The notes below the pieces were generated by a model. That model saw only the letters and a program-made list of their open reading frames with translations, ran no database searches and had not been told where the DNA came from. Below, piece by piece: positions 1-64,000 of a DNA stretch of 64,000 nucleotides. This stretch comes from an uncultured Bordetella sp. (lineage in GTDB: Bacteria; Pseudomonadota; Gammaproteobacteria; Burkholderiales; SG8-41), in contig CAZHJU010000009.1 in assembly GCA_964533495.1 (NCBI GenBank), positions 25,041 to 89,040 of the forward strand. The letters are read 5' to 3'. The position numbers were made by a program, and so were the translations under genes. The number at the start of each line of letters is the position of its first letter. Position 1 is the first letter of the stretch.

Positions 1-1239
1 CGCGAAATCGACCGCGGGCCTGAGGCCGGACACGATGTCGGCAATGGCGCGCCCGGAACCGCAGGCATGCGTCCAGCCCAGCGTGCCGTGGCCGGTGTTG
101 AGATACAGGTTGCGGAAGCGGGTCCGGCCGATGCAGGGCACGTTCGACGGCGTGGCGGGGCGCAGCCCCGTCCAGTACTCGGCCCGCGAGGCATCGCCGG
201 CACCCGGAAACAGCTCCTCCGTCCTGCGCAGCAGCGCCGTGCAACGCACCGCGTTGAGCGCGGTGTCGTAACCGTTCAGCTCGCAGGTGCCGGCCACGCG
301 CAGCCGGTCGCCGAGGCGCGAAAACACCAGCTTGTATTCGTCGTCGGTCAGGCTCACGCGGTAGGCGCGCGCCGGATCCGCGACCGGCATGGTCAGCGAG
401 TAACCCTTGGCCGGATAGACCGGCAGGCGCAGGCCCAGCGGCTTCGCCATGTTCGCGCTGAAGCTGCCCAGCGACAGCACGCCGGCGTCGCCGCGCTCCA
501 TCCGGAACACCCCCTCCCTGCGCACCTCGACCCCGGCGAACGTTCCACGCTCGACGACGATCCGCTCGACCGCCGTCCCGTAGAGAAAGGTCACGCCGCG
601 CGCCGCGCAGGCCGCCGCGAGGTTGCGCGTGAACAGGTGCGCATCTCCCGAGCCGTCCGAGGGGGTCATGCTGCCGCCGACGATCCGGTCGCGAACCGCG
701 GCAAGCGCCGGCTCGATCGCGACGCACTCGTCCGGCGTCTTCATGTCAAGCTCGCAGCCGAGCCCGCGCATCACCCGCGCCGGCTCCTGCGCCGCGTCGA
801 ACTCCCGCCGGCTCGTGTAGAAATGCAGGATGCCGCGGCGCTCGTGGTCGAACGCGATGCCGGTTTCCGCGAGCACCTCGCGCAGCATTTCGCGGCTGTG
901 GAGCCCGAGCCGGACAATCTGCGCAATGTTGTGCCGCGTGCGCGCCGGCGTGCACTCGCGCAGGAATCCCAGGCACCAGCGCCACTGGTCGAGATCGGCG
1001 CGTAGCCGGAACAGCAGAGGCGCGTCCTCCTTCGCCAGCCATTTCAGCACCTTCAGCGGCGCGGAAGGATTGGCCCAGGGCTCCGCATGGCTGACGGACA
1101 GCTGCCCGCCGTTGGCAAAGCTGGTTTCGAGACCGGCCGCCGGCTGGCGGTCGATGACGGTGACTTCGTGGCCCTGTTTCGCAAGAAACCAGGCCGAGGC
1201 GGTGCCGACCACGCCGGCACCCAGTACGATGATTTTCAT
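1..1239 (-). CDS. dadA: D-amino acid dehydrogenase, FAD-dependent (C-terminus runs off the window start)
   Basis: The minus-strand frame from the ATG at 1239-1237 reads MKIIVLGAGVVGTASAWFLAKQGHEVTVIDRQPAAGLETSFANGGQLS... (GxGxxG FAD fold, DadA-like). It stays open to base 1, so it has no stop in the window and is absent from the ORF track. The listed 67..1005 + ORF is its antisense shadow. Confidence 0.85.
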   Translation of the reverse strand, partial: MKIIVLGAGVVGTASAWFLAKQGHEVTVIDRQPAAGLETSFANGGQLSVSHAEPWANPSAPLKVLKWLAKEDAPLLFRLRADLDQWRWCLGFLRECTPARTRHNIAQIVRLGLHSREMLREVLAETGIAFDHERRGILHFYTSRREFDAAQEPARVMRGLGCELDMKTPDECVAIEPALAAVRDRIVGGSMTPSDGSGDAHLFTRNLAAACAARGVTFLYGTAVERIVVERGTFAGVEVRREGVFRMERGDAGVLSLGSFSANMAKPLGLRLPVYPAKGYSLTMPVADPARAYRVSLTDDEYKLVFSRLGDRLRVAGTCELNGYDTALNAVRCTALLRRTEELFPGAGDASRAEYWTGLRPATPSNVPCIGRTRFRNLYLNTGHGTLGWTHACGSGRAIADIVSGLRPAVDFA

Positions 1240-1567
1240 GTCAGTCTCCAGGTTACGCAATGGACAACGGACGGAATGCATCGCATTCCGCGCCGCCCTC
1301 CCTGTCCTCGGTACCTGAGAGTTTTGCGGGCCGTGGCCCGCGTGCCCCTTCGGTGGACCGCCCGCATGCGGACGATCTCTCTCCAGTCGGCTGTGATGCC
1401 GCTTACAGTGATTCTGCCTGAGCGATCATGAGGGATTGCGCCTTCGGCGGGGATCGGAATCCCGCTCTCCTGCAAGCGATGAATGTCAAACGGCAGCTAC
1501 GTGACGGTCGGAATGCACCTCCTTTCCGGACGGCGGCAACGGCCGCGCCCGCTGTTCAGCCCGAAAT

Positions 1568-2611
1568 TCAGCCCGAAAACGCATGCCGCAAAGGCAGCGT
1601 CCTCTCGGCAGGAGCATACCAGCCCTGCGGCGCGTAGTGGCTGGTATGCAGGTAAGCCTGGAAGCGCGCCTCCCGGCTGCCCGCGGCGAATGTCAGCAAA
1701 CGGCTGCTCGGCCACCAGCGCCGGTGCTCGCGGCCGTGGAAGCGGGTCATCGCGCCGACATTCGCGAAAGTCACGCCCCAGCGCCGCTCGAGCATCTCCT
1801 TGCGCCCGAAACGGTCGTCGGGATGGGCATGCGTGTGGCTGCCCAGCCAGAGATCGATGGCGTTGGGATTTTTCTCGAAATAGTCGTGAAAGGCATTCGA
1901 ATCGGTGTCATCGCCGACCCAGTACAGGTACGACGCGCCCTCCGCATCCTCGTACGGATGATGGTAATTGCCGTTGACACCCTCCCAGCGCCCGGTCGCC
2001 GTGGTCGTGTCGCGCAGCATGTGATGGGCGCAGGTGACAATGATCTTGTCGCGGTTGGACTCGACCATGCCGCGCCACCAGTCGAAGGTTTCCGCCGTGA
2101 TCGCGCCGGCGGGATAGCCGCCGTGCTCGCCGCGGCCTTTCGGCGGCCCGCCGTCGTTGCGGTCGCCGAGCATCAGGAACAGCACGTTGCTGGCGACGAA
2201 CGAATAACGCTCCCAGGTGCCGCTGACCGGAAACGGCCTCGCCTCCGCCCGTATGCGCGAATGTTCCGGGTTGAGTCCGACGGGATCGATCCATTTCCTG
2301 AACCACCACTGCGCCTCCTCCCCGGGACCGCTGGCGTCATGGTTGCCGAGCAGGCAGTAGATCTGCTCCGGACGGTGCTTCTCGCCGGCGCACAACTGCT
2401 CGATCACCGGCGGACCGTCGGCATCCTGCGGCGGCCCCTGCGTGCCCGACAGGTCGCCGAGATTCAGCATGATGTCCCAGTCGAAGGCCGGACCGCCTTC
2501 CTGGCCACCCCGCTCGCTCTGTTCGATCGCCTCGCCCAGACTGCGACGACCGTGACGCAGGTCGCTGTGGACGTGGCAGCAGCCGCAGGCCCATACGCGA
2601 AAATGTTCCAT
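1568..2611 (-). CDS. metallophosphoesterase (calcineurin-like)
   Basis: 347 aa ORF with CGCCHVHSD near the N-terminus, LGDLSG, LLGNHD and CAHHM motifs typical of metallophosphoesterases. Confidence 0.7.
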   Translation of the reverse strand: MEHFRVWACGCCHVHSDLRHGRRSLGEAIEQSERGGQEGGPAFDWDIMLNLGDLSGTQGPPQDADGPPVIEQLCAGEKHRPEQIYCLLGNHDASGPGEEAQWWFRKWIDPVGLNPEHSRIRAEARPFPVSGTWERYSFVASNVLFLMLGDRNDGGPPKGRGEHGGYPAGAITAETFDWWRGMVESNRDKIIVTCAHHMLRDTTTATGRWEGVNGNYHHPYEDAEGASYLYWVGDDTDSNAFHDYFEKNPNAIDLWLGSHTHAHPDDRFGRKEMLERRWGVTFANVGAMTRFHGREHRRWWPSSRLLTFAAGSREARFQAYLHTSHYAPQGWYAPAERTLPLRHAFSG

Positions 2612-2637
2612 GTTCAGGGAGTTCTCCGTCGGTTGAT

Positions 2638-4881
2638 TCAGTCAAAAATGTAAATCGGGCTGGACCATGCCAGATGGCCGTCCTCCAGCGTCGCGCACAC
2701 GTACAGCGCATTGTCCCGCCCGGAAACAAGATCCAGCCTTCTCTCGATGTTCACGCGGCAATGGGAATTCCCGTCAGGCAGGCGGAATATCCTGATCCGG
2801 CGTCCGATGCCGCCGGCCTCGAAAACCAGGTCTTCACGCCCGATATCGGCGATGTTCACGCGCGCCTTGACCAAGGCCGTATCGATCTCGAGCGTGCCTG
2901 CCTGCGGATCCGACAGCCAGGCATCGAATCCTCCGAAACCGCCGGTCGTCAGGGCCGACCAGCGCACCGTCGCAGGATCGGTCTGAACGACCTTCCTGTC
3001 GAGATTCCACATGTTCACGGGAACGATCCGCTCGAAGCCGTTGCCCCCCAGCGAGCAGCTCCCGTCCCAGACGGTCTGCCTGCCGCGCCCCCTGTATTCG
3101 GCACCCTCCCAGACGACGCGGATGCGGCGGCCGAGCCGGTCTGCGGCGTAGGGCCGGAAAGTCTCCAGCGTCTCGAGGCGGTTCCGGATCTCGACACGTT
3201 CTATGGGCACTGAAGACAGGATATCCACATCCAGCGACACCGAGCGTCCGGCATGGCGCAGGATGTCCCCCATCATCGCCTCGCGGACGGCGCTGCACGC
3301 CGCCGGCCCCAGATTCGGATCCTGTTCGTGCAGCATCGCGTCCGTGTCGAAACGGGCCCGGACATCCAGCAACAGGCGGCATCCCGTCGTCGCATAGTGA
3401 TGGCGCCGCCGCAGCGCGTCGAAAATGTCCGCCCGGGTCAGCGATCGCGCCAGGATGCAGGACAGGCCGCCGTAGGCCCCGAACAGCGACGCGCCGGGAT
3501 GGCTGGCGCCGTGCCGCCCCTTGTGCCCGTCGCTGTTCGCCAGGATGCCGACGCGGTAGCCCTGCTCGAACGCATCATGCAGCAGCCATTCGAAGGTGCC
3601 CCAGTCGGAATGCACCTCGACCGCGCGCTCGATCCTCGCGTCGTGCGCCATCGCGATGTCCGCGTAACGCCCGCCGATATGGGCGAACACGACGCAGTCC
3701 TCCCCCTTCAGTGCCTCGAAGAGGTCTTCCGCGCTGTTCGCATCGCTGCCGACATCCGACAGATCCTCCACCAGGGCATGGTGCGAACGGTGGATCTGCC
3801 GCCCCTCATGCATGAACATCACGTTGCGGTCGCCGCCGAGCCCGGTGTTCCCGGACCATTCGTAGCCCGGAAAAATGACGAACGAGCCATCCCGGTTATA
3901 CTCGCGGGTCAGTTCATTGAGCTGCTCCCAGAACGCGGTGGTGATCTGGAAATCGTTGCCCTGGTGGCTCATCGCGTCGAGGAACGCGCGATCGCGGCCG
4001 AATTCGATCAGGTCGCGCGCCGGATTGGTGCCGATCGTCTCCTCGGACTGCCCGTGCAGATCCGCCCAGTACGGGAGCAGCGGCGACGACTCCACGATGC
4101 GCAGCGGATTGGAAACGCAGGCACGGGCTCCGTTTCCGTCGAACACCTCGATGACCAGGTCCCCGGGGGACTCCACGGAAAGATTGTCGATGGCTGTCGA
4201 ATACTCTCCGGCATGCATCTCCACGGTCGCCGGCAATCCCTTCACGTCGCGGTTCGCCTTCAGGGCAAAAGTCCCGGAAACCCGGTAACTGGGATTCCCC
4301 CACTGGTCCTCCCCCTTGAAGCCCAGCCTGAAGGTTTCCCCGGCACGACGCATCGTCGGCAGCACCGCCTTGTAGGCCACGGGAGGCCCCGCAACCACCG
4401 CGATCTGCGGCTGCAGCGGAAGCTCGACATAGCTGTAGGTGGCCCAGGCATCGACCAGCACGCGGAATTCGAACGTCGGCTCGTGGAAAGTCTGCACGCG
4501 GATTCCGGGCGACCCCTGCCGCCGGTCGCCGAAACGCACGATGATCCGGTCGCCCTCACGGAGAAATCCGCGCACGACACGGACAAACAGCGTCTTGTCC
4601 CACGGCCTGATGTTCATTTTGCCGTCGTACTTCACTTCCAGCACTGCACCGTTGCTCGCCTCGACCGTCGTGTAATTCCAGCCGCCCGGATCCGTGAACT
4701 GCGGCCGCCCCATGTCCGAGGCGAAACGGTGCACGATCTTGATCGATCCGGTGTCGTCGATGCCGAAATAACCGGCGGTATACGTCAACGTGAACGACTG
4801 GAAACTTCCGGCCTCGAATTCGCCCTGCGGGTCGATCCGGGCGCTGCCCATGCGTTCGGCCAGGTACGTGGAATGCGGCAT
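2638..4881 (-). CDS. large PHP-like / DUF3604-type metal-dependent hydrolase (tentative)
   Basis: 747 aa ORF. His/Asp-rich motifs YWADLHGQSEE, PGYEWSGNTGLGGDRNV, VHSDWGTFEW and ANSDGHKG resemble PHP-superfamily metal sites. The family assignment is from memory only. Confidence 0.45.
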   Translation of the reverse strand: MPHSTYLAERMGSARIDPQGEFEAGSFQSFTLTYTAGYFGIDDTGSIKIVHRFASDMGRPQFTDPGGWNYTTVEASNGAVLEVKYDGKMNIRPWDKTLFVRVVRGFLREGDRIIVRFGDRRQGSPGIRVQTFHEPTFEFRVLVDAWATYSYVELPLQPQIAVVAGPPVAYKAVLPTMRRAGETFRLGFKGEDQWGNPSYRVSGTFALKANRDVKGLPATVEMHAGEYSTAIDNLSVESPGDLVIEVFDGNGARACVSNPLRIVESSPLLPYWADLHGQSEETIGTNPARDLIEFGRDRAFLDAMSHQGNDFQITTAFWEQLNELTREYNRDGSFVIFPGYEWSGNTGLGGDRNVMFMHEGRQIHRSHHALVEDLSDVGSDANSAEDLFEALKGEDCVVFAHIGGRYADIAMAHDARIERAVEVHSDWGTFEWLLHDAFEQGYRVGILANSDGHKGRHGASHPGASLFGAYGGLSCILARSLTRADIFDALRRRHHYATTGCRLLLDVRARFDTDAMLHEQDPNLGPAACSAVREAMMGDILRHAGRSVSLDVDILSSVPIERVEIRNRLETLETFRPYAADRLGRRIRVVWEGAEYRGRGRQTVWDGSCSLGGNGFERIVPVNMWNLDRKVVQTDPATVRWSALTTGGFGGFDAWLSDPQAGTLEIDTALVKARVNIADIGREDLVFEAGGIGRRIRIFRLPDGNSHCRVNIERRLDLVSGRDNALYVCATLEDGHLAWSSPIYIFD

Positions 4882-4894
4882 TTCAGAAACTCTC

Positions 4895-5872
4895 CTAGTC
4901 CAGTTTGATGTTCTTCGACTGGATGACCCCGGCCCACTTCCCGACGTCAGCGCGGATGAACGCGGCGAAGTCGGCGGCCGACATCGGCGCCGGCTCCGAA
5001 CCGCCCTTCAGGAACCGGTCAGCGACATCCGCGGCGCCCAGGGCGGCCGCAAAGTGGCGGTTGAGGCCCGCGACACACTCCTGCGACAGGCCCTGCGGGC
5101 CGAGCAGCCCGTACCACTGGATGGCGCTGTATCCGGGCAATCCGCTTTCGGCGATCGCCGGCAGTTCCGGAAACAGCCTGGAACGCCCCGCGCCGGTCAC
5201 GCCCAGCCCCCTGAGCCGTCCCGCCTGCACGTGCGCGGACAATGTCGGGATCGCGGTGATGATCAGGGAAACATGCCCGGCCATCGTGTCGGTTGCCGCC
5301 GGCGTTCCGCCCTTGTACGGCACGTGGGTCATCTCGATTCCCGCGGCGTCCTGGAACAGTTCGGTGGCCAGGTGGCTGATCGAGCCGGCACCGTTCGTGG
5401 CGAACAGGAGCTCCCGCGGCTTCGCCTTCGCAAGCGCGACCAGCGCCTTCACCGAACGCGCCGGCAGCGAAGGATGCACCGCCAGCATCAGCGGCGCGGT
5501 CGCGATCATCGCGATCGGCGAAAAGTCCTTCAGCGGATCGTAGGGAGGCTTCGACATCATGGCCGGAATGACCGAAAAGTTGCTCGACGTCGCCAGCGTC
5601 ACGGTCTGGCAGTCAGGCGCCGCCGCCGCGGCACTCTGCGCCCCGATCAGCCCGCTGGCACCGGGGCGGTTTTCAATGACCAGACTCCGGCCGGCGCGTT
5701 CGGACACTGCCGGACCGACGATGCGCATCAGGATGTCAGCCCCGCCGCCCGCCGGAAAGGCGACGATCACCCGCAGCGACTTCGATGCGGCACCCTGCGC
5801 CATCACGGCAGCCGGAAAAGCGCAAACCGCCAGCACCCCTGCACACAACAACCATCGAGTAGTAGGCCTCAT
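4895..5872 (-). CDS. Bug-family tripartite tricarboxylate transporter substrate-binding protein (TctC-like)
   Basis: The start is trimmed to the ATG at 5872 (MRPTTRWLLCAGVLAVCAFPAAVMAQG signal peptide). Family motifs seen are VIVAFPAGGGADI, NRPGASG, YKGG and the IKLD tail. Confidence 0.85.
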   Translation of the reverse strand: MRPTTRWLLCAGVLAVCAFPAAVMAQGAASKSLRVIVAFPAGGGADILMRIVGPAVSERAGRSLVIENRPGASGLIGAQSAAAAAPDCQTVTLATSSNFSVIPAMMSKPPYDPLKDFSPIAMIATAPLMLAVHPSLPARSVKALVALAKAKPRELLFATNGAGSISHLATELFQDAAGIEMTHVPYKGGTPAATDTMAGHVSLIITAIPTLSAHVQAGRLRGLGVTGAGRSRLFPELPAIAESGLPGYSAIQWYGLLGPQGLSQECVAGLNRHFAAALGAADVADRFLKGGSEPAPMSAADFAAFIRADVGKWAGVIQSKNIKLD

Positions 5873-6072
5873 GTTTCTCTCCTTGAAGAAGTCGGAAAAA
5901 ATCCGCCTACGGCAGCACTGCTGCCGTCCCTCCAGGCACTCCGGCCCGCGGCTCCGGCGCAACCCCCGCTTGCGCGCGCGTTGCGCGTTTGCCGCAGCCG
6001 GTGCCAGATTGACATCGCAAATTCATTTCTGCAAATATCCTGTTTTACATTTCTGATTACTTCTGGTTATCA

Positions 6073-7038
6073 ATGGAAATCCGCGACATCGAGTACTTCT
6101 GCCATGTCGCCAAGGCAAGGCATGTGGGCAAGGCCGCCGACATCATCGGCCTCAGCCAGCCCGCCCTGAGCAAAAGCATCCGCAGACTCGAGAACGAGCT
6201 GAACGCCTCCCTGTTCCGGCGCACGCCCAAGGGCGTGGAAATGACCGCCGTCGGGGAAATGCTGCTGGCCCATGCCAAGAACCTCAGCGTGGCGTTCGAC
6301 GACCTGCGCCGCGAAGCGCGCAACATCGTCAGCGGCCAGAGCGGCCTGTTGCGGGTGGGCGCAAACCCCGCGATTGCGGATTACCTGCTGTGCGACATCT
6401 GCGTCGCCAGCCTTGCCGAGGCCCTCGGCGTCAGGCTTTCGGTCATGGTCGACATGAACAACGCGCTGATACCCGCCCTGCGTGACGGCGCCCTCGACCT
6501 GATCGTCAGCGGCATTCCGCCGTCGCCGGCGCCGGACTTCACGCATGAACCCCTGCTCGACGACGAGTTCGTCGTCGTGGCATCGGACGGCCATCCGCTG
6601 GCGCGGAAGAAACACCTGCGGCCCAGGGATCTGACGCCCTACCGCTGGGTCCTTTCATCAGGCTCCGTCGCCTCGAGCTCCGTGCTGTCCCGGCAGCACC
6701 TGACGCAGAGCCTCATCAATCACGGCCTGACCGAACCGGTGGTCGCGCTGGAAACCAACTCGACGCACCTGATGATGCGCGCGATCGCCGGCTCCGATCT
6801 GCTCGGCTTCCAGTCCCGCCAGGTGATCCGCAGCGCCAGACTGAAAACCCGTGAATTGCGGATCGCGGGCCTGGCATGGCACCGCCGCATCGGCATCACG
6901 TATCGCCGGCATTCCCACCTGCCACGCGCGGGGCGCAGGTTCATCCAGCTGCTCCACGAGCGCGCGAACAGGGAAAGGGAACAAATGCCTGCGAAAGCCG
7001 CTAAACTGGCGGCAGGCCCGGACTCCGGAACGCAATGA
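6073..7038 (+). CDS. LysR-family transcriptional regulator
   Basis: N-terminal wHTH MEIRDIEYFCHVAKARHVGKAADIIGLSQPALSKSIRRLE. It is divergent from the Bug gene at 4895..5872. Confidence 0.9.
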   Translation: MEIRDIEYFCHVAKARHVGKAADIIGLSQPALSKSIRRLENELNASLFRRTPKGVEMTAVGEMLLAHAKNLSVAFDDLRREARNIVSGQSGLLRVGANPAIADYLLCDICVASLAEALGVRLSVMVDMNNALIPALRDGALDLIVSGIPPSPAPDFTHEPLLDDEFVVVASDGHPLARKKHLRPRDLTPYRWVLSSGSVASSSVLSRQHLTQSLINHGLTEPVVALETNSTHLMMRAIAGSDLLGFQSRQVIRSARLKTRELRIAGLAWHRRIGITYRRHSHLPRAGRRFIQLLHERANREREQMPAKAAKLAAGPDSGTQ

Positions 7039-7058
7039 CACGATAACGACGAACGTCA

Positions 7059-8195
7059 ATGAAAATCACGAAACTCGAAGTCCACATCCTTCGCGCGCCG
7101 GACGAAGGCACGCGCCCGTACTGGGTCAGCAATTTCATCGTGCCCAAGGCCAACGAAATCCTCGTGCGCATGTTCACCGACGAGGGCATCGAAGGCATCG
7201 GCATCGCCACCAGCTACACGCCGATCGAGGCCGCGATCAAGGCCTTCAGGAGCGGCATCGCCGATCTCATCGTCGGGCAGGACCCGCTGGCCCCCGAAAA
7301 GCTGCATGACCGGCTGTTCTGGCTGACCGCGCAGAAAATCGCCTCCGAAAAAGGCTGGACGCGGGAGGCCATCGTGCGCATCGCCGCGGCGGTGGACATC
7401 GCCGCCTGGGACATCGTCGGCAAGGCGGCGAAGCTGCCGCTGTACCGGCTGTTCGGCGGCTTCCGCAGCGAAATCCCCTGCTACGTCACCTGCGCCTACT
7501 ACCGCGACGGCAAGGACATGGCCGAGCTGAAGGACGAGATGCAGATGCTCAAGGCCCAGGGCCACCAGGGCTTCAAGGCCAAGGTCGGCGGCGTGCCGCT
7601 GAAGGAAGACCTGAAGCGCCTCGAACTGGTGCGCGACGTCATCGGCCCCGACAAGGACATGATGGTCGACTGCAACCGCGCCTGGGACCTGCCGACCGCG
7701 ATCACCGCGGCGCGCGAAATGCTGCCGCTCAATCCGCGCTGGCTCGAAGAGCCGGTGCGCTGGGCCGACGACCACCGCGAACTGGTGAAACTCGCGAAAC
7801 AGACCGCCATCCCGCTGTCGGCCGGCGAAAGCGAACTGACCGCCTACGGCTGCCGCGACCTCGTCGAGGACGGCGCGATCGGCATCCTGCAGTTCGACTG
7901 CACGATGATGGGCGGCTTCACCACGGGCCGCAAGCTCGCGGCACTGTGCGAGCTGAACCAGGTGCAGGTCGCCCCCCACCACGACTGCTTCATCCACGCC
8001 CACATCGTCGCCGGCAGCCCCGCGGGCTGCATCGTTGAATCCTTCACCGATCCCGAGCGCGACCCGCTGCAGGCGGAGCTGTTCGAGGATCCGCCGAAAA
8101 TCGCCGGCGGCACGCTGTACCTGAAGGAACAGCCGGGACTGGGCCTGACGTTGTCACCGGCGGCGCTGAAGAAATTCGGCGAAAAAATTCTCTGA
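7059..8195 (+). CDS. enolase-superfamily enzyme (mandelate racemase / muconate lactonizing family)
   Basis: 378 aa starting MKITKLEVHILRAP..., with KAKVGG, MVDCNRAW, WLEEP and ESE.. patterns of the MR/MLE fold. Confidence 0.8.
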   Translation: MKITKLEVHILRAPDEGTRPYWVSNFIVPKANEILVRMFTDEGIEGIGIATSYTPIEAAIKAFRSGIADLIVGQDPLAPEKLHDRLFWLTAQKIASEKGWTREAIVRIAAAVDIAAWDIVGKAAKLPLYRLFGGFRSEIPCYVTCAYYRDGKDMAELKDEMQMLKAQGHQGFKAKVGGVPLKEDLKRLELVRDVIGPDKDMMVDCNRAWDLPTAITAAREMLPLNPRWLEEPVRWADDHRELVKLAKQTAIPLSAGESELTAYGCRDLVEDGAIGILQFDCTMMGGFTTGRKLAALCELNQVQVAPHHDCFIHAHIVAGSPAGCIVESFTDPERDPLQAELFEDPPKIAGGTLYLKEQPGLGLTLSPAALKKFGEKIL

Positions 8196-8291
8196 TTCCG
8201 GCGCAATATTCCATCAACTGGACGTTTTTCCGGGCAGGCTCCCGGGGGCGCGGTAAAATTCCCGCTCCCCCAAAGAGCAGGTTTCCGCGCC

Positions 8292-9080
8292 ATGCCCTCC
8301 CCAGCCTCCTTCACCGTCCAACACGGTGAAGTCCGCATTGCAGTCCACGCCTTCGGCAATGGCCCGCGCGTCGTGATGATGCCCTCGCTGGGCCGCGGCG
8401 CCGCCGACTTTTTCGACATCGCGCGGTGCCTGGCCGCCGCCGGATACCGCGCCCTGTGCCCCGAGCCGCGCGGCCTCGGCGGCAGCAGCGGCCCCCTCAA
8501 AGGCATCACGCTGCACGATTTCTCGGCCGACATCGCCGCGGTGATCCGCCATGACGGCGGCGAACCGTCGGTGGTCGCCGGCCACGCCTTCGGCAACTTC
8601 GTCGCCCGCACCGTCGCCGCCGACTACCCGGAACTGACCCGCGCCGTGGTGCTGCTGGCCGCAACACACACCTGGCCGCTGGCCCCCGAACTGCGCGACT
8701 CGATCAACAAATGCCACCAGATGGATCTGCCGGAGGACGTGCGGCTGAAACACCTGCGGCACGTGTTTTTCGCGCCGGGCAACGATGCCGGCGTCTGGCT
8801 CGACGGCTGGAACGACGAGGTGATGCATGCCGAGCGCGACGCCACCGAGGCAACGCCGAAACCCGAGTGGTGGACCGCCGGTACCGCGCCCGTCCTGGAC
8901 GTCCTCTCGCTGCAGGACCCGCTGTCGCCGCCGGACAGCGTCCACTGCTACCGCGACGAATGGGGCGCCGACCGGGTCGCCATCGCGAAGATCGGCAACG
9001 CCGCGCATGCCCTGCTGCCCGAACAGCCCGCGGCCGTGGCGGAAGCCATCATCGGCTACATGAAAACGCTGAAGGCATGA
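8292..9080 (+). CDS. alpha/beta-fold hydrolase family protein
   Basis: 262 aa with alpha/beta-hydrolase-like layout. The presumed nucleophile elbow reads G-H-A-F-G (Ala where Ser is usual). Confidence 0.6.
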   Translation: MPSPASFTVQHGEVRIAVHAFGNGPRVVMMPSLGRGAADFFDIARCLAAAGYRALCPEPRGLGGSSGPLKGITLHDFSADIAAVIRHDGGEPSVVAGHAFGNFVARTVAADYPELTRAVVLLAATHTWPLAPELRDSINKCHQMDLPEDVRLKHLRHVFFAPGNDAGVWLDGWNDEVMHAERDATEATPKPEWWTAGTAPVLDVLSLQDPLSPPDSVHCYRDEWGADRVAIAKIGNAAHALLPEQPAAVAEAIIGYMKTLKA

Positions 9081-9691
9081 AACTCTACTGGTCCTCGCGC
9101 TCGCCCTTCGTGCGCAAGGTCATGGTCTTCGCGCACGAATGCGGGCTCGCCGGGCGCATCGAATGCGAACGCACCTTCGTGTCGATGTCGCAGCCGAACG
9201 CCGGCCTGCTGAAAATCAATCCCACCGGCAAGATTCCGACGCTGCTGCTCGACGACGGCACGACGCTCTACGACTCGACCGTGATCTGCGAGTACCTCGA
9301 CAGCCTGCACGACGACCCGAAGCTCTTTCCGCCGGCGGGCAACGCGCGCTGGACGGCGCTGCGCCGCCATGCGCTGGGCAACAACCTGCTCGACAACCTG
9401 ATGCTGTGGCGCAACGAAACCCTGCGCCCGCAACCGCAGCAGTCGCCGGAAACGCTGGCGGCCTTCGAACTCAAGGTGCGCAACGCCGTGGCCGCCCTCG
9501 ACCGCGAAGCCGGCGCGCTGGCGGCGGACCCGGTGGGCATCGGCCATGTCGCGATTGCCTGCGCGCTGGATTACATGGATTTCCGTTTTTCGGGGCTGGC
9601 CTGGCGCAAGGGCGGGGAAAGCATCGCAAAGTGGCACAATACCTTCGCGCAGCGTCCTTCGATGACCGCCACTGCGCACGTTGACCAATAA
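9077..9691 (+). CDS. glutathione S-transferase family protein
   Basis: The ATG at 9077 overlaps the upstream stop (ATGA). It reads MKLYWSSRSPFVRKVMVFAHECGL...KIPTLLLDDGTTLYDSTVICEYL, a GST N-terminal thioredoxin-like fold. The 8711 start in the track is a spurious extension. Confidence 0.85.
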   Translation: MKLYWSSRSPFVRKVMVFAHECGLAGRIECERTFVSMSQPNAGLLKINPTGKIPTLLLDDGTTLYDSTVICEYLDSLHDDPKLFPPAGNARWTALRRHALGNNLLDNLMLWRNETLRPQPQQSPETLAAFELKVRNAVAALDREAGALAADPVGIGHVAIACALDYMDFRFSGLAWRKGGESIAKWHNTFAQRPSMTATAHVDQ

Positions 9692-9710
9692 AACACGCGG
9701 GGAGAACACC

Positions 9711-10673
9711 ATGAACCGACATCTGCTGCTCCTGCCGCTGCTCGGCGCCGTACTGGCGCTGCCGGCCGCATCCCAGACCTATCCCGCCAAGCCGGTGCGG
9801 GTGATCGTTCCCTTCCCGCCCGGCGGCCCCACCGACATCGTCACGCGCCTGATGGCGCCGAAAATGTCCGAAGCGCTGGGGCAGCAGGTGGTCGTCGAAA
9901 ACCGCGGCGGCGCCGGCGGCGCCATCGGCACCGAGCAGGTCGCCAAATCGGCGCCCGACGGCTACACGCTGGTGATGGGCACCATCGGCGGCCTCGCGGT
10001 GGCCAAAAGCCTCAACCCCAGGCTCGGCTACGACACCCTGCGCGACCTCGCGCCGATCACCCAGAGCGTGACCGTGACCAGCGTCCTCGTCACCCACCCC
10101 TCGGTGCCGGCGAAAAACGTCAGGGAACTGCTCGCGCTCGCCAAAAAAAGCGGCAACGGGCTGAACTACGCGTCCTCCGGCAACGGCACGATCACCCACC
10201 TCGCCGGCGAACTGCTGAAGCTGATGGGCAAGGTCGACATCTCCCACGTCGCCTACAAGGGCGGCGCGCCGGCACTGGTCGCGCTGGTCTCCGGCGAAGT
10301 CGACATGAGCTACGAAAACAGTCTGATCATCACGCCGCACATCAAGTCGGGCAAGGTCAAGGGACTGGCCGTCACCAGCGCCAAGCGCTCGGCGCTGCTG
10401 CCCGAACTGCCGACCATCGGCGAAACGCTCAAGGGCTACAGCGCCAGCGGCTGGTACGGACTGCTGGCTCCCGCCGCTACGCCGAAGCCGGTGATCACGC
10501 GCCTGCACGCCGAGGCCGTGAAGGCCCTGCGCGCGCCGGACGTCGTCGAAAAACTGTCCGGCCAGGGCGCGGAACCGGCGGCCACCTCGCCCGAGGAGTT
10601 CACGGCTTTCATCCGCAGTGAAACCGAGAAGTGGGCGAACCTGGTCAAGACCGCCAACATGCGCACCAATTGA
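9711..10673 (+). CDS. Bug-family TctC-like substrate-binding protein
   Basis: ATG at 9711 after GGGGAGAA. Signal peptide MNRHLLLLPLLGAVLALPAASQ, then VIVPFPPGGPTDI, NRGGAGG and YKGG. Confidence 0.85.
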   Translation: MNRHLLLLPLLGAVLALPAASQTYPAKPVRVIVPFPPGGPTDIVTRLMAPKMSEALGQQVVVENRGGAGGAIGTEQVAKSAPDGYTLVMGTIGGLAVAKSLNPRLGYDTLRDLAPITQSVTVTSVLVTHPSVPAKNVRELLALAKKSGNGLNYASSGNGTITHLAGELLKLMGKVDISHVAYKGGAPALVALVSGEVDMSYENSLIITPHIKSGKVKGLAVTSAKRSALLPELPTIGETLKGYSASGWYGLLAPAATPKPVITRLHAEAVKALRAPDVVEKLSGQGAEPAATSPEEFTAFIRSETEKWANLVKTANMRTN

Positions 10674-10837
10674 GCGCGGACGACCGGTCTCTCGATGCAC
10701 GGGATGGACCGGGCGGGCAGGATGATGCCGGCGGAATATCCGGCGCGGTTCATCTTTTTTCACCCTGCCCACCCCGCCCATCCCGCTGATTTTTCCTCAA
10801 GGCATTTTTCCTCAAGGCGATTCAATCCCGATCATCC

Positions 10838-12958
10838 ATGACGACCCTGCCCGGCACCGCCCCCGACCTCTCCCGCCTGCTCGACCCGCGCGGCGTCGCC
10901 GTCATCGGCGCCTCCACCGATCTCTCGCGCATCGGCGGCCAGCCGATCAGGCTGCTCACCGAATACGGCTACCGGGGCAAGGTCTATCCGGTCAACCCGA
11001 AATACACGGAGGTCAAGGGGCTCCGCTGTTATCCCGACGTCACCGCGGTGCCGAAACCCTGCGACGTCGCGCTGATCGCGGTGGCGGGCCACCTGGTGCC
11101 GGGGGCGATCGAGCAGTGCGGCAAGGCCGGCATCCCCTTCGCCGTGGTGCTGTCCGCGGGATTCGGCGAGGCCGGCGAGGCCGGCAAGGCACTCAACGAC
11201 AGGCTGCTCGCCGCGGTGAAAACCAGCGGCGTGCGCATCGTCGGGCCGAACTGTCTCGGCCTGATGAACCTGGACGCCGACTTCCGCCTCGGTTTCGGCG
11301 GCACGCTGCAGCTGAAAACGCTGAAACCCGGCCCAATCGCCATGGTCACCCAGTCCGGCGGCTTCGGCTTCGGCGTGGTCGCCGTCGCCTGCTATTACGG
11401 ACTCGGCTTCAACCACGTCGTTTCCACCGGCAACGAGGCCGACCTCACCGCGCTCGACTGGATGGAACACCTGATCGAGCGTCCCGACGTCGAAATCCTC
11501 ACCGCCTTCCTCGAAGGCACCACCGAGGGCGGGCGCCTGCGCCGGCTCGGCGCGCGCGCGCTGGAGCTGGGCAAACCGGTGCTGGTCTGGAAGGTCGGCA
11601 ACACCGACGTCGGCAGCAAGGCCGCGACCTCGCATACCGCGCGGCTGACCGCCGGTTACGAACTGTTCCGCGCCGCGTTCCGGGAAGGCGGCTTCATCGA
11701 GGTGCAGGACGTCGACGATCTCGTGGATTACTGCAAGGCCTTCCGCGCGCGCAAGCTGCCGAAAGGCCGGGGCGTCGGCGTGATGACGCTGTCCGGCGGC
11801 GCCGGCGTGCTGCTCGCCGACCGCTGCGTGGCGCGGGGACTCACCCTGCCGCGGCTTGCCGATGCCACGCGCGAGAAACTGCGCGGCATCGTCGTCGCCT
11901 ACGCCTCCATCGAGAACCCGATCGACACCACCGCGCAGGGCTACAACGACAACTTCGCCTCGTACACCAAAACCATGCGCGAGGTGCTCGCCGATCCCAA
12001 CATCGACGCCATCGTCGCGCGCGCGCCGCGCGGCAGCGTGGCGCAGGCCTGGGCCGAGGGCTTGGTGGAGATGCTGAAAGCCACCGACAAGCCGCTGCTG
12101 CTGAACTGGCCCACTTCGCCCGACGACAACCGCGGCGCGATGGACTACCTCGAGAGCCACGGCGTGCCCTGCATCCTCGCTCCGGGACGCACCGTCGACG
12201 CACTGGCCGCGCTGAACGGCTTCGCCGCCAAGAAGCGTGAATTCGAGGCCCGGCGCGCCCGCGGCGGCAAACGCGCGATCGCCCCGCAGAAGCTGGATCC
12301 GCAGGGTTCGGGCACGCTGGGCGAGCGCGCCTCGAAAGCCCTGCTCCAGGCCTACGGCATCCCGGTCACCGGCGAAAAGCTGCTGGCGCCGGAGGCGGTG
12401 GAAAAACTCGCCGCCGCACCGCTGCCATTCCCGCTGGCGGTGAAAATCGAATCCGCGGACATCCCGCACAAGACCGAGGCCGGCGTGATCCGGCTGAACG
12501 TCACCAGCCTCGACGGCCTGAAGCAGGCCGCGCGCGAGGTGCTCGCCGCGGCGCGGGCGTACAAGGCCGATGCGCGCATCGACGGCATCCTGGTGCAGCA
12601 GATGGCCACCGGCGAGGAGGTCATCGCAGGCGCGGTCAACGATCCGCATTTCGGCCCGCTGATCGCGGTCGGGCTCGGCGGCGTGTTCACCGAAATCATG
12701 CACGACGTCACCCACCGCTACGCGCCCTTCGACGCCGAAACGGCGAAAGCGATGATCCATGAAATCAGGGGCGTGAAGCTGTTGCAGGGCTACCGCGGCA
12801 GGCCGGCCTGCGACATCGACGCGCTGGCCGATGCGCTGTCGCGGCTGTCGCTGCTCGCCGCGGACCATGCCGGCCGCATCGCCGAGATCGACATCAACCC
12901 GCTGTTCGTCAACGCCTCCGGCGTGGTCGCCGCCGACGCGCTGGTGGTGCTCAAATGA
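10838..12958 (+). CDS. ADP-forming acyl-CoA synthetase family protein (CoA-binding + ATP-grasp domains)
   Basis: 706 aa. N-terminal CoA-binding region (PRGVAVIGASTDLSRIGG...VYPVNPKY), succinyl-CoA-ligase-like middle region and a C-terminal ATP-grasp region. Confidence 0.8.
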   Translation: MTTLPGTAPDLSRLLDPRGVAVIGASTDLSRIGGQPIRLLTEYGYRGKVYPVNPKYTEVKGLRCYPDVTAVPKPCDVALIAVAGHLVPGAIEQCGKAGIPFAVVLSAGFGEAGEAGKALNDRLLAAVKTSGVRIVGPNCLGLMNLDADFRLGFGGTLQLKTLKPGPIAMVTQSGGFGFGVVAVACYYGLGFNHVVSTGNEADLTALDWMEHLIERPDVEILTAFLEGTTEGGRLRRLGARALELGKPVLVWKVGNTDVGSKAATSHTARLTAGYELFRAAFREGGFIEVQDVDDLVDYCKAFRARKLPKGRGVGVMTLSGGAGVLLADRCVARGLTLPRLADATREKLRGIVVAYASIENPIDTTAQGYNDNFASYTKTMREVLADPNIDAIVARAPRGSVAQAWAEGLVEMLKATDKPLLLNWPTSPDDNRGAMDYLESHGVPCILAPGRTVDALAALNGFAAKKREFEARRARGGKRAIAPQKLDPQGSGTLGERASKALLQAYGIPVTGEKLLAPEAVEKLAAAPLPFPLAVKIESADIPHKTEAGVIRLNVTSLDGLKQAAREVLAAARAYKADARIDGILVQQMATGEEVIAGAVNDPHFGPLIAVGLGGVFTEIMHDVTHRYAPFDAETAKAMIHEIRGVKLLQGYRGRPACDIDALADALSRLSLLAADHAGRIAEIDINPLFVNASGVVAADALVVLK

Positions 12959-13953
12959 ACGGCCCGTTCAGGACCCGCATCACCGAGCTCTACGGCATCC
13001 GCCTGCCCGTCGTCGCCAGCGGCCTGATGTGGCTGGCCGACCCGGTCTACGTCGCCGCGGTCGCGCGCGCGGGGCTGATCGGCTTCATGACCGCGGCCAG
13101 CTTTCCCGACGTGCAGGCGCTGCGCGCGGGCATCCGCCGCTGCCGCGAACTCGCCGCGGGCGGGCCCTTCGGCGTCAACATCATGATCCGCGTCAGCCGC
13201 GACGGCACGGACCGCGTCAACCCGCTGATCGACGCGGTGATCGAGGAAGGCGTGAAGTTCGTCGAAACCGCCGGCAACAACCCCGAAGCCTACATCCGGC
13301 GGCTGAAGGACGCCGGCATCACCGTGCTGCACAAGGTGCCCGGCGTGCTGCGCTACGTGAAGAAGGCGGAGTCCCTCGGCGCCGACGCGGTGACCGTGAT
13401 CGGCGCCGAGGCCGGCGGACATCCCGGCATCGAACCGGTGGGCACCATCGTTGCCGGCGTCTCCGCCGCGCGCGCGGTCGGGATTCCGGTGATCGTCGCC
13501 GGCGGCCTCGGCACCGGCGAACAGCTGGTGGCGGCGCTGGCGCTGGGCGCCGAAGGCGTCGCGATGGGCACCCGTTTCCTGGTGGCCGAGGAAGTCTGGG
13601 CGCACCGCCAGTACAAGGAGCGCCTGGTCGCCGCCGGCGAAACCGACACGACACTGCTGCTGCAATCGATGCGCAACACGCAGCGCGCGCTGAAAACCGC
13701 GCATGTCGCGATGATCCAGCAACTCGAGAAGGATGAACCCGGCAACACCGCCGCGCTGCTGCCGCACATCATGGGCACGGTCGGCCGCAAGGCCTATGAA
13801 TGCGGCGACGTCGAGAAGGCGATGCTATCCTGCGGCCAGAGCGTGGTGTTCGCCGACAGGATCGAGCCGCTGGCGGCGATCGTCGACCGCCTCGAGGCCG
13901 AAGCCCGCGCGGCGATGAGCCGCCTGCAACGCATTTACCAACCGCCCGCCTGA
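12955..13953 (+). CDS. NAD(P)H-dependent flavin oxidoreductase / nitronate monooxygenase family
   Basis: 332 aa. The start overlaps the upstream stop (ATGA). GIRLPVVASGLMW..., GAEAGGH and IPVIVAGG motifs match the NMO TIM-barrel family. Confidence 0.8.
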   Translation: MNGPFRTRITELYGIRLPVVASGLMWLADPVYVAAVARAGLIGFMTAASFPDVQALRAGIRRCRELAAGGPFGVNIMIRVSRDGTDRVNPLIDAVIEEGVKFVETAGNNPEAYIRRLKDAGITVLHKVPGVLRYVKKAESLGADAVTVIGAEAGGHPGIEPVGTIVAGVSAARAVGIPVIVAGGLGTGEQLVAALALGAEGVAMGTRFLVAEEVWAHRQYKERLVAAGETDTTLLLQSMRNTQRALKTAHVAMIQQLEKDEPGNTAALLPHIMGTVGRKAYECGDVEKAMLSCGQSVVFADRIEPLAAIVDRLEAEARAAMSRLQRIYQPPA

Positions 13954-13989
13954 TCCGGGGAGCGGATACACACCGCAGGAGAACGTTCC

Positions 13990-14952
13990 ATGAAATTGCG
14001 CAGGCTGCTGTTTTTCATTGCATTTATGACAACCCCGGGGCTGGCGGTCGCGCAGGCCTATCCCAACAAGACGGTGCGGCTGATCGTGCCCTTTGCCGCC
14101 GGCGGCAGCACCGACGTGATCGCGCGCGTGCTCGCGCCGCGGCTGGCCGATGCGTGGGGACAGCAGGTCATCGTCGACAACCGTCCCGGCGGCAACACCA
14201 CGATCGGCACCGAGATCGTCGCCAAGGCGGCGCCCGACGGCCACACGCTGCTGGTGACCCCGGCGCCCTTCACCGTCGTGCCCAGCGTGCTGAAAAAACT
14301 GCCCTACGATCCGGCGAAGGACTTCGAGCCGATCACGCTGATCAACACCACGCCGATGGGGCTGGTGGTGCATCCCGGCGTGCCGGCGAAAAACGTCAGG
14401 GAACTGGTCGCGCTCGCCAAGGCAAGGCCGGTGCAGATGAATTTCGCGTCCTCCGGCAACGGCGGCGTGCCCCATCTCTCCGGCGAACTGCTCAATGCCA
14501 TGGCCGGCGTGAAGATGATGCACGTGCCGTACAAGGGCAATGCGCCGGCGCTGGTGGACCTCGTCGGCGGCCACGTCGACATGGCCTTCAACGGCCTGAC
14601 TTCGGTGATGCCCTTCATCAAGTCCGGCCGCCTGCGCGTGATCGGTGTCACCAGCATCAACCGCACCGCCGCGCTGCCCGAGGTGCCCACGCTCGACGAG
14701 CAGGGACTGAAAGGCTTCCAGGCCGTGGCCTGGAACGGGCTTACCGCGCCGGCGCGCACCCCGAAGGACGCGATCGCCAAAATCGCCGACAGCGCCGTGC
14801 GCATCGTGAAATCGCCGGAACTCGCCGAGCAGCTCAAGCGCGACGGCTCCGATCCGGTCGGCAGCAACACCGCCGAGTTCGTCGCCCACCTGCGCGATGA
14901 GGTCGCCAAGTGGAAGAAAGTGCTCGAGCGCGCCGGCATCACGTCATTCTGA
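13990..14952 (+). CDS. Bug-family TctC-like substrate-binding protein
   Basis: 320 aa. Signal peptide MKLRRLLFFIAFMTTPGLAVAQA, then LIVPFAAGGSTDV, NRPGGN and YKGN. Confidence 0.85.
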   Translation: MKLRRLLFFIAFMTTPGLAVAQAYPNKTVRLIVPFAAGGSTDVIARVLAPRLADAWGQQVIVDNRPGGNTTIGTEIVAKAAPDGHTLLVTPAPFTVVPSVLKKLPYDPAKDFEPITLINTTPMGLVVHPGVPAKNVRELVALAKARPVQMNFASSGNGGVPHLSGELLNAMAGVKMMHVPYKGNAPALVDLVGGHVDMAFNGLTSVMPFIKSGRLRVIGVTSINRTAALPEVPTLDEQGLKGFQAVAWNGLTAPARTPKDAIAKIADSAVRIVKSPELAEQLKRDGSDPVGSNTAEFVAHLRDEVAKWKKVLERAGITSF

Positions 14953-14974
14953 TCCGCAGGCACGGGGAATCCGC

Positions 14975-15745
14975 ATGAGCATCAAGGTCACCATCGACGA
15001 AGGCATCGCCACCGTGCTGCTCGACCGTGCCGACAAGCTGAACGCGTTGTCCGGCGGGATGTACCACGAGCTGGCCGATGCCTTCCGCAGGCTCAACGAG
15101 GACGACGCGGTGCGCGTCGTGCTGCTGACCGGCGCCGGCCGCGCCTTCTGCGCCGGCGGCGACGTCGGCTCGATGGGCGGCTACGACGTGGTCAGCGGCC
15201 GCAGGCGCTCGAAGGGCCACCAGCAGATGATCCTCGCGCTGCACCACCTCGAAAAACCGGTCATCGCCGCGGTGCGCGGCCCGGCCGCGGGCATCGGCGC
15301 CAGCATGGCTCTTGCTTGTGACCTGATCGTTGCCAGCGAAACCGCCTACCTGCTGATGGCCTTCAAGAACGTCGGCATTCCACCGGACGGCGGCGCGATC
15401 TATTTCCTGACCCAGCACCTGGGGCTCGCCCGCGCCAAGGAAATCGTCTACAGCGCGCGCAAGCTGCCGGCGGCCGAGGCGAAGGACATGGGCCTGGTCG
15501 GCAGGGTCGTCCCGGACGACCGACTGGAAGAAGAGTCCCTCGCGCTGGCGCGCGAGATCGCCGGCTCCGCGACCTACGCGCTGACGCTGGCCAAACGCAT
15601 GTTCCAGTACATGTACGTGCCGACGCTGGAGCAGCTTCTCGAAATGGAAGTGCTGGCGGTCTGCGGCGCGCGCATGACCGAAGACCATGTCGAGGGCGTC
15701 ACCGCCTTCAAGGAAAAACGCAAACCGAAGTTCAGGGGCAAATAG
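14975..15745 (+). CDS. enoyl-CoA hydratase/isomerase family protein
   Basis: ATG at 14975 (MSIKVTIDEGIATVLLDRADKLNAL). It has the crotonase signature LTGAGRAFCAGGDV. Confidence 0.85.
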   Translation: MSIKVTIDEGIATVLLDRADKLNALSGGMYHELADAFRRLNEDDAVRVVLLTGAGRAFCAGGDVGSMGGYDVVSGRRRSKGHQQMILALHHLEKPVIAAVRGPAAGIGASMALACDLIVASETAYLLMAFKNVGIPPDGGAIYFLTQHLGLARAKEIVYSARKLPAAEAKDMGLVGRVVPDDRLEEESLALAREIAGSATYALTLAKRMFQYMYVPTLEQLLEMEVLAVCGARMTEDHVEGVTAFKEKRKPKFRGK

Positions 15746-15760
15746 GACAAGGACGGGCCG

Positions 15761-17383
15761 ATGAGCGAATGGAAAAAGCAGACCCTCGCCGGATTCCTCG
15801 CCGCCACGGCCGCCGCGCACGCGCAGGACGAGGCGCTGGTGATCGCCGGGCGGCGGCTGACCTGGGCCGAACTGCGCGACAACGTGCGCGAGGTCGCCCG
15901 CGGCCTGCGCGCGCTGGGCATCGGGCGCGGCGACCATGTCGCGGTGTGCATGGGCAATTCGCTCGAATGGGTGATCTTCTTTTATGCCGCCGCGACCATC
16001 GGCGCGGTGACGGTGCCGGTCAACACCCGCTTCAAGGCCGACGAAATGGCCTACTGCCTGAAGCAGGCCGACGTGAAACTGCTGTTCATCACCGACCGCT
16101 TCCTGAAAATCGACTTCATCGCGATGCTGCGCGGCATCTGCCCCGCGGTGGACCGCGCGCTGCCCGATCCGGCGCTGCCGCTGCTGCGGACCGTCGTCGT
16201 GCTGGGGCAGGACGTGCCTTCCGGCGCCGTCACCTTCGCCGACCTGCTGGCCCGGGGCGCGGCGTTCGACGAGGCATACCCGGAAGAAGTCAAACCCGAC
16301 GACGCGCTGCTGATGCAGTTCACCTCCGGCACCACCTCGCATCCCAAGGGCGTGATGCTGAGCCACGACAACATGCTGCGCAACGCCTTCCACGTCGCCG
16401 CGCGTTTCCATCTGAAGGCCGGCGACCGCTACTACAGCGCGCGCCCCTACTACCACGTCGCCGGCACCACGCTGTCGCTGCTCGCGGCCCTGACCACCGG
16501 CGCCTGCCTGCTGTCCTCGCCGACCTTCGAGCCCGAGGAGGCGCTGTCGACAATGTGGAGCGAGGAATGCACGCACACCTCGGGCAACGACACCATGTTC
16601 CTGATGATGCTGAACCATCCCAAGTTCGCGCAGTACCCGCTGAAGCTGCGCAACGGCTGGGTCTCCTGCGGTCCCGAGGTCTCGCGCCGCGTCGTCGAGC
16701 AGATGGGCATGAAGGGGCTGGTCCAGGCCTACGGCCTGTCCGAAGCCTCGCCCAACGTCTGCATGTCGCGCCACGATGACGATCCCGAGAAGCGCATCGA
16801 GGGCTGGGCGCACATCCTCGACGGCGTGGAAGTGCGGCTGGTCGACCCCGAAACCGGCTCCGTGCAACCGCCGGGCAGGACGGGCGAGATCCAGGTCCGC
16901 GGCTGGAGCGTGATGCAGGGCTATTACAAGATGCCGGAACAGACGGCGAAGGCCATCGACGCCGAAGGCTGGCTGCACACCGGCGATCTCGGCGTCATGG
17001 ACGACGAGGGCCGGCTGAAATTCATCACGCGCATCAAGGACGTGTTCCGCGTCGGCGGCGAAAACGTCGCGCCGGCGGAAGTGGAGGACGTGCTGCACCG
17101 GCATCCGAAAATCAAGCAGGCCCAGGTCATCGGCGTGCCCGACCCGCGGCTGATCGAAGTGCCGGCGGCGTACGTGATCCTCAACGAGGGCGAGACCGCG
17201 ACGCCGGAAGAACTGATCACGTGGAGCCGGGAACGGCTCGCCAACTTCCGCGTGCCGCGCTACCTGAAGCTCATCGACAGCTTCGAGAACATCGGCATGA
17301 CCGGCAGCTCGAAGGTGCAGAAGAACAAGCTGCGCGCGCAGGCGCTGATCGATTTTGGCCTGGAAGAGACAAAAAAAACCTGA
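15761..17383 (+). CDS. AMP-dependent acyl-CoA synthetase/ligase
   Basis: 540 aa. AMP-binding motif LMQFTSGTTSHPKGVMLSH, plus later TGDLG and GENV.. motifs. Confidence 0.9.
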   Translation: MSEWKKQTLAGFLAATAAAHAQDEALVIAGRRLTWAELRDNVREVARGLRALGIGRGDHVAVCMGNSLEWVIFFYAAATIGAVTVPVNTRFKADEMAYCLKQADVKLLFITDRFLKIDFIAMLRGICPAVDRALPDPALPLLRTVVVLGQDVPSGAVTFADLLARGAAFDEAYPEEVKPDDALLMQFTSGTTSHPKGVMLSHDNMLRNAFHVAARFHLKAGDRYYSARPYYHVAGTTLSLLAALTTGACLLSSPTFEPEEALSTMWSEECTHTSGNDTMFLMMLNHPKFAQYPLKLRNGWVSCGPEVSRRVVEQMGMKGLVQAYGLSEASPNVCMSRHDDDPEKRIEGWAHILDGVEVRLVDPETGSVQPPGRTGEIQVRGWSVMQGYYKMPEQTAKAIDAEGWLHTGDLGVMDDEGRLKFITRIKDVFRVGGENVAPAEVEDVLHRHPKIKQAQVIGVPDPRLIEVPAAYVILNEGETATPEELITWSRERLANFRVPRYLKLIDSFENIGMTGSSKVQKNKLRAQALIDFGLEETKKT

Positions 17384-17385
17384 CC

Positions 17386-17570
17386 GCAGAGGACACAAAG
17401 AAAAACCCGGACAATCCGTCATTCCGGCGCAGGCCGGAATCCAGGAACATGCCACGATCCGTTCTGGATTCCGGCTCGCCCCACCAAGGGGACTTCCTTC
17501 GGGGCGCGCTTCGCGCGTCCGGAACGACGTATTTTATAAGCACTTGATTTTATTGATATTTTTCGTATCA
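17386..17570 (+). repeat. composite intergenic repeat: GC-rich palindromic module (GTCATTCCGG..CCGGAATCCAG..CTGGATTCCGG) followed by an AT-rich module
   Basis: It aligns module by module with the reverse complement of 32647..32812: CAGAG..AAACCC lead-in, GTCATTCCGGCG-N-GCCGGAATCCAG, CTGGATTCCGG, TCCGGAAyGAC, then TATAAryAyTTGATTTTATTGATATTTTT. It ends 20 nt before the 17590 start codon. Confidence 0.75.
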
Positions 17571-17589
17571 CCTCGAGAAGGAGCTGCAG

Positions 17590-17979
17590 ATGTCTGACCT
17601 GACGAAACAATCCCCGCTCGGCACCTACGTCGAGCATTTAAAGAAAGGCGAACTGGCCTACCAGGTGTGCAAGGACGACAACAAGGCGTTCTTCTACCCG
17701 CGCGCGGTGGCGCCGGAAACCGGCAGCGGCAACCTGGAATGGAAGGTGTCAAAAGGGCTGGGCACCGTCTACACGACCACGGTCGTGCACTACAAGGGCG
17801 AGCCGCCGCTGAACGTGGCGATGATCGACATGGACGAGGGTTTCCGCCTGATGAGCCGGGTCGAGGACATCGACGCAATGGCCGTGAAAATCGGCATGCG
17901 GGTCAAATTCAGGGCGCATCCGGGCGACGAGAAGACCCTGCCCTATCCTGTATTCACGCCCGCGGGAGACACCAAATGA
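17590..17979 (+). CDS. DUF35-type OB-fold protein (thiolase partner)
   Basis: 129 aa after a GAAGGAG RBS. It is translationally coupled (ATGA) to the thiolase-like gene, which is the usual DUF35/SCP-x-thiolase pairing. Confidence 0.65.
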   Translation: MSDLTKQSPLGTYVEHLKKGELAYQVCKDDNKAFFYPRAVAPETGSGNLEWKVSKGLGTVYTTTVVHYKGEPPLNVAMIDMDEGFRLMSRVEDIDAMAVKIGMRVKFRAHPGDEKTLPYPVFTPAGDTK

Positions 17980-19133
17980 CGAACATGCTCAAACGCGGCG
18001 CGATCGCCGTGGTCGGCGCCGCCGAATCCGACCTGGGCCAGGTGGCCCCGCTGACTTCCCCCGTGGACCTGATGGCGCAGGCGACGATGCGTGCGCTGGA
18101 CGACTGCGGCCTGACGCTGAAGGATGTCGACGCGCTGTATGTGGCCGCCACCCAGGTGCGCATGGGCCCGATGTCGCTGGCCGAATACCTGCGCATCAAG
18201 CCCAGGGTCTTCGACGGCACCCAGATCGGCGGCTCGTCGTTCATGACCCACGTCGCCCACGCCCAGATGGCGATCCAGCTCGGGCTGTGCGAAGTGGCGG
18301 TGATCGCCTACGGCAGCACCCAGCGCTCGGTGTCGCGCGCCGCGGCCAGCCCGCGAGAATTCAATCCCGACGAGACCCGGTACCGGCCCATCCTGCCGAT
18401 CAGCGCCTACGCGATGGCGGCGGCCCGCCACATGCACCAGTACGGCACGACCCGCGAGCATCTGGCCGAGGTGGCCGTCGCCGCCCGGAAATGGGCGCTG
18501 ATGAACCCCAAGGCCTGGGAGAAGGAACCGCTGACCATCGAACAGGCGCTCAACGCCCGGATGGTGTCCTATCCCTTCACGGTGCGCGACTGCTGCCTGG
18601 TGGTCGACGGCGGCGGCGCCATCGTGCTGACCTCCGCGGCACGGGCCAAAACCCTGAAAAAGAAACCGGTCTACGTGCTCGGTGTCGGTGAAACGCTGTC
18701 GCACGCCAACATCTCCAGCATGCCGGACTTCACCGTCACCGGCGCCGCGGTCTCCGGCCCGCAGGCTTTCAGAATGGCCGGCGTCGCGCAAAAGGATGTC
18801 AAGATGCTGTCGCTCTACGACGCCTTCACGATCACGCCGATCCTGTTCCTCGAGGACCTCGGCTTCGTGCCGAAGGGTGAAGGCGGCCGCTTCGTCGCCA
18901 ACGGCGGCATCGCCCCCGGCGGCAAGCTGGCGGTCAACACCTCGGGCGGCGGCCTGTCGTATTGCCACCCCGGCATGTACGGCCTGCTGGTGATGATCGA
19001 GGCCATCCGCCAGGTCCGCGGCGAATGCGGCGAGCGCCAGGTCAAGGGCTGCGACGTGGCCCTGGCGCACGGCAACGGTGGCGTCATGTCCAGTCAGTGC
19101 ACCGTCATCTTCGGTTCTGAAAATACTCTCTGA
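17976..19133 (+). CDS. thiolase-like protein (SCP-x / non-specific lipid-transfer type)
   Basis: ATG at 17976 (MTNMLKRGAIAVVGAAESDLGQ...). It has a thiolase-fold C-terminus (NTSGGGLSYCHPGMYG...HGNGGVMSSQ). Confidence 0.8.
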   Translation: MTNMLKRGAIAVVGAAESDLGQVAPLTSPVDLMAQATMRALDDCGLTLKDVDALYVAATQVRMGPMSLAEYLRIKPRVFDGTQIGGSSFMTHVAHAQMAIQLGLCEVAVIAYGSTQRSVSRAAASPREFNPDETRYRPILPISAYAMAAARHMHQYGTTREHLAEVAVAARKWALMNPKAWEKEPLTIEQALNARMVSYPFTVRDCCLVVDGGGAIVLTSAARAKTLKKKPVYVLGVGETLSHANISSMPDFTVTGAAVSGPQAFRMAGVAQKDVKMLSLYDAFTITPILFLEDLGFVPKGEGGRFVANGGIAPGGKLAVNTSGGGLSYCHPGMYGLLVMIEAIRQVRGECGERQVKGCDVALAHGNGGVMSSQCTVIFGSENTL

Positions 19134-19210
19134 TGCCGTGCGCACGATCACCTGCGGGGTCGCATCCCCGGACTTGCGTCCGGGGCCCCTGCTCCGCCCT
19201 GCGGTGATCG

Positions 19211-19274
19211 CGGCAACGGTGGCGTCATGTCCAGCCAGTGCACGGTCATCTTCGTTTCGGAAAACATGCTGTAA
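19211..19274 (+). pseudogene. relic duplicate of the thiolase 3' end
   Basis: CGGCAACGGTGGCGTCATGTCCAGCCAGTGCACGGTCATCTTCG...TAA closely matches 19070..19133, the end of the intact gene. It would encode GNGGVMSSQCTVIFVSENML* versus GNGGVMSSQCTVIFGSENTL*. Confidence 0.7.
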
Positions 19275-19334
19275 TCGGGCCCGGGATGCCGGCATCCGTC
19301 TGCATCCCGCCTGCCACCGCTGGAGAACAGCACG

Positions 19335-19784
19335 ATGATGCGGCTGACCGAAACCGCGCAGAGTCTGACCATCGCCTATCCGGGATGGCTGGGTCTGTTC
19401 GTGTTTGCGCTGGGCCTTGCGCTGGCGGTGTGGGTCTGGCGGCACTTCACCTTCAACGGCCGCTTTTTCGGTTACGTCATGGGCACCCTGCTCGCGCTGT
19501 TCGGGGGGCTGTATTTTTTCACCTACAAGGCCGAACTGACGGCGGAAGGCGGCCGCAGTTACGCGCTGTTCCGCGGCGGCCACACCGGGGTCGCATGGGC
19601 GCAGGCCCGCAGCGCCGTCCTGCAGGAACGCCCCGGCAAAGGCCGGCCGATGTACATCGTCGTCGACCACGGCAACGGACCGCCTTTTGAAATCAACGCC
19701 ACCGACCTTTCGCACAACGACCGCGCCCGCGCGCTTGATTACATCCGCGCGCGCATGCACGATGCGCGCAACCCGCAACGCTGA
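19335..19784 (+). CDS. hypothetical membrane protein
   Basis: 149 aa with two hydrophobic helices near the N-terminus (WLGLFVFALGLALAVWVW, VMGTLLALFGGLYFF). I recognise no family. Confidence 0.5.
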   Translation: MMRLTETAQSLTIAYPGWLGLFVFALGLALAVWVWRHFTFNGRFFGYVMGTLLALFGGLYFFTYKAELTAEGGRSYALFRGGHTGVAWAQARSAVLQERPGKGRPMYIVVDHGNGPPFEINATDLSHNDRARALDYIRARMHDARNPQR

Positions 19785-19802
19785 ACCACGGAAATCCGCG
19801 AC

Positions 19803-20495
19803 ATGACCCTCACCCTGCGCATCCTCACCTCCAACAGCACCCGCACCATCCTCGACGCCCTCGCGCCCGCCTGGGAACAGGCCACCGGCAACCGGGTCAC
19901 CATGACCGCCGACTCGGCCAAGGCCATGGTCGCCCGCATCAAGTCCGGCGAAACCGGAGACGCGGTGATCCTCGGCAGCGGCGTGCTGAAGGAACTGGCC
20001 GAGGCCGGCATCGTCGTCGACGCGAGCCGCCGTCCCTTCGCCCGCGCCAGGGTCGGCGTCGGCGTGCGCCGCGGTTTTCCGAAGCCCGACATCGGCTCCG
20101 TGGACGCCTTTCGCCAGTCCCTGCTCGCGGCGAAGTCCGTGGCCCACACCGTGCACGGCGCGAGCGGCATGTACATGCCGGAGCTGTTCGAAAAGCTCGG
20201 CATCGCCGGGCAGATGAAACCGAAAACCGTGACCCGCCCCGGCGGCTACATCGGCAGTGTGGTTGTCGCCGGCGAGGCCGACCTCGCGCTGCAGCAGTTG
20301 CCGGAACTGCTCGCCGTCGACGGCCTGGAACTGGTCGGCCCGATTCCCGACGCGGTGCAGAAAACGCTGGAAACCGCATCCGGCATCGTTGCCACATCGC
20401 TCCATGCCGAAGCCGCGCGGGCGATGCTCGATTTTTTCGCGCGGCCGGAACACCGCGCCGTGTACGCCGAAAAAGGCCTGGAACAGGCCGCATGA
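19803..20495 (+). CDS. ModA-like periplasmic-binding-fold protein (substrate-binding domain protein)
   Basis: 230 aa. The MTLTLRILTSNSTRTILDALAPAWEQATGNRV... pattern resembles molybdate/tungstate-type type-II PBPs. No obvious signal peptide. Confidence 0.5.
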   Translation: MTLTLRILTSNSTRTILDALAPAWEQATGNRVTMTADSAKAMVARIKSGETGDAVILGSGVLKELAEAGIVVDASRRPFARARVGVGVRRGFPKPDIGSVDAFRQSLLAAKSVAHTVHGASGMYMPELFEKLGIAGQMKPKTVTRPGGYIGSVVVAGEADLALQQLPELLAVDGLELVGPIPDAVQKTLETASGIVATSLHAEAARAMLDFFARPEHRAVYAEKGLEQAA

Positions 20496-20521
20496 CCGCA
20501 AAACAACCCGGAGGAAAGCCC

Positions 20522-21505
20522 ATGAACCGCAGACATGCCCTACCCGCCGCCGCACTGGCCGTCGTCCTGCAACTCGGCGCGATGCCCGCAACGCAGGCCG
20601 CCGAAACCTGGCCAACGCGGCCGGTCCGCTTCATCGTGCCCTACCCGCCCGGCGGCACCACCGACATGGTCGCCCGCGGCGTCGCCGGCAAGCTCACGGA
20701 ACGCTGGGGACAGCAGTTCGTCGTCGACAACCGCGGCGGCGCCAGCACCATGATCGGCACGGACCTGATGGCCAAGTCGGCGCCCGACGGCTACACCATC
20801 GAGCTGGTCACGCAGACCACGATGTCGATCAACCCCAACGTCGTCGCGAAACAACCCTACGACACCGAGCGCGATCTCGCCCCGATCACCCAGGCGGTCT
20901 ATTTCCCCTACGTGATCGCGGCGCATCCCTCCACGCCCTACAACACGATGCAGGAACTGCTGGCCTACGCGAAGTCCAAGCCCGGCACGGTTACCTACTC
21001 CACGCCGGGCACCGCCTCGACCAACCATCTGGGCGGCGCGCTGCTGGAAACGCTGACCGGCATCAAGATGCTGCACGTGCCGTTCAAGGGATCCGGCCCC
21101 GCGCTGACGGCGGCGCTCGGCGGCCAGGTGCAGATAGTCATCACCGGCGCCGCGACCGTGATTCCGCAAGCCAGGGCCGGCAAGATCAAGGTCATCGCTT
21201 TCGCCGCGGAAAAGCGCCACCCCAACTGGCCCGACATCCCCTCGACCGGAGAAGCGGGACTGAAGGATTACGAAGCCGGAACCTGGTTCGGCATCGTGAC
21301 CCGCGCCGGCGCGCCGCGCGCCATCGTGCAATCGCTGAACAGGGAAATCGCCGCCGCGCTCAACGCCCCCGACCTGAGCAAGACGCTGACCTCCGCCGGC
21401 TTCGACATCCGCACCCAGTCACCCGAGGAATTCGCCAAATACATCAGGGCCGACCGCGCGCTGCTGGGCAAGGTCATCAAGGCAGCGGGAATCCAGCTGG
21501 AATGA
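20522..21505 (+). CDS. Bug-family TctC-like substrate-binding protein
   Basis: ATG at 20522 after GGAGGA. Signal peptide MNRRHALPAAALAVVLQLGAMPATQA, then FIVPYPPGGTTDM, NRGGAS and FKGS. Confidence 0.85.
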   Translation: MNRRHALPAAALAVVLQLGAMPATQAAETWPTRPVRFIVPYPPGGTTDMVARGVAGKLTERWGQQFVVDNRGGASTMIGTDLMAKSAPDGYTIELVTQTTMSINPNVVAKQPYDTERDLAPITQAVYFPYVIAAHPSTPYNTMQELLAYAKSKPGTVTYSTPGTASTNHLGGALLETLTGIKMLHVPFKGSGPALTAALGGQVQIVITGAATVIPQARAGKIKVIAFAAEKRHPNWPDIPSTGEAGLKDYEAGTWFGIVTRAGAPRAIVQSLNREIAAALNAPDLSKTLTSAGFDIRTQSPEEFAKYIRADRALLGKVIKAAGIQLE

Positions 21506-21539
21506 CGCGATTGCCAATGCGGCTCCGGCCACAGGATGA

Positions 21540-23156
<1,617 letters not shown>

Positions 23157-23308
23157 CGCGTCCTGCCTGCCGCGGGAAGCGGCCGGGACCGCCCTCCGGG
23201 CAAAGGGGCGCATTCTACGCAGGTTCGCCGCCCGCGGGCAGTTCCCCCGCCGGGCGCGGTAAAATCGGCCGCATCATTTTCCGGAGCGGATTTCCCTGGA
23301 GCAGACAC

Positions 23309-24127
23309 ATGGTTCCCGTCTACAAACTGATCGCCGCCGCGCTGACCGTCGTCACCCTGGGCACGACGGCCAGCTGCCAGTCGACCACCTCCGGCGGCAG
23401 CGTCGGCGCCGACCGCAGGCAGCTGCTGCTGGTGTCCTCGGACCAGCTCAATCAGATGGCGGTCAAGGCTTACGCCCAGCTGCAGACCGAGTCGGCGAAA
23501 AAGGGCGTGCTCAACACCGACACCGCGCTGACCGGCCGCGTGCGCGCGATCGCCAACCGCATCACGCCGCAGACCCGCGCCTTCCGCGCCGACGCGCCGG
23601 GCTGGAAATGGGAAGTCAACGTCATCAACAGCAAGGAACTCAACGCCTTCTGCATGCCCGGCGGCAAGATCATGTTCTATTCGGGCATCATCCAGCAGCT
23701 CAGGCTCAGCGACGACGAAATCGCCGTGATCATGGGCCACGAGATCGCCCACGCGCTGCGCGAGCATTCGCGCGAGCAGGTGTCGCAGGCCGTCGCCGCG
23801 GAAACCGCGATCGGCCTCGGCGCCGTGCTGCTGGGGCTGGGCGACGGCGCGGCCAACCTGACCGGCACGGCCTACCAGGCGCTGATCGCCAGCAGCTTCA
23901 GCCGCAGCCACGAAACGGAAGCCGACCGCATCGGCCTCGAACTCGCCGCCCGCGCCGGCTACGATCCGCGCGCCGGCGTGACCCTGTGGAAAAAAATGCT
24001 CGCCGCCAACCAGGGCGGCAGCCCGCCGGAATTCCTCAGCACCCACCCGGCGGAAACCCGCCGCATCCAGGAAATCGAGGCACTGCTGCCGGCGGTGATG
24101 CCGCTGTACCAGGCGGCTAAACGCTGA
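23309..24127 (+). CDS. M48-family zinc metallopeptidase (lipoprotein-like N-terminus)
   Basis: HEIAHALREH (HExxH) plus a downstream E..AD motif. The N-terminal LGTTASCQ resembles a lipobox. Confidence 0.85.
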   Translation: MVPVYKLIAAALTVVTLGTTASCQSTTSGGSVGADRRQLLLVSSDQLNQMAVKAYAQLQTESAKKGVLNTDTALTGRVRAIANRITPQTRAFRADAPGWKWEVNVINSKELNAFCMPGGKIMFYSGIIQQLRLSDDEIAVIMGHEIAHALREHSREQVSQAVAAETAIGLGAVLLGLGDGAANLTGTAYQALIASSFSRSHETEADRIGLELAARAGYDPRAGVTLWKKMLAANQGGSPPEFLSTHPAETRRIQEIEALLPAVMPLYQAAKR

Positions 24128-24255
24128 ACGACCAACCACCGGGATGACCCCGCTGCGCCTGGCCAAGGGGCGCGGTTACAGGGCGATGGTAGAGATTCTC
24201 GAAAAAGCGGGCGCGAAATAGTCCGGATGCGTATTACCATGCATTCAATCGAGCC

Positions 24256-24774
24256 TTGGCATCACCTTGCAACGATTCCCCCGCAAACACTGACGGCCGA
24301 ACCTTGTCACTCGCCACCTGGGAACTGCTGAGCTACATCGTCACCGTCGTCGGCCTGCCGCTGGCGATCACGGTGTTCCTGTTCGAGCAGCGCAAGGAGC
24401 GCGAGAACGAGGAGGAAGAGGTCTACCAGCTGCTGTCCGACAACTACCAGGATTTCCTCAAGGTCGCGCTGAACAACCCCGACCTGCGGCTGTTCTCGAA
24501 CGACGTCACGCTGCCGCTGAACGAGGAACAGAAGGAGCGGCAACTGATCATCTTCGCGATGCTGATCTCGCTGTTCGAACGCGCCTACCTGCTGCTCTAC
24601 GATGACGGCATGTCGCCGAAGCAGGCGCGGCGCTGGCATTCGTGGAAGGACTACATCGTCGAGTGGTGCGACAAGCCCCGCTTCCGCGCCAGCCTGCCGG
24701 CACTGCTGCGCGGCGAGGATCCGGATTTCGTGCGCTACGTCGAGCGCATCGCCGGCGACGCCTCAGCCCGCTGA
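24256..24774 (+). CDS. hypothetical protein (one TM helix, then an acidic/charged segment)
   Basis: 172 aa ORF from a TTG codon. It has the helix LLSYIVTVVGLPLAITVFLF followed by EQRKERENEEEEVYQ. The start is uncertain and I recognise no family. Confidence 0.4.
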   Translation: MASPCNDSPANTDGRTLSLATWELLSYIVTVVGLPLAITVFLFEQRKERENEEEEVYQLLSDNYQDFLKVALNNPDLRLFSNDVTLPLNEEQKERQLIIFAMLISLFERAYLLLYDDGMSPKQARRWHSWKDYIVEWCDKPRFRASLPALLRGEDPDFVRYVERIAGDASAR

Positions 24775-25926
24775 ACCGGGGACCGGGCGCGGCACCAGCC
24801 GCCACAGCGAAGTCACCTCCGCCGCCCGCGCCGCATGCAGCGGATCGGCGGCATCCTGCGCCTTCGGGTGCTGCGGCCGCGCCTCGCTGCGGCTTTTCAC
24901 CATCAATCCCGCCGCATCGATCAGCGCCAGCAGTTCCTCGCGCGTGCGCAGGCCCAGATGCTCGGCGATGTCGGACAGGATCAGCCAGCCCTCGCCCCCC
25001 GGTTCGAGATGCGCCGCGAGCCCGGCGAGGAACCCGCGCAGCATTTTGCCGCCGGGATCGTAGACCGCGCGTTCGACCGGCGCGCTGGGCTGCGACGGAA
25101 TCCACGGCGGATTGCAGACGACCAGCGGCGCGCGGCCTTCCGGAAACAGGTCGGCCTCGACCACTTCCACCTGCGCCCCCAGTCCCAGCCGACTGATGTT
25201 GTCGCGCGCGCAGGCCAGCGCGCGCGTATCGGTTTCGGTGGCGACGATCCGGGCGACGCCGCGTTTCGCCAGCAGCGCCGCCAGCACCCCGGTGCCGGTG
25301 CCGATGTCGAAAGCCAGCGTCTGCGCCGGCAGCGTCGCCTGCGCCGCCAGCTTCACGTATTCGCTGCGGATCGGCGCGAACACGCCGTAGTGCGGATGGA
25401 TGCGCGCGCCCAGCGCCGGCACGTCCACGCCTTTCCGGCGCCATTCGTGCGCGCCGATCAGGCCCAGCAGCTCGCGCAGCGACACCACGCTGGCCTCGCC
25501 GTCGGGCCCGCCCCAGGCTTCGCCGCAGGCCAGCCGCAGGTCGGGCGCGCGGCGCAGCGGAATGCCGTAATCGGCCTCCAGCGGGATCAGCAGCATCGAC
25601 AGCGTATGCGCGCGCTGGGCCTGCGCCTGGCGGTGACGGTGAAAGGCGGCGCCCGGAGCGGCATCGGGAACCGCCTGCCTGCGTTTCTGCTTACGCGGCC
25701 GGTCGACGCGGCGCATCAGCGCCTGCAACAGCAGGCGCGCGTTCTGGAAATCGCTGCGCCAGAGCAGGCCGACACCCTCCGAAGCGAGCCGGAACGCGGA
25801 GTCCGCGCTCATCGTGTCGTCGGCCACCACCACGCGTTTCGGCGGCGCGGCGCCGCTTTCGGAGCGCCAGCGCACGGCGCGTTCTTCAGCGCCGTCATTG
25901 AAATGGATCAGGGGTTGTGCAGTCAC
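24763..25926 (-). CDS. class I SAM-dependent methyltransferase with NPPW motif
   Basis: Motif I FDIGTGTGVLA lies upstream of motif IV VVCNPPWIP, the HemK/RsmC-like order. The ORF extends to 26106 but would then overlap the upstream gene, so a GTG at 25926 or the ATG at 25992 is a more plausible start. Confidence 0.65.
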   Translation of the reverse strand: MTAQPLIHFNDGAEERAVRWRSESGAAPPKRVVVADDTMSADSAFRLASEGVGLLWRSDFQNARLLLQALMRRVDRPRKQKRRQAVPDAAPGAAFHRHRQAQAQRAHTLSMLLIPLEADYGIPLRRAPDLRLACGEAWGGPDGEASVVSLRELLGLIGAHEWRRKGVDVPALGARIHPHYGVFAPIRSEYVKLAAQATLPAQTLAFDIGTGTGVLAALLAKRGVARIVATETDTRALACARDNISRLGLGAQVEVVEADLFPEGRAPLVVCNPPWIPSQPSAPVERAVYDPGGKMLRGFLAGLAAHLEPGGEGWLILSDIAEHLGLRTREELLALIDAAGLMVKSRSEARPQHPKAQDAADPLHAARAAEVTSLWRLVPRPVPGSAG

Positions 25927-26038
25927 TTGCAGGCTTTCCGCCGGCGGGCGCCGGCTCGACACGGGCGCAAGACGCGCCGCAGGCCCGAGCATAACAGGGC
26001 GATCGCGGATCAAAAAAACAGGCCGCGGCCCGGGAGGT

Positions 26039-26842
26039 TTATTCCAGGCGGCTTTCCGGCCAGGCCGACGCGTCGATGGTGTCGCGGTAGGCATGCCAAG
26101 TCGCATGCCCCAGCACCGGAATCGTCACCGCGAGGCCGAGCAGCGCGGTGGCGAAACCGATGCCCGTCAACACGACGATCAGCAGCGCCCACACCGCCAT
26201 CGCCGGCTTGTTGCGCAGCACGGCGTTGACGCTGGTGACGATGGCGGTCACCGCATCGGTCTCGCGGTCGCAGATCATCGGCAGTGAAAACGCGCTGAAG
26301 GTGAAGGTCAGCAGCGCGAAGATCGAGCCCACCGCCGAGCCGATGCCGAGGAACAGCGCGAGTTCGCGCCAGTCCGAACCGCCATGCGCCGGGAAAAACA
26401 CGTGCACCATCGAACCCGCGCGCGCCCACACCAGGAACAGCACCAGCAGCGCCAGCGCGAACACCATCGCGTTGCCCAGCGCGCGGCCCTGCTCTTCCAT
26501 GCAGCGCACCAGCGTCGGCGCCATGCCGCGTTCGAGCTGGCGGCTGATCGAGTAAATGCCCAGCGCCAGCAGCGGCGCCACGAACACGAAGCCCGACAGC
26601 AGCACCAGCGCCGCCCAGTAGCTGCCGGCGGCAAGCCCGATGCCGGTGACGACCCAGGACAGCACGACGATGGCGACGCCGAGGCCGAGGCTCTGCCGCG
26701 GCGCCCGCCGGAAATCCGACCAGCCGCGGCGCAGCCACCAGCCGAACGGCGCCCCGGCGGCAATCGTCCGGCAGGGCGCGACGAAGGGCAGCGCCGGCGC
26801 CTCGCCGGAACCCGGATCTTCGCCTGCCGGGCTGCCCGTCAT
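26039..26842 (-). CDS. DUF2189-like integral membrane protein
   Basis: 267 aa with multiple TM helices. The N-terminal pattern PFGWWLRRGWSDFRRAPRQSLGLG resembles what I recall of DUF2189. Confidence 0.55.
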   Translation of the reverse strand: MTGSPAGEDPGSGEAPALPFVAPCRTIAAGAPFGWWLRRGWSDFRRAPRQSLGLGVAIVVLSWVVTGIGLAAGSYWAALVLLSGFVFVAPLLALGIYSISRQLERGMAPTLVRCMEEQGRALGNAMVFALALLVLFLVWARAGSMVHVFFPAHGGSDWRELALFLGIGSAVGSIFALLTFTFSAFSLPMICDRETDAVTAIVTSVNAVLRNKPAMAVWALLIVVLTGIGFATALLGLAVTIPVLGHATWHAYRDTIDASAWPESRLE

Positions 26843-26941
26843 GCCGGACCCGTTTCGCCGGTCCGGATTCGACCGGCGCCGACTTCATCGGCGCATGGTT
26901 CTGCCTGCCCGGAGCAATGCACGGCGGTCTCTTTCCGGCGG

Positions 26942-27910
26942 TTATTCGGCACGGATGCCGGCTTCGGCGATGATCTTCGCCCACTTCGAAATTTCAGCGC
27001 GGACGAATTCGGCGAACTGCGCCGGCGTGTTGCCCACCGCCTCGAATCCGTGATCGAGCAGCGACTGCTTCACGTCAGGCTGGTTCAGGACGGCGGACAC
27101 ATCCGCCTGGAACTTGCCGGTGATCGCCGCCGGCACGCCCGCCGCCGTCACCAGGCCGCCCCATTGCGTGACCTCGAAACCCGGGACTCCCGCCTCCGCC
27201 ACCGTCGGCATTTCGGGAAACAGCGCCGAGCGGCCGGCGGTGGTCACCGCCAGCGGCCGCAGGCGCCCGGCCTTGATCTGCGCCAGCACCGAAGGAATGT
27301 TCGGAAACATCAACTGCACCTGCCCGCTGACGAGGTCGATGATCGCCGGCGGCTGGCCCTTGTACGGCACGTGCACGACGCGCGTCTTCGTCGCCGACTT
27401 GAACAGTTCGGCCGCCATGTGCGCCGAGGCGCCGATGCCCGAGGATGCGTAGTTCAGCTGGTCGGGCCGCGCCCTGGCCAGCGCCACCAGCTCGCGCACA
27501 TTCCTGACCGGCAGCGAGGGATGCACCACCAGCATCAGCGGCGACGACGACACCAGCGTGATCGGCGAAAAATCCTTCACCGGATCGAACAGCGGCTTGC
27601 GCACGAGGCTCGGATAGGTCGTGAAGGTCGCCGGCACCAGCACCACCGTGTAGCCGTCGGGCGCGGCGCGCGCCGCCATCTCGGTGCCGAGATTGCCGCC
27701 GGCACCGGGCCGGTTGTCGATGATCACCTGCTGTCCCCAGCGCTCGGCGAGCTTCTGGCCGATGACCCGCGACGAAATGTCCGCCGCGCCGCCGGGAGGG
27801 AAAGGCACGATCCAGCGCACCTGCTTCGCCGGAAAATTCTGCGCCAACGCCGGCAAAGCCTGCAGGCCCAGCAGCAGTCCGATGACCATCGTTCCCAGAC
27901 TCGCGCGCAT
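26942..27910 (-). CDS. Bug-family TctC-like substrate-binding protein
   Basis: ATG at 27910 after GGAGGTGGAG. Signal peptide MRASLGTMVIGLLLGLQALPALAQ, then WIVPFPPGGAADI, NRPGAGG and YKGQ. Confidence 0.85.
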   Translation of the reverse strand: MRASLGTMVIGLLLGLQALPALAQNFPAKQVRWIVPFPPGGAADISSRVIGQKLAERWGQQVIIDNRPGAGGNLGTEMAARAAPDGYTVVLVPATFTTYPSLVRKPLFDPVKDFSPITLVSSSPLMLVVHPSLPVRNVRELVALARARPDQLNYASSGIGASAHMAAELFKSATKTRVVHVPYKGQPPAIIDLVSGQVQLMFPNIPSVLAQIKAGRLRPLAVTTAGRSALFPEMPTVAEAGVPGFEVTQWGGLVTAAGVPAAITGKFQADVSAVLNQPDVKQSLLDHGFEAVGNTPAQFAEFVRAEISKWAKIIAEAGIRAE

Positions 27911-27926
27911 CTCCACCTCCTTTGGA

Positions 27927-27969
27927 ATTATTTGTAAGTACTTGTTTTTATTGATATTTTTTAAATTAT
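27927..27969 (+). repeat. copy of the dispersed AT-rich intergenic motif
   Basis: ATTATTTGTAAGTACTTGTTTTTATTGATATTTTTTAAATTAT. The core TTGTTTTTATTGAT matches TTGATTTTATTGAT at 13/14 positions. It sits between the stop of the flavoprotein gene and the start of the Bug gene. Confidence 0.7.
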
Positions 27970-29702
27970 GCCGCGGCAGCCACCGCCGGCAGTCCCGGCG
28001 GCGGCTCCGCCGCTTCCAGCCCCGGCACCGGACGCAATTCGCCGCACACACTGCCCTCCGCGTTCCGCAACACGATGTTGGCGAGAAATTTCCCGTCGTC
28101 GCGTTCCGGAAAATCGAGGCGGAAATGCCCGCCGCGGCTTTCCTCGCGCATCAGCGCCGCGGTCGCAAGCATGCGCGCGACCTGGATCAGATTGCGGGTC
28201 TCCAGCGACAGGCGCAGGCAGTCGAAACGCGCGCGCACCGTGTCGCCGCTGACGCCGATCCTGTCGAAGCGCGCCTCCAGCCGATCGAGCTGCCGCATCG
28301 CGTCCTGCAGCCGGTCGGCCCGCCGCACCTGCCCCACCGATTCCACCACCAGTTGCTGCACGTCGTTGCGCCAGGCCTCCGGCGACTCGCCGTCGCGCCG
28401 CGACCATGCGTCGAGGGCCGCGATGCCTTCGCGCCAGTCCCCCATGCCGGCCGACACCGCCGGCTGCGTCCGCGCCTCCAGCGCCGCCGCCAGTCCCGAA
28501 CGATAGCCGAACACGTAGCTGTCGATCAGCGCGGCGCCGCCGAGGCGGTTCGCACCGTGGATGCCGCCCGCCGCCTCGCCGCCGGCATAAAGGCCGCGCA
28601 CCGCGCTGCGACCCCATTCGTCGATGCGCACGCCGCCGAGGTAGGTGTGCGGGCAGCTCGTCACCTCCAGGAAATCCCTGCTCATGTCGACGCCGCCGTT
28701 CATGAAGGTCTTGACGATGTCGCCGGAGGCGCCGTGGTTCGCCTCCTCGAACACGTGGCGGATGTCGATGCACACCGCGTTGTTGGCGGTGCCGCGCCCC
28801 TCGAAAATCTCCATCGCCACCGCGCGGTTCAGCATCGAGCGCGTCGAGCGCTCCATGCGCTCCGGGTCGTAGCGCTTCATGAAGCGCTCGCCGTCCCTGT
28901 TGAGCAGGTAGCCACCCTCGTTGAGGAAGCCGCTGGAATGCGGCGGGTAGCCCGCGAGCTTCGCCGGCGCCGCGGTGATCATCTGGTAATCGATGAACTC
29001 CATGTCGATCAGTTCCGCGCCCGCGCGCCAGGCCATCGCGTAGCCGTCGCCGGTGATCGTCGGCGGCGAATCGTTCAGCGCGTGCAGTTGCGGCGCGCCG
29101 CCCGTGGTCAGCACCGTCGAACGCGCGTGCACCACCACCGGCACGCCCTCGCGATAGCGGAAACCCCAGGCGCCGACAACGCGCCCTTCGTGGCGCAGCA
29201 GGTCGACCAGCATCACGTGATCCATCGGATCGACGCCGTCGCCCCTGGTTTTTTTCGACAGCGCGTTCATCAGCGGCTTGCCCATCAGGCGCCCGCAGTG
29301 CACCAGCCGCGCATGGCGGTGCGGAAAGGCCCCCATCTTCTGGTCGTAGCGGCCGTCGGGCAGCTTCGCGAGCCCCAGCCCCCAGGCGTCGAGCTCCAGC
29401 GTGCGGTCTATCGACTCGCGGCACATCAACTGCGCGAGCCGCCTGTTGTTCAGGCCGAAGCCGCCCTGCAGGGTGTCCTCGAAGAACAGGTCCGGATTGT
29501 CGTCGGCGCTGGAGTGCCCGATCGCGACCGAATGGCCGCCGCGCGCCATCGACGAACTGCCCGAGGCATAGGTGCCCTTGGTCAGCAGCACGGGCGTGAC
29601 GCCCGCGCGCTGCGCCCCGACCGCGGCCATCATGCCCGCCACGCCGCCGCCAATGATCAACACGTCCGCCGTCAGATGCCGGACGCCGCCCGACTCGACC
29701 AT
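27966..29702 (-). CDS. FAD-dependent oxidoreductase, succinate dehydrogenase/fumarate reductase flavoprotein-like
   Basis: ATG at 29702 after GGAGGA. ADVLIIGGGVAGMMAA dinucleotide fold, GGLYAGGEAAGGIHGANRLGG, and RGGHFR near the C-terminus. Confidence 0.85.
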   Translation of the reverse strand: MVESGGVRHLTADVLIIGGGVAGMMAAVGAQRAGVTPVLLTKGTYASGSSSMARGGHSVAIGHSSADDNPDLFFEDTLQGGFGLNNRRLAQLMCRESIDRTLELDAWGLGLAKLPDGRYDQKMGAFPHRHARLVHCGRLMGKPLMNALSKKTRGDGVDPMDHVMLVDLLRHEGRVVGAWGFRYREGVPVVVHARSTVLTTGGAPQLHALNDSPPTITGDGYAMAWRAGAELIDMEFIDYQMITAAPAKLAGYPPHSSGFLNEGGYLLNRDGERFMKRYDPERMERSTRSMLNRAVAMEIFEGRGTANNAVCIDIRHVFEEANHGASGDIVKTFMNGGVDMSRDFLEVTSCPHTYLGGVRIDEWGRSAVRGLYAGGEAAGGIHGANRLGGAALIDSYVFGYRSGLAAALEARTQPAVSAGMGDWREGIAALDAWSRRDGESPEAWRNDVQQLVVESVGQVRRADRLQDAMRQLDRLEARFDRIGVSGDTVRARFDCLRLSLETRNLIQVARMLATAALMREESRGGHFRLDFPERDDGKFLANIVLRNAEGSVCGELRPVPGLEAAEPPPGLPAVAAAA

Positions 29703-29918
29703 GCCTGCTCCTCCTGGCAATCCGGCGGCCGCAGGGTGCGGCCCGCGCCCGGCGGCTGTTGTCCTGTTTTCCGCCGCCGGCCGGTTGGCGCTGCAGACGG
29801 CAGATTAAGTGCGCCCTGCCGGGTTTGGCAAGCAGATCAGCATGTGGCCCCGGGCCGCGGCCTCGGAGCGGATTTGTGCTCTAATGAATCCGCCGGACTG
29901 CACCCCACGGAGGAGACC

Positions 29919-30833
29919 ATGGATACAGTGCAAGACGCCCGACTCGACATCCGCGACAGCGGCAGACCGGTCGGTGCGGAAGTCTGCGGCGTCGACCTGT
30001 CGCAGAACCTGGACGACGCCACCTTCAACGCGATCAAGAACCTGCTCGACCGCAGCGGCATGATCTGCCTGCGCGGCCAGAAGCTGACGCCGGAGCAGTT
30101 GATCGCCTTCACCGCGCGCTTCGGTCCCCCGGACAAACACGTGCGCCAGGAATATGCCCTGCCCGGCCACCCGCAGATCCACCTGATCTCGAACGTCAAG
30201 GACGGCGAGCGCTCGATCGGCTCCGCCTATGCCGGCGACGACTGGCACACCGACCTCTGCTTCATGCGCAAGCCCGGCCACTACACCTTCCTCTACGCCA
30301 TCGAAGTGCCCGTCAAGGACGGCCGCGTGCTCGGCGACACCTGCTTCGCCAGCACCGCGCAGGCGTACGACACGCTTGACGCCGGCACCCGCGACTGGCT
30401 GGACCAACAACGCGGCATATTCCAGTACCACCGCGCGCAGGAACGCAAGCAGCAGCAACGCGCGAAGGATCACGCCCGCCCGCCGCTGACCGCCGCACAG
30501 AAAGCCGCGACACCCGACGTCTCGCACGACGCCGTGATCACCCACCCGGTCACCGGCCGCAAGTGCATCTACGTCAACAAGACCTACACCTTCGGCTTCG
30601 AAGGCATGAAAGAGGAAGACGCAGCGCCGATCCTCAAGCGCCTGCACGAACACATCACCCGCGACGATGCGGTCTACACCCACAAATGGCAGGCCGGCGA
30701 CATCATTCTGTGGGACAACTACTCGACGCAGCACATGGCGGTCGGCGACTATGCGTTGCCGCAGCGAAGGTTGATGCACCGGACGGCGATTTGTGGGACG
30801 GATGAGTTGGGGGCGAAGGTGCTGGCGGGGTAA
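29919..30833 (+). CDS. TauD/TfdA-family Fe(II)/2-oxoglutarate dioxygenase
   Basis: ATG at 29919 after AGGAGA. WHTDLCF (HxD), a distal H in WDNYSTQHMA and LMHRT. This is only the C-terminal 304 aa of the 1049-aa track ORF. Confidence 0.85.
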   Translation: MDTVQDARLDIRDSGRPVGAEVCGVDLSQNLDDATFNAIKNLLDRSGMICLRGQKLTPEQLIAFTARFGPPDKHVRQEYALPGHPQIHLISNVKDGERSIGSAYAGDDWHTDLCFMRKPGHYTFLYAIEVPVKDGRVLGDTCFASTAQAYDTLDAGTRDWLDQQRGIFQYHRAQERKQQQRAKDHARPPLTAAQKAATPDVSHDAVITHPVTGRKCIYVNKTYTFGFEGMKEEDAAPILKRLHEHITRDDAVYTHKWQAGDIILWDNYSTQHMAVGDYALPQRRLMHRTAICGTDELGAKVLAG

Positions 30834-30947
30834 GTCGTATTAACCAGTGTAGCTTTTCCAAAAACTTACACTGACCATATTTATCCCCGAAATTGTCCGC
30901 GACGCTCGCTGCCATCCAGCTCAAACCCATCGCAAGAGAAAGCGAAT

Positions 30948-31844
30948 GTGACGATGTACCCCACCAAACTCTACGTAATCGGCAACGGTTTTGACTTATG
31001 GCATGAAATTCCGTCTGGTTACGCGCAGTTCAAGCAGCACACGAGGCAACGGCATCAAGACCTTTTCGATGCTATCGATCGCTATCTTCCAGCCGATGAA
31101 GAATGGAATAATCTCGAAGCTGCCTTGGCCAACATTGACGTGGACAGCATCATTGAGAATCTCGATCACTTCATGCTTTCCTACGGTGCCGAGAACTGGA
31201 GCGACTCAGGGCATCATGATTTTCAGTACGAGGTCAAACAGGTCGTGCAACGTCTCTCGACCAAACTCAGGGCTCGGTTCGCCGAATGGATACGGTCGCT
31301 GAAGATTCCAACGCCCGACACGGCGGTGAAGCGCCTGAGCAGGATCGACGTAAACGCCGCTTTCCTCACCTTCAACTACACACCAACGCTTGCAAGTCTC
31401 TATGCGGTGCCGTCTTCGCATGTGCTGCACATTCATGGTGAGGCCACGATGCAGGACAGCGAGTTAATCCTGGGGCATGCGTGGAATCCAGCGCAGCACC
31501 TCCCCCTCAATGACCGACCAGGTATCGAAGACATCGATATCCGCCTGAGGGAGGCCCACGGCATCCTGGATGGCTACTTCTCGAAGACGTTCAAACCGTC
31601 AGAACGCCTGATCCGCGAGCATCAGGCATTCTTTGACCAGCTCGTCGCAATAGAGACCGTGCATGTACTCGGACATTCTCTAGCTGAAGTGGATGCTCCC
31701 TACATCCAGGCATTGCTCAAAGTGCCCAGCGTTTCTGCCGCCTATTGGTATGTAGCCTGCCGCTCGGAGCAGGAGCGTCCAACGAAGCGTGATCGGTTGA
31801 TCGCGCTTGGGGTAGATACCCAGCGAGCTGTGCCCGTTCTCTGA
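30948..31844 (+). CDS. AbiH-like abortive-infection family protein
   Basis: The N-terminus KLYVIGNGFDLWHEIPSGYAQF, and later FNYTPTL...HVLHIHG, match my memory of the AbiH family signature (IIGNGFDL...Y.dF...NYT...HiHG). An ATG at 30954 is an alternative start. The gene and its flanks are visibly AT-richer than the surroundings. Confidence 0.65.
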   Translation: MTMYPTKLYVIGNGFDLWHEIPSGYAQFKQHTRQRHQDLFDAIDRYLPADEEWNNLEAALANIDVDSIIENLDHFMLSYGAENWSDSGHHDFQYEVKQVVQRLSTKLRARFAEWIRSLKIPTPDTAVKRLSRIDVNAAFLTFNYTPTLASLYAVPSSHVLHIHGEATMQDSELILGHAWNPAQHLPLNDRPGIEDIDIRLREAHGILDGYFSKTFKPSERLIREHQAFFDQLVAIETVHVLGHSLAEVDAPYIQALLKVPSVSAAYWYVACRSEQERPTKRDRLIALGVDTQRAVPVL

Positions 31845-32046
31845 ACCGACTACTAGTCGGTGCAGTTCGGGGCCGAAGTGGAATTCCCAGAATTTAGTGG
31901 CCACGTTTGGCTATTCGCTCGAAGTCTCTTGTGGCTCAGCAGAGGGATGATGTTGCGGTCGATGACGCCTTAAGCGCCGGAGTTGATTTCTTTTTTACGG
32001 ATGGCTATTCGGCCCACTTATCTTTGATCTTTCAGTGGGTGATTAC

Positions 32047-32079
32047 AAAAAAAGGGGCCTCCCGGCCCCTTTTCCTTTT
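32047..32079. terminator. bidirectional intrinsic terminator
   Basis: AAAAAAA-GGGGCC-TCCC-GGCCCC-TTTTCCTTTT. It lies between the convergent AbiH-like gene (+) and the UGSC gene (-). Confidence 0.7.
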
Positions 32080-32096
32080 CCACAACTTCCTCACGG

Positions 32097-32636
32097 CTAA
32101 CCCGCCTGCTGCCCCTTCAACAACAACTCCACCACCTGCGGCGTAATCTCCGCCGCGCGCTGATCCAACTGTTCCGGCGTCAGGTTGGCGATCGGGTGCG
32201 GCACCACCAGGAACTTGAAATCCGGCACGCCCCAGGTTTTCGCCATCGCCTTGCCGGTGACCGTGAACACGTGGGTCACGATGGAAGCCGAAGGCACGCC
32301 CTGCTGTTCAAACATTATGCTGTCGAGCACACTGCCCGAGCTGCATGACCCTCAGTCGCCGACACCCGCAACGATGACGTCGCAGTTCGCCTTGTATTCG
32401 GCGAGCAGTTCCGGGCTGGGCGCGGAACCGGAGCTTTTCTTGCGGCGGATCAGGTGCGTCTTGGCGCCGTGTTCGCGCTCGAGGATGCCGGCGACGCGCA
32501 GCAGGATCTGGTCGGAGTTGTACTTGGTGTTGTCGACCAGGCCGACGCGCAGGCCTTTCAGCGACTTCGGCCGCGGCACGAAGCTGATCTTTCGCCCGGT
32601 GGCTTCGGTGGTGGGATCGTAAATCTGGATGCTCAT
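32097..32636 (-). CDS. UGSC-motif (seleno)protein with in-frame UGA at 32352..32354 read as Sec
   Basis: Track ORFs 32352..32636 and 32097..32330 are in the same frame and are separated only by one TGA. The joined sequence reads ...DVIVAGVGD-U-GSCSSGSVLDSIMFEQQG..., a UxxC redox motif. AAGGAGG RBS lies before the ATG at 32636. Confidence 0.7.
32323..32339 (-). promoter_or_regulatory. candidate bacterial SECIS hairpin
   Basis: The mRNA sequence UCGGGCA-GUG-UGCUCGA forms a 7-bp stem including one G-U pair, with a GUG loop. It starts 12 nt after the UGA. Confidence 0.45.
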
Positions 32637-32646
32637 AACGACCTCC

Positions 32647-32812
32647 TTATAAAAATATCAATAAAATCAAATATTTATAGAATTTGTCATTCCGGATGTG
32701 TGTCGTACGATCCGGAATCCAGTGGTTTCGCCGGCGCTGCTGCTGGATTCCGGCGTTCGCCGGAATGACGGGATATCGGGGGTTTCTCTGTGAACTCTGT
32801 GCCCTCTGTGGC
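32647..32812 (-). repeat. composite intergenic repeat (second copy; GC-rich palindromic module + AT-rich module)
   Basis: The reverse complement reads GCCACAGAGGGCACAGAGTTCACAGAGAAACCCCCGATATCCCGTCATTCCGGCGAACGCCGGAATCCAG...CTGGATTCCGG...TCCGGAATGAC-AAATTCTATAAATATTTGATTTTATTGATATTTTTATAA. It ends 10 nt before the start codon at 32636. Confidence 0.75.
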
Positions 32813-32831
32813 TGAAAAGGTTTTTGCATTT

Positions 32832-33869
32832 TCACGATACCCGGATTTCGCGCGTGACGCTCTGCGAGCCGTTCTTGCCGCCCCAGCCCGGGATGTAGCA
32901 GGACTGCACGCCGGCGCGTCCGCCGGCAGCAATCACCAGCAGGTCCTGCGGCGCGTGCACGAGGTTGACCATTTCCTTTTCGCTCTCGGCGGTGGGCGTG
33001 CCCGGTTTCATGATCGCGCGCTGCAGTTCCGCCACCGACACCTGCGTGTGTTCGAACACGTATTTCTGGACGTCCTCGCGCGACCAGCCGCCTTTCTTCA
33101 TGATTTCCTGGTGCTCGCCGGCGAACACCATCGCGTACTGCGGCTGGCGGTTGGTGCCCGCGGATATGCGCATCTGCGCGCAGGCAGTGGCCAGCACGCC
33201 CTCGGGCGTCGCACTGAGGCCGTTCGAATACTGGTGCGGCGCGAAGGCGGCGAAAATCGTCACCGCGCTCTGCTCCGGCCGGAAACCACGCGTGGTGTGG
33301 AAAGCCGGCCACGGGCTGTCTTCCTCGTTCTCGGCGATACAGTAGCTGTACTTGCCGGCATGGCCGAGACTGGAGCGGTCGAGCTCGCCGGGCAGCGTGC
33401 CGATGACGTTGCGCATCACCAGACGGATCGCGCGGCCGATGGTGGCGTTGGCGCGCCAGCCGGGGCCGAACAGGTTGTCGCCGCTGTTCATGCCGAGTTT
33501 TTTCGCGATCGGGCCGTTGACCAGCATGAACACCGCGGAGCCGCCGGTGCTGGTCGCCGGGCCGTGGTAGCCGTACAGCGGATCGGCCAGCGCCTCGACG
33601 GCCGCCGCGATCACCGGCATGTATTCGGGCTTGCAGCCGGCCATCACCGCGTTGATCGCGACCTTTTCGGCGGTCACCGACACCTGGCGGTTTTCGATGA
33701 AGGCCAGCTGGTGGTCGGGCTTCAGCGCGGCGCCGTCGAGCATCGCCGCGATGCGGTCCGCGGTCGGCGGAATCACCGGCAGGCCGTCGGTCCAGCCCTT
33801 GGCGTAACACAGGTCGATGGCGCTGCCGAGATCGTCGGCGGTGTGCTTGCGCGATTTGAGTTCGATCAT
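32832..33869 (-). CDS. conserved hypothetical protein (upstream partner of the UGSC gene)
   Basis: ATG at 33869 after GAGGAG (MIELKSRKHTADDLGSAIDLCYAKGWTDGLPVIPPT...). The 345-aa ORF looks like coding sequence, but I recognise no family. Confidence 0.55.
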   Translation of the reverse strand: MIELKSRKHTADDLGSAIDLCYAKGWTDGLPVIPPTADRIAAMLDGAALKPDHQLAFIENRQVSVTAEKVAINAVMAGCKPEYMPVIAAAVEALADPLYGYHGPATSTGGSAVFMLVNGPIAKKLGMNSGDNLFGPGWRANATIGRAIRLVMRNVIGTLPGELDRSSLGHAGKYSYCIAENEEDSPWPAFHTTRGFRPEQSAVTIFAAFAPHQYSNGLSATPEGVLATACAQMRISAGTNRQPQYAMVFAGEHQEIMKKGGWSREDVQKYVFEHTQVSVAELQRAIMKPGTPTAESEKEMVNLVHAPQDLLVIAAGGRAGVQSCYIPGWGGKNGSQSVTREIRVS

Positions 33870-34076
33870 GCCGCTCCTCACGGGAAACCCGGTCTTGCGC
33901 CGGAAAAAGTGGAATCGAGTCTACTCCAAACATGGAATAGCGCCGCAGTGCATTCCAGATAGTGACGCACTACGGTTGACGCACCGGCGCCAGCCGGAAT
34001 CCAGGTTTTTCCTGCCGAATCGGGTGGTTACCGGGTTCCGGCTGGACGGTCAATTCTGCTAACGTGGCGCCTCGCC

Positions 34077-34412
34077 ATGTTGCCGCCCGCCGAACTCCTG
34101 CTGTCCGCCCTTTTCCTCGCCCTCGCCTGGCTGTGGTGGGACAGCATGCAGGCGCGCGAAGCGGCCGTCGCCATGGCGCGCAGCGCCTGCGAGGCCGAGG
34201 GCCTGCAGTTCCTCGACGACACCGTGGGCATCGCCAGCCTCAAACCCGCGCGCAATGCCGACGGCCGCCTGCTGCTGCAACGGGCCTACGACTTCGAGTT
34301 CAGCGACACCGGCGACAACCGCATGAAAGGCAGCGTGGTCATACTGGGCCGCCAGGTGCTCCTGCTCAACCTGCAGCCGCGCACCACGGCGACCATCATC
34401 ACGCTGCGCTGA
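34077..34412 (+). CDS. small membrane protein, DUF3301-like
   Basis: 111 aa with the N-terminal helix LLLSALFLALAWLWW. It sits directly upstream of the U32-peptidase pair. The family name is from memory. Confidence 0.5.
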   Translation: MLPPAELLLSALFLALAWLWWDSMQAREAAVAMARSACEAEGLQFLDDTVGIASLKPARNADGRLLLQRAYDFEFSDTGDNRMKGSVVILGRQVLLLNLQPRTTATIITLR

Positions 34413-34552
34413 CGCACGACGCGCCGCGGTGCCGGCGCAGCCCTTGATGCATATCAACGCCCGCAATCCGCCGATGGGGCATCGTGCCGGCTGGCGCAAC
34501 CCTTGGCGATCCGGCCCGGGGAAGAAGCCGAGGTGAAACGCCCCATGCCGTC

Positions 34553-35566
34553 ATGCCGAAATCCTCACGCATCGAACTGGTCTGTCCGGCCGGCAGCCTG
34601 ACTGCGCTGAAGGCCGCCGTCGACAACGGCGCCGACTGCGTCTACATCGGATTGCGCGACAACACCAACGCGCGCAACTTCGCCGGCCTGAATTTCGACC
34701 GCGCGGCCGCGGAACAGGGCGTGCATTACGCCCATGCCCGCGGCGCCAGGGTCCTGCTCGCGATCAACACCTACCCGCAACCCGACGGCTGGGAGCGCTG
34801 GACCCGCGCGGTGGACACGGCCGCCGCCGTCGGCATCGATGCGATCATCGTCGCCGACCCCGGGCTGATGCAGTATGCCGCCCGCGCCCACCCCGGCCTG
34901 CGCCTGCACCTCTCGGTGCAGGGTTCGGCGACCAACCATGAGGCGATCAACTTCTATCACCGCCATTTCAACGTGCAGCGCGCGGTGCTGCCGCGCGTGC
35001 TGTCGCTGGCGCAGGTGAAGGCCCTCGCCGCCGGCACCCCGGTCGAAATCGAGGTGTTCGGTTTCGGCAGCCTGTGCGTGATGGTCGAAGGCCGCTGCGC
35101 GCTGTCGTCCTACGTCACCGGCGAATCGCCCAACACCACCGGCGTGTGCTCCCCCGCCAGGGCGGTGCGCTGGCAGGATACGCCGCAGGGACTGGAGTCG
35201 CGCCTGAACGGCGTGCTGATCGACCGCTATTCCAGGGACGAGAATGCCGCGTACCCGACGCTGTGCAAGGGCCGCTTCGAAGTCGGCGGCGACACCTACT
35301 ATGCGATCGAGGAGCCGGCGAGCCTCAACACGCTGGAACTGCTGCCGGAACTGCGGAACATCGGCGTCTCCGCGATCAAGATCGAAGGCCGTCAGCGCAG
35401 CCCGGCATACGTCGCCCAGGTCACCCGGGTATGGCGGCAGGCCATCGACCGCTGCCTCGGGGAAACGGCGGATTACGCCGTACGCCCGGAATGGGATCTG
35501 GCCCTGCGCCGCGTCTCCGAAGGCCAGAACCAGACGCTGGGCGCCTATCACCGCCCGTGGAAATGA
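34553..35566 (+). CDS. ubiU: U32-family protein, O2-independent ubiquinone hydroxylation subunit UbiU-like
   Basis: ATG at 34553 (MPKSSRIELVCPAGSLTALKAAVDNGADCVYIGL). It has a Cys cluster (CVMVEGRCALSS...C...C) and is followed by a second U32 paralogue and an SCP2 gene. Confidence 0.75.
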   Translation: MPKSSRIELVCPAGSLTALKAAVDNGADCVYIGLRDNTNARNFAGLNFDRAAAEQGVHYAHARGARVLLAINTYPQPDGWERWTRAVDTAAAVGIDAIIVADPGLMQYAARAHPGLRLHLSVQGSATNHEAINFYHRHFNVQRAVLPRVLSLAQVKALAAGTPVEIEVFGFGSLCVMVEGRCALSSYVTGESPNTTGVCSPARAVRWQDTPQGLESRLNGVLIDRYSRDENAAYPTLCKGRFEVGGDTYYAIEEPASLNTLELLPELRNIGVSAIKIEGRQRSPAYVAQVTRVWRQAIDRCLGETADYAVRPEWDLALRRVSEGQNQTLGAYHRPWK

Positions 35567-35579
35567 AGGCCGCCACGGC

Positions 35580-36479
35580 ATGAAACTCGCACTGGGACCG
35601 CTGCTCTATTACTGGCCGCGGCAGCGCACACTCGATTTCTATGCCGCCGTCGCGGCCGCCCCCGTCGACATCGTGTACCTCGGCGAGACGGTGTGCTCGC
35701 GGCGCCACGAGCTGCGCCTGCCCGACTGGCTGGACATCGCGGAACGGCTCTCCGCGGCCGGCAAGGAAGTCGTGCTGTCCACGCAGGCGCTGATCGAATC
35801 GGAATCCGACCTGAGGACGCTGCGCCGCATCGCCGCCAACGGGCGCTTCATGGTCGAAGCCAATGACATGGGCGCCGTCTCGCTGATGGCGGGCGCCCCC
35901 TTCGTCGCCAGCCCGCATCTGAACGTGTTCAATCCGCACACACTGGCCTTCCTCGCCACGCTCGGCGCGACGCGCTGGGTGGCGCCGCTGGAAATGTCGC
36001 GGACGGCGCTCGCCGCGATGCAGCACGGGCGCCCCGCCGGCATACAGACCGAGCTCTTCGGCTACGGCCGGCTGCCGCTCGCGTTCTCCGCGCGCTGCTT
36101 TACCGCGCGCCGCCACAACCTGCAGAAGGACAACTGCGGATTCCGCTGCATCGACTATCCGGACGGCCTGGATCTGCGCAGCCGGGAAGGCCGGCCGTTC
36201 CTGGCGCTCAACGGCATCCAGACGCAATCCGCGCAGACCCAGAACCTGGTCCGCGAACTCGACGATCTTGCGCAGGCCGGCATCGACGTGCTGCGCATCA
36301 GCCCGCAGTCGGCGCACACGCCGGAGATCATCGCGCTGTTCCGGCAATGCCTGGAACGGTCGATCAGCCCGGCGCAGGCTGCGCTGCGGGCGGAAGCCCT
36401 GATGCCCGGAGAGGCCTGCAACGGCTACTGGCACGGCAGGCCGGGACTCGAGCAGGTCGCCGCGACAGACCGGGCCTGA
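35580..36479 (+). CDS. ubiV: U32-family protein, UbiV-like
   Basis: ATG at 35580 (MKLALGPLLYYWPRQRTLDFY...). It has conserved Cys residues (CSRRHE, ARCFTARRHNLQKDNCGFRC). Confidence 0.75.
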   Translation: MKLALGPLLYYWPRQRTLDFYAAVAAAPVDIVYLGETVCSRRHELRLPDWLDIAERLSAAGKEVVLSTQALIESESDLRTLRRIAANGRFMVEANDMGAVSLMAGAPFVASPHLNVFNPHTLAFLATLGATRWVAPLEMSRTALAAMQHGRPAGIQTELFGYGRLPLAFSARCFTARRHNLQKDNCGFRCIDYPDGLDLRSREGRPFLALNGIQTQSAQTQNLVRELDDLAQAGIDVLRISPQSAHTPEIIALFRQCLERSISPAQAALRAEALMPGEACNGYWHGRPGLEQVAATDRA

Positions 36480-36485
36480 ACGATC

Positions 36486-37103
36486 ATGTACTACGGCGAA
36501 CGGCTCAACGGCGGCACCCACCTGGCGGGCGCGGCGCTGGCGGCGGCCGGCGCCGCCATGCTGGTCGTGCTCGCCGCGCAGCAGGGCGACCCCTGGAAAA
36601 TCACCAGCTTCAGCATCTACGGCGCCATGCTGCTGGCGCTGTACACGATATCCACGCTGTACCACAGCACCCGCGGCCGCCTGAAAAACATGTTCCGCAA
36701 ACTGGATCACTGCTCGATCTACCTGCTGATCGCGGGCACCTACACGCCGTTCACGCTGGTCACGCTGCGCGGCGCATGGGGCTGGTCGCTGTTCGGAACG
36801 GTCTGGGGGCTGGCGGTCCTCGGCATCATCCAGGAAGCCTGGCTGGCCAGGGGCGAGCGGATTCTGTCGCTGGTCCTGTACGTGCTGATGGGCTGGCTGG
36901 GCGTGATCGCCATCCAGCCGCTGGTCGCCGCGCTGACGCCGGCCGGATTCTCCTGGCTCGCGGCAGGCGGCCTGCTCTACACCGGCGGCATCGTCTTCTA
37001 TGCGTTCGACGAAAAGCTGCGCCACGGCCACGGCATCTGGCACCTGTTCGTGCTGGCGGGCAGCATCAGCCACTATCTCGCGATACTGTTCTATGTGGCC
37101 TGA
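36486..37103 (+). CDS. trhA: hemolysin III / PAQR-family membrane protein
   Basis: 205 aa with seven hydrophobic segments and the motifs STLYHS, KLDHCSIYLLIAGTYTPF and HGIWHLFVLAGS. Confidence 0.8.
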   Translation: MYYGERLNGGTHLAGAALAAAGAAMLVVLAAQQGDPWKITSFSIYGAMLLALYTISTLYHSTRGRLKNMFRKLDHCSIYLLIAGTYTPFTLVTLRGAWGWSLFGTVWGLAVLGIIQEAWLARGERILSLVLYVLMGWLGVIAIQPLVAALTPAGFSWLAAGGLLYTGGIVFYAFDEKLRHGHGIWHLFVLAGSISHYLAILFYVA

Positions 37104-37668
37104 ACTGCCTGCATTCCCCGGCCCCCTGCGCGCCGCGGTCGCGCGCCTGCCGCATTACCCCGCGTCGGCCGCATTCGCCGCGCTGCTCACGCTGCGTCTG
37201 GGCAGGCACCTCGGCGCCGCGGCGCTGCCGGAACTCGCCGGCAGGAAAATCCGGCTGCAGGTCACCGACATGGGCCTCACCCTGATATTCCAGGCCGCGC
37301 CCGACGGCTTCATTCCGTGCGCCGGCCCCGGCGCCGATCTGACGCTCGCGGCGACCGCGCAGGACTTCCTCGCGCTCGCGCTGCGCCGCGAAGACCCCGA
37401 CACCCTGTTTTTCGCCCGCCGGCTGGCCATGGAAGGCGATACCGAATTGGGCCTGCTGGTCAAGAACACGCTCGACACCCTGGGTCCGGAAACGCTGCGC
37501 ATCAAGATGCCGGCGCCGGCCGCAGTGCTGCGGCTGCTGGGGCTCGCCTGGCGCGACCGGTGGCCCGGTCCGCCGGAACGAACGGGCAGCCCCTATTGCG
37601 CCGTCCAGCCGCCGTCGACGGGCAGCAGGGTGCCGGTGACCGGTGCCGCGTCGTCGCCGGCCAGATAA
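37093..37668 (+). CDS. ubiT: SCP2-domain protein, UbiT-like accessory factor
   Basis: ATG at 37093, overlapping the trhA end. It has the RRLAMEGDTELGLLVKNTLD pattern of SCP2/UbiT. The 3' end is uncertain because the frame runs about 75 nt into the antisense of the bdhA fragment. Confidence 0.6.
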   Translation: MWPELPAFPGPLRAAVARLPHYPASAAFAALLTLRLGRHLGAAALPELAGRKIRLQVTDMGLTLIFQAAPDGFIPCAGPGADLTLAATAQDFLALALRREDPDTLFFARRLAMEGDTELGLLVKNTLDTLGPETLRIKMPAPAAVLRLLGLAWRDRWPGPPERTGSPYCAVQPPSTGSRVPVTGAASSPAR

Positions 37669-37770
37669 CAGGCCAGCGCGGCCACCTGCTCCGCCGTCAC
37701 GAACCGTTTCGTCGGCTGCGCCGCCAGCAGCACGTCGTTCATCACCTGCTTCTCGCTGAGGCCGCGCGCC
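37593..37770 (-). pseudogene. 3'-terminal fragment of 3-hydroxybutyrate dehydrogenase (duplicate of 40211..40388)
   Basis: 178 bp aligns base for base with the 3' end of the intact gene, with about 9 mismatches. It encodes ...GLSEKQVMNDVLLAAQPTKRFVTAEQVAALACYLAGDDAAPVTGTLLPVDGGWTAQ*. Homology stops abruptly at 37770/37771. Confidence 0.85.
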
Positions 37771-38041
37771 GGCCGTGCATGCCTCATGCGGCCGGGAACG
37801 CGACGACATCTACACGCCTGACCAGACGCCGTAAAAAACCAAACCTGCCCGACAGTGCAGTACGTGATGCCCGCCGATCCGGACAAACACGGTTCGCATT
37901 GCATGGCGGCACACTCCGGAAATCACCCGCCCCCGATAGTTCCGGTTCAGAATAAAATAAAGGGGGAGTCTGTCCGGCATTGCGCCTCCTGCAACCCGTC
38001 ACCGTATCTGCCATGGCTCCTCGATCAAGAAAAGGGAAACA

Positions 38042-39028
38042 ATGAAAATCGCAGGCATCAACATCGGTCTCGCGCTCATCGCGACATTTCTTCCCACATT
38101 CGCATCAGCACAGGGAAACACATGGTCACCGGCAAGGAACATTGAAATCATCGCTCCAGCCGGCCCCGGCAGCGCGCTGGATCAAACCGCAAGAGCCGTT
38201 CAGGCTGTCATGCAAGGCGAAAATATCGCAAAACCGCCGATCACGGTCGTAAACAAAGCAGGAGGCGGCCAATCCATCGGCTTCACCTACCTGAACCAAT
38301 CCGACAGCAATGGACACTCCGTCTCAATCGGCACCATAAGCCTGCTCACCAACCGCATAACGGGGGTAAATCCCCTGAACTACGAGGATGTGACGCCTAT
38401 CGCCAATCTGATGGTCGAATACATCGTGTTTGCCGTACGGACGGAGTCGCCACTGGCTGGAGGGAAAGAATTGATCAGCAGCCTGCGTCAGGACGAGAAA
38501 TCCGCATCAATTGCGTTTTCCGGTTCACCCGGCAACCACAACCACATGGCCATCGGCCTGGTCGGAAAAGCGGCAGGCGTCGACGTAAAAAAACTGAAAA
38601 CCGTCGTGTTCAGCTCAGGCGGAGAACTGGCAGCCACATTGCTGGGCAGGCATGTCGACGTGGCAGTCGGGGGCTCGTCGGTGTTCGCCAGCCACGTCAA
38701 GGCCGGCCGAATCAAATTGATTGCCGTAACGGCTCCCGCGCGGCTTGGAGGAGAACTTGGCACCGTTCCCACATGGACCGAACTCGGATTGCCAGTTTCA
38801 TTTGCGACCTTCAGGGGCATCGTCGGACCAAGGAACATGAATCCTGCCGCCGTGCAATTCTGGGAATCCGCGTTGCGCAGGGTATCGGCAAGCAATGAAT
38901 GGAAAAAATTCCTGCAAGCCGGGAGTGCGGAAGGCATGTACCTCGGCGCCGATGATTTCAGGAAATTCCTCGTCTCCGAAAACGCCAGGATTGCGGGCGT
39001 GCTGAAAGACCTCGGTCTGGCAAAATAG
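38042..39028 (+). CDS. Bug/TctC-like substrate-binding protein (divergent, AT-richer copy)
   Basis: 328 aa. Signal peptide MKIAGINIGLALIATFLPTFASAQG and a TctC-like fold (IIAPAGPGSALD, NKAGGG). Codon usage is visibly less GC-biased than in the other Bug genes. Confidence 0.7.
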   Translation: MKIAGINIGLALIATFLPTFASAQGNTWSPARNIEIIAPAGPGSALDQTARAVQAVMQGENIAKPPITVVNKAGGGQSIGFTYLNQSDSNGHSVSIGTISLLTNRITGVNPLNYEDVTPIANLMVEYIVFAVRTESPLAGGKELISSLRQDEKSASIAFSGSPGNHNHMAIGLVGKAAGVDVKKLKTVVFSSGGELAATLLGRHVDVAVGGSSVFASHVKAGRIKLIAVTAPARLGGELGTVPTWTELGLPVSFATFRGIVGPRNMNPAAVQFWESALRRVSASNEWKKFLQAGSAEGMYLGADDFRKFLVSENARIAGVLKDLGLAK

Positions 39029-39035
39029 GCGTGCC

Positions 39036-40166
39036 ATGGAGAAGATCACCGAAATCGAGATTGCCCCGGTCTGCCTGCCGAGGAAGGAAAGCATCGCGCT
39101 GCGTTACGGCAATGTCAGCACTCTGGGCAACGTGTTTGTGGCGCTGCGGACCCAAGGCGGGCTAGTCGGTTACGGCGAATCCGCGCCCATCCCGCCCACC
39201 TTCGGGGAAACCCAGGGCACCATCGTCGAGATCCTCAGGAACGAACTCGCCCCGCGCCTCATCGGGGAGGATGCCCTGAACATCAACCGATCGATGGCCA
39301 GGCTGGACGAAATTCCAGGTCATTTATGCGCAAAAACGGCCCTCGACATCGCCTTGCATGATCTGAAGGGAAAGGCCCTGGGGGCACCGGTGTGCTCGCT
39401 GCTGGGCGGCGCGTTCAGGCAGGAAATTCCCGTGGCTCAGACAGTGGGCATCGATTCGCTGGAACGGGCAACCGAAAAAGCGCTGGCCGCCGCCCGCGAA
39501 GGTTTCCCTTCCCTCAAGCTGAAAGGCGGCAGGGATCTCTGGCACGACATCCGTTTCCTGCGCAAAGTGCGCACTGCCCTGGGTGATGATGGCCCCTGGC
39601 TGCGGCTCGACTTCAATCAGGGATGCCGGAACGCCGGCGAATTCTGGAGATACCTGCCGCAGTTGCATGAGCTGAAAATCGACCTTCTGGAAGAGCCGTT
39701 TCCGGCGCGACGCTGGCAGGCCTATCATGAATTGGCCCGGCGTTCGTCCATTCCAGTATGCCTTGATGAATCGCTGATTCTTGATACCGATGCGGCGGCA
39801 CTGGCGCAAAACTTCAATGGCCTTGTCGCAAACATCAAGATCCAGAAAAACGGCGGCCTGCACAAATCCATCCGCCTTGCGCACACCATGTCATCCTTGG
39901 GCATTCCCGTCGTGATCGGCGCGCATCGCGATGCCTGGGTAAGCAACACCGCCGGAATCCATCTCGCGGCATCCATAGAAAATCTCGACTATGCCTGCGA
40001 CGTTCGTTACGCATGGAGTCTGCCCGAATGCACGGCGGTGTCCGGTGGTCCCACGCTGTCGAGGGGAAAAGTTACGGTGCCGAACGCCCCCGGACTCGGA
40101 CTCGAAATTTCCTGGGAAGATCTGACACGCCCCTATTCCGACGGGTCGTTTTTCATAAGACATTGA
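39036..40166 (+). CDS. enolase-superfamily enzyme (MR/MLE or dipeptide-epimerase type)
   Basis: 376 aa with KLKGG, LRLDFNQG, LLEEP and CLDES motifs. Confidence 0.75.
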   Translation: MEKITEIEIAPVCLPRKESIALRYGNVSTLGNVFVALRTQGGLVGYGESAPIPPTFGETQGTIVEILRNELAPRLIGEDALNINRSMARLDEIPGHLCAKTALDIALHDLKGKALGAPVCSLLGGAFRQEIPVAQTVGIDSLERATEKALAAAREGFPSLKLKGGRDLWHDIRFLRKVRTALGDDGPWLRLDFNQGCRNAGEFWRYLPQLHELKIDLLEEPFPARRWQAYHELARRSSIPVCLDESLILDTDAAALAQNFNGLVANIKIQKNGGLHKSIRLAHTMSSLGIPVVIGAHRDAWVSNTAGIHLAASIENLDYACDVRYAWSLPECTAVSGGPTLSRGKVTVPNAPGLGLEISWEDLTRPYSDGSFFIRH

Positions 40167-40210
40167 CAAGAAACGACGTACACCAACTGCCTTTCCGGCA
40201 TAGCCATCTG

Positions 40211-40993
40211 CTACTGCGCCGTCCAGCCGCCGTCGACGGGCAGCAGAGTGCCGGTGACCGGCGCCGCGTCGTCGCCGGCCAGATAACACGCCAGCGCGGC
40301 CACCTGCTCCGCCGTCACGAACCGTTTCGTCGGCTGCGCGGCGAGCAGCACGTCGTTCACCACCTGTTCCTCGCTGAGGCCGCGCGCCTTCGCGGTGTCC
40401 GGAATCTGCTTCTCGACCAGCGGCGTCAGCACGTAGCCGGGGCAAATCGCGTTGCAGGTGATGCCGAAGATCGCGGTTTCCAGGGCGATCGTCTTGGTCA
40501 GCCCGGCGACGCCGTGCTTGGCGGCGACGTAGGCCGACTTGAAGGGCGAGGCGACCAGCGCGTGCGCCGAGGCGATGTTGATGATGCGCCCCCACTGGCG
40601 CCGCTTCATGCCGGGCACGGCGTGGCGGATGGTGTGGAACAGCGCCACCAGGTTGATCGCGATGATGGCCTCCCACTTCTCCGGCGGAAACTCCTCGACC
40701 GGAGACACGAACTGGATGCCGGCGTTGTTGACCAGGATGTCGACCCCGCCGAAGGCCTGCTCCGCGCTGCGCATCATCGCGGCGATTTCTTCCGGACGGC
40801 TCATGTCGGCGCCGTGGTACTCGACACGCACGCCGTGGTCTTTCGCGAGTTTCCCGCGCAAGGCCCCGATCTGCGCCGGATCGCCGAAGCCGTTGAGCAT
40901 CAGATTAGCGCCCCGTGCCGCCAGCGCGGTGGCGACGGCGAGGCCGATGCCGCTGGTCGAACCGGTGACGAGGGCGCTTTTTCCTTTGAGCAT
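40211..40993 (-). CDS. bdhA: 3-hydroxybutyrate dehydrogenase (SDR family)
   Basis: MLKGKSALVTGSTSGIGLAVA (TGxxxGIG), NNAGI, and the YVAAKHG catalytic YxxxK. ATG at 40993 (a GTG at 41002 is also possible). Confidence 0.85.
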   Translation of the reverse strand: MLKGKSALVTGSTSGIGLAVATALAARGANLMLNGFGDPAQIGALRGKLAKDHGVRVEYHGADMSRPEEIAAMMRSAEQAFGGVDILVNNAGIQFVSPVEEFPPEKWEAIIAINLVALFHTIRHAVPGMKRRQWGRIINIASAHALVASPFKSAYVAAKHGVAGLTKTIALETAIFGITCNAICPGYVLTPLVEKQIPDTAKARGLSEEQVVNDVLLAAQPTKRFVTAEQVAALACYLAGDDAAPVTGTLLPVDGGWTAQ

Positions 40994-41064
40994 GGCATGC
41001 ACTCCGGCAGATGATGATGTCGATCATGACGCAAAATGCGGGCAGGCCGGAAGCCCGCGGGCGC

Positions 41065-41107
41065 AAAAAGGCCGGCAGTCATCCCGCGCGGGGACGGCCT
41101 GCCGGCC
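41065..41107 (-). terminator. intrinsic terminator downstream of the peroxiredoxin gene
   Basis: The minus strand has the stem GGCCGGCAG...CTGCCGGCC (9 bp, with an inner CCCGCGCGGG palindrome) followed by CTTTTTG. Confidence 0.5.
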
Positions 41108-41127
41108 CGGTGCCGCCGCCAACCTGC

Positions 41128-41589
41128 TCAGAGCTTGCGCAACTCGGCGAGCATCTCCTCGCTGGTCGGAATCGTGCCCTGCGGATAGACCTTGGTGTAG
41201 CGGATGATGCCCTGGGCATCGACGACGTAGGCGGCGCGCTTGTCGATGCCGCGCTCCTCGTTGAAGATGCCGTAGGCCTTGCCCACCGCACCGTGCGGCC
41301 AGAAATCCGACAGTAGCGGGAACGGCACGCCGCCGAGGACGTCGGCCCAGCCCTTCAGGCTCGGCGCCGGGTCGATGCTCAACTGCAGGATTTCACAGTT
41401 CAGCTTCCTGAATTCTTCGTAGTTCTCACGGAACCCACGGACCTGGTTGGTTCATCCCCCGGTGAAGGCAAAGGGCATGAACGCGACCACGACCGGCCTC
41501 CCCCTGAACGAGGACAGCGTGACCTTCTGGTCGGAATTGTGCGCGGCCAGCGTAAAATCCGGCGCGGCGCCGCCTGCTTGAATTTCCAT
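41128..41589 (-). CDS. AhpE/redoxin-like peroxiredoxin with Sec (UGA 41452..41454) at the peroxidatic position
   Basis: The track ORF tail ...MEIQAGGAAPDFTLAAHNSDQKVTLSSFRGRPVVVAFMPFAFTGG stops at a TGA. The same frame continues TNQVRGFRENYEEFRKLNCEILQLSIDPAPSLKGW... into ORF 41128..41382. FMPFAFTGG-U-T aligns with the FPLAFTG-x-C-T Prx active site. AGGAGA RBS lies before the ATG at 41589. Confidence 0.75.
41418..41439 (-). promoter_or_regulatory. candidate bacterial SECIS hairpin
   Basis: The mRNA sequence CGUGG(G)UUC-CGUGA-GAACUACG forms 8 bp with one bulged G, with GU in the apical loop. It starts 12 nt after the UGA. Confidence 0.5.
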
Positions 41590-41711
41590 GCAAGTTCTCC
41601 TGGTGATTGTCGTAACGGAGCAGCGGGACTGCAAGGCTGCGCGGACAGAATACGCACGCCCGCGGGCGATCGCAATCGCGGCTAACCACCCCGGCGCGGC
41701 CGGTTCCGCGC

Positions 41712-42572
41712 TCAGCGCCGCCGCTCGGCGCGGATCATGTAGAGGCTGCTGGCGACGATCACCGCGGCGCCGGCCCACAGCCATGGCCCCGGCACTTCGC
41801 CCCACACCAGGAACCCAAGCAGCGCAGCCCACAGCAGCGCGGTGTAGCGCACGGGAGCCAGCATCGAGGCCTCGCCCGAGCGCAGCGCTTCGATGATCAG
41901 GAAATGCGCGCCGCCGTTGCTGACGCCGGCGACGACGAACCACAGCACGGCCTCGCTGCCAACCGGCACCCAGCCGAAAGGCAGCGTCGCGAACCCACCG
42001 GCCATCAGGATGATGTTCGACCAGAACAGGATCGAAATCGAGGTGTCGGTGCGCGACAGCAGCCGCGTCAGCACGTCGCGGAACGCATTGATGAAGGCCG
42101 CCGCGACCGGCAGCAGCAGCGCCCAGCGGAAATCCGCGCCGCCGGGCTGCACGACGATCAGCACGCCGGCGAAGCCGCCGAGCACCGCGACCCAGCGGTG
42201 AAAGCCGACGCGTTCGCCGAGCAGCGGCGCCGAGAACACCGCGACGAAAATCGGGCTGGTGAACATGATCGTGATCACCAGCGCCAGCGGCAGCAGCCCG
42301 AGGCTCAGCACGATGCAGGCGGAGCCCGCGATGAACAGCAGCCCGCGCAGCAGCTGCCCGCCGTGGTTGACGACGCGCAGCGCGCCCCAGCCGCTCGCCA
42401 GCATCACGTAGGGCACGATCACCAGCAGCGTCGCCAGTTGGCGCAGCGCGATCACCTGCCCCACCGGGTGCGAGTGCACCAGGTGTTTGGACGCGGCATC
42501 GTTGACGGTCAACAGCAGGATGCCGGCCGCCATCAGCGCCATGCCCTTCAGCATCTGCGCGGGCCCGCTCAT
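41712..42572 (-). CDS. DMT-superfamily (EamA-like) transporter
   Basis: ATG at 42572 (MSGPAQMLKGMALMAAGILLLTVNDAASKHL...). About ten hydrophobic helices in two EamA-like halves. The 604-aa track ORF fuses it to out-of-frame upstream sequence. Confidence 0.8.
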   Translation of the reverse strand: MSGPAQMLKGMALMAAGILLLTVNDAASKHLVHSHPVGQVIALRQLATLLVIVPYVMLASGWGALRVVNHGGQLLRGLLFIAGSACIVLSLGLLPLALVITIMFTSPIFVAVFSAPLLGERVGFHRWVAVLGGFAGVLIVVQPGGADFRWALLLPVAAAFINAFRDVLTRLLSRTDTSISILFWSNIILMAGGFATLPFGWVPVGSEAVLWFVVAGVSNGGAHFLIIEALRSGEASMLAPVRYTALLWAALLGFLVWGEVPGPWLWAGAAVIVASSLYMIRAERRR

Positions 42573-43720
42573 GCGTGCTCCCCGCCCGGCAGCAGCATCA
42601 GCCCCGAGACCACCAGCACGCCGCCGGCGGCGAGCAGGCCGCCAGCCAGACCGGAGCCCATGCCGAGCAGCGCGCCCGCCGCCAGCGGGCCGAGAATTTG
42701 CCCCGATGCGAACGCCGCGGTCATCGCCGCGGTCAGCGGCACGACATGGGCGCCGGCCACCACGCGCGCCTCCTGGATGCTCAGCATGGTGATCACCATG
42801 AAAGTGCCGCCGACGCACAGCGCGGCGACGAGGATCGGCGCGAGGCCGCTCCAGAACACCGGCAGCACGACGCCGAAGGCCATCACGAAATGGCAGGCCA
42901 TCCACAGCCGCCGCGGCGGGCAGTCGCGCAGCAGCACCGCGGAAATCACCGTCGATGCCAGCGCCGCGGCGCCGAACACCGGCCACGCCCAGCCGAACAG
43001 CGCCGGATCGGGAATGATTTCGCGCGCCATCGCCGGCAGGAAAGTCGCCGGGATGATGTAACCGAAACCCGAGGCGCCGAAACAGAACACCAGCAGCGCC
43101 GCCTCGCGGCTCCACGGCACGCGTCCCGTCGCGCGTGGCACGGCGCGATGCGCCGTGCCGGGATCGCCGCGGTAAGTGGTCCACACCGCCGCGGTAACCG
43201 CCAGCGCGAGCAGGCCGAAGGCCAGCCACGCCTGCGCCGACGACGCCTCCGCGCGCATCAGCAGGATGCAGGCCAGGCCCGCGACCATCGTGCCGGCGCC
43301 GACGCCGGCAAAGATGAGACTGTTCAGCACCGGCTGCCGCAGCGCCGCCAGCCGGTCGAGCGCCCACGAAAACGCGAAAATCGCGATCCACGCGTTGGCG
43401 ATGCCGGCCGCCAGGCGCAGCAGCAGCCAGGCCGGATAGCGGTCGGTCAATCCCATCGCCAGCGTCGCGACGGCGATCAGCAGCATGCTGCCGAGCACCG
43501 CCACGTCGTCGCGCACCCGCAGCCACGGCGCCAGCAGCGAGCCGGCGAAATAACCGAGATAGTTCGCGGACGCGAGATAGCCGCCGGAGACCACGGTCAG
43601 CCCGGCGTCGTCCTGCATCATCGGCAAAATGGGCGTGAAGGCGAAACGGCCGATGCCCATGGCCACGGCGAGCGCGGCCATGCCGGCGAATGCGATGCGG
43701 AGCGCGGGAATCTGCGGCAT
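42569..43720 (-). CDS. MFS transporter, YbfB/YjiJ-like
   Basis: ATG at 43720 (MPQIPALRIAFAGMAALAVAMGIGRFAFTPILPMMQDDAGL...SANYLGYFAG). Its stop overlaps the DMT start (ATGA). Confidence 0.75.
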   Translation of the reverse strand: MPQIPALRIAFAGMAALAVAMGIGRFAFTPILPMMQDDAGLTVVSGGYLASANYLGYFAGSLLAPWLRVRDDVAVLGSMLLIAVATLAMGLTDRYPAWLLLRLAAGIANAWIAIFAFSWALDRLAALRQPVLNSLIFAGVGAGTMVAGLACILLMRAEASSAQAWLAFGLLALAVTAAVWTTYRGDPGTAHRAVPRATGRVPWSREAALLVFCFGASGFGYIIPATFLPAMAREIIPDPALFGWAWPVFGAAALASTVISAVLLRDCPPRRLWMACHFVMAFGVVLPVFWSGLAPILVAALCVGGTFMVITMLSIQEARVVAGAHVVPLTAAMTAAFASGQILGPLAAGALLGMGSGLAGGLLAAGGVLVVSGLMLLPGGEHA

Positions 43721-43753
43721 GGAGCGGCGAATATAACCGATTCGGGGCTTCGT

Positions 43754-43790
43754 CAATTTTATCAATAAAAACAAATACTTATGATATCAT
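43754..43790 (-). repeat. copy of the dispersed AT-rich intergenic motif
   Basis: The reverse complement is ATGATATCATAAGTATTTGTTTTTATTGATAAAATTG (core 13/14). It lies 34 nt upstream of the MFS start and points toward it. Confidence 0.7.
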
Positions 43791-43871
43791 CCCGCAGACA
43801 CGCCGTGCCCGCGCTGGCAACTTCGACGCCGGTGACGTAAAAGCACAGCCTGCCTTTCACGGAAATCCCGC

Positions 43872-44087
43872 ATGAGCTCCAGTTCCATCACGCCCGGCCG
43901 CTACCGCCACTACAAGGGCAACGAATACGAAGTGATCGGCGTCGCGAAACATTCCGAAACGCTGGAGGCGATGGTGGTCTATCGCCCGCTCCACGGCGAA
44001 GGCGGCCTGTGGGTGCGCCCGGCCGCGATGTTCGCAGAAGATGTCGTCGTCGACGGCCGCAGCCGGCCCCGTTTCGGAAAACTCTGA
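43872..44087 (+). CDS. DUF1653-like small protein
   Basis: 71 aa with the GRYRHYKGNEYEVIGVAKHSETLEAMVVYRPL pattern I associate with DUF1653. Confidence 0.65.
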   Translation: MSSSSITPGRYRHYKGNEYEVIGVAKHSETLEAMVVYRPLHGEGGLWVRPAAMFAEDVVVDGRSRPRFGKL

Positions 44088-44088
44088 C

Positions 44089-44982
44089 ATGGGCATCAAC
44101 TGGTTTCCCGGCCACATGGCCATCGCCGTCGACAAGATCAAGAAGGCGATGGCCGATCACGACGTGGTGATCGAGGTGCTCGACGCGCGCTGCCCGATGG
44201 CGAGCGGCAACCCGCTGGTCGAATCGCTGCGCATGGCGCGCCAGCGGCCCTGCCTGAAGGTCCTGAACAAGGCCGACGCCGCCGATCCGCAGGCGACGCC
44301 GCAGTGGATCGCCCGTTTCAACGCGCTGAAAAACACCCACGCGATCGCGATCTCGGCGAAAAAACCCGGCGACGCGCAGAAGATCGTCGCCGCCGCGAAG
44401 AAACTCGCGCCGCACCGCGACGACAACCTGAAGCCGCTGCGCATGCTGATCATGGGCGTGCCCAACGTCGGCAAATCGACGCTGGTCAACGCCCTGCTCA
44501 AACAGCGCAAGGCCAAGGTCGGCGACGAGCCGGCGATCACCAAGGCGCTCGCGCGCTACGACCTGTCGCCGACCGCGAGCCTGACCGACACCCCGGGCCT
44601 GATGTGGCCGAAGATCGACCACCCCGACGACGGCCTGATGCTCGCCGCCAGCCACAGCATCGGCATCAACGCCTACATCGAATCGGAAGTGGCGATATTC
44701 CTCGCGGAACTGCTGCTCGCGCGTTACCCGAAGCTGCTGGCCGCGCGTTACGCCACGCCGGCCGATGGCGGCGGGCTGGACGGCGTCGGTGTGATCGAAG
44801 CGGTCGCGGCGAAACGCGGCTTCCGCGTGAAAGGCGGCGGCACGGATTTCGAGAAGGCGGCGGTGACGCTGCTCAACGACTACCGCAGCGGCGCGCTGGG
44901 GCGGATCAGCCTGGAGACGCCGGCGTCGCGCGCGGCGAGGCCGGCCATAACCGGCGGCGAAGAACCGGAAAATCAGCCGTAG
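44089..44982 (+). CDS. ylqF: ribosome biogenesis GTPase YlqF/RbgA
   Basis: MGINWFPGHMAIAVDKIKK... It has circularly permuted GTPase motifs (LNKADA before GVPNVGKST, then DTPG). Confidence 0.85.
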   Translation: MGINWFPGHMAIAVDKIKKAMADHDVVIEVLDARCPMASGNPLVESLRMARQRPCLKVLNKADAADPQATPQWIARFNALKNTHAIAISAKKPGDAQKIVAAAKKLAPHRDDNLKPLRMLIMGVPNVGKSTLVNALLKQRKAKVGDEPAITKALARYDLSPTASLTDTPGLMWPKIDHPDDGLMLAASHSIGINAYIESEVAIFLAELLLARYPKLLAARYATPADGGGLDGVGVIEAVAAKRGFRVKGGGTDFEKAAVTLLNDYRSGALGRISLETPASRAARPAITGGEEPENQP

Positions 44983-45114
44983 GGTGGGCAAAGCGCAGCG
45001 TGCCCCCCTGCACTTGCTGCCCGGGAACGATGAAAAATCCGCAAGAGAAATTTCCCGGGAACAAATCCGGCGACGCATTTCCCGCCGCGCCGTGATCGCC
45101 CGGCGGGTTTTTCT

Positions 45115-46437
45115 TCAGATCGCCCGCAGCACCCGCGGCAGGCACAGGTGCAGCAGCAGGCCGCGCAGGCCGAGAAACACCGCCACCGCGCCCCACAGCC
45201 CGGCGTTGCCGAACACCGGCATCGCCGCGAACAGCACGGCGAGGAACACCAGGAACGACACGACCACGGTGTTGCGCATGATCCGCGTGCGCGTCGCCGC
45301 CAGGTAGACGCCGTCGTAGGTGTAGGCCCAGACGCCGATCAGCGGCAGCAGCGCCGGCCACAGCATCCAGGCCTCCGCGGTTTCCCGCACCTCGGGAATT
45401 CCGGTCAGCAGCGCGATGATCGCCGGTCCGGCGGCGAGGTACACCGCCACGTTCAGCACGGCCACCAGCCCCGCCCACAGGAACACCACGCGCATGTTGC
45501 GGCGGAAGGCCTCGCGGTTGCGGCGCCCCACCGACTCGCCGAGGATGGCTTCGGCGGCATGGGCGAAGCCGTCGAGCCCGAACGAAGTGAACATCAGGAA
45601 GTTGTGCAGCACCTGGTTGGCCGCCAGCGGCAGGTCGCCGAGCTCCGCGCTTTTCGCCATGAACACCGCCATCACCGACACCACGCAGAAGGTGCGCAGC
45701 ACGATGTCGGTGTTGATCGCGAGCATGCGCCGGATGCGCGCGCCGTCGAGCACGCGGCCGCGCCGGCCGTCGTCGGGCAGCGCGCGCAGCACCCGCCGGA
45801 CGCAGAACAGGCCGACCGCGAAGCCGGAGTACTCCGCGATCAGCGAGGCCGCCGCGACGCCCGGCACGCCCCAGCCGAGGCCGAACACGAACAGCACGCT
45901 CAGGACGATGTTGACGCCGTTGGTCGCAAACAGGATCACCAGCGGCAGGCGCGCGTCGCGCATGCCGTAGAGCCAGCCGACGATGGCATAGCTGCCGAGC
46001 ACCGCCGGCATCGCCCACACGCGGATCAGGAAATATTCGCTAGCATGGAACTCGACCTCGGCGCTGGCGTCGATCAGCCATAGCGCGGCGCCGAGGACCG
46101 GCAGCTGCAGCGCCACCAGCACGCCGCCGATCGCGCCGGCCAGCAGCAGCGCGCGGCCGAGCATCGCCCGCACTTCGGCATGGTCGCCGGCGCCGCGCGC
46201 CTGCGCGGTCGGGCCGGTGGTGCCCATGCGCAGGCAGTTGAACAGGTGGTAGATGAAATTGAACAGCATCGCGCCGATCGCCACCGCGCCGAGGTAGTAC
46301 GGCTCGGGCAGGTGCCCGACCACGGCCGTGTTCACCGCGCCGAGCAGCGGCACGGAGATGTTGGCGAGGATGATCGGCCCGGCCATCGCCCAGACCTGGC
46401 GATGCGGACCCGCGGCAAATGTCGGTTTGGAAGTCAC
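45115..46437 (-). CDS. MATE-family efflux transporter
   Basis: 440 aa with 12 predicted helices and a DinF/NorM-like N-terminus (VWAMAGPIILANISVPLLGAVNTAVVGHL). Confidence 0.85.
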   Translation of the reverse strand: MTSKPTFAAGPHRQVWAMAGPIILANISVPLLGAVNTAVVGHLPEPYYLGAVAIGAMLFNFIYHLFNCLRMGTTGPTAQARGAGDHAEVRAMLGRALLLAGAIGGVLVALQLPVLGAALWLIDASAEVEFHASEYFLIRVWAMPAVLGSYAIVGWLYGMRDARLPLVILFATNGVNIVLSVLFVFGLGWGVPGVAAASLIAEYSGFAVGLFCVRRVLRALPDDGRRGRVLDGARIRRMLAINTDIVLRTFCVVSVMAVFMAKSAELGDLPLAANQVLHNFLMFTSFGLDGFAHAAEAILGESVGRRNREAFRRNMRVVFLWAGLVAVLNVAVYLAAGPAIIALLTGIPEVRETAEAWMLWPALLPLIGVWAYTYDGVYLAATRTRIMRNTVVVSFLVFLAVLFAAMPVFGNAGLWGAVAVFLGLRGLLLHLCLPRVLRAI

Positions 46438-46527
46438 GGGCCGCCGGATTTTAACCGTTGCGGCCCGCGCTGCAGCGCTGTTTCAGGAAACCGGAAAACC
46501 CGGACGGCCCGCGGAGCCGCCCGGCGC

Positions 46528-47430
46528 TCAGGCCTGCGGCTTCGCGCCCTTGATCTGGGTGCGGTAGAGCAGGCGGCGTTCGCCCGGATCGAAGGCCGTG
46601 CGCTTGTGCATCACGCAGCGGTTGTCCCAGATCAGCAGGTCGCCGACGCTCCATTTCTGGTACCAGGCGAACTCGTCGCGCGTGGCATGCGCCCACAGCC
46701 GGTCGAGCAGCGCCTCGCTGTCCTCGAGGCTCATGCCCACGACGTAACCGAAGGGCCGGCGGCCGAGGAACAGCGCCTTGCGGCCGGTGACCGGATGGCG
46801 GATCACCGCGGGATGGACCGCGCCCGGCGCCTCGCGCGGATCGGTGACGGCCTGGAAGCCCGCGCGCAGGTCGCCCGCGCTGTTGCGGCTGGAATCATGC
46901 TTGATCATCCTGCCTTCGATGGCCGCCTTGAGATCGGCGGGCAGCGTCTCGTAGGCGTGGTACATGTTGAGGAATCCGGTCTTGCCGCCCTCCTTCGTGA
47001 CTTCCATCGCATACAGCAATGCGCCGGTGGGCGTGATCGCGTTGTAGGACATGTCGGTGTGCCACACCGCCTCGCCATAGCCGAGGCTGCCGATCGACTC
47101 GCCTTCGACCTTGATGTTCGACATCACCGCCATGTGCGGATAACCCTCGACCCAAGGCTTGCCCTTGGTGTTGATCGGCGCCTTGTCGAGTTCGCCGAAG
47201 CGGCGGCTGAAGTCCTGCAACTGGTCCTTGCTCAGGTTCTGCCCGCGGAAACGCAGCACCAGGTGTTTCATCCACGCGTCGTGGATCTGCCGGAACTGTG
47301 CGTCGGACAGCGGCAGCGTGAGGTCAAGGCCGATGATGTCGGCGCCGACCTGCTGGCCGATGGGTTCGACGGTGATGGCGCCGGACTGGGTGACGGTGCG
47401 GGCGCCGGCTGCGGTGGCGGTCACGGACAT
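46528..47430 (-). CDS. TauD/TfdA-family Fe(II)/2-oxoglutarate dioxygenase
   Basis: 300 aa with WHTDMSY (HxD), a distal His in WDNRCVMHKR, and RLLYRT. Confidence 0.85.
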   Translation of the reverse strand: MSVTATAAGARTVTQSGAITVEPIGQQVGADIIGLDLTLPLSDAQFRQIHDAWMKHLVLRFRGQNLSKDQLQDFSRRFGELDKAPINTKGKPWVEGYPHMAVMSNIKVEGESIGSLGYGEAVWHTDMSYNAITPTGALLYAMEVTKEGGKTGFLNMYHAYETLPADLKAAIEGRMIKHDSSRNSAGDLRAGFQAVTDPREAPGAVHPAVIRHPVTGRKALFLGRRPFGYVVGMSLEDSEALLDRLWAHATRDEFAWYQKWSVGDLLIWDNRCVMHKRTAFDPGERRLLYRTQIKGAKPQA

Positions 47431-47657
47431 GGGGTTCCTCCTCGGAATCGGGTTTTCAGGAATCAGCGATGCAGGCGATGGTGATGCGGATGCAGATACG
47501 CGGATGCGGCTCGGCCGGCATTATGGCACAGATTATTAATAATCGATAATCCTCCGGCAAAACCGGCACCGGCGCTATACTCGCGGCGCGGCAGAAAAGC
47601 CGCCATCCCGCTGAATTCCGATCCCGCCGGTTAACAGGAGCCGATGAGCAGAAACCA

Positions 47658-48362
47658 ATGAGCGCAGGCACCGACAACATGCTGAACCGGACGCTGCCCG
47701 AAAAAATCGCCGAAACGCTGGCCGAGCGCATCATCGACGGCCGCCATCCGCCGTGCTCGCGTCTGGTCGAGGCCGTGCTGTCGGAGGAATTCGGTTCCAG
47801 CCACGGCCCCGTGCGCGACGCACTGCGCCTGCTGCAAAGCGCGGGCCTGGTCACCATCCTGCCCTACCGCGGCGCGGTGGTGACCGACGTTTCCGTGCGC
47901 GAAACCCGCGAACTCTACCAGGTGCGCGCCGCGCTGGTCGGCCTGCGCGCGCGCTGGATTGCCGAGGATCCGCAGCGCGAGGAACTGCTCACCAGGGTCG
48001 CCGAACCGATTGCGCAACTGCAGAAGCTTGCCAGCCGGGATGCCGAAGCCTATACGCGCACCGCGCTGCTGGTGAACCGCAACTTCACCGAAAGCCTGAC
48101 CAATCGCTGGCTGCGCACGACGCTGGCCTCGCTGATGCTGCAGACCAGCCGCTACACGCGGCTCGCGCTGGCGTCGGCGGAACACCGGCGCTACTCGGCC
48201 CGGCAGTGGCAGGCGCTGTTCGACGCCATCAGGACGGGCAACGGGGAGCGCGCCGAAGAAATCGCCGCGGCGCTGTCGCAGGCGACGCGCGACCAGGCGA
48301 TCCGTTCGCTCGAACAGGCCCCCGGCAGGGCAACTGCGCGCCGGAAAAAAGCGGCGGCCTGA
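47658..48362 (+). CDS. GntR-family transcriptional regulator (FCD C-terminal domain)
   Basis: N-terminal wHTH (LPEKIAETLAERIIDGRHPPCSRLVEAVLSEEFGSSHGPVRDALRLLQSAGLV) and a helical C-terminal domain. Confidence 0.85.
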   Translation: MSAGTDNMLNRTLPEKIAETLAERIIDGRHPPCSRLVEAVLSEEFGSSHGPVRDALRLLQSAGLVTILPYRGAVVTDVSVRETRELYQVRAALVGLRARWIAEDPQREELLTRVAEPIAQLQKLASRDAEAYTRTALLVNRNFTESLTNRWLRTTLASLMLQTSRYTRLALASAEHRRYSARQWQALFDAIRTGNGERAEEIAAALSQATRDQAIRSLEQAPGRATARRKKAAA

Positions 48363-48399
48363 AACGCCGGCCACCGGGGTCCGGCCCGGCATCCGGGTT

Positions 48400-48442
48400 T
48401 CAATAAATTATCAATAAAATCAATTATTTATTGATGATATCC
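48400..48442 (-). repeat. copy of the dispersed AT-rich motif (overlaps a gene 3' end)
   Basis: It contains ATCAATAAAATCAA, the exact reverse complement of the TTGATTTTATTGAT core, at 48411..48424. It lies between convergent genes and supplies the last codons (..IINK*) of the quinone oxidoreductase. Confidence 0.65.
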
Positions 48443-49419
48443 AGCACCGGCTTGCCCACCATCCTGCGCGCCTCGTAAGCCGCATGCGCAGCCTCGACAT
48501 TGTCCAGCGTGTAACGCGCGGCAATGTCGATCTTCAGCGTGCCGTCGAGCAGCGCGCCGAAAACGGCGTCGGCGCGGCGGCGGATTTCCGCGGCATCGCG
48601 CAGGTGGTCGGCCAGCCGCGGCCGCGTCAGCAGCAGCGAACCCGCTTCGCCGAGTTCCAGCGGATCGAGATCGGTCACCGAACCGGAAACATTCCCGTAG
48701 TTCACGACCAGGCCGCGCGTGCGCGTCGCGCGGAAGCTGTCGCGCAGCGTCGCCTTGCCGATGGAATCGAAGACCACGTCGACGCCCTGCCCGCCGGTCG
48801 CCTCGCGCACCGCATCGGCAAAACGGCCTTCGTCGTAGAGGAACACCTGCTCCGCGCCGCGGCTGCGCGCGACCGCCGCCTTGTCGGCGGAACTGGTGGT
48901 CGCCAGCACGCGCGCGCCGGCGTTCTTCGCGATCTGGATCAAGATCTGGCCGATGCCGCCGGAAGCCGCGTGCACCAGACAACTGCGGCCCGGCGCGAGC
49001 CGGCCGACGTCGTGCGCAAGATAATGCGCCGTGTACCCCTGAAACACCGAAGCCGCCGCGAGGTCCAGCGGCAACGCCGCCGGCACCTTCACCGCCTGCC
49101 ATGCCGGCACCACGGCATATTCGGCATAACTGCCCCAGACGATGCACCAGGCCACGCGGTCGCCGACCGCATGCGAGGTCACGCCCCCGCCCAGAGCGAC
49201 CACTTCCCCGGCGCCCTCCATGCCCAGCGTGCAGGGCAGGCGCACCGGATAAGTCCGCGATTTCGCGTACTTGCCCTGCCGGGTGTGGATGTCCATGAAA
49301 TTGATGCCGGCGTGGTGGACGCGGACCAGCACGGTGCCGGGCGCGGCCTCGGGCACGGGCGCATCCACCCTGCGCAGAACCTCGGGACCGCCGTACTGGT
49401 GGATCTGTATGCTTTGCAT
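48424..49419 (-). CDS. NADPH:quinone oxidoreductase (zinc-type ADH / MDR superfamily)
   Basis: 331 aa. MQSIQIHQYGGPEVLRRVDAPVPEAAPGTVLVRVHHAGINFMD..., and the AASGGIGQ nucleotide-binding motif. Confidence 0.85.
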   Translation of the reverse strand: MQSIQIHQYGGPEVLRRVDAPVPEAAPGTVLVRVHHAGINFMDIHTRQGKYAKSRTYPVRLPCTLGMEGAGEVVALGGGVTSHAVGDRVAWCIVWGSYAEYAVVPAWQAVKVPAALPLDLAAASVFQGYTAHYLAHDVGRLAPGRSCLVHAASGGIGQILIQIAKNAGARVLATTSSADKAAVARSRGAEQVFLYDEGRFADAVREATGGQGVDVVFDSIGKATLRDSFRATRTRGLVVNYGNVSGSVTDLDPLELGEAGSLLLTRPRLADHLRDAAEIRRRADAVFGALLDGTLKIDIAARYTLDNVEAAHAAYEARRMVGKPVLDIINK

Positions 49420-49530
49420 GAAGGAAGTTTTTGCGGGAGGACGGCATTATCGCGCATCGGCGCCCCGTGAATGCCGGAGCATGCCGGCGATTGCACGATT
49501 GCGCTACACTGCGGCGCAGGAACCGACAGC

Positions 49531-50031
49531 ATGCCCGCAACCCCTTACCGTCTGCGACTGGCCGACAGCGGCGACATCCGGGAAATCGCCGTGATGTCGC
49601 GCTGCCTGATCGAAGTCGGCCTGCGCGGCTGGGCCTGGCATCCGGCACGGGTCGCGCGCGCGCTGCGCGCCCGCGAAACCTGCGTGCTGGTCGCGGACAT
49701 CCGCGGCCATGCTGCCGGCTTCGCGATCACCGAGTTCGGCGACGCCCGGGCCCATCTGTCGCTGTTCGCGGTCAAACCCGCCCACCAGCGCCGCGGCATC
49801 GGCATGGCGATGGTCGAATGGCTGACCGAATCCGCGCTCACCGCGGGCATCGACCACTTCACCGTCGAAATGCGCGCCAACAATTTCGCGGCGCGCAGTT
49901 TCTACGAGTCGCTCGGCTTCAGGCGGCAGCAGTACATCGCCGGCTACTACCAGAACATCGAGCCGGCAATCCGCATGCAGCGCGACCTGCGGCAACAGGT
50001 CATCGCGAACGAATCAAGAAAAACTGTTTAA
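49531..50031 (+). CDS. GNAT-family N-acetyltransferase
   Basis: ATG at 49531. It has the acetyl-CoA motif VKPAHQRRGIGMAMVEW. Confidence 0.8.
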   Translation: MPATPYRLRLADSGDIREIAVMSRCLIEVGLRGWAWHPARVARALRARETCVLVADIRGHAAGFAITEFGDARAHLSLFAVKPAHQRRGIGMAMVEWLTESALTAGIDHFTVEMRANNFAARSFYESLGFRRQQYIAGYYQNIEPAIRMQRDLRQQVIANESRKTV

Positions 50032-50045
50032 AAACAATAATTTAT

Positions 50046-50756
50046 ATGATAACCGGGATCAAGGCGCTGACTTTCGACACCTTCGGCACCGTGGTCGACT
50101 GGCGCAGCAGCATCATCAGCGATCTTTCCGCCTGGGGGAAAACGCGCGGCCTCGCCGTCGACTGGACCGCGTTCGTCGACGAATGGAAAACCGCGTACAA
50201 ACCGGGCATGGACAAGGTGCGCAGGGGCGAGTGGCCGTGGACCACCATCGACGGCATCTACCGCAGGGCGCTCGATGCGATGGCGCCGCGTTACGGCCTC
50301 GACCGGCTGGATGAAGCCGCGCTGCGGCACATCAACCGCGTCTGGCACCGGCTGCTGCCCTGGCCCGACGCGGTCCCCGGCCTGCAGCGGCTGAAGAAAA
50401 AATTCCTGATCTCGACGCTGTCCAACGGCGACGTCGACATGCTCGCCAACATGGCGAAGCACGGCGGCCTGCCCTGGGACGTGATCCTCTGCGGCCAGGT
50501 GTTCCGCCATTTCAAGCCCGATCCCGAAATCTATCTCGGCGCGATCGAGATGCTCGGCTGCAAGCCGCAGGAAGTGATGATGGTCGCCGCGCACAACGAC
50601 GACCTGAAACACGCACGCAGCCACGGCATGCGCACCGGCTTCGTGCTGCGCCCGACCGAATACGGGCCGGCGCAGCAGACCAATCTCAAGGCAGCCGAAG
50701 CCTGGGACGTCGTCGCCGGGGATTTCGGCGAACTGGCAACCGCGCTCGGCGCCTAG
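50046..50756 (+). CDS. haloacid dehalogenase type II / HAD-superfamily hydrolase
   Basis: ATG at 50046 (MITGIKALTFDTFGTVVDW: DxxGT motif I), STLSNG and a KPDPEIY motif. Confidence 0.75.
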   Translation: MITGIKALTFDTFGTVVDWRSSIISDLSAWGKTRGLAVDWTAFVDEWKTAYKPGMDKVRRGEWPWTTIDGIYRRALDAMAPRYGLDRLDEAALRHINRVWHRLLPWPDAVPGLQRLKKKFLISTLSNGDVDMLANMAKHGGLPWDVILCGQVFRHFKPDPEIYLGAIEMLGCKPQEVMMVAAHNDDLKHARSHGMRTGFVLRPTEYGPAQQTNLKAAEAWDVVAGDFGELATALGA

Positions 50757-51835
50757 GCCGCGGCGCCGTGGCGCGCCAGCGCCCAAGCCACATGCTCGCG
50801 CACCAGCGCCGACGGATGGTCGGCGCGCGAGCGCAGCGCGGCCAGCACTTCCGGCGTGCTCCGCGCGTTGCCCAGCCCCACCGCGATGTTGCGCAGCCAG
50901 CGCTCGTGGCCGATGCGGTGGATCGCGCTGCCGGCAAGCCGCGACGCAAACGCCGCCTCGTCCCAGGCAAACAGTTCGGCCAGCGCGACATCGTCCAGCC
51001 CGTTGCGCACCGCGAAGTCATCTTCGGCACTGACCTGCGCGAAGCGGTTCCACGGGCAGACGAGCTGGCAGTCGTCGCAGCCGTAGATCCGGTTGCCGAT
51101 CAGCGGCCGGAATTCCTCGGGAATGCTGCCCTTCAGCTCGATGGTCAGGTAGGAAATGCAGCGCCGCGCGTCGAGCCGGTACGGCGCGACGATGGCCCGG
51201 GTCGGGCAGACGTCGATGCACCGGCTGCAGCTGCCGCAGTGTTCCGCCTGCGGCGCATCCACCGGCAGCGGCAGGTCGGTGTAGATCTCGCCGAGGAAAA
51301 AGGCCGAGCCGCCCTCGCGGTTGAGCAGCAGCGTGTGCTTGCCGCGCCACCCGAGCCCGGCCTTTTCCGCCAGCGCCACTTCCATCACCGGCGCGCTGTC
51401 GGTGAACACGCGGTAACGGTATTCGCCGACCGCCGTTTCGATGCGCGAGGCCAGCTTCTGCAGCCTGCCGCGCAACACCTTGTGATAGTCGCGGCCGGTC
51501 GCGTAGCGGGAAATGAAGGCGCGCGCATCGTCGCGGATCACCGCCCAGCTTTCGCGCGCCGACGGCGGCGTGTAATCGAGCCGCGCGACAATCACCCGCA
51601 GCGTGCCCGGCACCAGCTCGGCGGGACGGCTGCGCTTGACGCCGTGGCGTGCCATATAATCCATGTCGCCGTGCCAGCCGCGGGCCAGCCATTCGGCGAG
51701 CCGCGGTTCCGCATGCGACAGGTCGCAGTCGGCCACCGCGACCTGCCGGAACCCGAGCTCCGCGCCCCAGCGGTCCATCTCGCGCCGGAGCACCAGCCAA
51801 TCGACGTCACTGCCCTGAAATGCACTCTCTTGCAT
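50753..51835 (-). CDS. queG: epoxyqueuosine reductase
   Basis: 4Fe-4S motifs CGSCSRCIDVCPTRAI and CDDCQLVCPWNRF, plus HEAT-like C-terminal repeats. Start is the ATG at 51835 (MQESAFQ) or 51844. Confidence 0.85.
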   Translation of the reverse strand: MQESAFQGSDVDWLVLRREMDRWGAELGFRQVAVADCDLSHAEPRLAEWLARGWHGDMDYMARHGVKRSRPAELVPGTLRVIVARLDYTPPSARESWAVIRDDARAFISRYATGRDYHKVLRGRLQKLASRIETAVGEYRYRVFTDSAPVMEVALAEKAGLGWRGKHTLLLNREGGSAFFLGEIYTDLPLPVDAPQAEHCGSCSRCIDVCPTRAIVAPYRLDARRCISYLTIELKGSIPEEFRPLIGNRIYGCDDCQLVCPWNRFAQVSAEDDFAVRNGLDDVALAELFAWDEAAFASRLAGSAIHRIGHERWLRNIAVGLGNARSTPEVLAALRSRADHPSALVREHVAWALARHGAAA

Positions 51836-52300
51836 AGCCCGCATCTTAAACGCAGGCAGCATCTCGCCGCCGAAGACGACACGCTGGCGCTGGGTCGCGC
51901 GCTGGCGCCGCTGCTCGAGCCGGGCATGGTGCTGCATCTGCGCGGCGACCTCGGCGCCGGCAAGACCACGCTGGCGCGGGGCATCCTGCGCGGGCTGGGC
52001 CACGAAGGCCGCGTCAAAAGCCCGACCTATACCCTGGTTGAACCTTATCAATTTTCTAGGTTATACTTGTATCACTTTGATTTTTATCGGTTCCTTGATC
52101 CCGAGGAACTGGAGGCCAGCGGCTTCCGGGAATACTTCAATCCCGAATCCGTATGCCTGGTCGAGTGGCCGGAAAAAGTGCCGGACCTGCCTGCCGCCGA
52201 CCTGGAAATCAGCCTGCGTCCTGAAAAGCAGGGACGCACGATTGAGATCACGGCGCACACGGAGGCTGGCAGGCGTTGTCTCGACAAACTGACATACTGA
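51830..52300 (+). CDS. tsaE: tRNA t6A37 biosynthesis ATPase TsaE
   Basis: GDLGAGKTTLARG P-loop and SPTYTLVEPY...LYHFDFYRFLDPEELE match the TsaE/YjeE signature. There is no in-frame ATG upstream of the P-loop, so a TTG at 51830 is the best candidate start. It abuts the queG ATG on the other strand. Confidence 0.75.
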   Translation: MHSPHLKRRQHLAAEDDTLALGRALAPLLEPGMVLHLRGDLGAGKTTLARGILRGLGHEGRVKSPTYTLVEPYQFSRLYLYHFDFYRFLDPEELEASGFREYFNPESVCLVEWPEKVPDLPAADLEISLRPEKQGRTIEITAHTEAGRRCLDKLTY

Positions 52301-53640
52301 GACCCGTCATCCGCTGCGCGGCATATGCGCCGCATGCGCCCCGTTTTTTCCGCACGCTGCTGCAATTCCTCAAGGCCTGCATCGCCAGCCTGCTGATGGC
52401 CGCGCCCGCGTGGGCCGCCGAAACGCTGGTGACCTCGACCCGGGTCTGGCCGGCCCCGGACTACACCCGCGTCACCATCGAATCGCAACAGCCGGTCAAG
52501 CACACGCTGTTCAGCCTCGACAATCCCGACCGCCTGGTGCTCGACCTCGAGGACGTCGCGCTGGGCGCGACGCTGAACGACATCGCCGGCAAGATCAGCG
52601 CCGAGGATCCCTACATCAAGGGCGTACGCGTCGGCCGCTTCAAGCCGGGCACGGTGCGCCTGGTGTTCGACCTGAAGGCGAAAATCAAGCCGGAAGTGTT
52701 TGCACTGGCGCCGATCGGCGAGTACGGCCACCGGCTGGTGCTCGACGTCTATCCGCTGGAACCGCCGGACCCGCTGCTCGCCTTTCTCAGGAACCGCGAG
52801 CACCGTCACGCCGAGCCGCCCGCGGCGGCGACCGCACCGGAACCCCCGGCGCCCCCGGTCGCCAGGGTCGATCCGCCCGCCACCACCAAGCCTGCCCCGC
52901 GCGCGGCACGCCCGCCATCGGAACGGCTGATCACCATCGTCATCGATGCCGGCCACGGCGGCGAAGACCCGGGCGCCCGCGGCCGCCGCGGCACGCTGGA
53001 AAAGCACGTGACGCTGGCGATCGCGCAGAAACTGAAGAACCGCATCGACAGCGAGCCCAACATGCGCGCGGTGCTGACCCGCGACGGCGACTACTTCATT
53101 CCGCTGCACATGCGCGTGGCCAAGGCGCGGCGGGTGCGCGCCGACCTGTTCGTGTCGATCCATGCCGATGCCTTCGTCAAACCCTCGGCCAACGGCTCCT
53201 CGGTGTTTGCGCTGTCCGAGCGCGGCGCCACCTCCGCCGCGGCAAGCTGGCTGGCCAAGCGGGAAAACGACGCCGACCTGATCGGCGGCGTCAACCTCGG
53301 CATCCAGGACCCGTACCTGAAACAGACCCTGCTCGACCTGTCGCAAACCGCGTCGATCAACGACAGCCTGAAGCTCGGCAAGGCGGTGCTGCAGGAGATG
53401 GGCGGCATCAACCGCCTGCACAAGAACTACGTCGAACAGGCCGGCTTCGCAGTGCTGAAAGCGCCGGACATTCCCTCGATCCTGATCGAGACCGCCTTCA
53501 TCAGCAATCCCGACGAGGAAATGAAGCTGAAGAACCCGGCCTACCAGAACAGGATGGCGGACGCGATCTTCACCGGGATCAAGCGCTATTTCGCGCAGAA
53601 TCCGCCGCTGGCGCCGGCCCAGGTCGCCGCCACGCCCTGA
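52276..53640 (+). CDS. N-acetylmuramoyl-L-alanine amidase (AMIN domain + Amidase_3), AmiB/AmiC-like
   Basis: It has an AMIN-like segment (VRVWPAPDYTRVTIES...LVLDLEDV), a Pro-rich linker, and a catalytic domain (IVIDAGHGGEDPGA, SIHADA, ETAFISN). The start codon is uncertain (TTG at 52276). Confidence 0.8.
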   Translation: MSRQTDILRPVIRCAAYAPHAPRFFRTLLQFLKACIASLLMAAPAWAAETLVTSTRVWPAPDYTRVTIESQQPVKHTLFSLDNPDRLVLDLEDVALGATLNDIAGKISAEDPYIKGVRVGRFKPGTVRLVFDLKAKIKPEVFALAPIGEYGHRLVLDVYPLEPPDPLLAFLRNREHRHAEPPAAATAPEPPAPPVARVDPPATTKPAPRAARPPSERLITIVIDAGHGGEDPGARGRRGTLEKHVTLAIAQKLKNRIDSEPNMRAVLTRDGDYFIPLHMRVAKARRVRADLFVSIHADAFVKPSANGSSVFALSERGATSAAASWLAKRENDADLIGGVNLGIQDPYLKQTLLDLSQTASINDSLKLGKAVLQEMGGINRLHKNYVEQAGFAVLKAPDIPSILIETAFISNPDEEMKLKNPAYQNRMADAIFTGIKRYFAQNPPLAPAQVAATP

Positions 53641-53717
53641 AAACCGGCGACGACCCGGCATTGCACTAGAATAAGGCCCACAGATGCGCAACCATGCGCA
53701 CGGGCCGGAGGGGAAAC

Positions 53718-54506
53718 ATGGGGATTGTTCTGCGTGCCGCCACCGTGGCGGCGCTGGCATTGCTTGCGGCCTGCGCCGCGACGCCTGACGGCGGCGCACC
53801 GGACACGGTGACGCCGGCTCATGTCCGGAGTTTCTCCGGGCACCCCCCGGGCGAGGCGCTGCCGCAGGGCTGGCGGCCATGGACGCTGTCCCGCTTCAAG
53901 CGCCCCACCGAATACCGGCTGGTCGATGACCGGGGCCGCACCGTGGTGCATGCGCGCGCCGACGCCTCGGCCTCCGGGCTGGTGCATCCGCTGCGGCTCG
54001 ATCCCGCCCGATATCCGCTGCTGCAATGGCAGTGGAAGGTCGACGCACTGGTGGACAAGGCCGACAACGCGCAGAAACACCTGGAAGACGCGCCGGCGCG
54101 GCTGGTGGTGAGCTTCGACGGCGACATGGACAGGCTGCCGCTGCAGGACCGCATGTTTTTCGACAACGTGCGCCTGCTCACCGGTCAGCAGATGCCGTAC
54201 GCGACGCTGATGTACATCTGGGGCAACCGCGCGCCGCGCGAATCGCTGATCCACAACCGCCACACCTCGCGCGTACGCATGATCGTCGTCGACTCCGGCG
54301 CCGAGCGGCTCGGCGCATGGCAGCCGGTGACGCGCAACGTGCTCGAAGACTACCGCCGCGCCTTCGGCGAGGAACCGGGCCGCATCACCGCGGTGGGCAT
54401 CATGACCGACACCGACAACACCGGCGAGCAGGCGCATGCCTGGTACGGCGACATCAGCTTCGGCAGGGCACCGGAACCCCCGGTCGTTGCAACCAAAGAT
54501 CGGTAA
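53718..54506 (+). CDS. DUF3047-like protein (lipoprotein signal)
   Basis: The ATG at 53718 gives MGIVLRAATVAALALLAACA. The EYRLVDDRGRTVVHARADASASGLVHPLRLDPARYPLLQWQWKV pattern is as I recall for DUF3047. Confidence 0.55.
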   Translation: MGIVLRAATVAALALLAACAATPDGGAPDTVTPAHVRSFSGHPPGEALPQGWRPWTLSRFKRPTEYRLVDDRGRTVVHARADASASGLVHPLRLDPARYPLLQWQWKVDALVDKADNAQKHLEDAPARLVVSFDGDMDRLPLQDRMFFDNVRLLTGQQMPYATLMYIWGNRAPRESLIHNRHTSRVRMIVVDSGAERLGAWQPVTRNVLEDYRRAFGEEPGRITAVGIMTDTDNTGEQAHAWYGDISFGRAPEPPVVATKDR

Positions 54507-54586
54507 TGTTCGGAACTGCCAAAACAACAAAACAGACCATATCTTGGACAATTATCCCCACGACATCGGGTGCGGGGTAACAATAA

Positions 54587-54620
54587 GAAGAAAAAAGAAA
54601 AGGGCCTCCGAAGAGGCCCT
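54587..54620. terminator. bidirectional intrinsic terminator (ends the tracrRNA on -, and the DUF3047 gene on +)
   Basis: GAAGAAAAAAGAAAA-GGGCCTC-CGAA-GAGGCCC-TTTTGT. It forms a 7-bp GC stem and is U-rich on both strands. Confidence 0.75.
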
Positions 54621-54698
54621 TTTGTATCGGTGTCGTAGGGCCTAAGCCCACGACTTGTTGCCGACAGTCCCCACCATCGGAACACTTGATACGGCGAC
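54590..54698 (-). ncRNA. tracrRNA of a type II-C CRISPR-Cas9 system
   Basis: The minus strand reads GTATCAAGTGTTCCGATGGTGGGGACTGTCGGCAAC. This is complementary to repeat positions 1-33, with 24 contiguous matches and an internal bulge. It is followed by AAG, the hairpin GTCGTGGGCTTAGGCCCTACGAC, and the terminator GGGCCTCTTCGGAGGCCCTTTTCTTTTTT. The ends are approximate. Confidence 0.8.
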
Positions 54699-54699
54699 C

Positions 54700-54728
54700 A
54701 TCGTAGCCAAGTTACCGCGAGGAGGCAA
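54700..54728 (-). promoter_or_regulatory. candidate sigma70 promoter for the tracrRNA
   Basis: The minus strand has TTGCCT (54728..54723), a 17-nt spacer and TACGAT (54705..54700). This places the start about 7 nt downstream, at the beginning of the anti-repeat. It overlaps the cas9 RBS region on the other strand. Confidence 0.4.
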
Positions 54729-54732
54729 GACC

Positions 54733-56190
54733 ATGAATTACCGATTGGCTCTGGATATCGGCACAGCGTCTTGTGGGCTTATTGCCATCAAGCTTGATAA
54801 AAATCATGAACCCTCAGAAATAATTCACCATAGCCTGCATATTTTCTCGGAGCCGGTATTGCCACATGCAGCCGGCGAAACAGGGGAGCCCAAGAAAGCC
54901 GGCAGGCGCAAAGCACGTCTTGCCCGGCGCAACATAGACCGCCGCGCAAGACGTCTGCGACGCATCGCGATGCTCGCCAACCTCTTGGATCTTGATCACA
55001 AAACAATCCCCGCAGACAAAGGGCAGCATATCCACGAAGTTCGCGCATACGCCCCTCAAAAAAGAATTGAGCTGGATGATCTTGTACGGGTATTTTTAAA
55101 ACTTGCAAAACGACGAGGTTATGCCGGCGGATTCAGAACAAAAGCGGACAAACAAAAAGACGAAGACAGCGGCGTTGTCCAACCTGGTATTGAGAAATTG
55201 CAAGAAGCCATGAAAGCGGCTGGCTGCAAGACCGTTGGCCAATACCTCAGCCATCGTTTCAGCAATGGAGAGACACTAAAACTCAAAGAGGCTGGACTTT
55301 ATACTCATCGCGATATGCTCGTCGGGGAATTCGAAGCCATATGGACAGAACAAGAAAAACATTACCCCATACTGCGAGAATCACGCTCCGATCCCGTCGC
55401 AAAGTTCGCTGATGGCAAAGAAAAAACCCGCCCCCTTCGGGAGCAGTTTCGAGAAGCGATCTTTTATCAACGCCCACTGAAATCGATAGCACCAATGGTG
55501 GGAAATTGCGCCTTGGAAAAAAGTCTTCCGCGCGCACCGATGGCGCAACCAGCCATGCAGGCTTTCCGGATTGAAAAGCAGTTGGCTGATTTGCGCTGGG
55601 GCATGGGACGGTCGGCTCAGCCACTGACCTCCGAACAAAAATCCCTTATCCGAGACATGCTGAATGACCCGGACCAAGTCACGAAAGACGGGAAGCTGAC
55701 ATTCAAGAAGGTTTATACAGCACTAGAGAAAAGAGGCTTGATGCCGGCAACCCGCCGCTCACTTAACATGGAACGCTCGAGTCGAGAAGAACTTTATGGC
55801 AATCGCACGCTTCGCGCCATGCGTGATCTTGATGCCATAGAACAATGGCTCGCCTTTGATTTGACGACACAGATACGCATCATCAATTTCCTGGCTAACC
55901 TGGGTTCACCGGAACAGGTTGATTTACCTGACTGGCAAGACCGCTTCACCAAGCGCAAACGCGTCAAAAACCCCAAAACAGGTCGCTGGGAAGAAAAATA
56001 TGAAAAGCGGGATTTGGACAAAAACCTCGTCAGCTTCGTCAACAAACTGGTCGAAAACGGGAAATTCGGTAGGCTCGGCGATATGGGTTTTGAGTCAGGT
56101 CGCGCCAGTTATTCGATACGCGCACTGGATAAGCTGACAAGCAAGATGCTGGATACCAGTTGCGACGAGCACGCCGCAATCCAGGCCTGC
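54733..56190 (+). pseudogene. cas9: cas9 5' remnant (RuvC-I, bridge helix, REC-like region; about 486 codons) fused in frame to the CRISPR array
   Basis: GGAGG RBS. MNYRLALDIGTASCGLIAI is the RuvC-I D-I-G-T motif and KKAGRRKARLARRNIDRRARRLRR is the Arg-rich bridge helix. The ...GRASYSIRALDKLTSKMLDTSCDEHAAIQAC segment resembles the region just before RuvC-II in II-C Cas9. The frame then reads through repeat/spacer sequence to a stop at 56301. No HNH, RuvC-II/III or PI domain is present. Confidence 0.8.
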
Positions 56191-56825
56191 TATCAAGTGT
56201 TCCGATGGTGGGGTGTCGGAACAGTTCGATGTGCCTTACGTGAGGGCGGACAGAGTGTATCAAGTGTTCCGATGGTGGGGTGTCGGAACTGGCTATTGTG
56301 AAATTGCTGTATGGGACGAGAGTGTATCAAGTGTTCCGATGGTGGGGTGTCGGAACTCGGGGGCATGTGTTCTTATACCGCCTTGTGAGTGTATCAAGTG
56401 TTCCGATGGTGGGGTGTCGGAACGATCTGGTGGGCTTTGTGTTCAAAGGATTCGAGTGTATCAAGTGTTCCGATGGTGGGGTGTCGGAACCATCACAAAC
56501 GCCCATCTCGTCGCCATCAGGAGTGTATCAAGTGTTCCGATGGTGGGGTGTCGGAACATGCTCGTTCAAACGCTCGACTGGCGGGCGGAGTGTATCAAGT
56601 GTTCCGATGGTGGGGTGTCGGAACAAATGCGCGTGTCCCCGTTATCGAGGGTTTGAGTGTATCAAGTGTTCCGATGGTGGGGTGTCGGAACGCCCTGCCT
56701 GCGGCATCGGCGGCGCGGAACGAGTGTATCAAGTGTTCCGATGGTGGGGTGTCGGAACGGAATGCCTCTATAGCCCAGTGCGTGAATAGAGTGTATCAAG
56801 TGTTCCGATGGTGGGGTGTCGGAAC
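56191..56825 (-). CRISPR. CRISPR array, 10 repeats (37 nt) and 9 unique 30-nt spacers
   Basis: In the canonical orientation (minus strand) the repeat is GTTCCGACACCCCACCATCGGAACACTTGATACACTC. Full copies start (plus-strand coordinates) at 56253, 56320, 56387, 56454, 56521, 56588, 56655, 56722 and 56789, an exact 67-nt period, and all are identical. The copy at 56191..56222 lacks the last 5 nt (CACTC). The orientation is inferred from the GTT start, the tracrRNA strand and the repeat-end -10-like box. Confidence 0.95.
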
Positions 56826-56828
56826 GGG

Positions 56829-56870
56829 CTGCCTCAAAATCAGCGGATAAATCCGCTGATTTTGAGGCAG
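56829..56870. repeat. perfect 20-bp inverted repeat flanking the array
   Basis: CTGCCTCAAAATCAGCGGAT-AA-ATCCGCTGATTTTGAGGCAG. It begins 3 nt after the last repeat and has no adjacent T-tract. Confidence 0.9.
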
Positions 56871-57226
56871 CGCGCTACGCGCGCGTTTAGCAGAATGAAT
56901 ACCCCCCCCCCTCCCTATCTTTCGCACATCGCCCTACTCCACTAAAAAACATTGCGCTCTTGCAGGACAGTCGCAACGGCACGCTAAATGTCATCTTCGT
57001 TATTGGCGAAACCCAGCGACATCCAGATGCTGCCGTCCTTGATGCTGACACGATATTTTCCGCGCAAGCTCTCCATCAGCGCGCCTGCTTCCGGCACTGC
57101 GAAGCTGACGATCTGCACTCGCCTCGATGTTGCCAAGTCCGACCAACATGATGAAGCAGGTGCTGTCGCGCAGCACCCAGAAGTCAAGGAAATTCGGGTT
57201 ACCACCCTCGAAGCGATGCACGCGGC

Positions 57227-57763
57227 TCAGGCCGCAGCCCGCTCCTGCTCCATGGCCAGCACGTTCGCCGCGGCGGCGACCGCGGCGGCGATGCGGCCGA
57301 CGTCGCGCAACTGGGTGACGGTCATGCCGATGTCCTTCAGCAGCCGGTAGTGCGAACCGACGCAGAAATGGCATTTGCCCACGATGCTCGCCGCCAGCGC
57401 GAAGAGCTCGAAGCGCCGCTTGTCGACGCCGCCGTGCGTCGCGTAGGCGTTCATCCGCAGTTCCGCGCGCTGCGTCTTCAGATCCTCGTCGCCGGCCATC
57501 TCGACGTACGGATACCAGACGTTGTTCATGCCCATCAGCGCTGCCGCGGTCAGCGCGGCGGTCGCGTCGGCCTCGGCCAGCGCGCCGGAGCCGCGGATGG
57601 CGTTGACGATAGGGCCGCACTTCGCCGCATAGGCCGCGGCCAGCGCCGCGCCCAGCGCATCCGCCGGCTCGAGACTGGAGCGCGCGATCGTCGCGTCGAG
57701 GTTCAGGCGCACGTCCTTCGCGTAATCCGGAATGCGCGCCTTGATGTCGTTCAGAAATTCCAT
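57227..57763 (-). CDS. ahpD: alkyl hydroperoxide reductase AhpD (carboxymuconolactone decarboxylase family)
   Basis: 178 aa. MEFLNDIKARIPDYAKDVRLNL..., with the CxxC active site in GKCHFCVGSH. It lies downstream of ahpC. Confidence 0.9.
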   Translation of the reverse strand: MEFLNDIKARIPDYAKDVRLNLDATIARSSLEPADALGAALAAAYAAKCGPIVNAIRGSGALAEADATAALTAAALMGMNNVWYPYVEMAGDEDLKTQRAELRMNAYATHGGVDKRRFELFALAASIVGKCHFCVGSHYRLLKDIGMTVTQLRDVGRIAAAVAAAANVLAMEQERAAA

Positions 57764-57872
57764 GTCCGTTCCCCGTATTTCCTGTGTTGTTTCCTGTGTT
57801 ATTTCCCGCGTTGTTCCCTGCGTCGGGCGGCACCAGCCGCTGCCGGCACCGCCCCGCTACATCGCTTCGGTA

Positions 57873-58430
57873 TCAGGCCGCCTTCAGCACGTCGCCGCCG
57901 ACGGCACGGTTGCAGGGGCACAACTCGTCGGTCTGCAGGCCGTCGAGGATGCGCAGCACTTCCTGCGGATTGCGCCCGACGTTGAGGTTGTTCACCGACA
58001 CGTGCTGGATCACGTTGTCCGGATCGACGATGAAGGTCGCGCGCAGCGCGACGCCGGCCTCTTTCTCGCGCACGCCCAGCTGGTCGACCAGCGAGCCGGT
58101 GACGTCGGCGAAGGACCAGTGGTTCAGGCCCTTCAGGTCCTTGTGGTCGCGCCGCCAGCCGAGCTTGCAGAATTCGTTGTCGGTCGAGCCGCCGAGCAGC
58201 ACCGCGTCGCGGTCGGCGAAGTCCTGCGCCAGCTTCGCGAAACCGGTGATCTCGGTCGGGCAGACGAAGGTGAAGTCCTTGGGCCAGAAATAGATGATCT
58301 TCCATTTGCCGGGGAAGGACTTCTCGGTGACGGTCTCGAACGCCGATTCGCCTTTCTCCTCGTGCTGGTTGAAGCCGGGCTTGACGCCGGTGACGGTGAA
58401 GGCTTCGAGTCGGTCGCCTATGGTTTTCAT
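57873..58430 (-). CDS. ahpC: peroxiredoxin AhpC (2-Cys)
   Basis: ATG at 58430 (MKTIGDRLEAFTVTG...). Peroxidatic motif DFTFVCPTE and a resolving Cys in ELCPCN. The 267-aa track ORF has a spurious N-terminal extension. Confidence 0.9.
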   Translation of the reverse strand: MKTIGDRLEAFTVTGVKPGFNQHEEKGESAFETVTEKSFPGKWKIIYFWPKDFTFVCPTEITGFAKLAQDFADRDAVLLGGSTDNEFCKLGWRRDHKDLKGLNHWSFADVTGSLVDQLGVREKEAGVALRATFIVDPDNVIQHVSVNNLNVGRNPQEVLRILDGLQTDELCPCNRAVGGDVLKAA

Positions 58431-58500
58431 GGTTCTGCGCTCCTGTCGTGTTGAAAAAATTCGGGATGTGAAAGATAACCGCCATCTCGGAATTATTGAA

Positions 58501-58537
58501 ATTGATTGTTTAAATAATTTCGTTAGTAAAAAGCTAT
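58501..58537. promoter_or_regulatory. possible OxyR-type operator upstream of ahpC
   Basis: The minus strand reads ATAG-N7-CTAA-N7-ATTT-N7-CAAT, versus the ATAG-N7-CTAT-N7-ATAG-N7-CTAT consensus (12 of 16 specified positions). It lies about 70-105 nt upstream of the ahpC start. Confidence 0.3.
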
Positions 58538-59649
58538 CAAACCCTGCCTGCGGCGCCCGGCCCGCGCAGCAGCAGCCAGTGGTTGTCGAGGCGCCGGCCG
58601 GACAGGACGATCCGGCGCGGCGGACCGTCGCCGCCCAAAGCGGCCGCCCGCATTTGCCCGCCCGCCCAGAGGGCACCCGCGCCCTCCGCCAGGGCGCCGG
58701 CCTCGGGCAGCGGCACGAAGCCGCGCCAGCGCCCGTCGCCGTCGTAGCGCGCGACGCCGTGCGCCCGCGTGCAGCTCACCGCGAAGCCGCCGGCGCAGGC
58801 GGCGATATCGCCGCCATAGCCGCCGAGCGCCCGCGGCGCGCCGGCGACGGCCAGCCGCCTGCCGTCGAACAGCGCCAGCAGCGGCGCATTCGCGCGCACC
58901 TCGGGCGCGTCGTGTTCGGCCTGCAGCGCGACGGCGAGCACGGCGCGGTCGGCGCGCCATGCCAGATGGCGCAGGCTCAGCCGCGGATCGGCGAGGCGCC
59001 ACTGCCCGGCCAAGGCGCCGCTGCGCGTGTCGATGCAGGCCAGCGACGAATCCATGCGGTCGAGGCGGTGCTTGGCACGGCCGGTCTCCGGCAGCGTCAG
59101 GATGCCGCCGTTGGCGACGAACAGCCGGCCGGGCGCGGCGGGATCGACCGCCAGCGCGTGCGGATCGCGGCCCTGCGTCGGCCACTCGCCGGTTTTTTCA
59201 AGGGTCGCCGCGTCGCGGACGCCGATCAGCCCCGCGCCGGTTTCGAGGTCTGTTTCGGTCGTGTAAATGCGGCGGCCGTCCGGGTCCGGCAGGACATGGC
59301 CGTTGAACGCGCGCGAGGGTTCGATCCAGTGCCAGTGCGGATCGCGGCCGGTACCGCGCCAGCGCAGCAGCCAGTCGCCCGGCCGGCGCGCCACGGCAAG
59401 AAAACGGCCCGCCGCGTCGCGCGCGAGTCCATGCGCGCGCGTCGGCACCGCGATCGATCCGCCGTCGCGCAGGCGACCGGTGGCGTGATCAAGCCGCAGA
59501 ATGCCGGTGCGGAATTCATCGCCCTGCATCCACGCTGACACGAAGCGCGGGCCGCTGCTCTGCAACGACGCCCGCGCGCCGGGCGGCAACAGGCCCGCCA
59601 GCAGGCCCGCCGACAGCATTCCCAGTACATTGCGCCGGCCGGCATCCAT
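58537..59649 (-). CDS. DUF1513-like periplasmic protein (Tat signal)
   Basis: ATG at 59649 (MDAGRRNVLGMLSAGLLAGLLPPGARA, twin-Arg). It is the last gene of the imelysin cluster. Confidence 0.65.
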   Translation of the reverse strand: MDAGRRNVLGMLSAGLLAGLLPPGARASLQSSGPRFVSAWMQGDEFRTGILRLDHATGRLRDGGSIAVPTRAHGLARDAAGRFLAVARRPGDWLLRWRGTGRDPHWHWIEPSRAFNGHVLPDPDGRRIYTTETDLETGAGLIGVRDAATLEKTGEWPTQGRDPHALAVDPAAPGRLFVANGGILTLPETGRAKHRLDRMDSSLACIDTRSGALAGQWRLADPRLSLRHLAWRADRAVLAVALQAEHDAPEVRANAPLLALFDGRRLAVAGAPRALGGYGGDIAACAGGFAVSCTRAHGVARYDGDGRWRGFVPLPEAGALAEGAGALWAGGQMRAAALGGDGPPRRIVLSGRRLDNHWLLLRGPGAAGRV

Positions 59650-59651
59650 CG

Positions 59652-60712
59652 TCAGTCCCCGTCGGCATCGGAAAAACCGATGCGCACCTTCAGCGCCGGC
59701 GCGATTTCGGACTCGGCGAGATATTTGAGCGCCGCCAGTTCGCGCGCCGCATCCTGCACGCGCCCGCCCGGCGCCAGGCCGCGCATCCGCGCATCGGTCC
59801 GGCGCACCGCCTGGGCGAGGCGGTCCGCCGCTGCGCCCATGCCCTGGCCGCGCAGCCACAGTTCCAGCGGCACCAGGCCGGCGCCGGGTTGCGGCACGCT
59901 CGCGCCCTGCGCAACCGCCAGCGCGCGCAAGGCCTGCCATTGCGCCGCCCAGCTCGCGCCGGTGGCGCCGCTCGCGGCGCGCGGCCATTCCGCCGGACGC
60001 CCCGCGCGCTGCGGCTTTTCCATGCGCGGCCAGCGCAGACGCTCGATGCCGCCGACCCACTGGTTGACGAGCTCCGACACGCCGGCGATGACCGCCTCTT
60101 CGCTCCATGCCTCCGCTTCGCGCGCCGCGAGTTCCGCAAATGCCGTCCGCAATGCCGCGGCCTCGCGCTCGACCTCGCCGGCGATCAGCAGCGCATAGCG
60201 GCAGGCCGCCGAGCCGGGCGTCGCCGGCCCGACCCACAGCAGCCACTCCAGCGCCGGCAGCCCCTTGGCCGGCGTGCCGATGCGGTCCAGCGCCGGTTCG
60301 CTGCCGGTCTTCTCCAGCGCGGCAACCGCCTTTTCGATCAGCGCCGGGCGGGTGGGCGTGAAATCGATCGCGCGCAACGAGCGGCGCTGGACCAGCGGTC
60401 CCAGCGGCACCGCCGACAGTTGCTCCCACGCCAGCATCGCCTCGCGCCAGGCGTCGCGCGCCGCGCGCGGCGCCGTCGCGGCCGATGCCGCCGGCGCGGC
60501 GCACAGTTGACGCAGCGCCGGCGTCAGCGCCGCCGCCTTCGCCGCGAATTCCGCCGCGCGCGGCGCGGTCCAGTGACGATGCAGCCCCTGCAGGACCTGG
60601 GCGGGGCCGTAATACGGCACCGCGGCGCGCGGCGCCTTGCCCTGCTGCGCCATGACGGAAGCCGGGCCGGCCAGCCCCGCGGCGAGCATCAACAGCAGTA
60701 TCCGGCGGCGCC

Positions 60713-60716
<4 letters not shown>
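59652..60716 (-). CDS. imelysin-family protein (second copy)
   Basis: A GTG at 60716 overlaps the upstream stop (GTGA). Signal peptide RRRRILLLMLAAGLAGPASVMA. It is helical and imelysin-like, and sits downstream of the di-haem gene. Confidence 0.6.
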
Positions 60717-62146
<1,430 letters not shown>

Positions 62147-62148
62147 GA

Positions 62149-63303
62149 TCAGGGCTGGACCAGCGTCAGCTTCTTGATGCCGATGGCGGCCGCCGCATCC
62201 ACCAGATCCTTGCTCTGCCGGGTCAGGCTGTCGATGGCCTTCTGGATGCGCTGTCGGCCCGGCGCATCCCTGCCGCCGATGATTTCGCGGTCGAACGGCG
62301 CGCGGATGGCCTCGGTCGCCAGCACCGACGCGCGAATCTGTTTCGTCACGCGCTCCGCCAGCGCCGCATTCTTGACCGCCACCAGGTCACGCAATGAAGC
62401 GCCCTGCAGCACGCTGCCATCGGCGCGGCGATAACGGCCCAGCCAGACGTTTTCGATGCCCAGCGCGTTGGTCACCGCGTCGCGGTGGGTGTTGTCGGAA
62501 AAACAGGAATGCTCGTCCTCCTGATCCTGGCTGTTCAGCGCCACCTCCAGCCGCTCGCCGGCCAGCTCGCCGCGCGACAGCGAACCGAGACCGACCAGCA
62601 TCCTGCGCACCGATTCCAGGCCGCCGCGCTCGAAACGCGCGCGGTAATTGCTCTTGGCGCCCGGCGCCCAGGCCCGGACGAGATACGTCAGATCGTCGAT
62701 CAGCAGCTCGGTGACCACGGTCAGGTAACGGCGGCGGCGGTCGGCGTTGGGCGCCTTGCCGTCGACGAAATCCCCGAAGCTGCGGTTGCCGGGGCCGGTC
62801 TCCGACAGATCCTGCCCCCACAGCAGGAACTCGATCGCGTGCCAGCCGGTCGCGACGTTTTCCTCACCGCCGCGCTCGTTCTGCGCGGCGAGGTTTTTCT
62901 TGCTGATGACGAACTTGCGGTTGTTGATCAGCCCCGAGTCCGGCTTGCCCTGCACCGCGTCGACGTACGACTCGTCCATCGGCCACGCATTCAGCCGCCC
63001 CTCGGGCCCCTTGTCGTCGTCGATCGGGCCGCCGTAGAACCGGAACGCCTCGGTCTGCCCGTAATACTCGCGCGCGGCGAGCCAGGCCTTGCGCGCCGCC
63101 AGCAGCGTTTCCGCGGAAGGCGCGGCGGTGAATGCCGCGATCGTTTTCTGCAGCGCTTTCGCCCCCTGCAGGGCATCCTCGTAATTGGCGTGCACCAGCG
63201 CCGCATAATGCGTGGCGACCCCCTGCACGGTGGGGGCGGGCGCGGTCTGGGCGGCGGCGGAACCGGCGGCGAACAAAGCAATGGCGAGGAGAAGATTCTT
63301 CAT
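62149..63303 (-). CDS. imelysin-family (iron-regulated protein A-like) lipoprotein/periplasmic protein
   Basis: ATG at 63303 (MKNLLLAIALFAAGSAAAQT). It has the GWHAIEFLLWGQD and HSCFSDNT motifs I associate with imelysin/IrpA. Confidence 0.7.
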   Translation of the reverse strand: MKNLLLAIALFAAGSAAAQTAPAPTVQGVATHYAALVHANYEDALQGAKALQKTIAAFTAAPSAETLLAARKAWLAAREYYGQTEAFRFYGGPIDDDKGPEGRLNAWPMDESYVDAVQGKPDSGLINNRKFVISKKNLAAQNERGGEENVATGWHAIEFLLWGQDLSETGPGNRSFGDFVDGKAPNADRRRRYLTVVTELLIDDLTYLVRAWAPGAKSNYRARFERGGLESVRRMLVGLGSLSRGELAGERLEVALNSQDQEDEHSCFSDNTHRDAVTNALGIENVWLGRYRRADGSVLQGASLRDLVAVKNAALAERVTKQIRASVLATEAIRAPFDREIIGGRDAPGRQRIQKAIDSLTRQSKDLVDAAAAIGIKKLTLVQP

Positions 63304-63391
63304 GGTCGGATCGGGATTGGCGTAATCGGAATCGGAGGGAATGCCCAGCGCCGCGGGCACGGCCCTTGGCCGCGAGGCAGTCGGCGAAAAT

Positions 63392-63410
63392 GAGAATAAT
63401 ACTCATTATG
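63392..63410. promoter_or_regulatory. Fur box candidate
   Basis: GAGAATAATACTCATTATG matches GATAATGATAATCATTATC at 15 of 19 positions. It is preceded by a further GAAAAT hexamer and lies about 90 nt upstream of the imelysin operon start. Confidence 0.55.
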
Positions 63411-63450
63411 GCCATACCAATCAAATCAACTGGCTACAGCCGATATTGCA

Positions 63451-63499
63451 GGGGAATTATATTTTTTTACTTTAAAATCAAATACTTATAAATATCCCT
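63451..63499 (-). repeat. diverged copy of the dispersed AT-rich motif
   Basis: The reverse complement is GGGATATTTATAAGTATTTGATTTTAAAGTAAAAAAATATAATTCCCC. It shares TATAAGTATTTGATTTTA with the other copies. Confidence 0.55.
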
Positions 63500-63540
63500 G
63501 CCTCTTCACCTCCGACCGGATCCGAACTAGCGACATGCGT

Positions 63541-63568
63541 AAAAAAGGCCGCGATTGCGGCCTTTTTT
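63541..63568. terminator. bidirectional intrinsic terminator downstream of pntB
   Basis: AAAAAA-GGCCGC-GATT-GCGGCC-TTTTTT. Confidence 0.7.
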
Positions 63569-63664
63569 ACGGCTCCGGCGATTGATCGGATCACCGGCAC
63601 TTCAATGAACAGCGATGAATTTCGATACTCTTTCAGCCCGCGCCGGCGGCGCGGTCATCGGCCA

Positions 63665-64000
63665 TCAGGATTTCAACGCCGCCAGCACCTCGTCGAGCAT
63701 CTTCTTGGCGTCGCCGAACAGCATCCGGTTGTTGTCCTTGTAGAACAGCGGATTGTCGACGCCCGCGTAACCCGAAGCCATGCTGCGCTTCATGACGATG
63801 GAAGTCTTCGCCTTCCATACTTCCAGCACCGGCATGCCGGCGATGGGGCTCGCCGGATCATCCTGCGCCGCCGGATTCACGATGTCGTTGGCGCCGATGA
63901 CCATCGCGACGTCGGTGTCCGGGAAATCCTCGTTCAATTCGTCCATCTCGAGCACGATGTCGTACGGCACCTTGGCCTCGGCCAGCAGCACGTTCATGTG
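63665..64000 (-). CDS. pntB: NAD(P) transhydrogenase subunit beta, C-terminal part (the gene continues past the window end)
   Basis: ...[44 protein letters not shown]...[36 protein letters not shown]... is the conserved dIII NADP(H)-binding end of PntB. Confidence 0.9.

Follow-up and report, generated by a model that had tools for sequence, protein, structure and literature searches.

A peroxiredoxin gene of the AhpE type with a probable selenocysteine codon at its peroxidatic position in an uncultured Burkholderiales genome

Positions 41128–41589 (− strand) of the window, the whole 64,000-nucleotide stretch of DNA analyzed here, hold a peroxiredoxin reading frame that is interrupted by a UGA codon. 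The locus raises the question of whether this UGA is read as selenocysteine (Sec) in a working enzyme, or whether the gene is decayed, split or decoded in some other way. Judged from its sequence, the locus is very probably one functional, cytoplasmic AhpE-type peroxiredoxin gene in which the peroxidatic Cys is replaced by Sec.

Reading frame, flanking signals and conservation of the UGA

The coding sequence of the AhpE-type 1-Sec peroxiredoxin (41128..41589, − strand) starts with the ATG at 41589 and consists of 153 codons and a TGA stop. Translation exactly reproduced the frame and internal TGA reported in an earlier note on this DNA, and reads MEIQAGG...VVVAFMPFAFTGG-TGA-TNQVRGFRENYEEF...LLSDFWPHG...LRKL-TGA. 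The internal TGA is the only one in the frame. It is codon 46 (41452..41454, − strand), in the context VVVAFMPFAFTGG-U-TNQVRGF (PFAFTGG-U-TNQ), and would place Sec at the peroxidatic position of a P39-x-x-x-T43-x-x-U46 motif. A Shine-Dalgarno-like AGGAGA, read directly from the sequence, is located 6 nt 5' of the ATG (41596..41601, − strand). A terminator-like, GC-rich hairpin followed by UUUUU (41065..41108, − strand) starts 20 nt past the stop codon, and contains a 10-bp outer stem (GGGCCGGCAG/CUGCCGGCCU) and an inner 6-bp stem with a computed RNA folding energy of −40.6 kcal/mol (z −1.74). This hairpin was not picked up by a consensus terminator scanner because the loop limit of the scanner is 8 nt. 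The neighboring genes, both on the same strand, encode an EamA-type transporter and a short-chain dehydrogenase, and the peroxiredoxin gene looks monocistronic. Elsewhere in the window (1396-1482, − strand), a glycine riboswitch aptamer (RF00504, 56.3 bits with a gathering score of 32) is the sole Rfam match.

The UGA is conserved among orthologues. In a sample of 40 relatives, all 23 orthologues, from 23 species (21 from genomes of the same genus, with 81–91% identity, and two from other families, with 62–64%), carry a TGA at the same codon and no other lesion, and the same holds for 11 of 11 named Betaproteobacteria/Burkholderiales metagenome-assembled genomes (MAGs) from a species-representative collection. 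Of 401 genomes sampled evenly from the order, 24 contain an orthologue (E ≤ 1e-45), and these span 5 genera of 3 families. The TGA is present in 23 of these, the 24th is a partial match that begins past the UGA site, and no Cys orthologue was found among the 24 genomes. Cys-form homologues do exist, in P0008 (66% identity) and in actinobacterial AhpE. The locus therefore shows the pattern expected of the Sec-peroxiredoxin family, a UGA at the peroxidatic position that is conserved in orthologues and has Cys as its counterpart in homologues. Pairwise comparison of 20 genus members gave a dN/dS of 0.095 for codons 1–45 and 0.107 for codons 47–153.

Subfamily assignment and predicted fold

Peroxiredoxin domain searches were run with Cys substituted for U46. 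Residues 6–131 match the Pfam AhpC/TSA family (PF00578) with 117.9 bits (cut-off 26; E 3.3e-34), and the match runs across UGA46. The peroxiredoxin active-site set is complete (P39, T43, U46 and R118). In an alignment of 26 sequences that includes both Sec and Cys forms, P39, C/U46, R118 and the LSDxWPHG signature are invariant; R118 corresponds to the residue that is changed in the R116A mutant of AhpE (PDB 4xih). The best seven sequence matches among solved structures are all Mycobacterium tuberculosis AhpE (Rv2238c; E ~1e-34), and the next peroxiredoxin subfamily follows at E 4e-19. The earlier claim that the UGA stands in place of the catalytic Cys is borne out by alignment with Cys homologues, since UGA46 aligns with the catalytic Cys45 of M. 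tuberculosis AhpE (PLAFTGIC) and with the Cys of P0008.

An AlphaFold2 model calculated from the 26-sequence alignment has a mean pLDDT of 96.7. It superposes over its full length on six AhpE entries with TM scores of 0.94–0.95 and an rmsd of 1.2–1.4 Å. All of its top 50 fold matches in the PDB are peroxiredoxins (TM 0.89–0.95), with AhpE at E 3e-19 and the next subfamily at E 2e-16. The predicted fold is that of a thioredoxin-type peroxiredoxin. By sequence and predicted structure, the closest relatives of the locus protein are the AhpE peroxiredoxins, and it is assigned to this subfamily on the basis of the model and the matches.

The only Cys of the locus protein, C65, is replaced by V or A in most orthologues, and many orthologues contain no cysteine whatsoever. 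There is thus no conserved resolving cysteine, and the protein is of the 1-Cys type in this respect. None of the NCBIfam models reaches its cut-off for the locus protein. The best of them, the PrxU equivalog (NF040737), reaches 90 bits where 270 are required and is matched at profile positions 35–173 of 233, so the "PrxU type" label given to the gene earlier is replaced here by the AhpE subfamily.

M. tuberculosis AhpE (PDB codes 1xxu, 1xvw, 4x0x and 5id2), a 1-Cys peroxiredoxin, has the same length as the locus protein and shares 42–43% identity with it over the structural alignment. The two proteins have in common the P-x-x-x-T-x-x-C/U motif, the Arg, the SDFWPHG signature and the lack of a resolving Cys. 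They differ in that Cys45 of the mycobacterial enzyme is Sec in the locus protein. Moreover, whereas M. tuberculosis AhpE is associated with mycothiol and mycoredoxin, a different reductant is expected here because the host is a betaproteobacterium.

A quick maximum-likelihood tree was calculated from 89 AhpE-family members, every row with 110 or more aligned residues being kept. The betaproteobacterial sequences (19 Sec and 1 Cys) form one cluster with an SH-aLRT support of 99, and its nearest large neighbor is an all-Cys clade of actinobacterial AhpE, from which it is separated by a long branch. Sec also occurs in an Anaerolineae/Acidobacteriota group, in a pair from Eisenbacteria and delta-proteobacteria, and in a single Dehalococcoidia sequence. 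Five Sec/Cys changes are needed on this tree, and well-supported branches force no fewer than 3 of them. The sole Cys member of the betaproteobacterial cluster, P0008, comes from a TctC-rich contig and is located within a polytomy, so the tree does not fix the direction of the Sec/Cys change. The cultured Anaerolineaceae strain Ornatilinea apprima P3M-1 (L086, NZ_LGCL01000026.1) likewise encodes a Sec member of the wider AhpE-like family (PMAWTPI-U-TNQ).

Downstream hairpin and selenocysteine machinery

The UGA is followed by a short hairpin, the core of which corresponds to codons 52–57, GGG UUC CGU GAG AAC UAC (41419..41436, − strand; nt +19 to +36, with the U of the UGA as +1). The core stem consists of GGUUC/GAACU together with a G19-C36 pair, with A35 bulged, giving 5–6 bp; RNAalifold predicts the same 5 bp. 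The apical loop is CGUGA here and CGUG(A/C) in orthologues, and starts 21 nt after the UGA, which is presumably within the 16–37 nt range used by search models for bacterial SECIS elements. Among 35 distinct orthologues, the synonymous entropy is 0 at all six core codons, whereas codons outside 47–60 average 0.97 bits, and a single one of 105 degenerate codons there lacks variation. Similarly, dS is 0.39 for codons 47–60 versus 0.73 for codons 61–153. The core is constrained at the nucleotide level.

All six core pairs are kept in each of 27 distinct sequences. The sole variable stem position is U34, which is C in two of the 27 and changes a G-U pair to G-C; compensatory double changes were not found among these sequences, because the core is invariant. 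A 4-bp alternative pairing, CGUG/YACG with an NGAAC loop, fits the same invariant stretch. A longer minimum free energy fold (CGUG/UACG plus GGGUUC/GAAUUC) was rejected, as pairs of its outer stem are broken without compensation in 3–8 of the 27 sequences each. The hairpin as drawn in the earlier note, CGUGG(G)UUC-CGUGA-GAACUACG, is present 12 nt after the UGA and stands in its upper part, where 5–6 bp and the loop are conserved, but its lower stem was abandoned since the three pairs concerned (16-37, 17-36 and 18-35) form in only 8–14 of the 27 sequences. The stability of the region does not exceed that of shuffled sequences (minimum free energy of the 66 nt past the UGA, z −0.11), and an Rfam scan of the window gave no match to a SECIS family. 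As in the Sec-peroxiredoxin family, a conserved GU-loop hairpin lies in a stretch devoid of synonymous variation and represents a candidate SECIS element.

The prototype of bacterial SECIS elements, that of Escherichia coli fdhF, is a minimal mini-helix that binds SelB and carries GU in its apical loop. The hairpin at the locus resembles the fdhF type in being intragenic, directly 3' of the UGA and with G-U in the apical loop. In contrast to the fdhF type, it has only 5–6 conserved base pairs and no Rfam match, and its N-G-U-G loop consensus is common to other selenoprotein genes of the source genome.

The same genome has four further candidate selenoprotein genes in which a hairpin loop of the N-G-U-G type comes after the UGA. 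One of these, a UGSC gene, lies in the window 9.1 kb from the peroxiredoxin gene (32097-32636, − strand; UGA 32354..32352) and matches the NCBIfam UGSC_fam equivalog with 148.8 bits against a cut-off of 125. Its 6-bp hairpin, UCGGGC-AGUGU-GCUCGA, starts 12 nt after the UGA. The likeness between the two hairpin loops that had been pointed out before is evident (CGUGA compared with AGUGU). The other three are a TlpA-like gene (stem GCCCUC/GAGGGC, loop CGUGCA) and two long UGSC-domain genes (stem CUUGCGGC/GCCGCGAG with loop CGUGCU, and stem GCCCGC/GCGGGC with loop CGUGUU), all of which were first picked from a list filtered for GTG-loop hairpins. Only the UGSC gene and the AhpE-type peroxiredoxin gene therefore count as unbiased. 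A second peroxiredoxin paralogue of the genome is without this loop type, so that N-G-U-G hairpins occur in two of the three selenoprotein genes that were found without the hairpin filter, against a background of 0.42% of the TGA sites of the genome. A P value of 7e-12, calculated for the presence of the loop in five of six genes, was discarded because three of the genes were pre-filtered and the pattern was defined post hoc.

The TlpA-like gene and the second peroxiredoxin gene are adjacent and on the same strand of contig C14 (~17700-18870, + strand; L044), outside the window. The former encodes a signal-peptide TlpA/ResA-like thioredoxin-fold protein with the motif FWASW-U-SSC (UGA at 17955), and the latter a signal-peptide peroxiredoxin with AAFTDT-U-TTE (UGA at 18515), which recurs with its TGA in most genomes of the genus. 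From their sequences, the two proteins may constitute an exported Sec-Sec pair that reduces peroxide. The two long UGSC-domain genes are on contig C1, also outside the window, with UGAs at 7240 and 39701 (both − strand) that are followed by hairpins with CGUG-type loops. They encode proteins of ~575 residues whose N-terminal part matches the Pfam UGSC domain above its cut-off (with 74 and 100 bits; ..GNAA-U-GSC.. and ..GMGC-U-GSC..) and whose C-terminal ~400 residues have no Pfam match.

The machinery for Sec decoding was searched for in the source genome (3.03 Mb, 97% complete). Matches above the curated cut-offs were obtained for selA (581 bits), selB (437 bits) and tRNA-Sec (75.9 bits) on contig C11, with selA within ~7 kb of the other two, and for selD (425 bits) on contig C46, which supports the claim that this organism decodes Sec. 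SelA is found in 114 of the 401 genomes of the order sample versus 23 of the 24 genomes carrying the TGA-containing peroxiredoxin, a comparison that is descriptive only as related genomes are not independent. One orthologue-bearing genome from another genus of the same family (G079) gave no matches to selA, selB or tRNA-Sec in its assembly. It was not retained as a counter-example: its selD (G079:C114:39761-40690, + strand) has an in-frame TGA and encodes a Sec-containing SelD, which suggests that this organism uses Sec, and selA, selB and tRNA-Sec are clustered within 7 kb of one contig in the source genome, so an assembly or binning gap is the likely reason for their absence.

A formate dehydrogenase alpha gene with an in-frame TGA was not found in the whole source genome, where all matches to TIGR01553 are below the cut-off and free of stop codons. 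The Sec machinery of this genome seems to be retained for thiol-redox selenoproteins only.

Alternative readings, proposed mechanism and significance

Three other explanations of the interrupted frame were weighed against decoding of the UGA as Sec. A nonsense-mutated pseudogene, with translation ending at the UGA and the locus in decay, is how gene callers treat such loci; databases hold C-terminal fragments of 84, 91 and 104 residues named "redoxin domain-containing protein", and the unremarkable stability of the hairpin would agree with this explanation. However, full-length orthologues from 5 genera of 3 families all have the same UGA and no other lesion, the genome has a full set of Sec machinery, and dN/dS is ~0.1 both before and after the UGA. 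Equal purifying selection on both halves, combined with a conserved UGA and no further lesions, effectively excludes decay, and the chance that the locus is a pseudogene is negligible. The internal start codons, which permit ORFs of 84–107 residues, could also mean that the locus makes two products, an N-terminal peptide of 45 residues and a C-terminal redoxin fragment translated from a start of its own. This arrangement is extremely improbable: the peroxiredoxin domain and the AhpE fold both span the UGA, the C-terminal fragment would be without the catalytic motif, and the internal starts vary among orthologues, resulting in the different fragment lengths of 84, 91 and 104 residues.

Selenium-free read-through of the UGA as Trp or Cys, by near-cognate decoding, a suppressor or an alternative code, would yield a Cys or Trp protein. 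Several database entries (P0002-P0011) have W at the site, and one has L, and some mis-insertion of Cys may occur under selenium limitation. As the principal decoding, read-through is nevertheless very unlikely. TGA is the terminal codon of this very gene and serves as a normal stop in the genome, a protein with W at its peroxidatic position would have no activity, and the constrained downstream hairpin and the association with SelA are both predicted by Sec insertion and not by general read-through.

With Sec decoding as the preferred reading, the ribosome would reach UGA46, and SelB carrying Sec-tRNA(Sec) would be recruited by the mRNA hairpin 15–33 nt downstream, such that Sec is inserted in place of termination; conservation and the presence of the machinery are consistent with these steps. 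By homology to AhpE and other peroxiredoxins, the U46 selenolate would be located at the start of a helix (residues 44–55), in the pocket formed by the P39-x-x-x-T43-x-x-U46 motif and R118, and would attack the hydroperoxide to give a selenenic acid. Given the lack of a conserved resolving cysteine, the enzyme would depend for its recycling on an external thiol system (glutaredoxin/glutathione or thioredoxin), in a 1-Sec version of the 1-Cys mechanism. In pairs of Sec and Cys enzymes, Sec is expected to confer faster re-reduction and resistance to irreversible over-oxidation.

Sec-containing peroxiredoxins of the "Prx, PF00578, TxxU" type are an established selenoprotein family of prokaryotes, tabulated in PMC13188914 and PMC1088965. 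The locus agrees with this family in the UGA at the peroxidatic position of P-x-x-x-T-x-x-U, the SECIS-like hairpin just downstream, the widespread Cys homologues and the Sec-decoding organism. PrxU of Eubacterium acidaminophilum is the Sec-peroxiredoxin given as shown by experiment (Sohling et al. 2001, as cited in PMC13188914 and PMC1088965). It differs from the locus protein in the length of its profile (233 residues compared with 153), and in its origin from an anaerobic Firmicute, whereas the AhpE-subfamily protein described here comes from aerobic-type Burkholderiales MAGs. Sec-peroxiredoxins had been called rare in the earlier note, a description that does not hold, as the Sargasso Sea selenoproteome contains 43 of them (PMC1088965) and they are its second most abundant family (PMC13188914; PMC1088965). 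A search of the accessible literature by title and abstract returned no paper on natural Sec forms of the AhpE subfamily. In a 2006 survey, FdhA was the sole selenoprotein family of Betaproteobacteria (PMC1794560).

The top matches in public protein databases are almost all fragments of 84–104 residues or carry W at the Sec site, and gene callers routinely split genes of this Sec-AhpE type in two. In entries P0002-P0011, W (once L) has been placed at the Sec codon by the public gene calls, as under a code in which TGA is a sense codon. Two further entries, P0013 and P0019, look chimeric, with an actinobacterial AhpE-like N-terminal half that contains Cys and a C-terminal half that is nearly identical to the Burkholderiales clade.

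A more far-reaching possibility, which we consider doubtful, is that the Burkholderiales clade represents a cysteine-free, obligate 1-Sec form of AhpE-type peroxiredoxin that relies on a lineage-specific SECIS of ~18 nt with an N-G-U-G loop, and that the Sec machinery has been kept in the absence of a Sec-formate dehydrogenase solely for two peroxiredoxins, the TlpA-like protein and three UGSC-domain proteins. If this were true, the enzyme might use an unconventional reductant.

The locus protein adds a member to an established enzyme class, and the recoding mechanism is likewise established. No new mechanistic question is raised, and the value of the finding is mainly for annotation, where a Sec-aware model of AhpE-type peroxiredoxins would repair many database records. 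The finding is also a further indication that some uncultured Burkholderiales have thiol-redox selenoproteins beyond FdhA.

Follow-up and report, generated by a model that had tools for sequence, protein, structure and literature searches.

The window, meaning the whole 64-kb stretch of DNA that was analyzed, contains part of a CRISPR-Cas9 locus between a DUF3047 gene and an ahpD gene. We identified the following features in and around this locus.

53694 to 54506, plus strand: DUF3047 gene, the left flanking host gene, also the neighbor in the intact allele and the orthologous loci described below.
54470 to 57221: low-GC segment comprising the remaining CRISPR locus and a gene remnant, absent from the sister genomes L006 and L020.
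54588 to 54700, minus strand: tracrRNA, 5' end approximate, with an anti-repeat at ~54693 to 54657, a nexus-like hairpin at ~54655 to 54631, and a terminator hairpin at 54623 to 54598 with its U-tract.
ATG at 54733 to stop at 56299 to 56301, plus strand: fused open reading frame (ORF) of 522 aa.
54733 to 56192, plus strand: cas9 remnant, codons 1 to 487 (RuvC-I, bridge helix, and REC lobe), from profile, sequence, and structure matches.
56191 to 56192: apparent deletion junction, a TA common to cas9 codon 487 and repeat positions 6 to 7.
56193 to 56301, plus strand: array-encoded 35-aa tail and stop codon of the fused ORF, from translation.
56191 to 56825, minus strand: CRISPR array of 10 repeats (1 truncated and 9 intact, of 37 nt) and 9 spacers of 30 nt.
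56191 to 56222: truncated repeat, lacking GAGTG.
Intact 37-nt repeats starting at 56253, 56320, 56387, 56454, 56521, 56588, 56655, 56722, and 56789.
56826 to 56873: long perfect hairpin and then the GC palindrome GCGCGCTACGCGCGCG, directly after the last repeat.
56951 to 57218, minus strand: class-V-aminotransferase-like 3' remnant, frameshifted and stop-containing, from tblastn.
57227 to 57763, minus strand: ahpD (CMD family), the host gene on the right flank.

The fused ORF has a ribosome binding site, GAGGAGG, 7 nt upstream of its ATG at 54733, and a preliminary description of this DNA had taken its product for the N terminus of a Cas9 protein. The profile and structure searches proposed there confirmed this assignment. 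The 522-aa product matched the TIGR01865 Cas9 model (E = 2.2e-50) with only model positions 1 to 394 of 1070 covered, and amino acids 253 to 493 matched the Pfam Cas9_a REC lobe family (PF18470; E = 3.3e-27). Its PDB sequence matches were Cas9 proteins without exception, and its AlphaFold model (pLDDT, 78.7), in which a folded REC lobe is predicted, matched Nme1Cas9 and other II-C Cas9 structures in Foldseek with E values down to 2.6e-17. The motifs LALDIGTASCG and RRKARLARRNIDRRARRLRR are present in the remnant, and what is encoded at the window locus is RuvC-I, the bridge helix, and REC only, not an effector with the full set of RuvC-I, RuvC-II, RuvC-III, and HNH. We found no homology for the 35-aa tail, and residues 491 to 522 of the fused ORF have pLDDT values below 50, so the tail is predicted to be disordered. 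The fusion itself had been described as 486 Cas9 codons followed by 36 residues, but these counts shift by one, since residue 487 (Tyr) is still common to the intact cas9 and the tail is 35 aa long.

We also searched the whole 64-kb window by tblastn for the missing parts of the system. With the C-terminal 609 aa of the intact allele and three Cas1/Cas2 pairs from relatives as queries, no cas9 C terminus, cas1, or cas2 was found, the best E value being 0.08. These results agree with the earlier statement that RuvC-II, RuvC-III, HNH, the PAM-interacting domain, cas1, and cas2 are absent from the window, which therefore does not contain the adaptation genes of a type II-C system (cas1 and cas2, without csn2 or cas4).

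The RNA elements of the locus have been kept. The duplex between the anti-repeat and repeat positions 1 to 33 has a folding energy of -60.6 kcal/mol, compared to -25.0 +/- 3.4 kcal/mol for shuffled repeats, and the complementary anti-repeat is followed by a terminator, as in type II-C tracrRNAs; the earlier view that the tracrRNA and its terminator are intact holds, and the tracrRNA of the window is identical to that of the intact allele. An Rfam search of positions 54300 to 57300 found no family at the gathering threshold, and sub-threshold matches to Atu_C8 and SpF25 were rejected as hairpin look-alikes. The array, the only one in the window, has the form of a type II-C array, with nine identical repeats, one truncated repeat, and nine spacers that are all unique; the ten intact repeats plus a truncated one reported previously are 10 repeats in total. 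The hairpin element at 56826 to 56873 is part of the locus and is kept with compensatory changes in the related loci L013 and L015, with folding energies for the element and its conserved copies of -46.0, -34.1, and -46.5 kcal/mol.

Based on the strand of the tracrRNA anti-repeat and on a TGnTAnnnT motif at the repeat 3' end, the crRNA sense is probably the minus strand (repeat GTTCCGACACC...TGATACACTC). This motif reads TGATACACT in the window and TGATATTAT, TGATATCCT, and TGTGATACAAT in relatives, being kept in the repeats of the distant loci L001, L002, and L003. The box resembles, as a sequence motif only, that of the repeat-embedded promoters of the Nme and Cje systems (PMC5965381), and by analogy with these Neisseria and Campylobacter II-C loci, the repeat-internal TGATACACT elements may be extended -10-like boxes. 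A generic sigma-70 scan found no promoter.

Relatives and source-strain contigs were located through a DUF3047 scan and the neighboring genes. A scan of species-representative genome contigs for relatives of the full Cas9 gave none, so this system is lacking from the species-representative set. A contig from run SRR16798009 (L005) carries DUF3047, the tracrRNA, a full cas9 encoding a 1096-aa protein (P0060), and the start of cas1, and it stops 82 nt into cas1. P0060 has Cas9_a, HNH_4, and RuvC_III domains, with the motifs LALDIGTAS at residue 5, IIVELSR at 536, EHILPRS at 618, and HHLIDA at 804. Up to position 56192, the window matches this contig at 2716 of 2717 nt, and all 487 encoded residues (487/487) match amino acids 1 to 487 of P0060. 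From there, the two alleles part: the intact allele has GCCTGCTA followed by CCCGCC, the window has GCCTGCTA followed by TCAAGTG, and in the repeat, GAGTGTA is followed by TCAAGTG. We found no repeat-like sequence inside the intact cas9. The break point falls at the end of the REC lobe, ~50 residues ahead of RuvC-II (IIVELSR at 536), which makes the earlier comparison to Neisseria Cas9, placing the break before RuvC-II, an apt one.

The same junction is present in two further assembled contigs, and it is contigs of this kind that make up the junction evidence. One, from run SRR16797977 (L019), is identical to the window at 4161/4161 nt, and the other, from run SRR16797981 (L016), differs from it by three single-nucleotide polymorphisms (SNPs) in ahpC; the NCBI contig may derive from one of the L019 runs, and only the L016 contig is clearly an independent haplotype. 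A strain-wise dN/dS analysis of the remnant had been suggested, and the 1460-nt remnant has zero differences among the window, L019, and L005. Among the orthologues, both halves of the full-length cas9 are under purifying selection (dN/dS, 0.06 to 0.11).

Synteny with related genomes, a comparison that had also been proposed, shows a full cas9 at the same site in L005 and full cas9-cas1-cas2 in two orthologous loci (L012+L015 and L013). These orthologous loci contain amiC, DUF3047, cas9 (87 to 89% amino acid identity), cas1, cas2, and an array, in the full order tracrRNA-cas9-cas1-cas2-array, with the first repeat within ~45 nt of cas2. The repeat of these arrays is the 37-nt repeat of the window, and it has the orientation seen there. 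The more distant L001, L002, and L003 loci have the cas9-cas1-cas2-array order too. The intact allele and the orthologues have the features of type II-C, namely, an operon of only cas9, cas1, and cas2, then an array, and the catalytic residues of RuvC-I (D), RuvC-II (E), HNH (H), and RuvC-III (H/D). The HNH motif is E-H, conserved across this Cas9 clade, whereas D-H is the usual form in Cas9. The full-length cas9-cas1 that the preliminary description had set against its own reading thus exists, but in a sibling sample and as a coexisting allele, not as a corrected assembly of the window.

In contrast to these loci, the entire locus is absent from the sister metagenome-assembled genomes (MAGs) L006 and L020 (~93% nucleotide identity), where homology to the window breaks off at 54469 and resumes at 57222. 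The segment between these points has a GC content of ~50 to 56%, compared to 65 to 75% in the flanks. It includes the aminotransferase-like remnant, to which a 382-aa protein from L015 aligned by tblastn in two frames with an in-frame stop (E = 4e-14 and 6e-7). Intact copies of this gene are found in L007, L008, L009, and L015, and the gene flanks the array in intact loci.

Taken together, we consider it very probable that the window holds a genuine type II-C locus after a single co-linear deletion, in a state of recent, polymorphic decay. The ancestral order would have been a divergent tracrRNA, cas9 (1096 aa), cas1, cas2, a hairpin, the array, and a second hairpin, and one co-linear deletion would have joined cas9 codon 487 to repeat positions 6 to 7 through a 2-nt TA microhomology. 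Because the orthologous loci show the full gene order, the deletion can be taken as co-linear and as at least ~3.09 kb plus 67 nt per lost repeat-spacer unit; this size is a lower bound, as no array from the intact strain is available to show which repeat forms the right end. It would have removed RuvC-II, HNH, RuvC-III, and the PAM-interacting C terminus of Cas9, together with cas1, cas2, and the hairpin that separates cas2 from the array. Given the 2-nt microhomology, the mechanism was probably illegitimate recombination, replication slippage, or end-joining. Cas1-Cas2 mis-integration was rejected as the likely cause of the junction because the breakpoint lies 5 to 7 nt into the repeat rather than at its edge.

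The earlier proposal that the 3' half of cas9 and cas1-cas2 were deleted very recently, up to a point within a repeat, is strongly supported by an intact allele that is identical up to the breakpoint, by the gene order of the orthologues, and by the reproduced junction. Since intact and deleted alleles with identical flanks occur in sibling runs, the deletion, as part of the same explanation, in all probability happened very recently, and the sampled population is still polymorphic for it. It would be one step in an eroding locus, since the aminotransferase gene next to it has been truncated as well. Judging from gene content and the established roles of the parts, such a locus should be able neither to cleave targets nor to acquire spacers. 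The tracrRNA and the crRNAs, each with promoters of their own, may continue to be made, now without the full Cas9 that normally stabilizes these RNAs, and the protein fragment is probably unstable. The in-frame fusion of cas9 to the array carries no special meaning, as arrays are not read in any frame, and chance alone can give 35 codons before a stop. As a component of the deletion explanation, the 522-aa ORF is most probably an accidental by-product, an N-terminal Cas9 fragment with a tail read from the array. An intact ORF, a good ribosome binding site, and intact RNA genes would also be expected if the fragment were used, which is a counterpoint to a reading as decay.

The locus can be compared to known systems. 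Like other II-C systems (Nme1Cas9, GeoCas9, and Campylobacter jejuni; the II-C definition is given in PMC5965381), the intact allele and its orthologues carry no cas genes other than cas9, cas1, and cas2, plus the tracrRNA, and this clade has 36- to 37-nt repeats and 30-nt spacers. The best sequence and structure matches are the II-C proteins GeoCas9, ThermoCas9, Nme1Cas9, and HpaCas9, with only ~17 to 20% identity between the window Cas9 and solved Cas9s in structural alignments. Unlike these systems, the window effector lacks residues 488 to 1096, and cas1 and cas2 are gone. In ‘Ca. Endomicrobium trichonymphae’ genomovars that are 98.6% similar, II-C loci decay and are split or pseudogenized (PMC5174739), and here, too, near-identical strains differ by loss or pseudogenization of cas genes. 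As in other decaying loci and orphan arrays, cas genes can be lost before the array and the RNA genes, and close relatives have the whole locus, part of it, or none. In contrast to the Endomicrobium case, the exact ancestral allele and the breakpoint were both recovered here to the single nucleotide, a single sample series contains both alleles, and the host, judging from MAG titles, appears to be a free-living environmental member of the Burkholderiales rather than a genome-reducing endosymbiont.

The same deletion could have spread because losing Cas9 was beneficial, by freeing cells from a self-targeting spacer or letting them take up a useful mobile element, instead of by neutral decay. 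We regard this as possible but rather unlikely. Cas-gene deletion is a known route out of autoimmunity or a block to plasmid uptake, reportedly seen by Stern et al. in 2010 and by Jiang et al. and Vercoe et al. in 2013; the deleted allele, found in two runs and on a long MAG contig, is not rare; and the sister lineages lack the locus. However, the 9 remaining spacers have no match in the 64-kb window or in any retrieved locus. In addition, the whole array gave nothing significant against phage and plasmid collections, with 23- to 27-nt matches at chance level (E of at least 0.1), and an exact-match search of IMG/VR with the 22-nt cores of spacers 1, 2, 3, and 9 found nothing.

A retained function of the half-protein, in which the RuvC-I/bridge-helix/REC fragment with the tracrRNA and crRNAs would act as a nuclease-less guide-RNA binder (a sponge, dominant-negative factor, or regulator), is very improbable. 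The ORF is uninterrupted, with its good ribosome binding site, predicted folded REC lobe, intact tracrRNA, and nine intact crRNA units, and the deleted allele occurs in two runs. But the remnant has zero substitutions compared to the intact allele, so its intactness is expected by default, with no time for selection to act or to show. The alpha-helical lobe of Cas9 is said to bind sgRNA by itself (reportedly found by Wright et al. in work published in PNAS in 2015). The remnant, which approximates a bridge helix plus REC lobe, is like the alpha-helical (REC) lobe of engineered split-Cas9, which, as described in PMC4824121 with reference to Wright et al., is expressed as a separate polypeptide and assembles with sgRNA. 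Split-Cas9 needs its nuclease lobe in trans, whereas the window does not encode one, and unlike the engineered lobe, the remnant adds RuvC-I strands orphaned without RuvC-II and RuvC-III and a C-terminal 35-aa tail of array read-through.

The occurrence of half-size proteins elsewhere also bears on this question. The homologue search gave 59 homologues, of which about eight are half-size (430 to 540 aa) on long contigs. In the three of these loci that were inspected (L001, L002, and L003), a full cas9 is split by frameshifts and its other pieces follow directly, together with cas1 and cas2, and a recurrent natural half-Cas9 was rejected on these 3/3 loci. Thus, no stand-alone half-Cas9 was found in another genome among the 59 homologues and the three inspected half-size loci of ~8, and exact copies of the truncated form are found only in the window's own strain. 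A compact ~800-aa Cas9 clade, suggested by homologues of 796 to 847 aa, was rejected as well, because the intact allele and orthologues are 1092 to 1096 aa long; most of the shorter homologues sit on short contigs of 4 to 7 kb. With zero substitutions, no stand-alone halves, a disordered tail, and nearest sister lineages that have no such locus, the earlier suggestion that a guide-binding half-Cas9 has been selectively retained as new biology is unsupported. The more specific proposal, that the fragment loads tracrRNA:crRNA and is a nuclease-free RNA-guided or RNA-sequestering factor, such as a regulator or a dominant-negative ‘anti-Cas9’ through which cells would tolerate incoming DNA bearing the same II-C system, with the allele rising in the population for that reason, is one to which we give next to no credence.

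It is exceedingly doubtful that assembly produced the cas9-repeat junction, by a chimeric join or a collapse, from a genome with the full locus: the genome is probably a MAG, like all of its closest relatives, CRISPR arrays commonly break or collapse in assemblies (the L016 array is collapsed to a single repeat), and an intact allele occurs in a sibling run, but the joined partners share only 2 nt and nothing in the intact cas9 resembles the repeat, which leaves no k-mer overlap through which a collapse could arise, the identical junction is found in contigs from two runs, one with distinct SNPs, and De Bruijn assemblers cannot make junction k-mers that are absent from the reads.

We conclude that this is an ordinary CRISPR-Cas9 locus caught just after a deletion, and that nothing suggests a new function for the half-protein. 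Since one recent microhomology deletion explains what looks like half a Cas9 fused to its own array, the architecture is not one to be pursued as a new REC-only Cas9 class. The intact P0060 (1096 aa) and its orthologues are an uncharacterized II-C Cas9 clade with a defined tracrRNA and repeat, and its conserved E-H HNH motif may interest those who mine Cas9 orthologues. The locus is also a natural snapshot of CRISPR-Cas loss, of modest value, in which ancestral, deleted, and empty alleles are recoverable at one chromosomal site. With its breakpoint known to the nucleotide, it could serve population studies of the rate at which immune loci are shed and of whether that loss is under selection.

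The cas9 reading frame in the window passes directly from Cas9 sequence into CRISPR repeats, with the tracrRNA encoded just upstream on the opposite strand:

54733-56301, plus strand: cas9-remnant open reading frame, 522 aa, with GAGGAGG 7 nt upstream
about 54700 to 54588, minus strand: tracrRNA with anti-repeat, nexus-like hairpin, and terminator hairpin with U-tract

Profile searches identified residues 1 to 487 of the 522-aa product as a Cas9 N terminus, with matches to NCBIfam TIGR01865 (Cas9; E=2.2e-50), covering only model positions 1 to 394 of 1070, and to the Pfam Cas9_a alpha-helical lobe at residues 253 to 493 (E=3.3e-27). All 27 PDB sequence matches of the product were Cas9 proteins, the majority type II-C, and Foldseek with an AlphaFold2 model built from 20 homologues (mean pLDDT, 78.7) returned Nme1Cas9, AceCas9, GeoCas9, and other Cas9 structures (best E, 2.6e-17), confirming the Cas9 assignment made in the preliminary description. 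Residue 487 aligns with the end of the REC lobe in GeoCas9, and from 56191 the frame enters the array. A terminator-like hairpin with a T-run lies antisense within the remnant (55446-55428, minus strand; CTGCTCCCGAAGGGGGCGG GTTTTTTCTT); such structures are at chance level, with 2 found and 2.8 expected in the region.

The sole other member of the product's 90%-identity cluster is P0060, an intact Cas9 of 1096 aa encoded on contig L005 (run SRR16798009), which is identical to it over residues 1 to 487. L005 shares the DUF3047 gene and the tracrRNA region with the window; its cas9 is complete, with Cas9_a, HNH_4, and RuvC_III domains, and the contig breaks off 27 codons into a cas1-like gene. 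Its positions 1 to 2717 match window positions 53476 to 56192 with one mismatch, at 53562, and the two diverge past GCCTGCTA. Beyond this breakpoint the intact allele reads CCCGCCTCC, a Pro-rich linker followed by RuvC-II (IIVELSR) at residue 536, while the window reads TCAAGTGTTCC, which is repeat sequence from the 8th base on. At the junction, cas9 and the repeat overlap by the dinucleotide TA only, and we found no repeat-like sequence within the intact cas9 of L005. P0060 has RuvC-I, RuvC-II, HNH, and RuvC-III motifs. Its HNH catalytic motif is E-H (EHILPRS, residue 618), a form kept in 5 of 5 relatives examined (L005, L012, L013, L001, and L003), in contrast to the usual D-H form of Cas9.

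A repeat-core scan of metagenome contigs matched four contigs, with L012 and L015 joined via their common first spacer into one locus and L013 representing a second. Both loci have the order amiC, DUF3047, tracr, cas9, cas1, cas2, short hairpin, array, long hairpin; their cas9 products are 1092 to 1096 aa long (87 to 89% aa identity), and their arrays have the repeat and orientation of the window's. Gene order and repeat orientation are the same in three more distant relatives (L001 to L003). Because its only cas genes are cas9, cas1, and cas2, the full locus is type II-C (PMC5965381). A tblastn search of the 64 kb with the last 609 aa of intact Cas9 and with three Cas1/Cas2 pairs of relatives found nothing (best E=0.08), so the C-terminal half of cas9, cas1, and cas2 are, as originally reported, absent from the window. 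Since the orthologous loci share order and repeat orientation with the window, a single co-linear deletion with one end at cas9 codon 487 and the other in a repeat accounts for its arrangement. From the L013 gene lengths, its size is about 3.09 kb or more, to which each lost repeat-spacer unit adds 67 nt; the right breakpoint can be placed no more exactly because 0 of the window's 9 spacers occur in the other arrays. The preliminary description had offered two explanations, the first being recent deletion of the 3' part of cas9 and cas1-cas2 into a repeat. This one holds, given the identity of L005 up to the breakpoint and the syntenic loci of relatives, which it had proposed comparing and which contain cas9-cas1-cas2-array in full (L012 plus L015, L013) or cas9 and the cas1 start (L005). 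Thus, a type II-C CRISPR-Cas9 locus has recently been inactivated by deletion, a new case of a type of event already known.

The 2-nt microhomology suggests that illegitimate recombination or end joining would have made the deletion. A Cas1-Cas2 integration or disintegration accident seems unlikely, since the breakpoint lies 5 to 7 nt within the repeat and not at its border. Self-targeting spacers or beneficial mobile elements can favor loss of Cas9, so the loss could have been adaptive instead of neutral, although we consider this rather unlikely; in what is a weak test, the 9 remaining spacers had no match in the window or fetched loci and no significant match in phage and plasmid collections, and 4 spacer cores had none in IMG/VR.

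The second explanation, that a guide-binding half-Cas9 is kept for a function, is unsupported and highly improbable. The window, the sibling-run contig L019, and intact L005 do not differ at any of the 1460 nt of the remnant, which leaves no time for a trace of selection or decay, so an intact reading frame, tracrRNA, and repeats would be expected by default. Among cas9 orthologues, dN/dS values of 0.06 to 0.11, similar in both halves, indicate purifying selection and favor full-length Cas9 as the selected unit. A homologue search returned many 430- to 540-aa proteins with a REC domain only, but the three inspected, on long contigs, were rejected as natural half-Cas9s, each being a frameshift-split full gene with the remaining cas9, cas1, and cas2 directly downstream:

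L001 8001-11264, L002 8001-11237, L003 7344-10674: split cas9 reading frames in 2 to 4 pieces, upstream of intact cas1, cas2, and arrays

The homologue search, with these three half-size loci inspected, found no stand-alone half in a diverged genome. These split genes, from genomes that include Methylolobus aquaticus GCA_054172105.1, are either real pseudogenes or sequencing artefacts; the irregular spacing of the L001 array suggests long-read indel errors. The 35 array-encoded C-terminal residues of the window's product have no detected homology and are predicted to be disordered (pLDDT below 50 for residues 491 to 522). In engineered split-Cas9, as presented where PMC4824121 cites Wright et al. 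2015, the REC-lobe polypeptide acts in the sgRNA complex only alongside the nuclease lobe.

The junction is not an assembly artefact, the collapse for which a check had been advised, because k-mer collapse cannot produce a join whose partners overlap by 2 nt and the identical junction occurs in L019 and L016, independently assembled from sibling runs and retrieved through exact matches to the flanking proteins AmiC and AhpD. L019 (SRR16797977) equals window 52060-56220 at 4161/4161 nt, reaching 28 nt past the junction, and L016 (SRR16797981) contains ahpC, ahpD, the right flank, one repeat, and the cas9 remnant, with 3 SNPs in ahpC (window 57905, 57906, and 57923). Deleted and intact alleles are thus both real, within one sample series. 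L016 joins window 55760-56222 to 56794-58037, with a single truncated repeat and 0 spacers, reflecting either array collapse during assembly or a further-contracted allele.

The window's array begins with a repeat lacking its first 5 nt, followed by nine identical 37-nt repeats (GAGTGTATCAAGTGTTCCGATGGTGGGGTGTCGGAAC) ending at 56825, and has nine unique 30-nt spacers; the repeats are identical as first described, but nine are intact and one is truncated, not ten intact. Intactness of the tracrRNA and its terminator was upheld: the anti-repeat pairs with repeat positions 1 to 33 at -60.6 kcal/mol, compared to -25.0 +/- 3.4 for 500 shuffled repeats, and 3' of it lie a nexus-like hairpin and then the terminator hairpin with U-tract. 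Judging from the strand of the anti-repeat, the crRNAs are read from the minus strand; in this sense, the window repeat ends in TGATACACT and those of related arrays in TGATATTAT, TGATATCCT, and TGTGATACAAT. At the motif level, these ends resemble the repeat-embedded promoters of type II-C arrays in Neisseria and Campylobacter (PMC5965381) and are candidate promoters of this kind.

The last repeat is directly followed by a perfect hairpin, its stem ~20 bp long (56826-56873), whose position is kept, with compensatory changes, in three loci (window, L013, and L015; -34 to -46.5 kcal/mol across the three). It lies upstream of the array in crRNA sense and so could be a read-through insulator, terminator, or leader-like element; a GC palindrome, GCGCGCTACGCGCGCG, adjoins it (56871-56886). 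Intact loci have another conserved hairpin (GCCGCTAATTCAATGAATTAGCGGC), located past the cas2 stop and ahead of the first repeat (L012 14748-14776; L013, reverse strand, about 4885-4913). The deletion removed it from the window, where remnant-cas9 and crRNA-strand transcripts may therefore run into each other. Just right of the array flank is a C-rich run, ACCCCCCCCCCTCCC (56903-56916), with a similar run, AACCCCCC, in L015; with Logan contigs L017 and L018 stopping close by (window 56886 and 56910), the run may be an obstacle to assembly or sequencing.

In this uncultured Burkholderiales host, the segment 54470-57221 has 50 to 56% GC, compared to 65 to 75% around it. In three relatives without CRISPR (L007, L008, and L009), a class-V-aminotransferase-like gene lies directly after DUF3047 and convergent to it, and in L012 plus L015 the CRISPR-Cas locus separates these two genes, with the aminotransferase-like gene complete (382 aa) and adjacent to the array. 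Other states of the site are as follows:

56951-57218, minus strand: class-V-aminotransferase-like 3' remnant of roughly the final 120 codons, frameshifted, with an in-frame stop, abutting ahpD
L006 8635-8731 and L020 about 10753-10851: empty site, with the same boundaries in both (window 54469 and 57222)

The aminotransferase remnant is the trace of another, earlier deletion or rearrangement, which brought the site up against ahpD. In the closest sister MAGs, L006 and L020 (about 93% nt identity), DUF3047 and ahpD are about 100 nt apart, and everything between window 54469 and 57222 is missing. The filler there is about 100 nt of unrelated, high-GC sequence, and the L020 DUF3047 reading frame is called at 316 aa, overlapping ahpD. 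The DUF3047 C terminus in both differs from that of the window and all other relatives, which favors loss over never having had the locus. One chromosomal site thus holds a full locus, a half-deleted locus, or no locus among close relatives, a pattern with precedent in type II-C loci (PMC5174739), and the locus in the window is eroding. The sequence observation that led to this analysis was right, and its value lies in before-and-after alleles at nucleotide resolution, together with an intact orthologue and its tracrRNA, for an uncharacterized Burkholderiales Cas9 clade.

Follow-up and report, generated by a model that had tools for sequence, protein, structure and literature searches.

The window (the whole 64,000-nt stretch of DNA that was analysed) belongs to a genome assembly of 83 contigs (3.03 Mb, 65.8% G+C, 97% complete), and it carries a CRISPR-Cas locus in which a predicted tracrRNA gene on the minus strand diverges from a remnant of cas9 on the plus strand, with cas9 then leading straight into a CRISPR array. 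Upstream of the locus the gene order is queG-tsaE-amidase-DUF3047, which is also the order at L105, one of the intact relatives described below. The features of the locus and their positions are collected in Table 1. As an observation on the setting, one site, with queG-tsaE-amidase-DUF3047 on one side of the locus and the ahpD side on the other, is used in three lineages (window 51800-57900, L105 1-9698 and L027).

Table 1. Features identified at the CRISPR-Cas locus, in window coordinates.
Feature	Position	Strand	Basis or description
-35 element TTGCCT	54723..54728	-	Read from sequence; overlaps the cas9 RBS region on the plus strand
-10 element TACGAT	54700..54705	-	Read from sequence; 7 nt separate it from the G of GUAUC, where the anti-repeat starts
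Predicted tracrRNA, about 100 nt	54592..54692	-	Covariance model R1, 126.6 bits; fold z = -6.4 versus shuffles
Anti-repeat GUAUCAAGUGUUCCGAUGGUGGGGACUGUCGGCAAC, 36 nt	54657..54692	-	Pairs with the minus-strand repeat at 33 positions, including an uninterrupted run of 24
Nexus-like hairpin GUCGUGGGC-UUAG-GCCCUACGAC	54632..54654	-	9 pairs, one bulged U, preceded by AA
Single-stranded tail motif ACCGAUAC	54624..54631	-	Nearly invariant in the family alignment
Intrinsic terminator AAAAGGGCCUC-UUCG-GAGGCCCUUUU plus U-tract CUUUUUUCUU	54588..54623	-	Terminator scan
cas9 remnant, 487 codons (RuvC-I, bridge helix and REC lobe only)	54733..56194	+	TIGR01865 positions 1-394 of 1070; PF18470
Deletion junction, TATC microhomology	56191..56194		cas9 codon 487(+1) = repeat positions 7-10
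CRISPR array	56191..56826	-	10 repeats (the first without 6 nt), 9 unique 30-nt spacers

Three relatives with intact loci serve as the main reference. G031 is a same-genus betaproteobacterial MAG (JAKFUS010000007) with the only other locus in the genus, in which a tracrRNA gene diverges from cas9 (1090 aa), followed by cas1 (294 aa), cas2 (110 aa) and a five-repeat array, all in the same chromosomal setting. The order is queG-tsaE-amidase-DUF3047-cas9-cas1-cas2-array at L105 and cas9-cas1-cas2-array at L106. Because cas9, cas1 and cas2 lead directly into the array in all three, the ancestral locus is assigned to type II-C. The same RNA lies at the same place and in the same orientation beside the intact loci of G031, L105 and L106, and this RNA was not found in the other 38 genomes of the genus that were searched besides G031 and the window genome. 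We also observed that the CRISPR-Cas locus as such is carried by only two of 40 genomes of the genus, an occurrence that fits a single acquisition in a subclade or repeated loss.

It can be seen in Table 1 that the minus strand reads, in order, as a promoter, an anti-repeat, AA, a hairpin, ACCGAUAC and a terminator. We infer that the RNA starts at or near G54692 and ends in the U-tract; this start is 41 nt upstream of the cas9 ATG and divergent from it, so that the gene lies next to the cas9 locus. Positions 54669-54692 are complementary at 24 of 24 bases to each of the nine full repeats and at 23 of 23 to the truncated first repeat. The 24-mer pattern has no further site in the 3.03-Mb genome, and in 200 shuffles of the homologous locus the anti-repeat pattern was matched by chance in none. 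When the minus-strand repeat was co-folded with 54692->54657 (RNAcofold/duplexfold), a check that the first-pass annotation had proposed, the result was a stable duplex of 33 pairs at -59.1 kcal/mol, which is imperfect in that the tracr side carries a 2-nt bulge (AC) and a 1-nt bulge (C).

Most of the anatomy given in the first-pass annotation was recovered in this way. Its 36-nt minus-strand anti-repeat immediately upstream of cas9 lies at 54692->54657, the pairing with repeat positions 1-33 over 24 contiguous bases agrees with the co-fold, and what it had described as an internal bulge of extra G and GT is the plus-strand view of the C and AC bulges on the tracr side. The intrinsic terminator that it had noted was found by the terminator scan as a hairpin of 11 pairs with a UUCG loop at 54623->54598. 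Its AAG followed by a hairpin was right in the hairpin, which lies at 54654->54632, but wrong in the linker, which is AA, the G being the first base of the hairpin itself. The whole 101-nt RNA folds at -51.6 kcal/mol.

Two further observations concern the 3' part of the RNA. The motif ACCGAUAC repeats bases 4-10 of the repeat as these read in most related loci (CCGAUAC; here CCGACAC), and it has two possible pairing partners, the 5' GUAUC and, in the anti-repeat, UGUCGG/UAUCGG; both pairings are compatible, and the columns concerned are highly conserved (A6 columns 124-145). On the plus strand the terminator hairpin (54598-54630) runs on into TTTTGTAT, and the terminator may be used in both directions, also ending the convergent DUF3047 gene (53694-54506).

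The promoter that the first-pass annotation had proposed, TTGCCT and TACGAT with 17 nt between them, is present at the positions claimed and with that spacing, but it matches the consensus at only eight of 12 positions, for which reason it is missing from the list produced by a sigma-70 scan. Its -10 element is identical in G031, L105 and L106. Among 39 homologous loci, which are related so that the counts are not independent, TAnnnT was found 5-9 nt upstream of GTATC in 34 (against 4.3 in shuffles) and TTG 16-18 nt from this -10 in 30 (against 0.3 in shuffles). With a terminator at its end and the conserved TTG-17-TAnnnT-7 geometry at its start, the RNA has in silico the marks of a transcription unit of its own.

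In an Rfam scan of 53500-58000 at E <= 10 no family attained its gathering score, nor was there any match to the tracrRNA family of Rfam (RF02348); the tracrRNA family of the window is outside Rfam coverage. Because no Rfam family reached threshold, family membership rests on R1, a covariance model that was built here from eight close sequences and covers the hairpin and terminator only. A Cas9-homologue alignment scan of the genome collection gave 62 loci, and in almost all of those with at least 36% identity the 260 nt upstream of cas9 show the same layout on the opposite strand. A covariance-model search had also been suggested in the first-pass annotation, and with R1 it found 41 copies (the window and 40 other cas9 loci) at 37-128 bits. 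All 41 are on the opposite strand to cas9 and upstream of it, mostly within about 150 nt, and the neighbouring cas9 is intact in all of the other loci whose contig reaches the end of the gene. The 41 loci come from several proteobacterial orders and have differing upstream neighbours. Weak R1 matches on contigs C80 and C11 were considered as extra tracrRNA copies and rejected, as they are generic terminators.

Across the 41 loci, bases are paired in 96.7% of cells, compared with 61% in shuffles and 39-56% when partners are slid, although the alignment was fitted to R1, which favours the modelled structure and flatters these percentages. Compensatory (two-sided) changes were found at all 18 modelled pairs, including all seven in helices 1 and 2 and all 11 in the terminator, which is 98.8% paired on the same fitted alignment. 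The same covariation can be seen by eye in the raw upstream sequences (GGCUUAAAAAGCC, GCCCUUCGGGGC, GGGGAAGUUGAAAAACGACCCC and so on). In the 26 loci where repeat and anti-repeat are both readable, the anti-repeat pairs best or nearly best with the repeat of its own locus, and position 8 of the repeat (C/T) agrees with the anti-repeat base (G/A) in every one of them. Closer to the window, its tracrRNA is 97% identical to that of G031, with three differences in about 100 positions, whereas the flanks are 77% identical. One of these changes is in the hairpin loop (UUAG here, UUCG in G031), and the remaining two compensate each other within the terminator stem (C:G to U:A); the tracrRNAs of L105 and L106 add a few further compatible changes. 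The reading of the interval as a tracrRNA gene in the first-pass annotation is borne out by the same RNA at 40 other cas9 loci, by covarying hairpins, by repeat/anti-repeat co-evolution and by conserved promoter geometry. We conclude that, judged by sequence, the predicted tracrRNA is a member of a large, conserved and uncatalogued type II-C tracrRNA family.

The conserved block of every repeat in the array is 37 nt, with 30-nt spacers, a small correction to the first-pass annotation. All full repeats are identical to one another, the same repeat is found in G031, L105 and L106, and there is no further copy elsewhere in the assembly. Complementarity between repeat and anti-repeat is by itself symmetric between the strands; the minus strand is chosen by the U-tract, by the order of a 5' anti-repeat and a 3' hairpin, and by the repeat itself. 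In the minus-strand sense each full repeat has TGATACACT, an extended -10, as its last bases, and because of this extended -10 at the repeat 3' end the crRNA strand is taken to be the minus strand, the same as for the tracrRNA. The 3' ends of the repeats of relatives (TGATATAAT, TGATACAAT, TGATAAAAT, TGTTAGAAT and similar) likewise read TGnTAnnnT, which suggests that arrays throughout this Cas9 clade may be self-transcribing type II-C arrays. Repeat-embedded promoters, with crRNAs that start inside the spacer, are an established type II-C route in N. meningitidis and C. jejuni (PMC5965381).

Several observations on the array stand beside these results. TGnTAnnnT occurs across about 30 related arrays (L043-L087 range), including the perfect TGATATAAT. 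The repeat is partly palindromic (GUUCCGA-N10-UCGGAAC; 56790-56826 and every repeat), which is unusual for type II repeats, and as a consequence a free crRNA repeat and a free anti-repeat can each fold back; the anti-repeat was indeed seen to fold back on itself in RNA folding. Directly past the last repeat there is a near-perfect long hairpin at 56829-56870. G031 has a hairpin at the same place (L027 about 3915-3960) with another sequence, so that the structure is kept and the sequence is not; candidate roles are a terminator of the ahpD-side gene or an array leader element.

None of the spacers has a perfect match in its own genome. Spacer 8 (56692-56721) matches a coding region on contig C20 (about 3286-3315) at 25 of 30 positions, with four of the mismatches PAM-proximal, and this is probably either a chance match or a homologue of the true target. 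Self-targeting as the cause of the loss of cas9 was considered and rejected, the spacer 8 match being judged a chance one in a genome of 66% G+C. A search of phage and plasmid collections gave no significant protospacer, only chance-level matches to the G+C-rich spacer 8, and no spacer is held in common with G031, L044, L045, L079 or L105.

The remnant of cas9 matches PF18470, the Cas9 alpha-helical lobe family, and its homology stops before the RuvC-II motif, while the reading frame continues into the array to a stop at 56301. It is 81% (81.5%) identical to residues 1-488 of the G031 Cas9, and the closest full-length Cas9s, on the two metagenomic contigs L105 and L106, are 90% (P0007) and 89% identical to it. 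The full-length Cas9 has about 1090 aa, and among solved structures its nearest matches in sequence are PDB 8JA0, 6KC8 and 6JDQ (E = 6e-34), which we take to be Neisseria Cas9s.

When three intact cas9 genes were aligned with the window, all were found to have ...TG(C/T)TA(T/C)C in common, after which the window diverges into the repeat. The window follows the intact genes through ...CTGCTATC and then reads as repeat (AAGTGTTCCGATGG...), whereas the intact genes go on into the RuvC-II region. As the repeat itself reads GAGTGTATCAAG, the junction is a 4-nt microhomology, TATC. Nucleotide identity between the window and G031 is 76.7% over 53001-56177 and resumes in the array and the far flank. 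With G031 as the yardstick, the lost segment amounts to at least 3,073 bp and comprises Cas9 residues 488-1090, cas1, cas2, the short spacer between cas2 and the array, and six bases of repeat; the Cas9 domains lost with it are RuvC-II/III, HNH and WED/PI. A tblastn search with the G031 proteins, for which the G031 locus was the positive control, found no second cas9, Cas9 C-terminal half, cas1 or cas2, which for an assembly of 83 contigs and 97% completeness is an absence from the assembly.

A functional type II-C locus would be expected to encode a full-length Cas9 with RuvC-I/II/III and HNH, to have cas1 and cas2 with no csn2 or cas4, and to have an array of ~36-nt repeats and ~30-nt spacers with repeat-embedded promoter sequences. 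Here Cas9 is represented by residues 1-487 only and there is no Cas1 or Cas2 in the assembly, and an array of this kind, with predicted promoter sequences in its repeats, is present.

The remnant shows no sign of decay. None of 66 family-invariant residues (59 homologues) is violated, there is no stop or frameshift in the 487 codons, the RBS and start are kept, and the remnant has diverged from G031 no more than its intact sisters have (81.5% identity, against 80.7% and 81.1%). Because the remnant is without decay, the deletion looks recent, and we infer that it probably is, although an undecayed remnant of 487 codons fits continued selection as well as recency.

Taking these results together, we put at roughly 0.87 the probability that the interval holds an intact, bona fide type II-C tracrRNA gene in a locus that was disabled by one deletion running from cas9 to the repeat. 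Most probably the locus is a relic of an ordinary kind, and no new system is involved. The TTGCCT-17-TACGAT promoter would start the RNA at or next to G54692, and the first 36 nt of the tracrRNA would form a duplex with the 33 nt at the 5' end of each crRNA repeat. Transcription of the crRNAs would likewise run on the minus strand, probably from the extended -10 (TGATACACT) that closes every repeat on its 3' side, in the manner of the type II-C systems of Neisseria and Campylobacter, and the tail composed of AA, the hairpin, ACCGAUAC and the terminator would be the scaffold that Cas9 binds. Transcription, the start site and the binding of Cas9 are in this scheme predicted from the DNA. A single deletion (at least 3.07 kb, at TATC) took away Cas9 from residue 488 to its end, cas1 and cas2, and with them the end of the array nearest to cas2. 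Both the tracrRNA and the crRNAs may still be transcribed, without a nuclease partner, and for want of such a partner the locus could carry out neither interference nor adaptation. The first-pass annotation had called it puzzling that the tracrRNA module should be perfectly preserved beside a truncated cas9. The preservation is real, but there is little left to puzzle over, since a single microhomology-flanked deletion accounts for the truncation and the remnant of cas9 is itself undecayed; the tracrRNA would be intact because the deletion missed it and is too recent for decay.

A different explanation takes the truncation for an assembly artefact or for a minority allele; the population would then have an intact cas9-cas1-cas2, and the tracrRNA would be part of a working system. 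The assembly is fragmented, at 83 contigs, and CRISPR regions are often heterogeneous in populations. However, the joined sequences have only 4 nt (TATC) in common, and since a k-mer assembler (21 or more) would need junction-spanning reads to join sequences across a 4-nt overlap, an artefact appears unlikely. The junction moreover lies in mid-contig, in a contig of at least 89 kb, and no contig of the assembly holds the missing 3 kb. We regard an artefact or minority allele as improbable.

A potential explanation that would accept the deletion and give its product a function is a non-canonical role, in which the 487-residue fragment binds the dual RNA without cleavage, as a sponge or regulator, or in which the RNAs serve a Cas9 in trans. 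The half-Cas9 (487 aa) would then be under selection together with the tracrRNA and array as a nuclease-free RNA-binding module that sequesters or presents guides, or regulates; if so, it would be a natural 'REC-only' derivative of Cas9. The remnant ORF does keep its RBS, start, open frame and all 66 invariant residues, and no mutation is seen in the tracrRNA, its promoter or any of the ten repeats; in split-Cas9 work, too, the helical lobe is reportedly able to fold separately. The same picture, however, is given by a recent deletion without selection, and the remnant does not evolve more slowly than its intact sisters do. There is no second cas9 or Cas9 C-half in the assembly that could be supplied with guides, and the fragment is without the PAM-interacting and WED domains that are needed for the search for a DNA target. 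A search of genome contigs with the truncated Cas9 product as query gave no related locus and a look-up of the exact protein gave no record; with no other truncated instance found, and with the sole other locus in the genus intact, we consider a role of this kind very improbable, both for the fragment and for its RNAs.

That the RNA is no tracrRNA at all, and is instead a stray inverted repeat beside the DUF3047 terminator or a scaRNA-type regulator, is scarcely credible: TTTTGTAT follows the hairpin on the plus strand and so could end the DUF3047 gene, and complementarity is strand-symmetric, but the whole unit, from promoter spacing to terminator, is conserved beside cas9 in 41 loci, the long U-tract is on the minus strand, and a scaRNA is crRNA-like and pairs with the tracrRNA, whereas the window RNA is complementary to the repeat itself.

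For annotation, the preferred reading, that of a tracrRNA gene spared by a single deletion, means that the interval should be recorded as a probable tracrRNA gene and the locus as a degenerate type II-C system, predicted to be unable to interfere or adapt. It would be a clean natural example of Cas9 immunity switched off by one deletion that spares all of the RNA genes. The analysis also provides a description of the guide RNAs of an uncharacterised clade of ~1090-aa Cas9s, mostly from Beta- and Gammaproteobacteria. The description covers 41 predicted tracrRNAs, the repeats, the promoter geometry and the -10 boxes in the repeats, and it is a basis for the design of single-guide RNAs for the intact orthologues. 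A full-text search of the open literature gave no relevant paper with the repeat or anti-repeat core, and in the literature on truncated cas9 or orphan tracrRNA nothing pertinent was found.

Among catalogued RNAs, Atu_C8 (RF02502) gave a full-length match below threshold to the same interval and strand, scoring 28.7 bits where the gathering score is 50 (E = 0.009). Membership of this family was rejected, as the match is below the gathering score and comes mainly from the terminator.

Among known systems, the locus resembles the type II-C system of Neisseria meningitidis in several respects. The operon of the relatives consists of cas9-cas1-cas2 only, the predicted tracrRNA opens at its 5' end with an anti-repeat and goes on through an AA(G)-hairpin 'nexus' to a terminator, and the repeats end in an extended -10, TGnTAnnnT, by which the mechanism would be that described in PMC5965381. 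In N. meningitidis a tracrRNA acts with crRNAs whose promoters are embedded in the repeats (Zhang et al. 2013, reviewed in PMC5965381). The two differ in that the repeat and tracrRNA sequences of Neisseria are unrelated to those of the window family, which has only one hairpin between anti-repeat and terminator, followed by ACCGAUAC, and whose tracrRNA lies divergently upstream of cas9. Unlike Neisseria, the window genome is also without the nuclease half of Cas9, cas1 and cas2.

Campylobacter jejuni likewise has a minimal type II-C system, in which promoters lie within the repeats (PMC5965381). In this species cas genes are reported to be lost or degenerate from strain to strain (PMC3656092 and PMC4607530), and to that extent the degenerate loci of its natural populations are a parallel to the locus described here; its Cas9 belongs to another clade and its guide-RNA sequences are different. 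The locus is also like orphan and degenerate CRISPR loci more widely, in that an array and a non-coding RNA have outlived the effector and adaptation genes. It is unlike them in that the cause is visible as one junction with a 4-nt microhomology, and in that the tracrRNA, its promoter and the repeats are unmutated.
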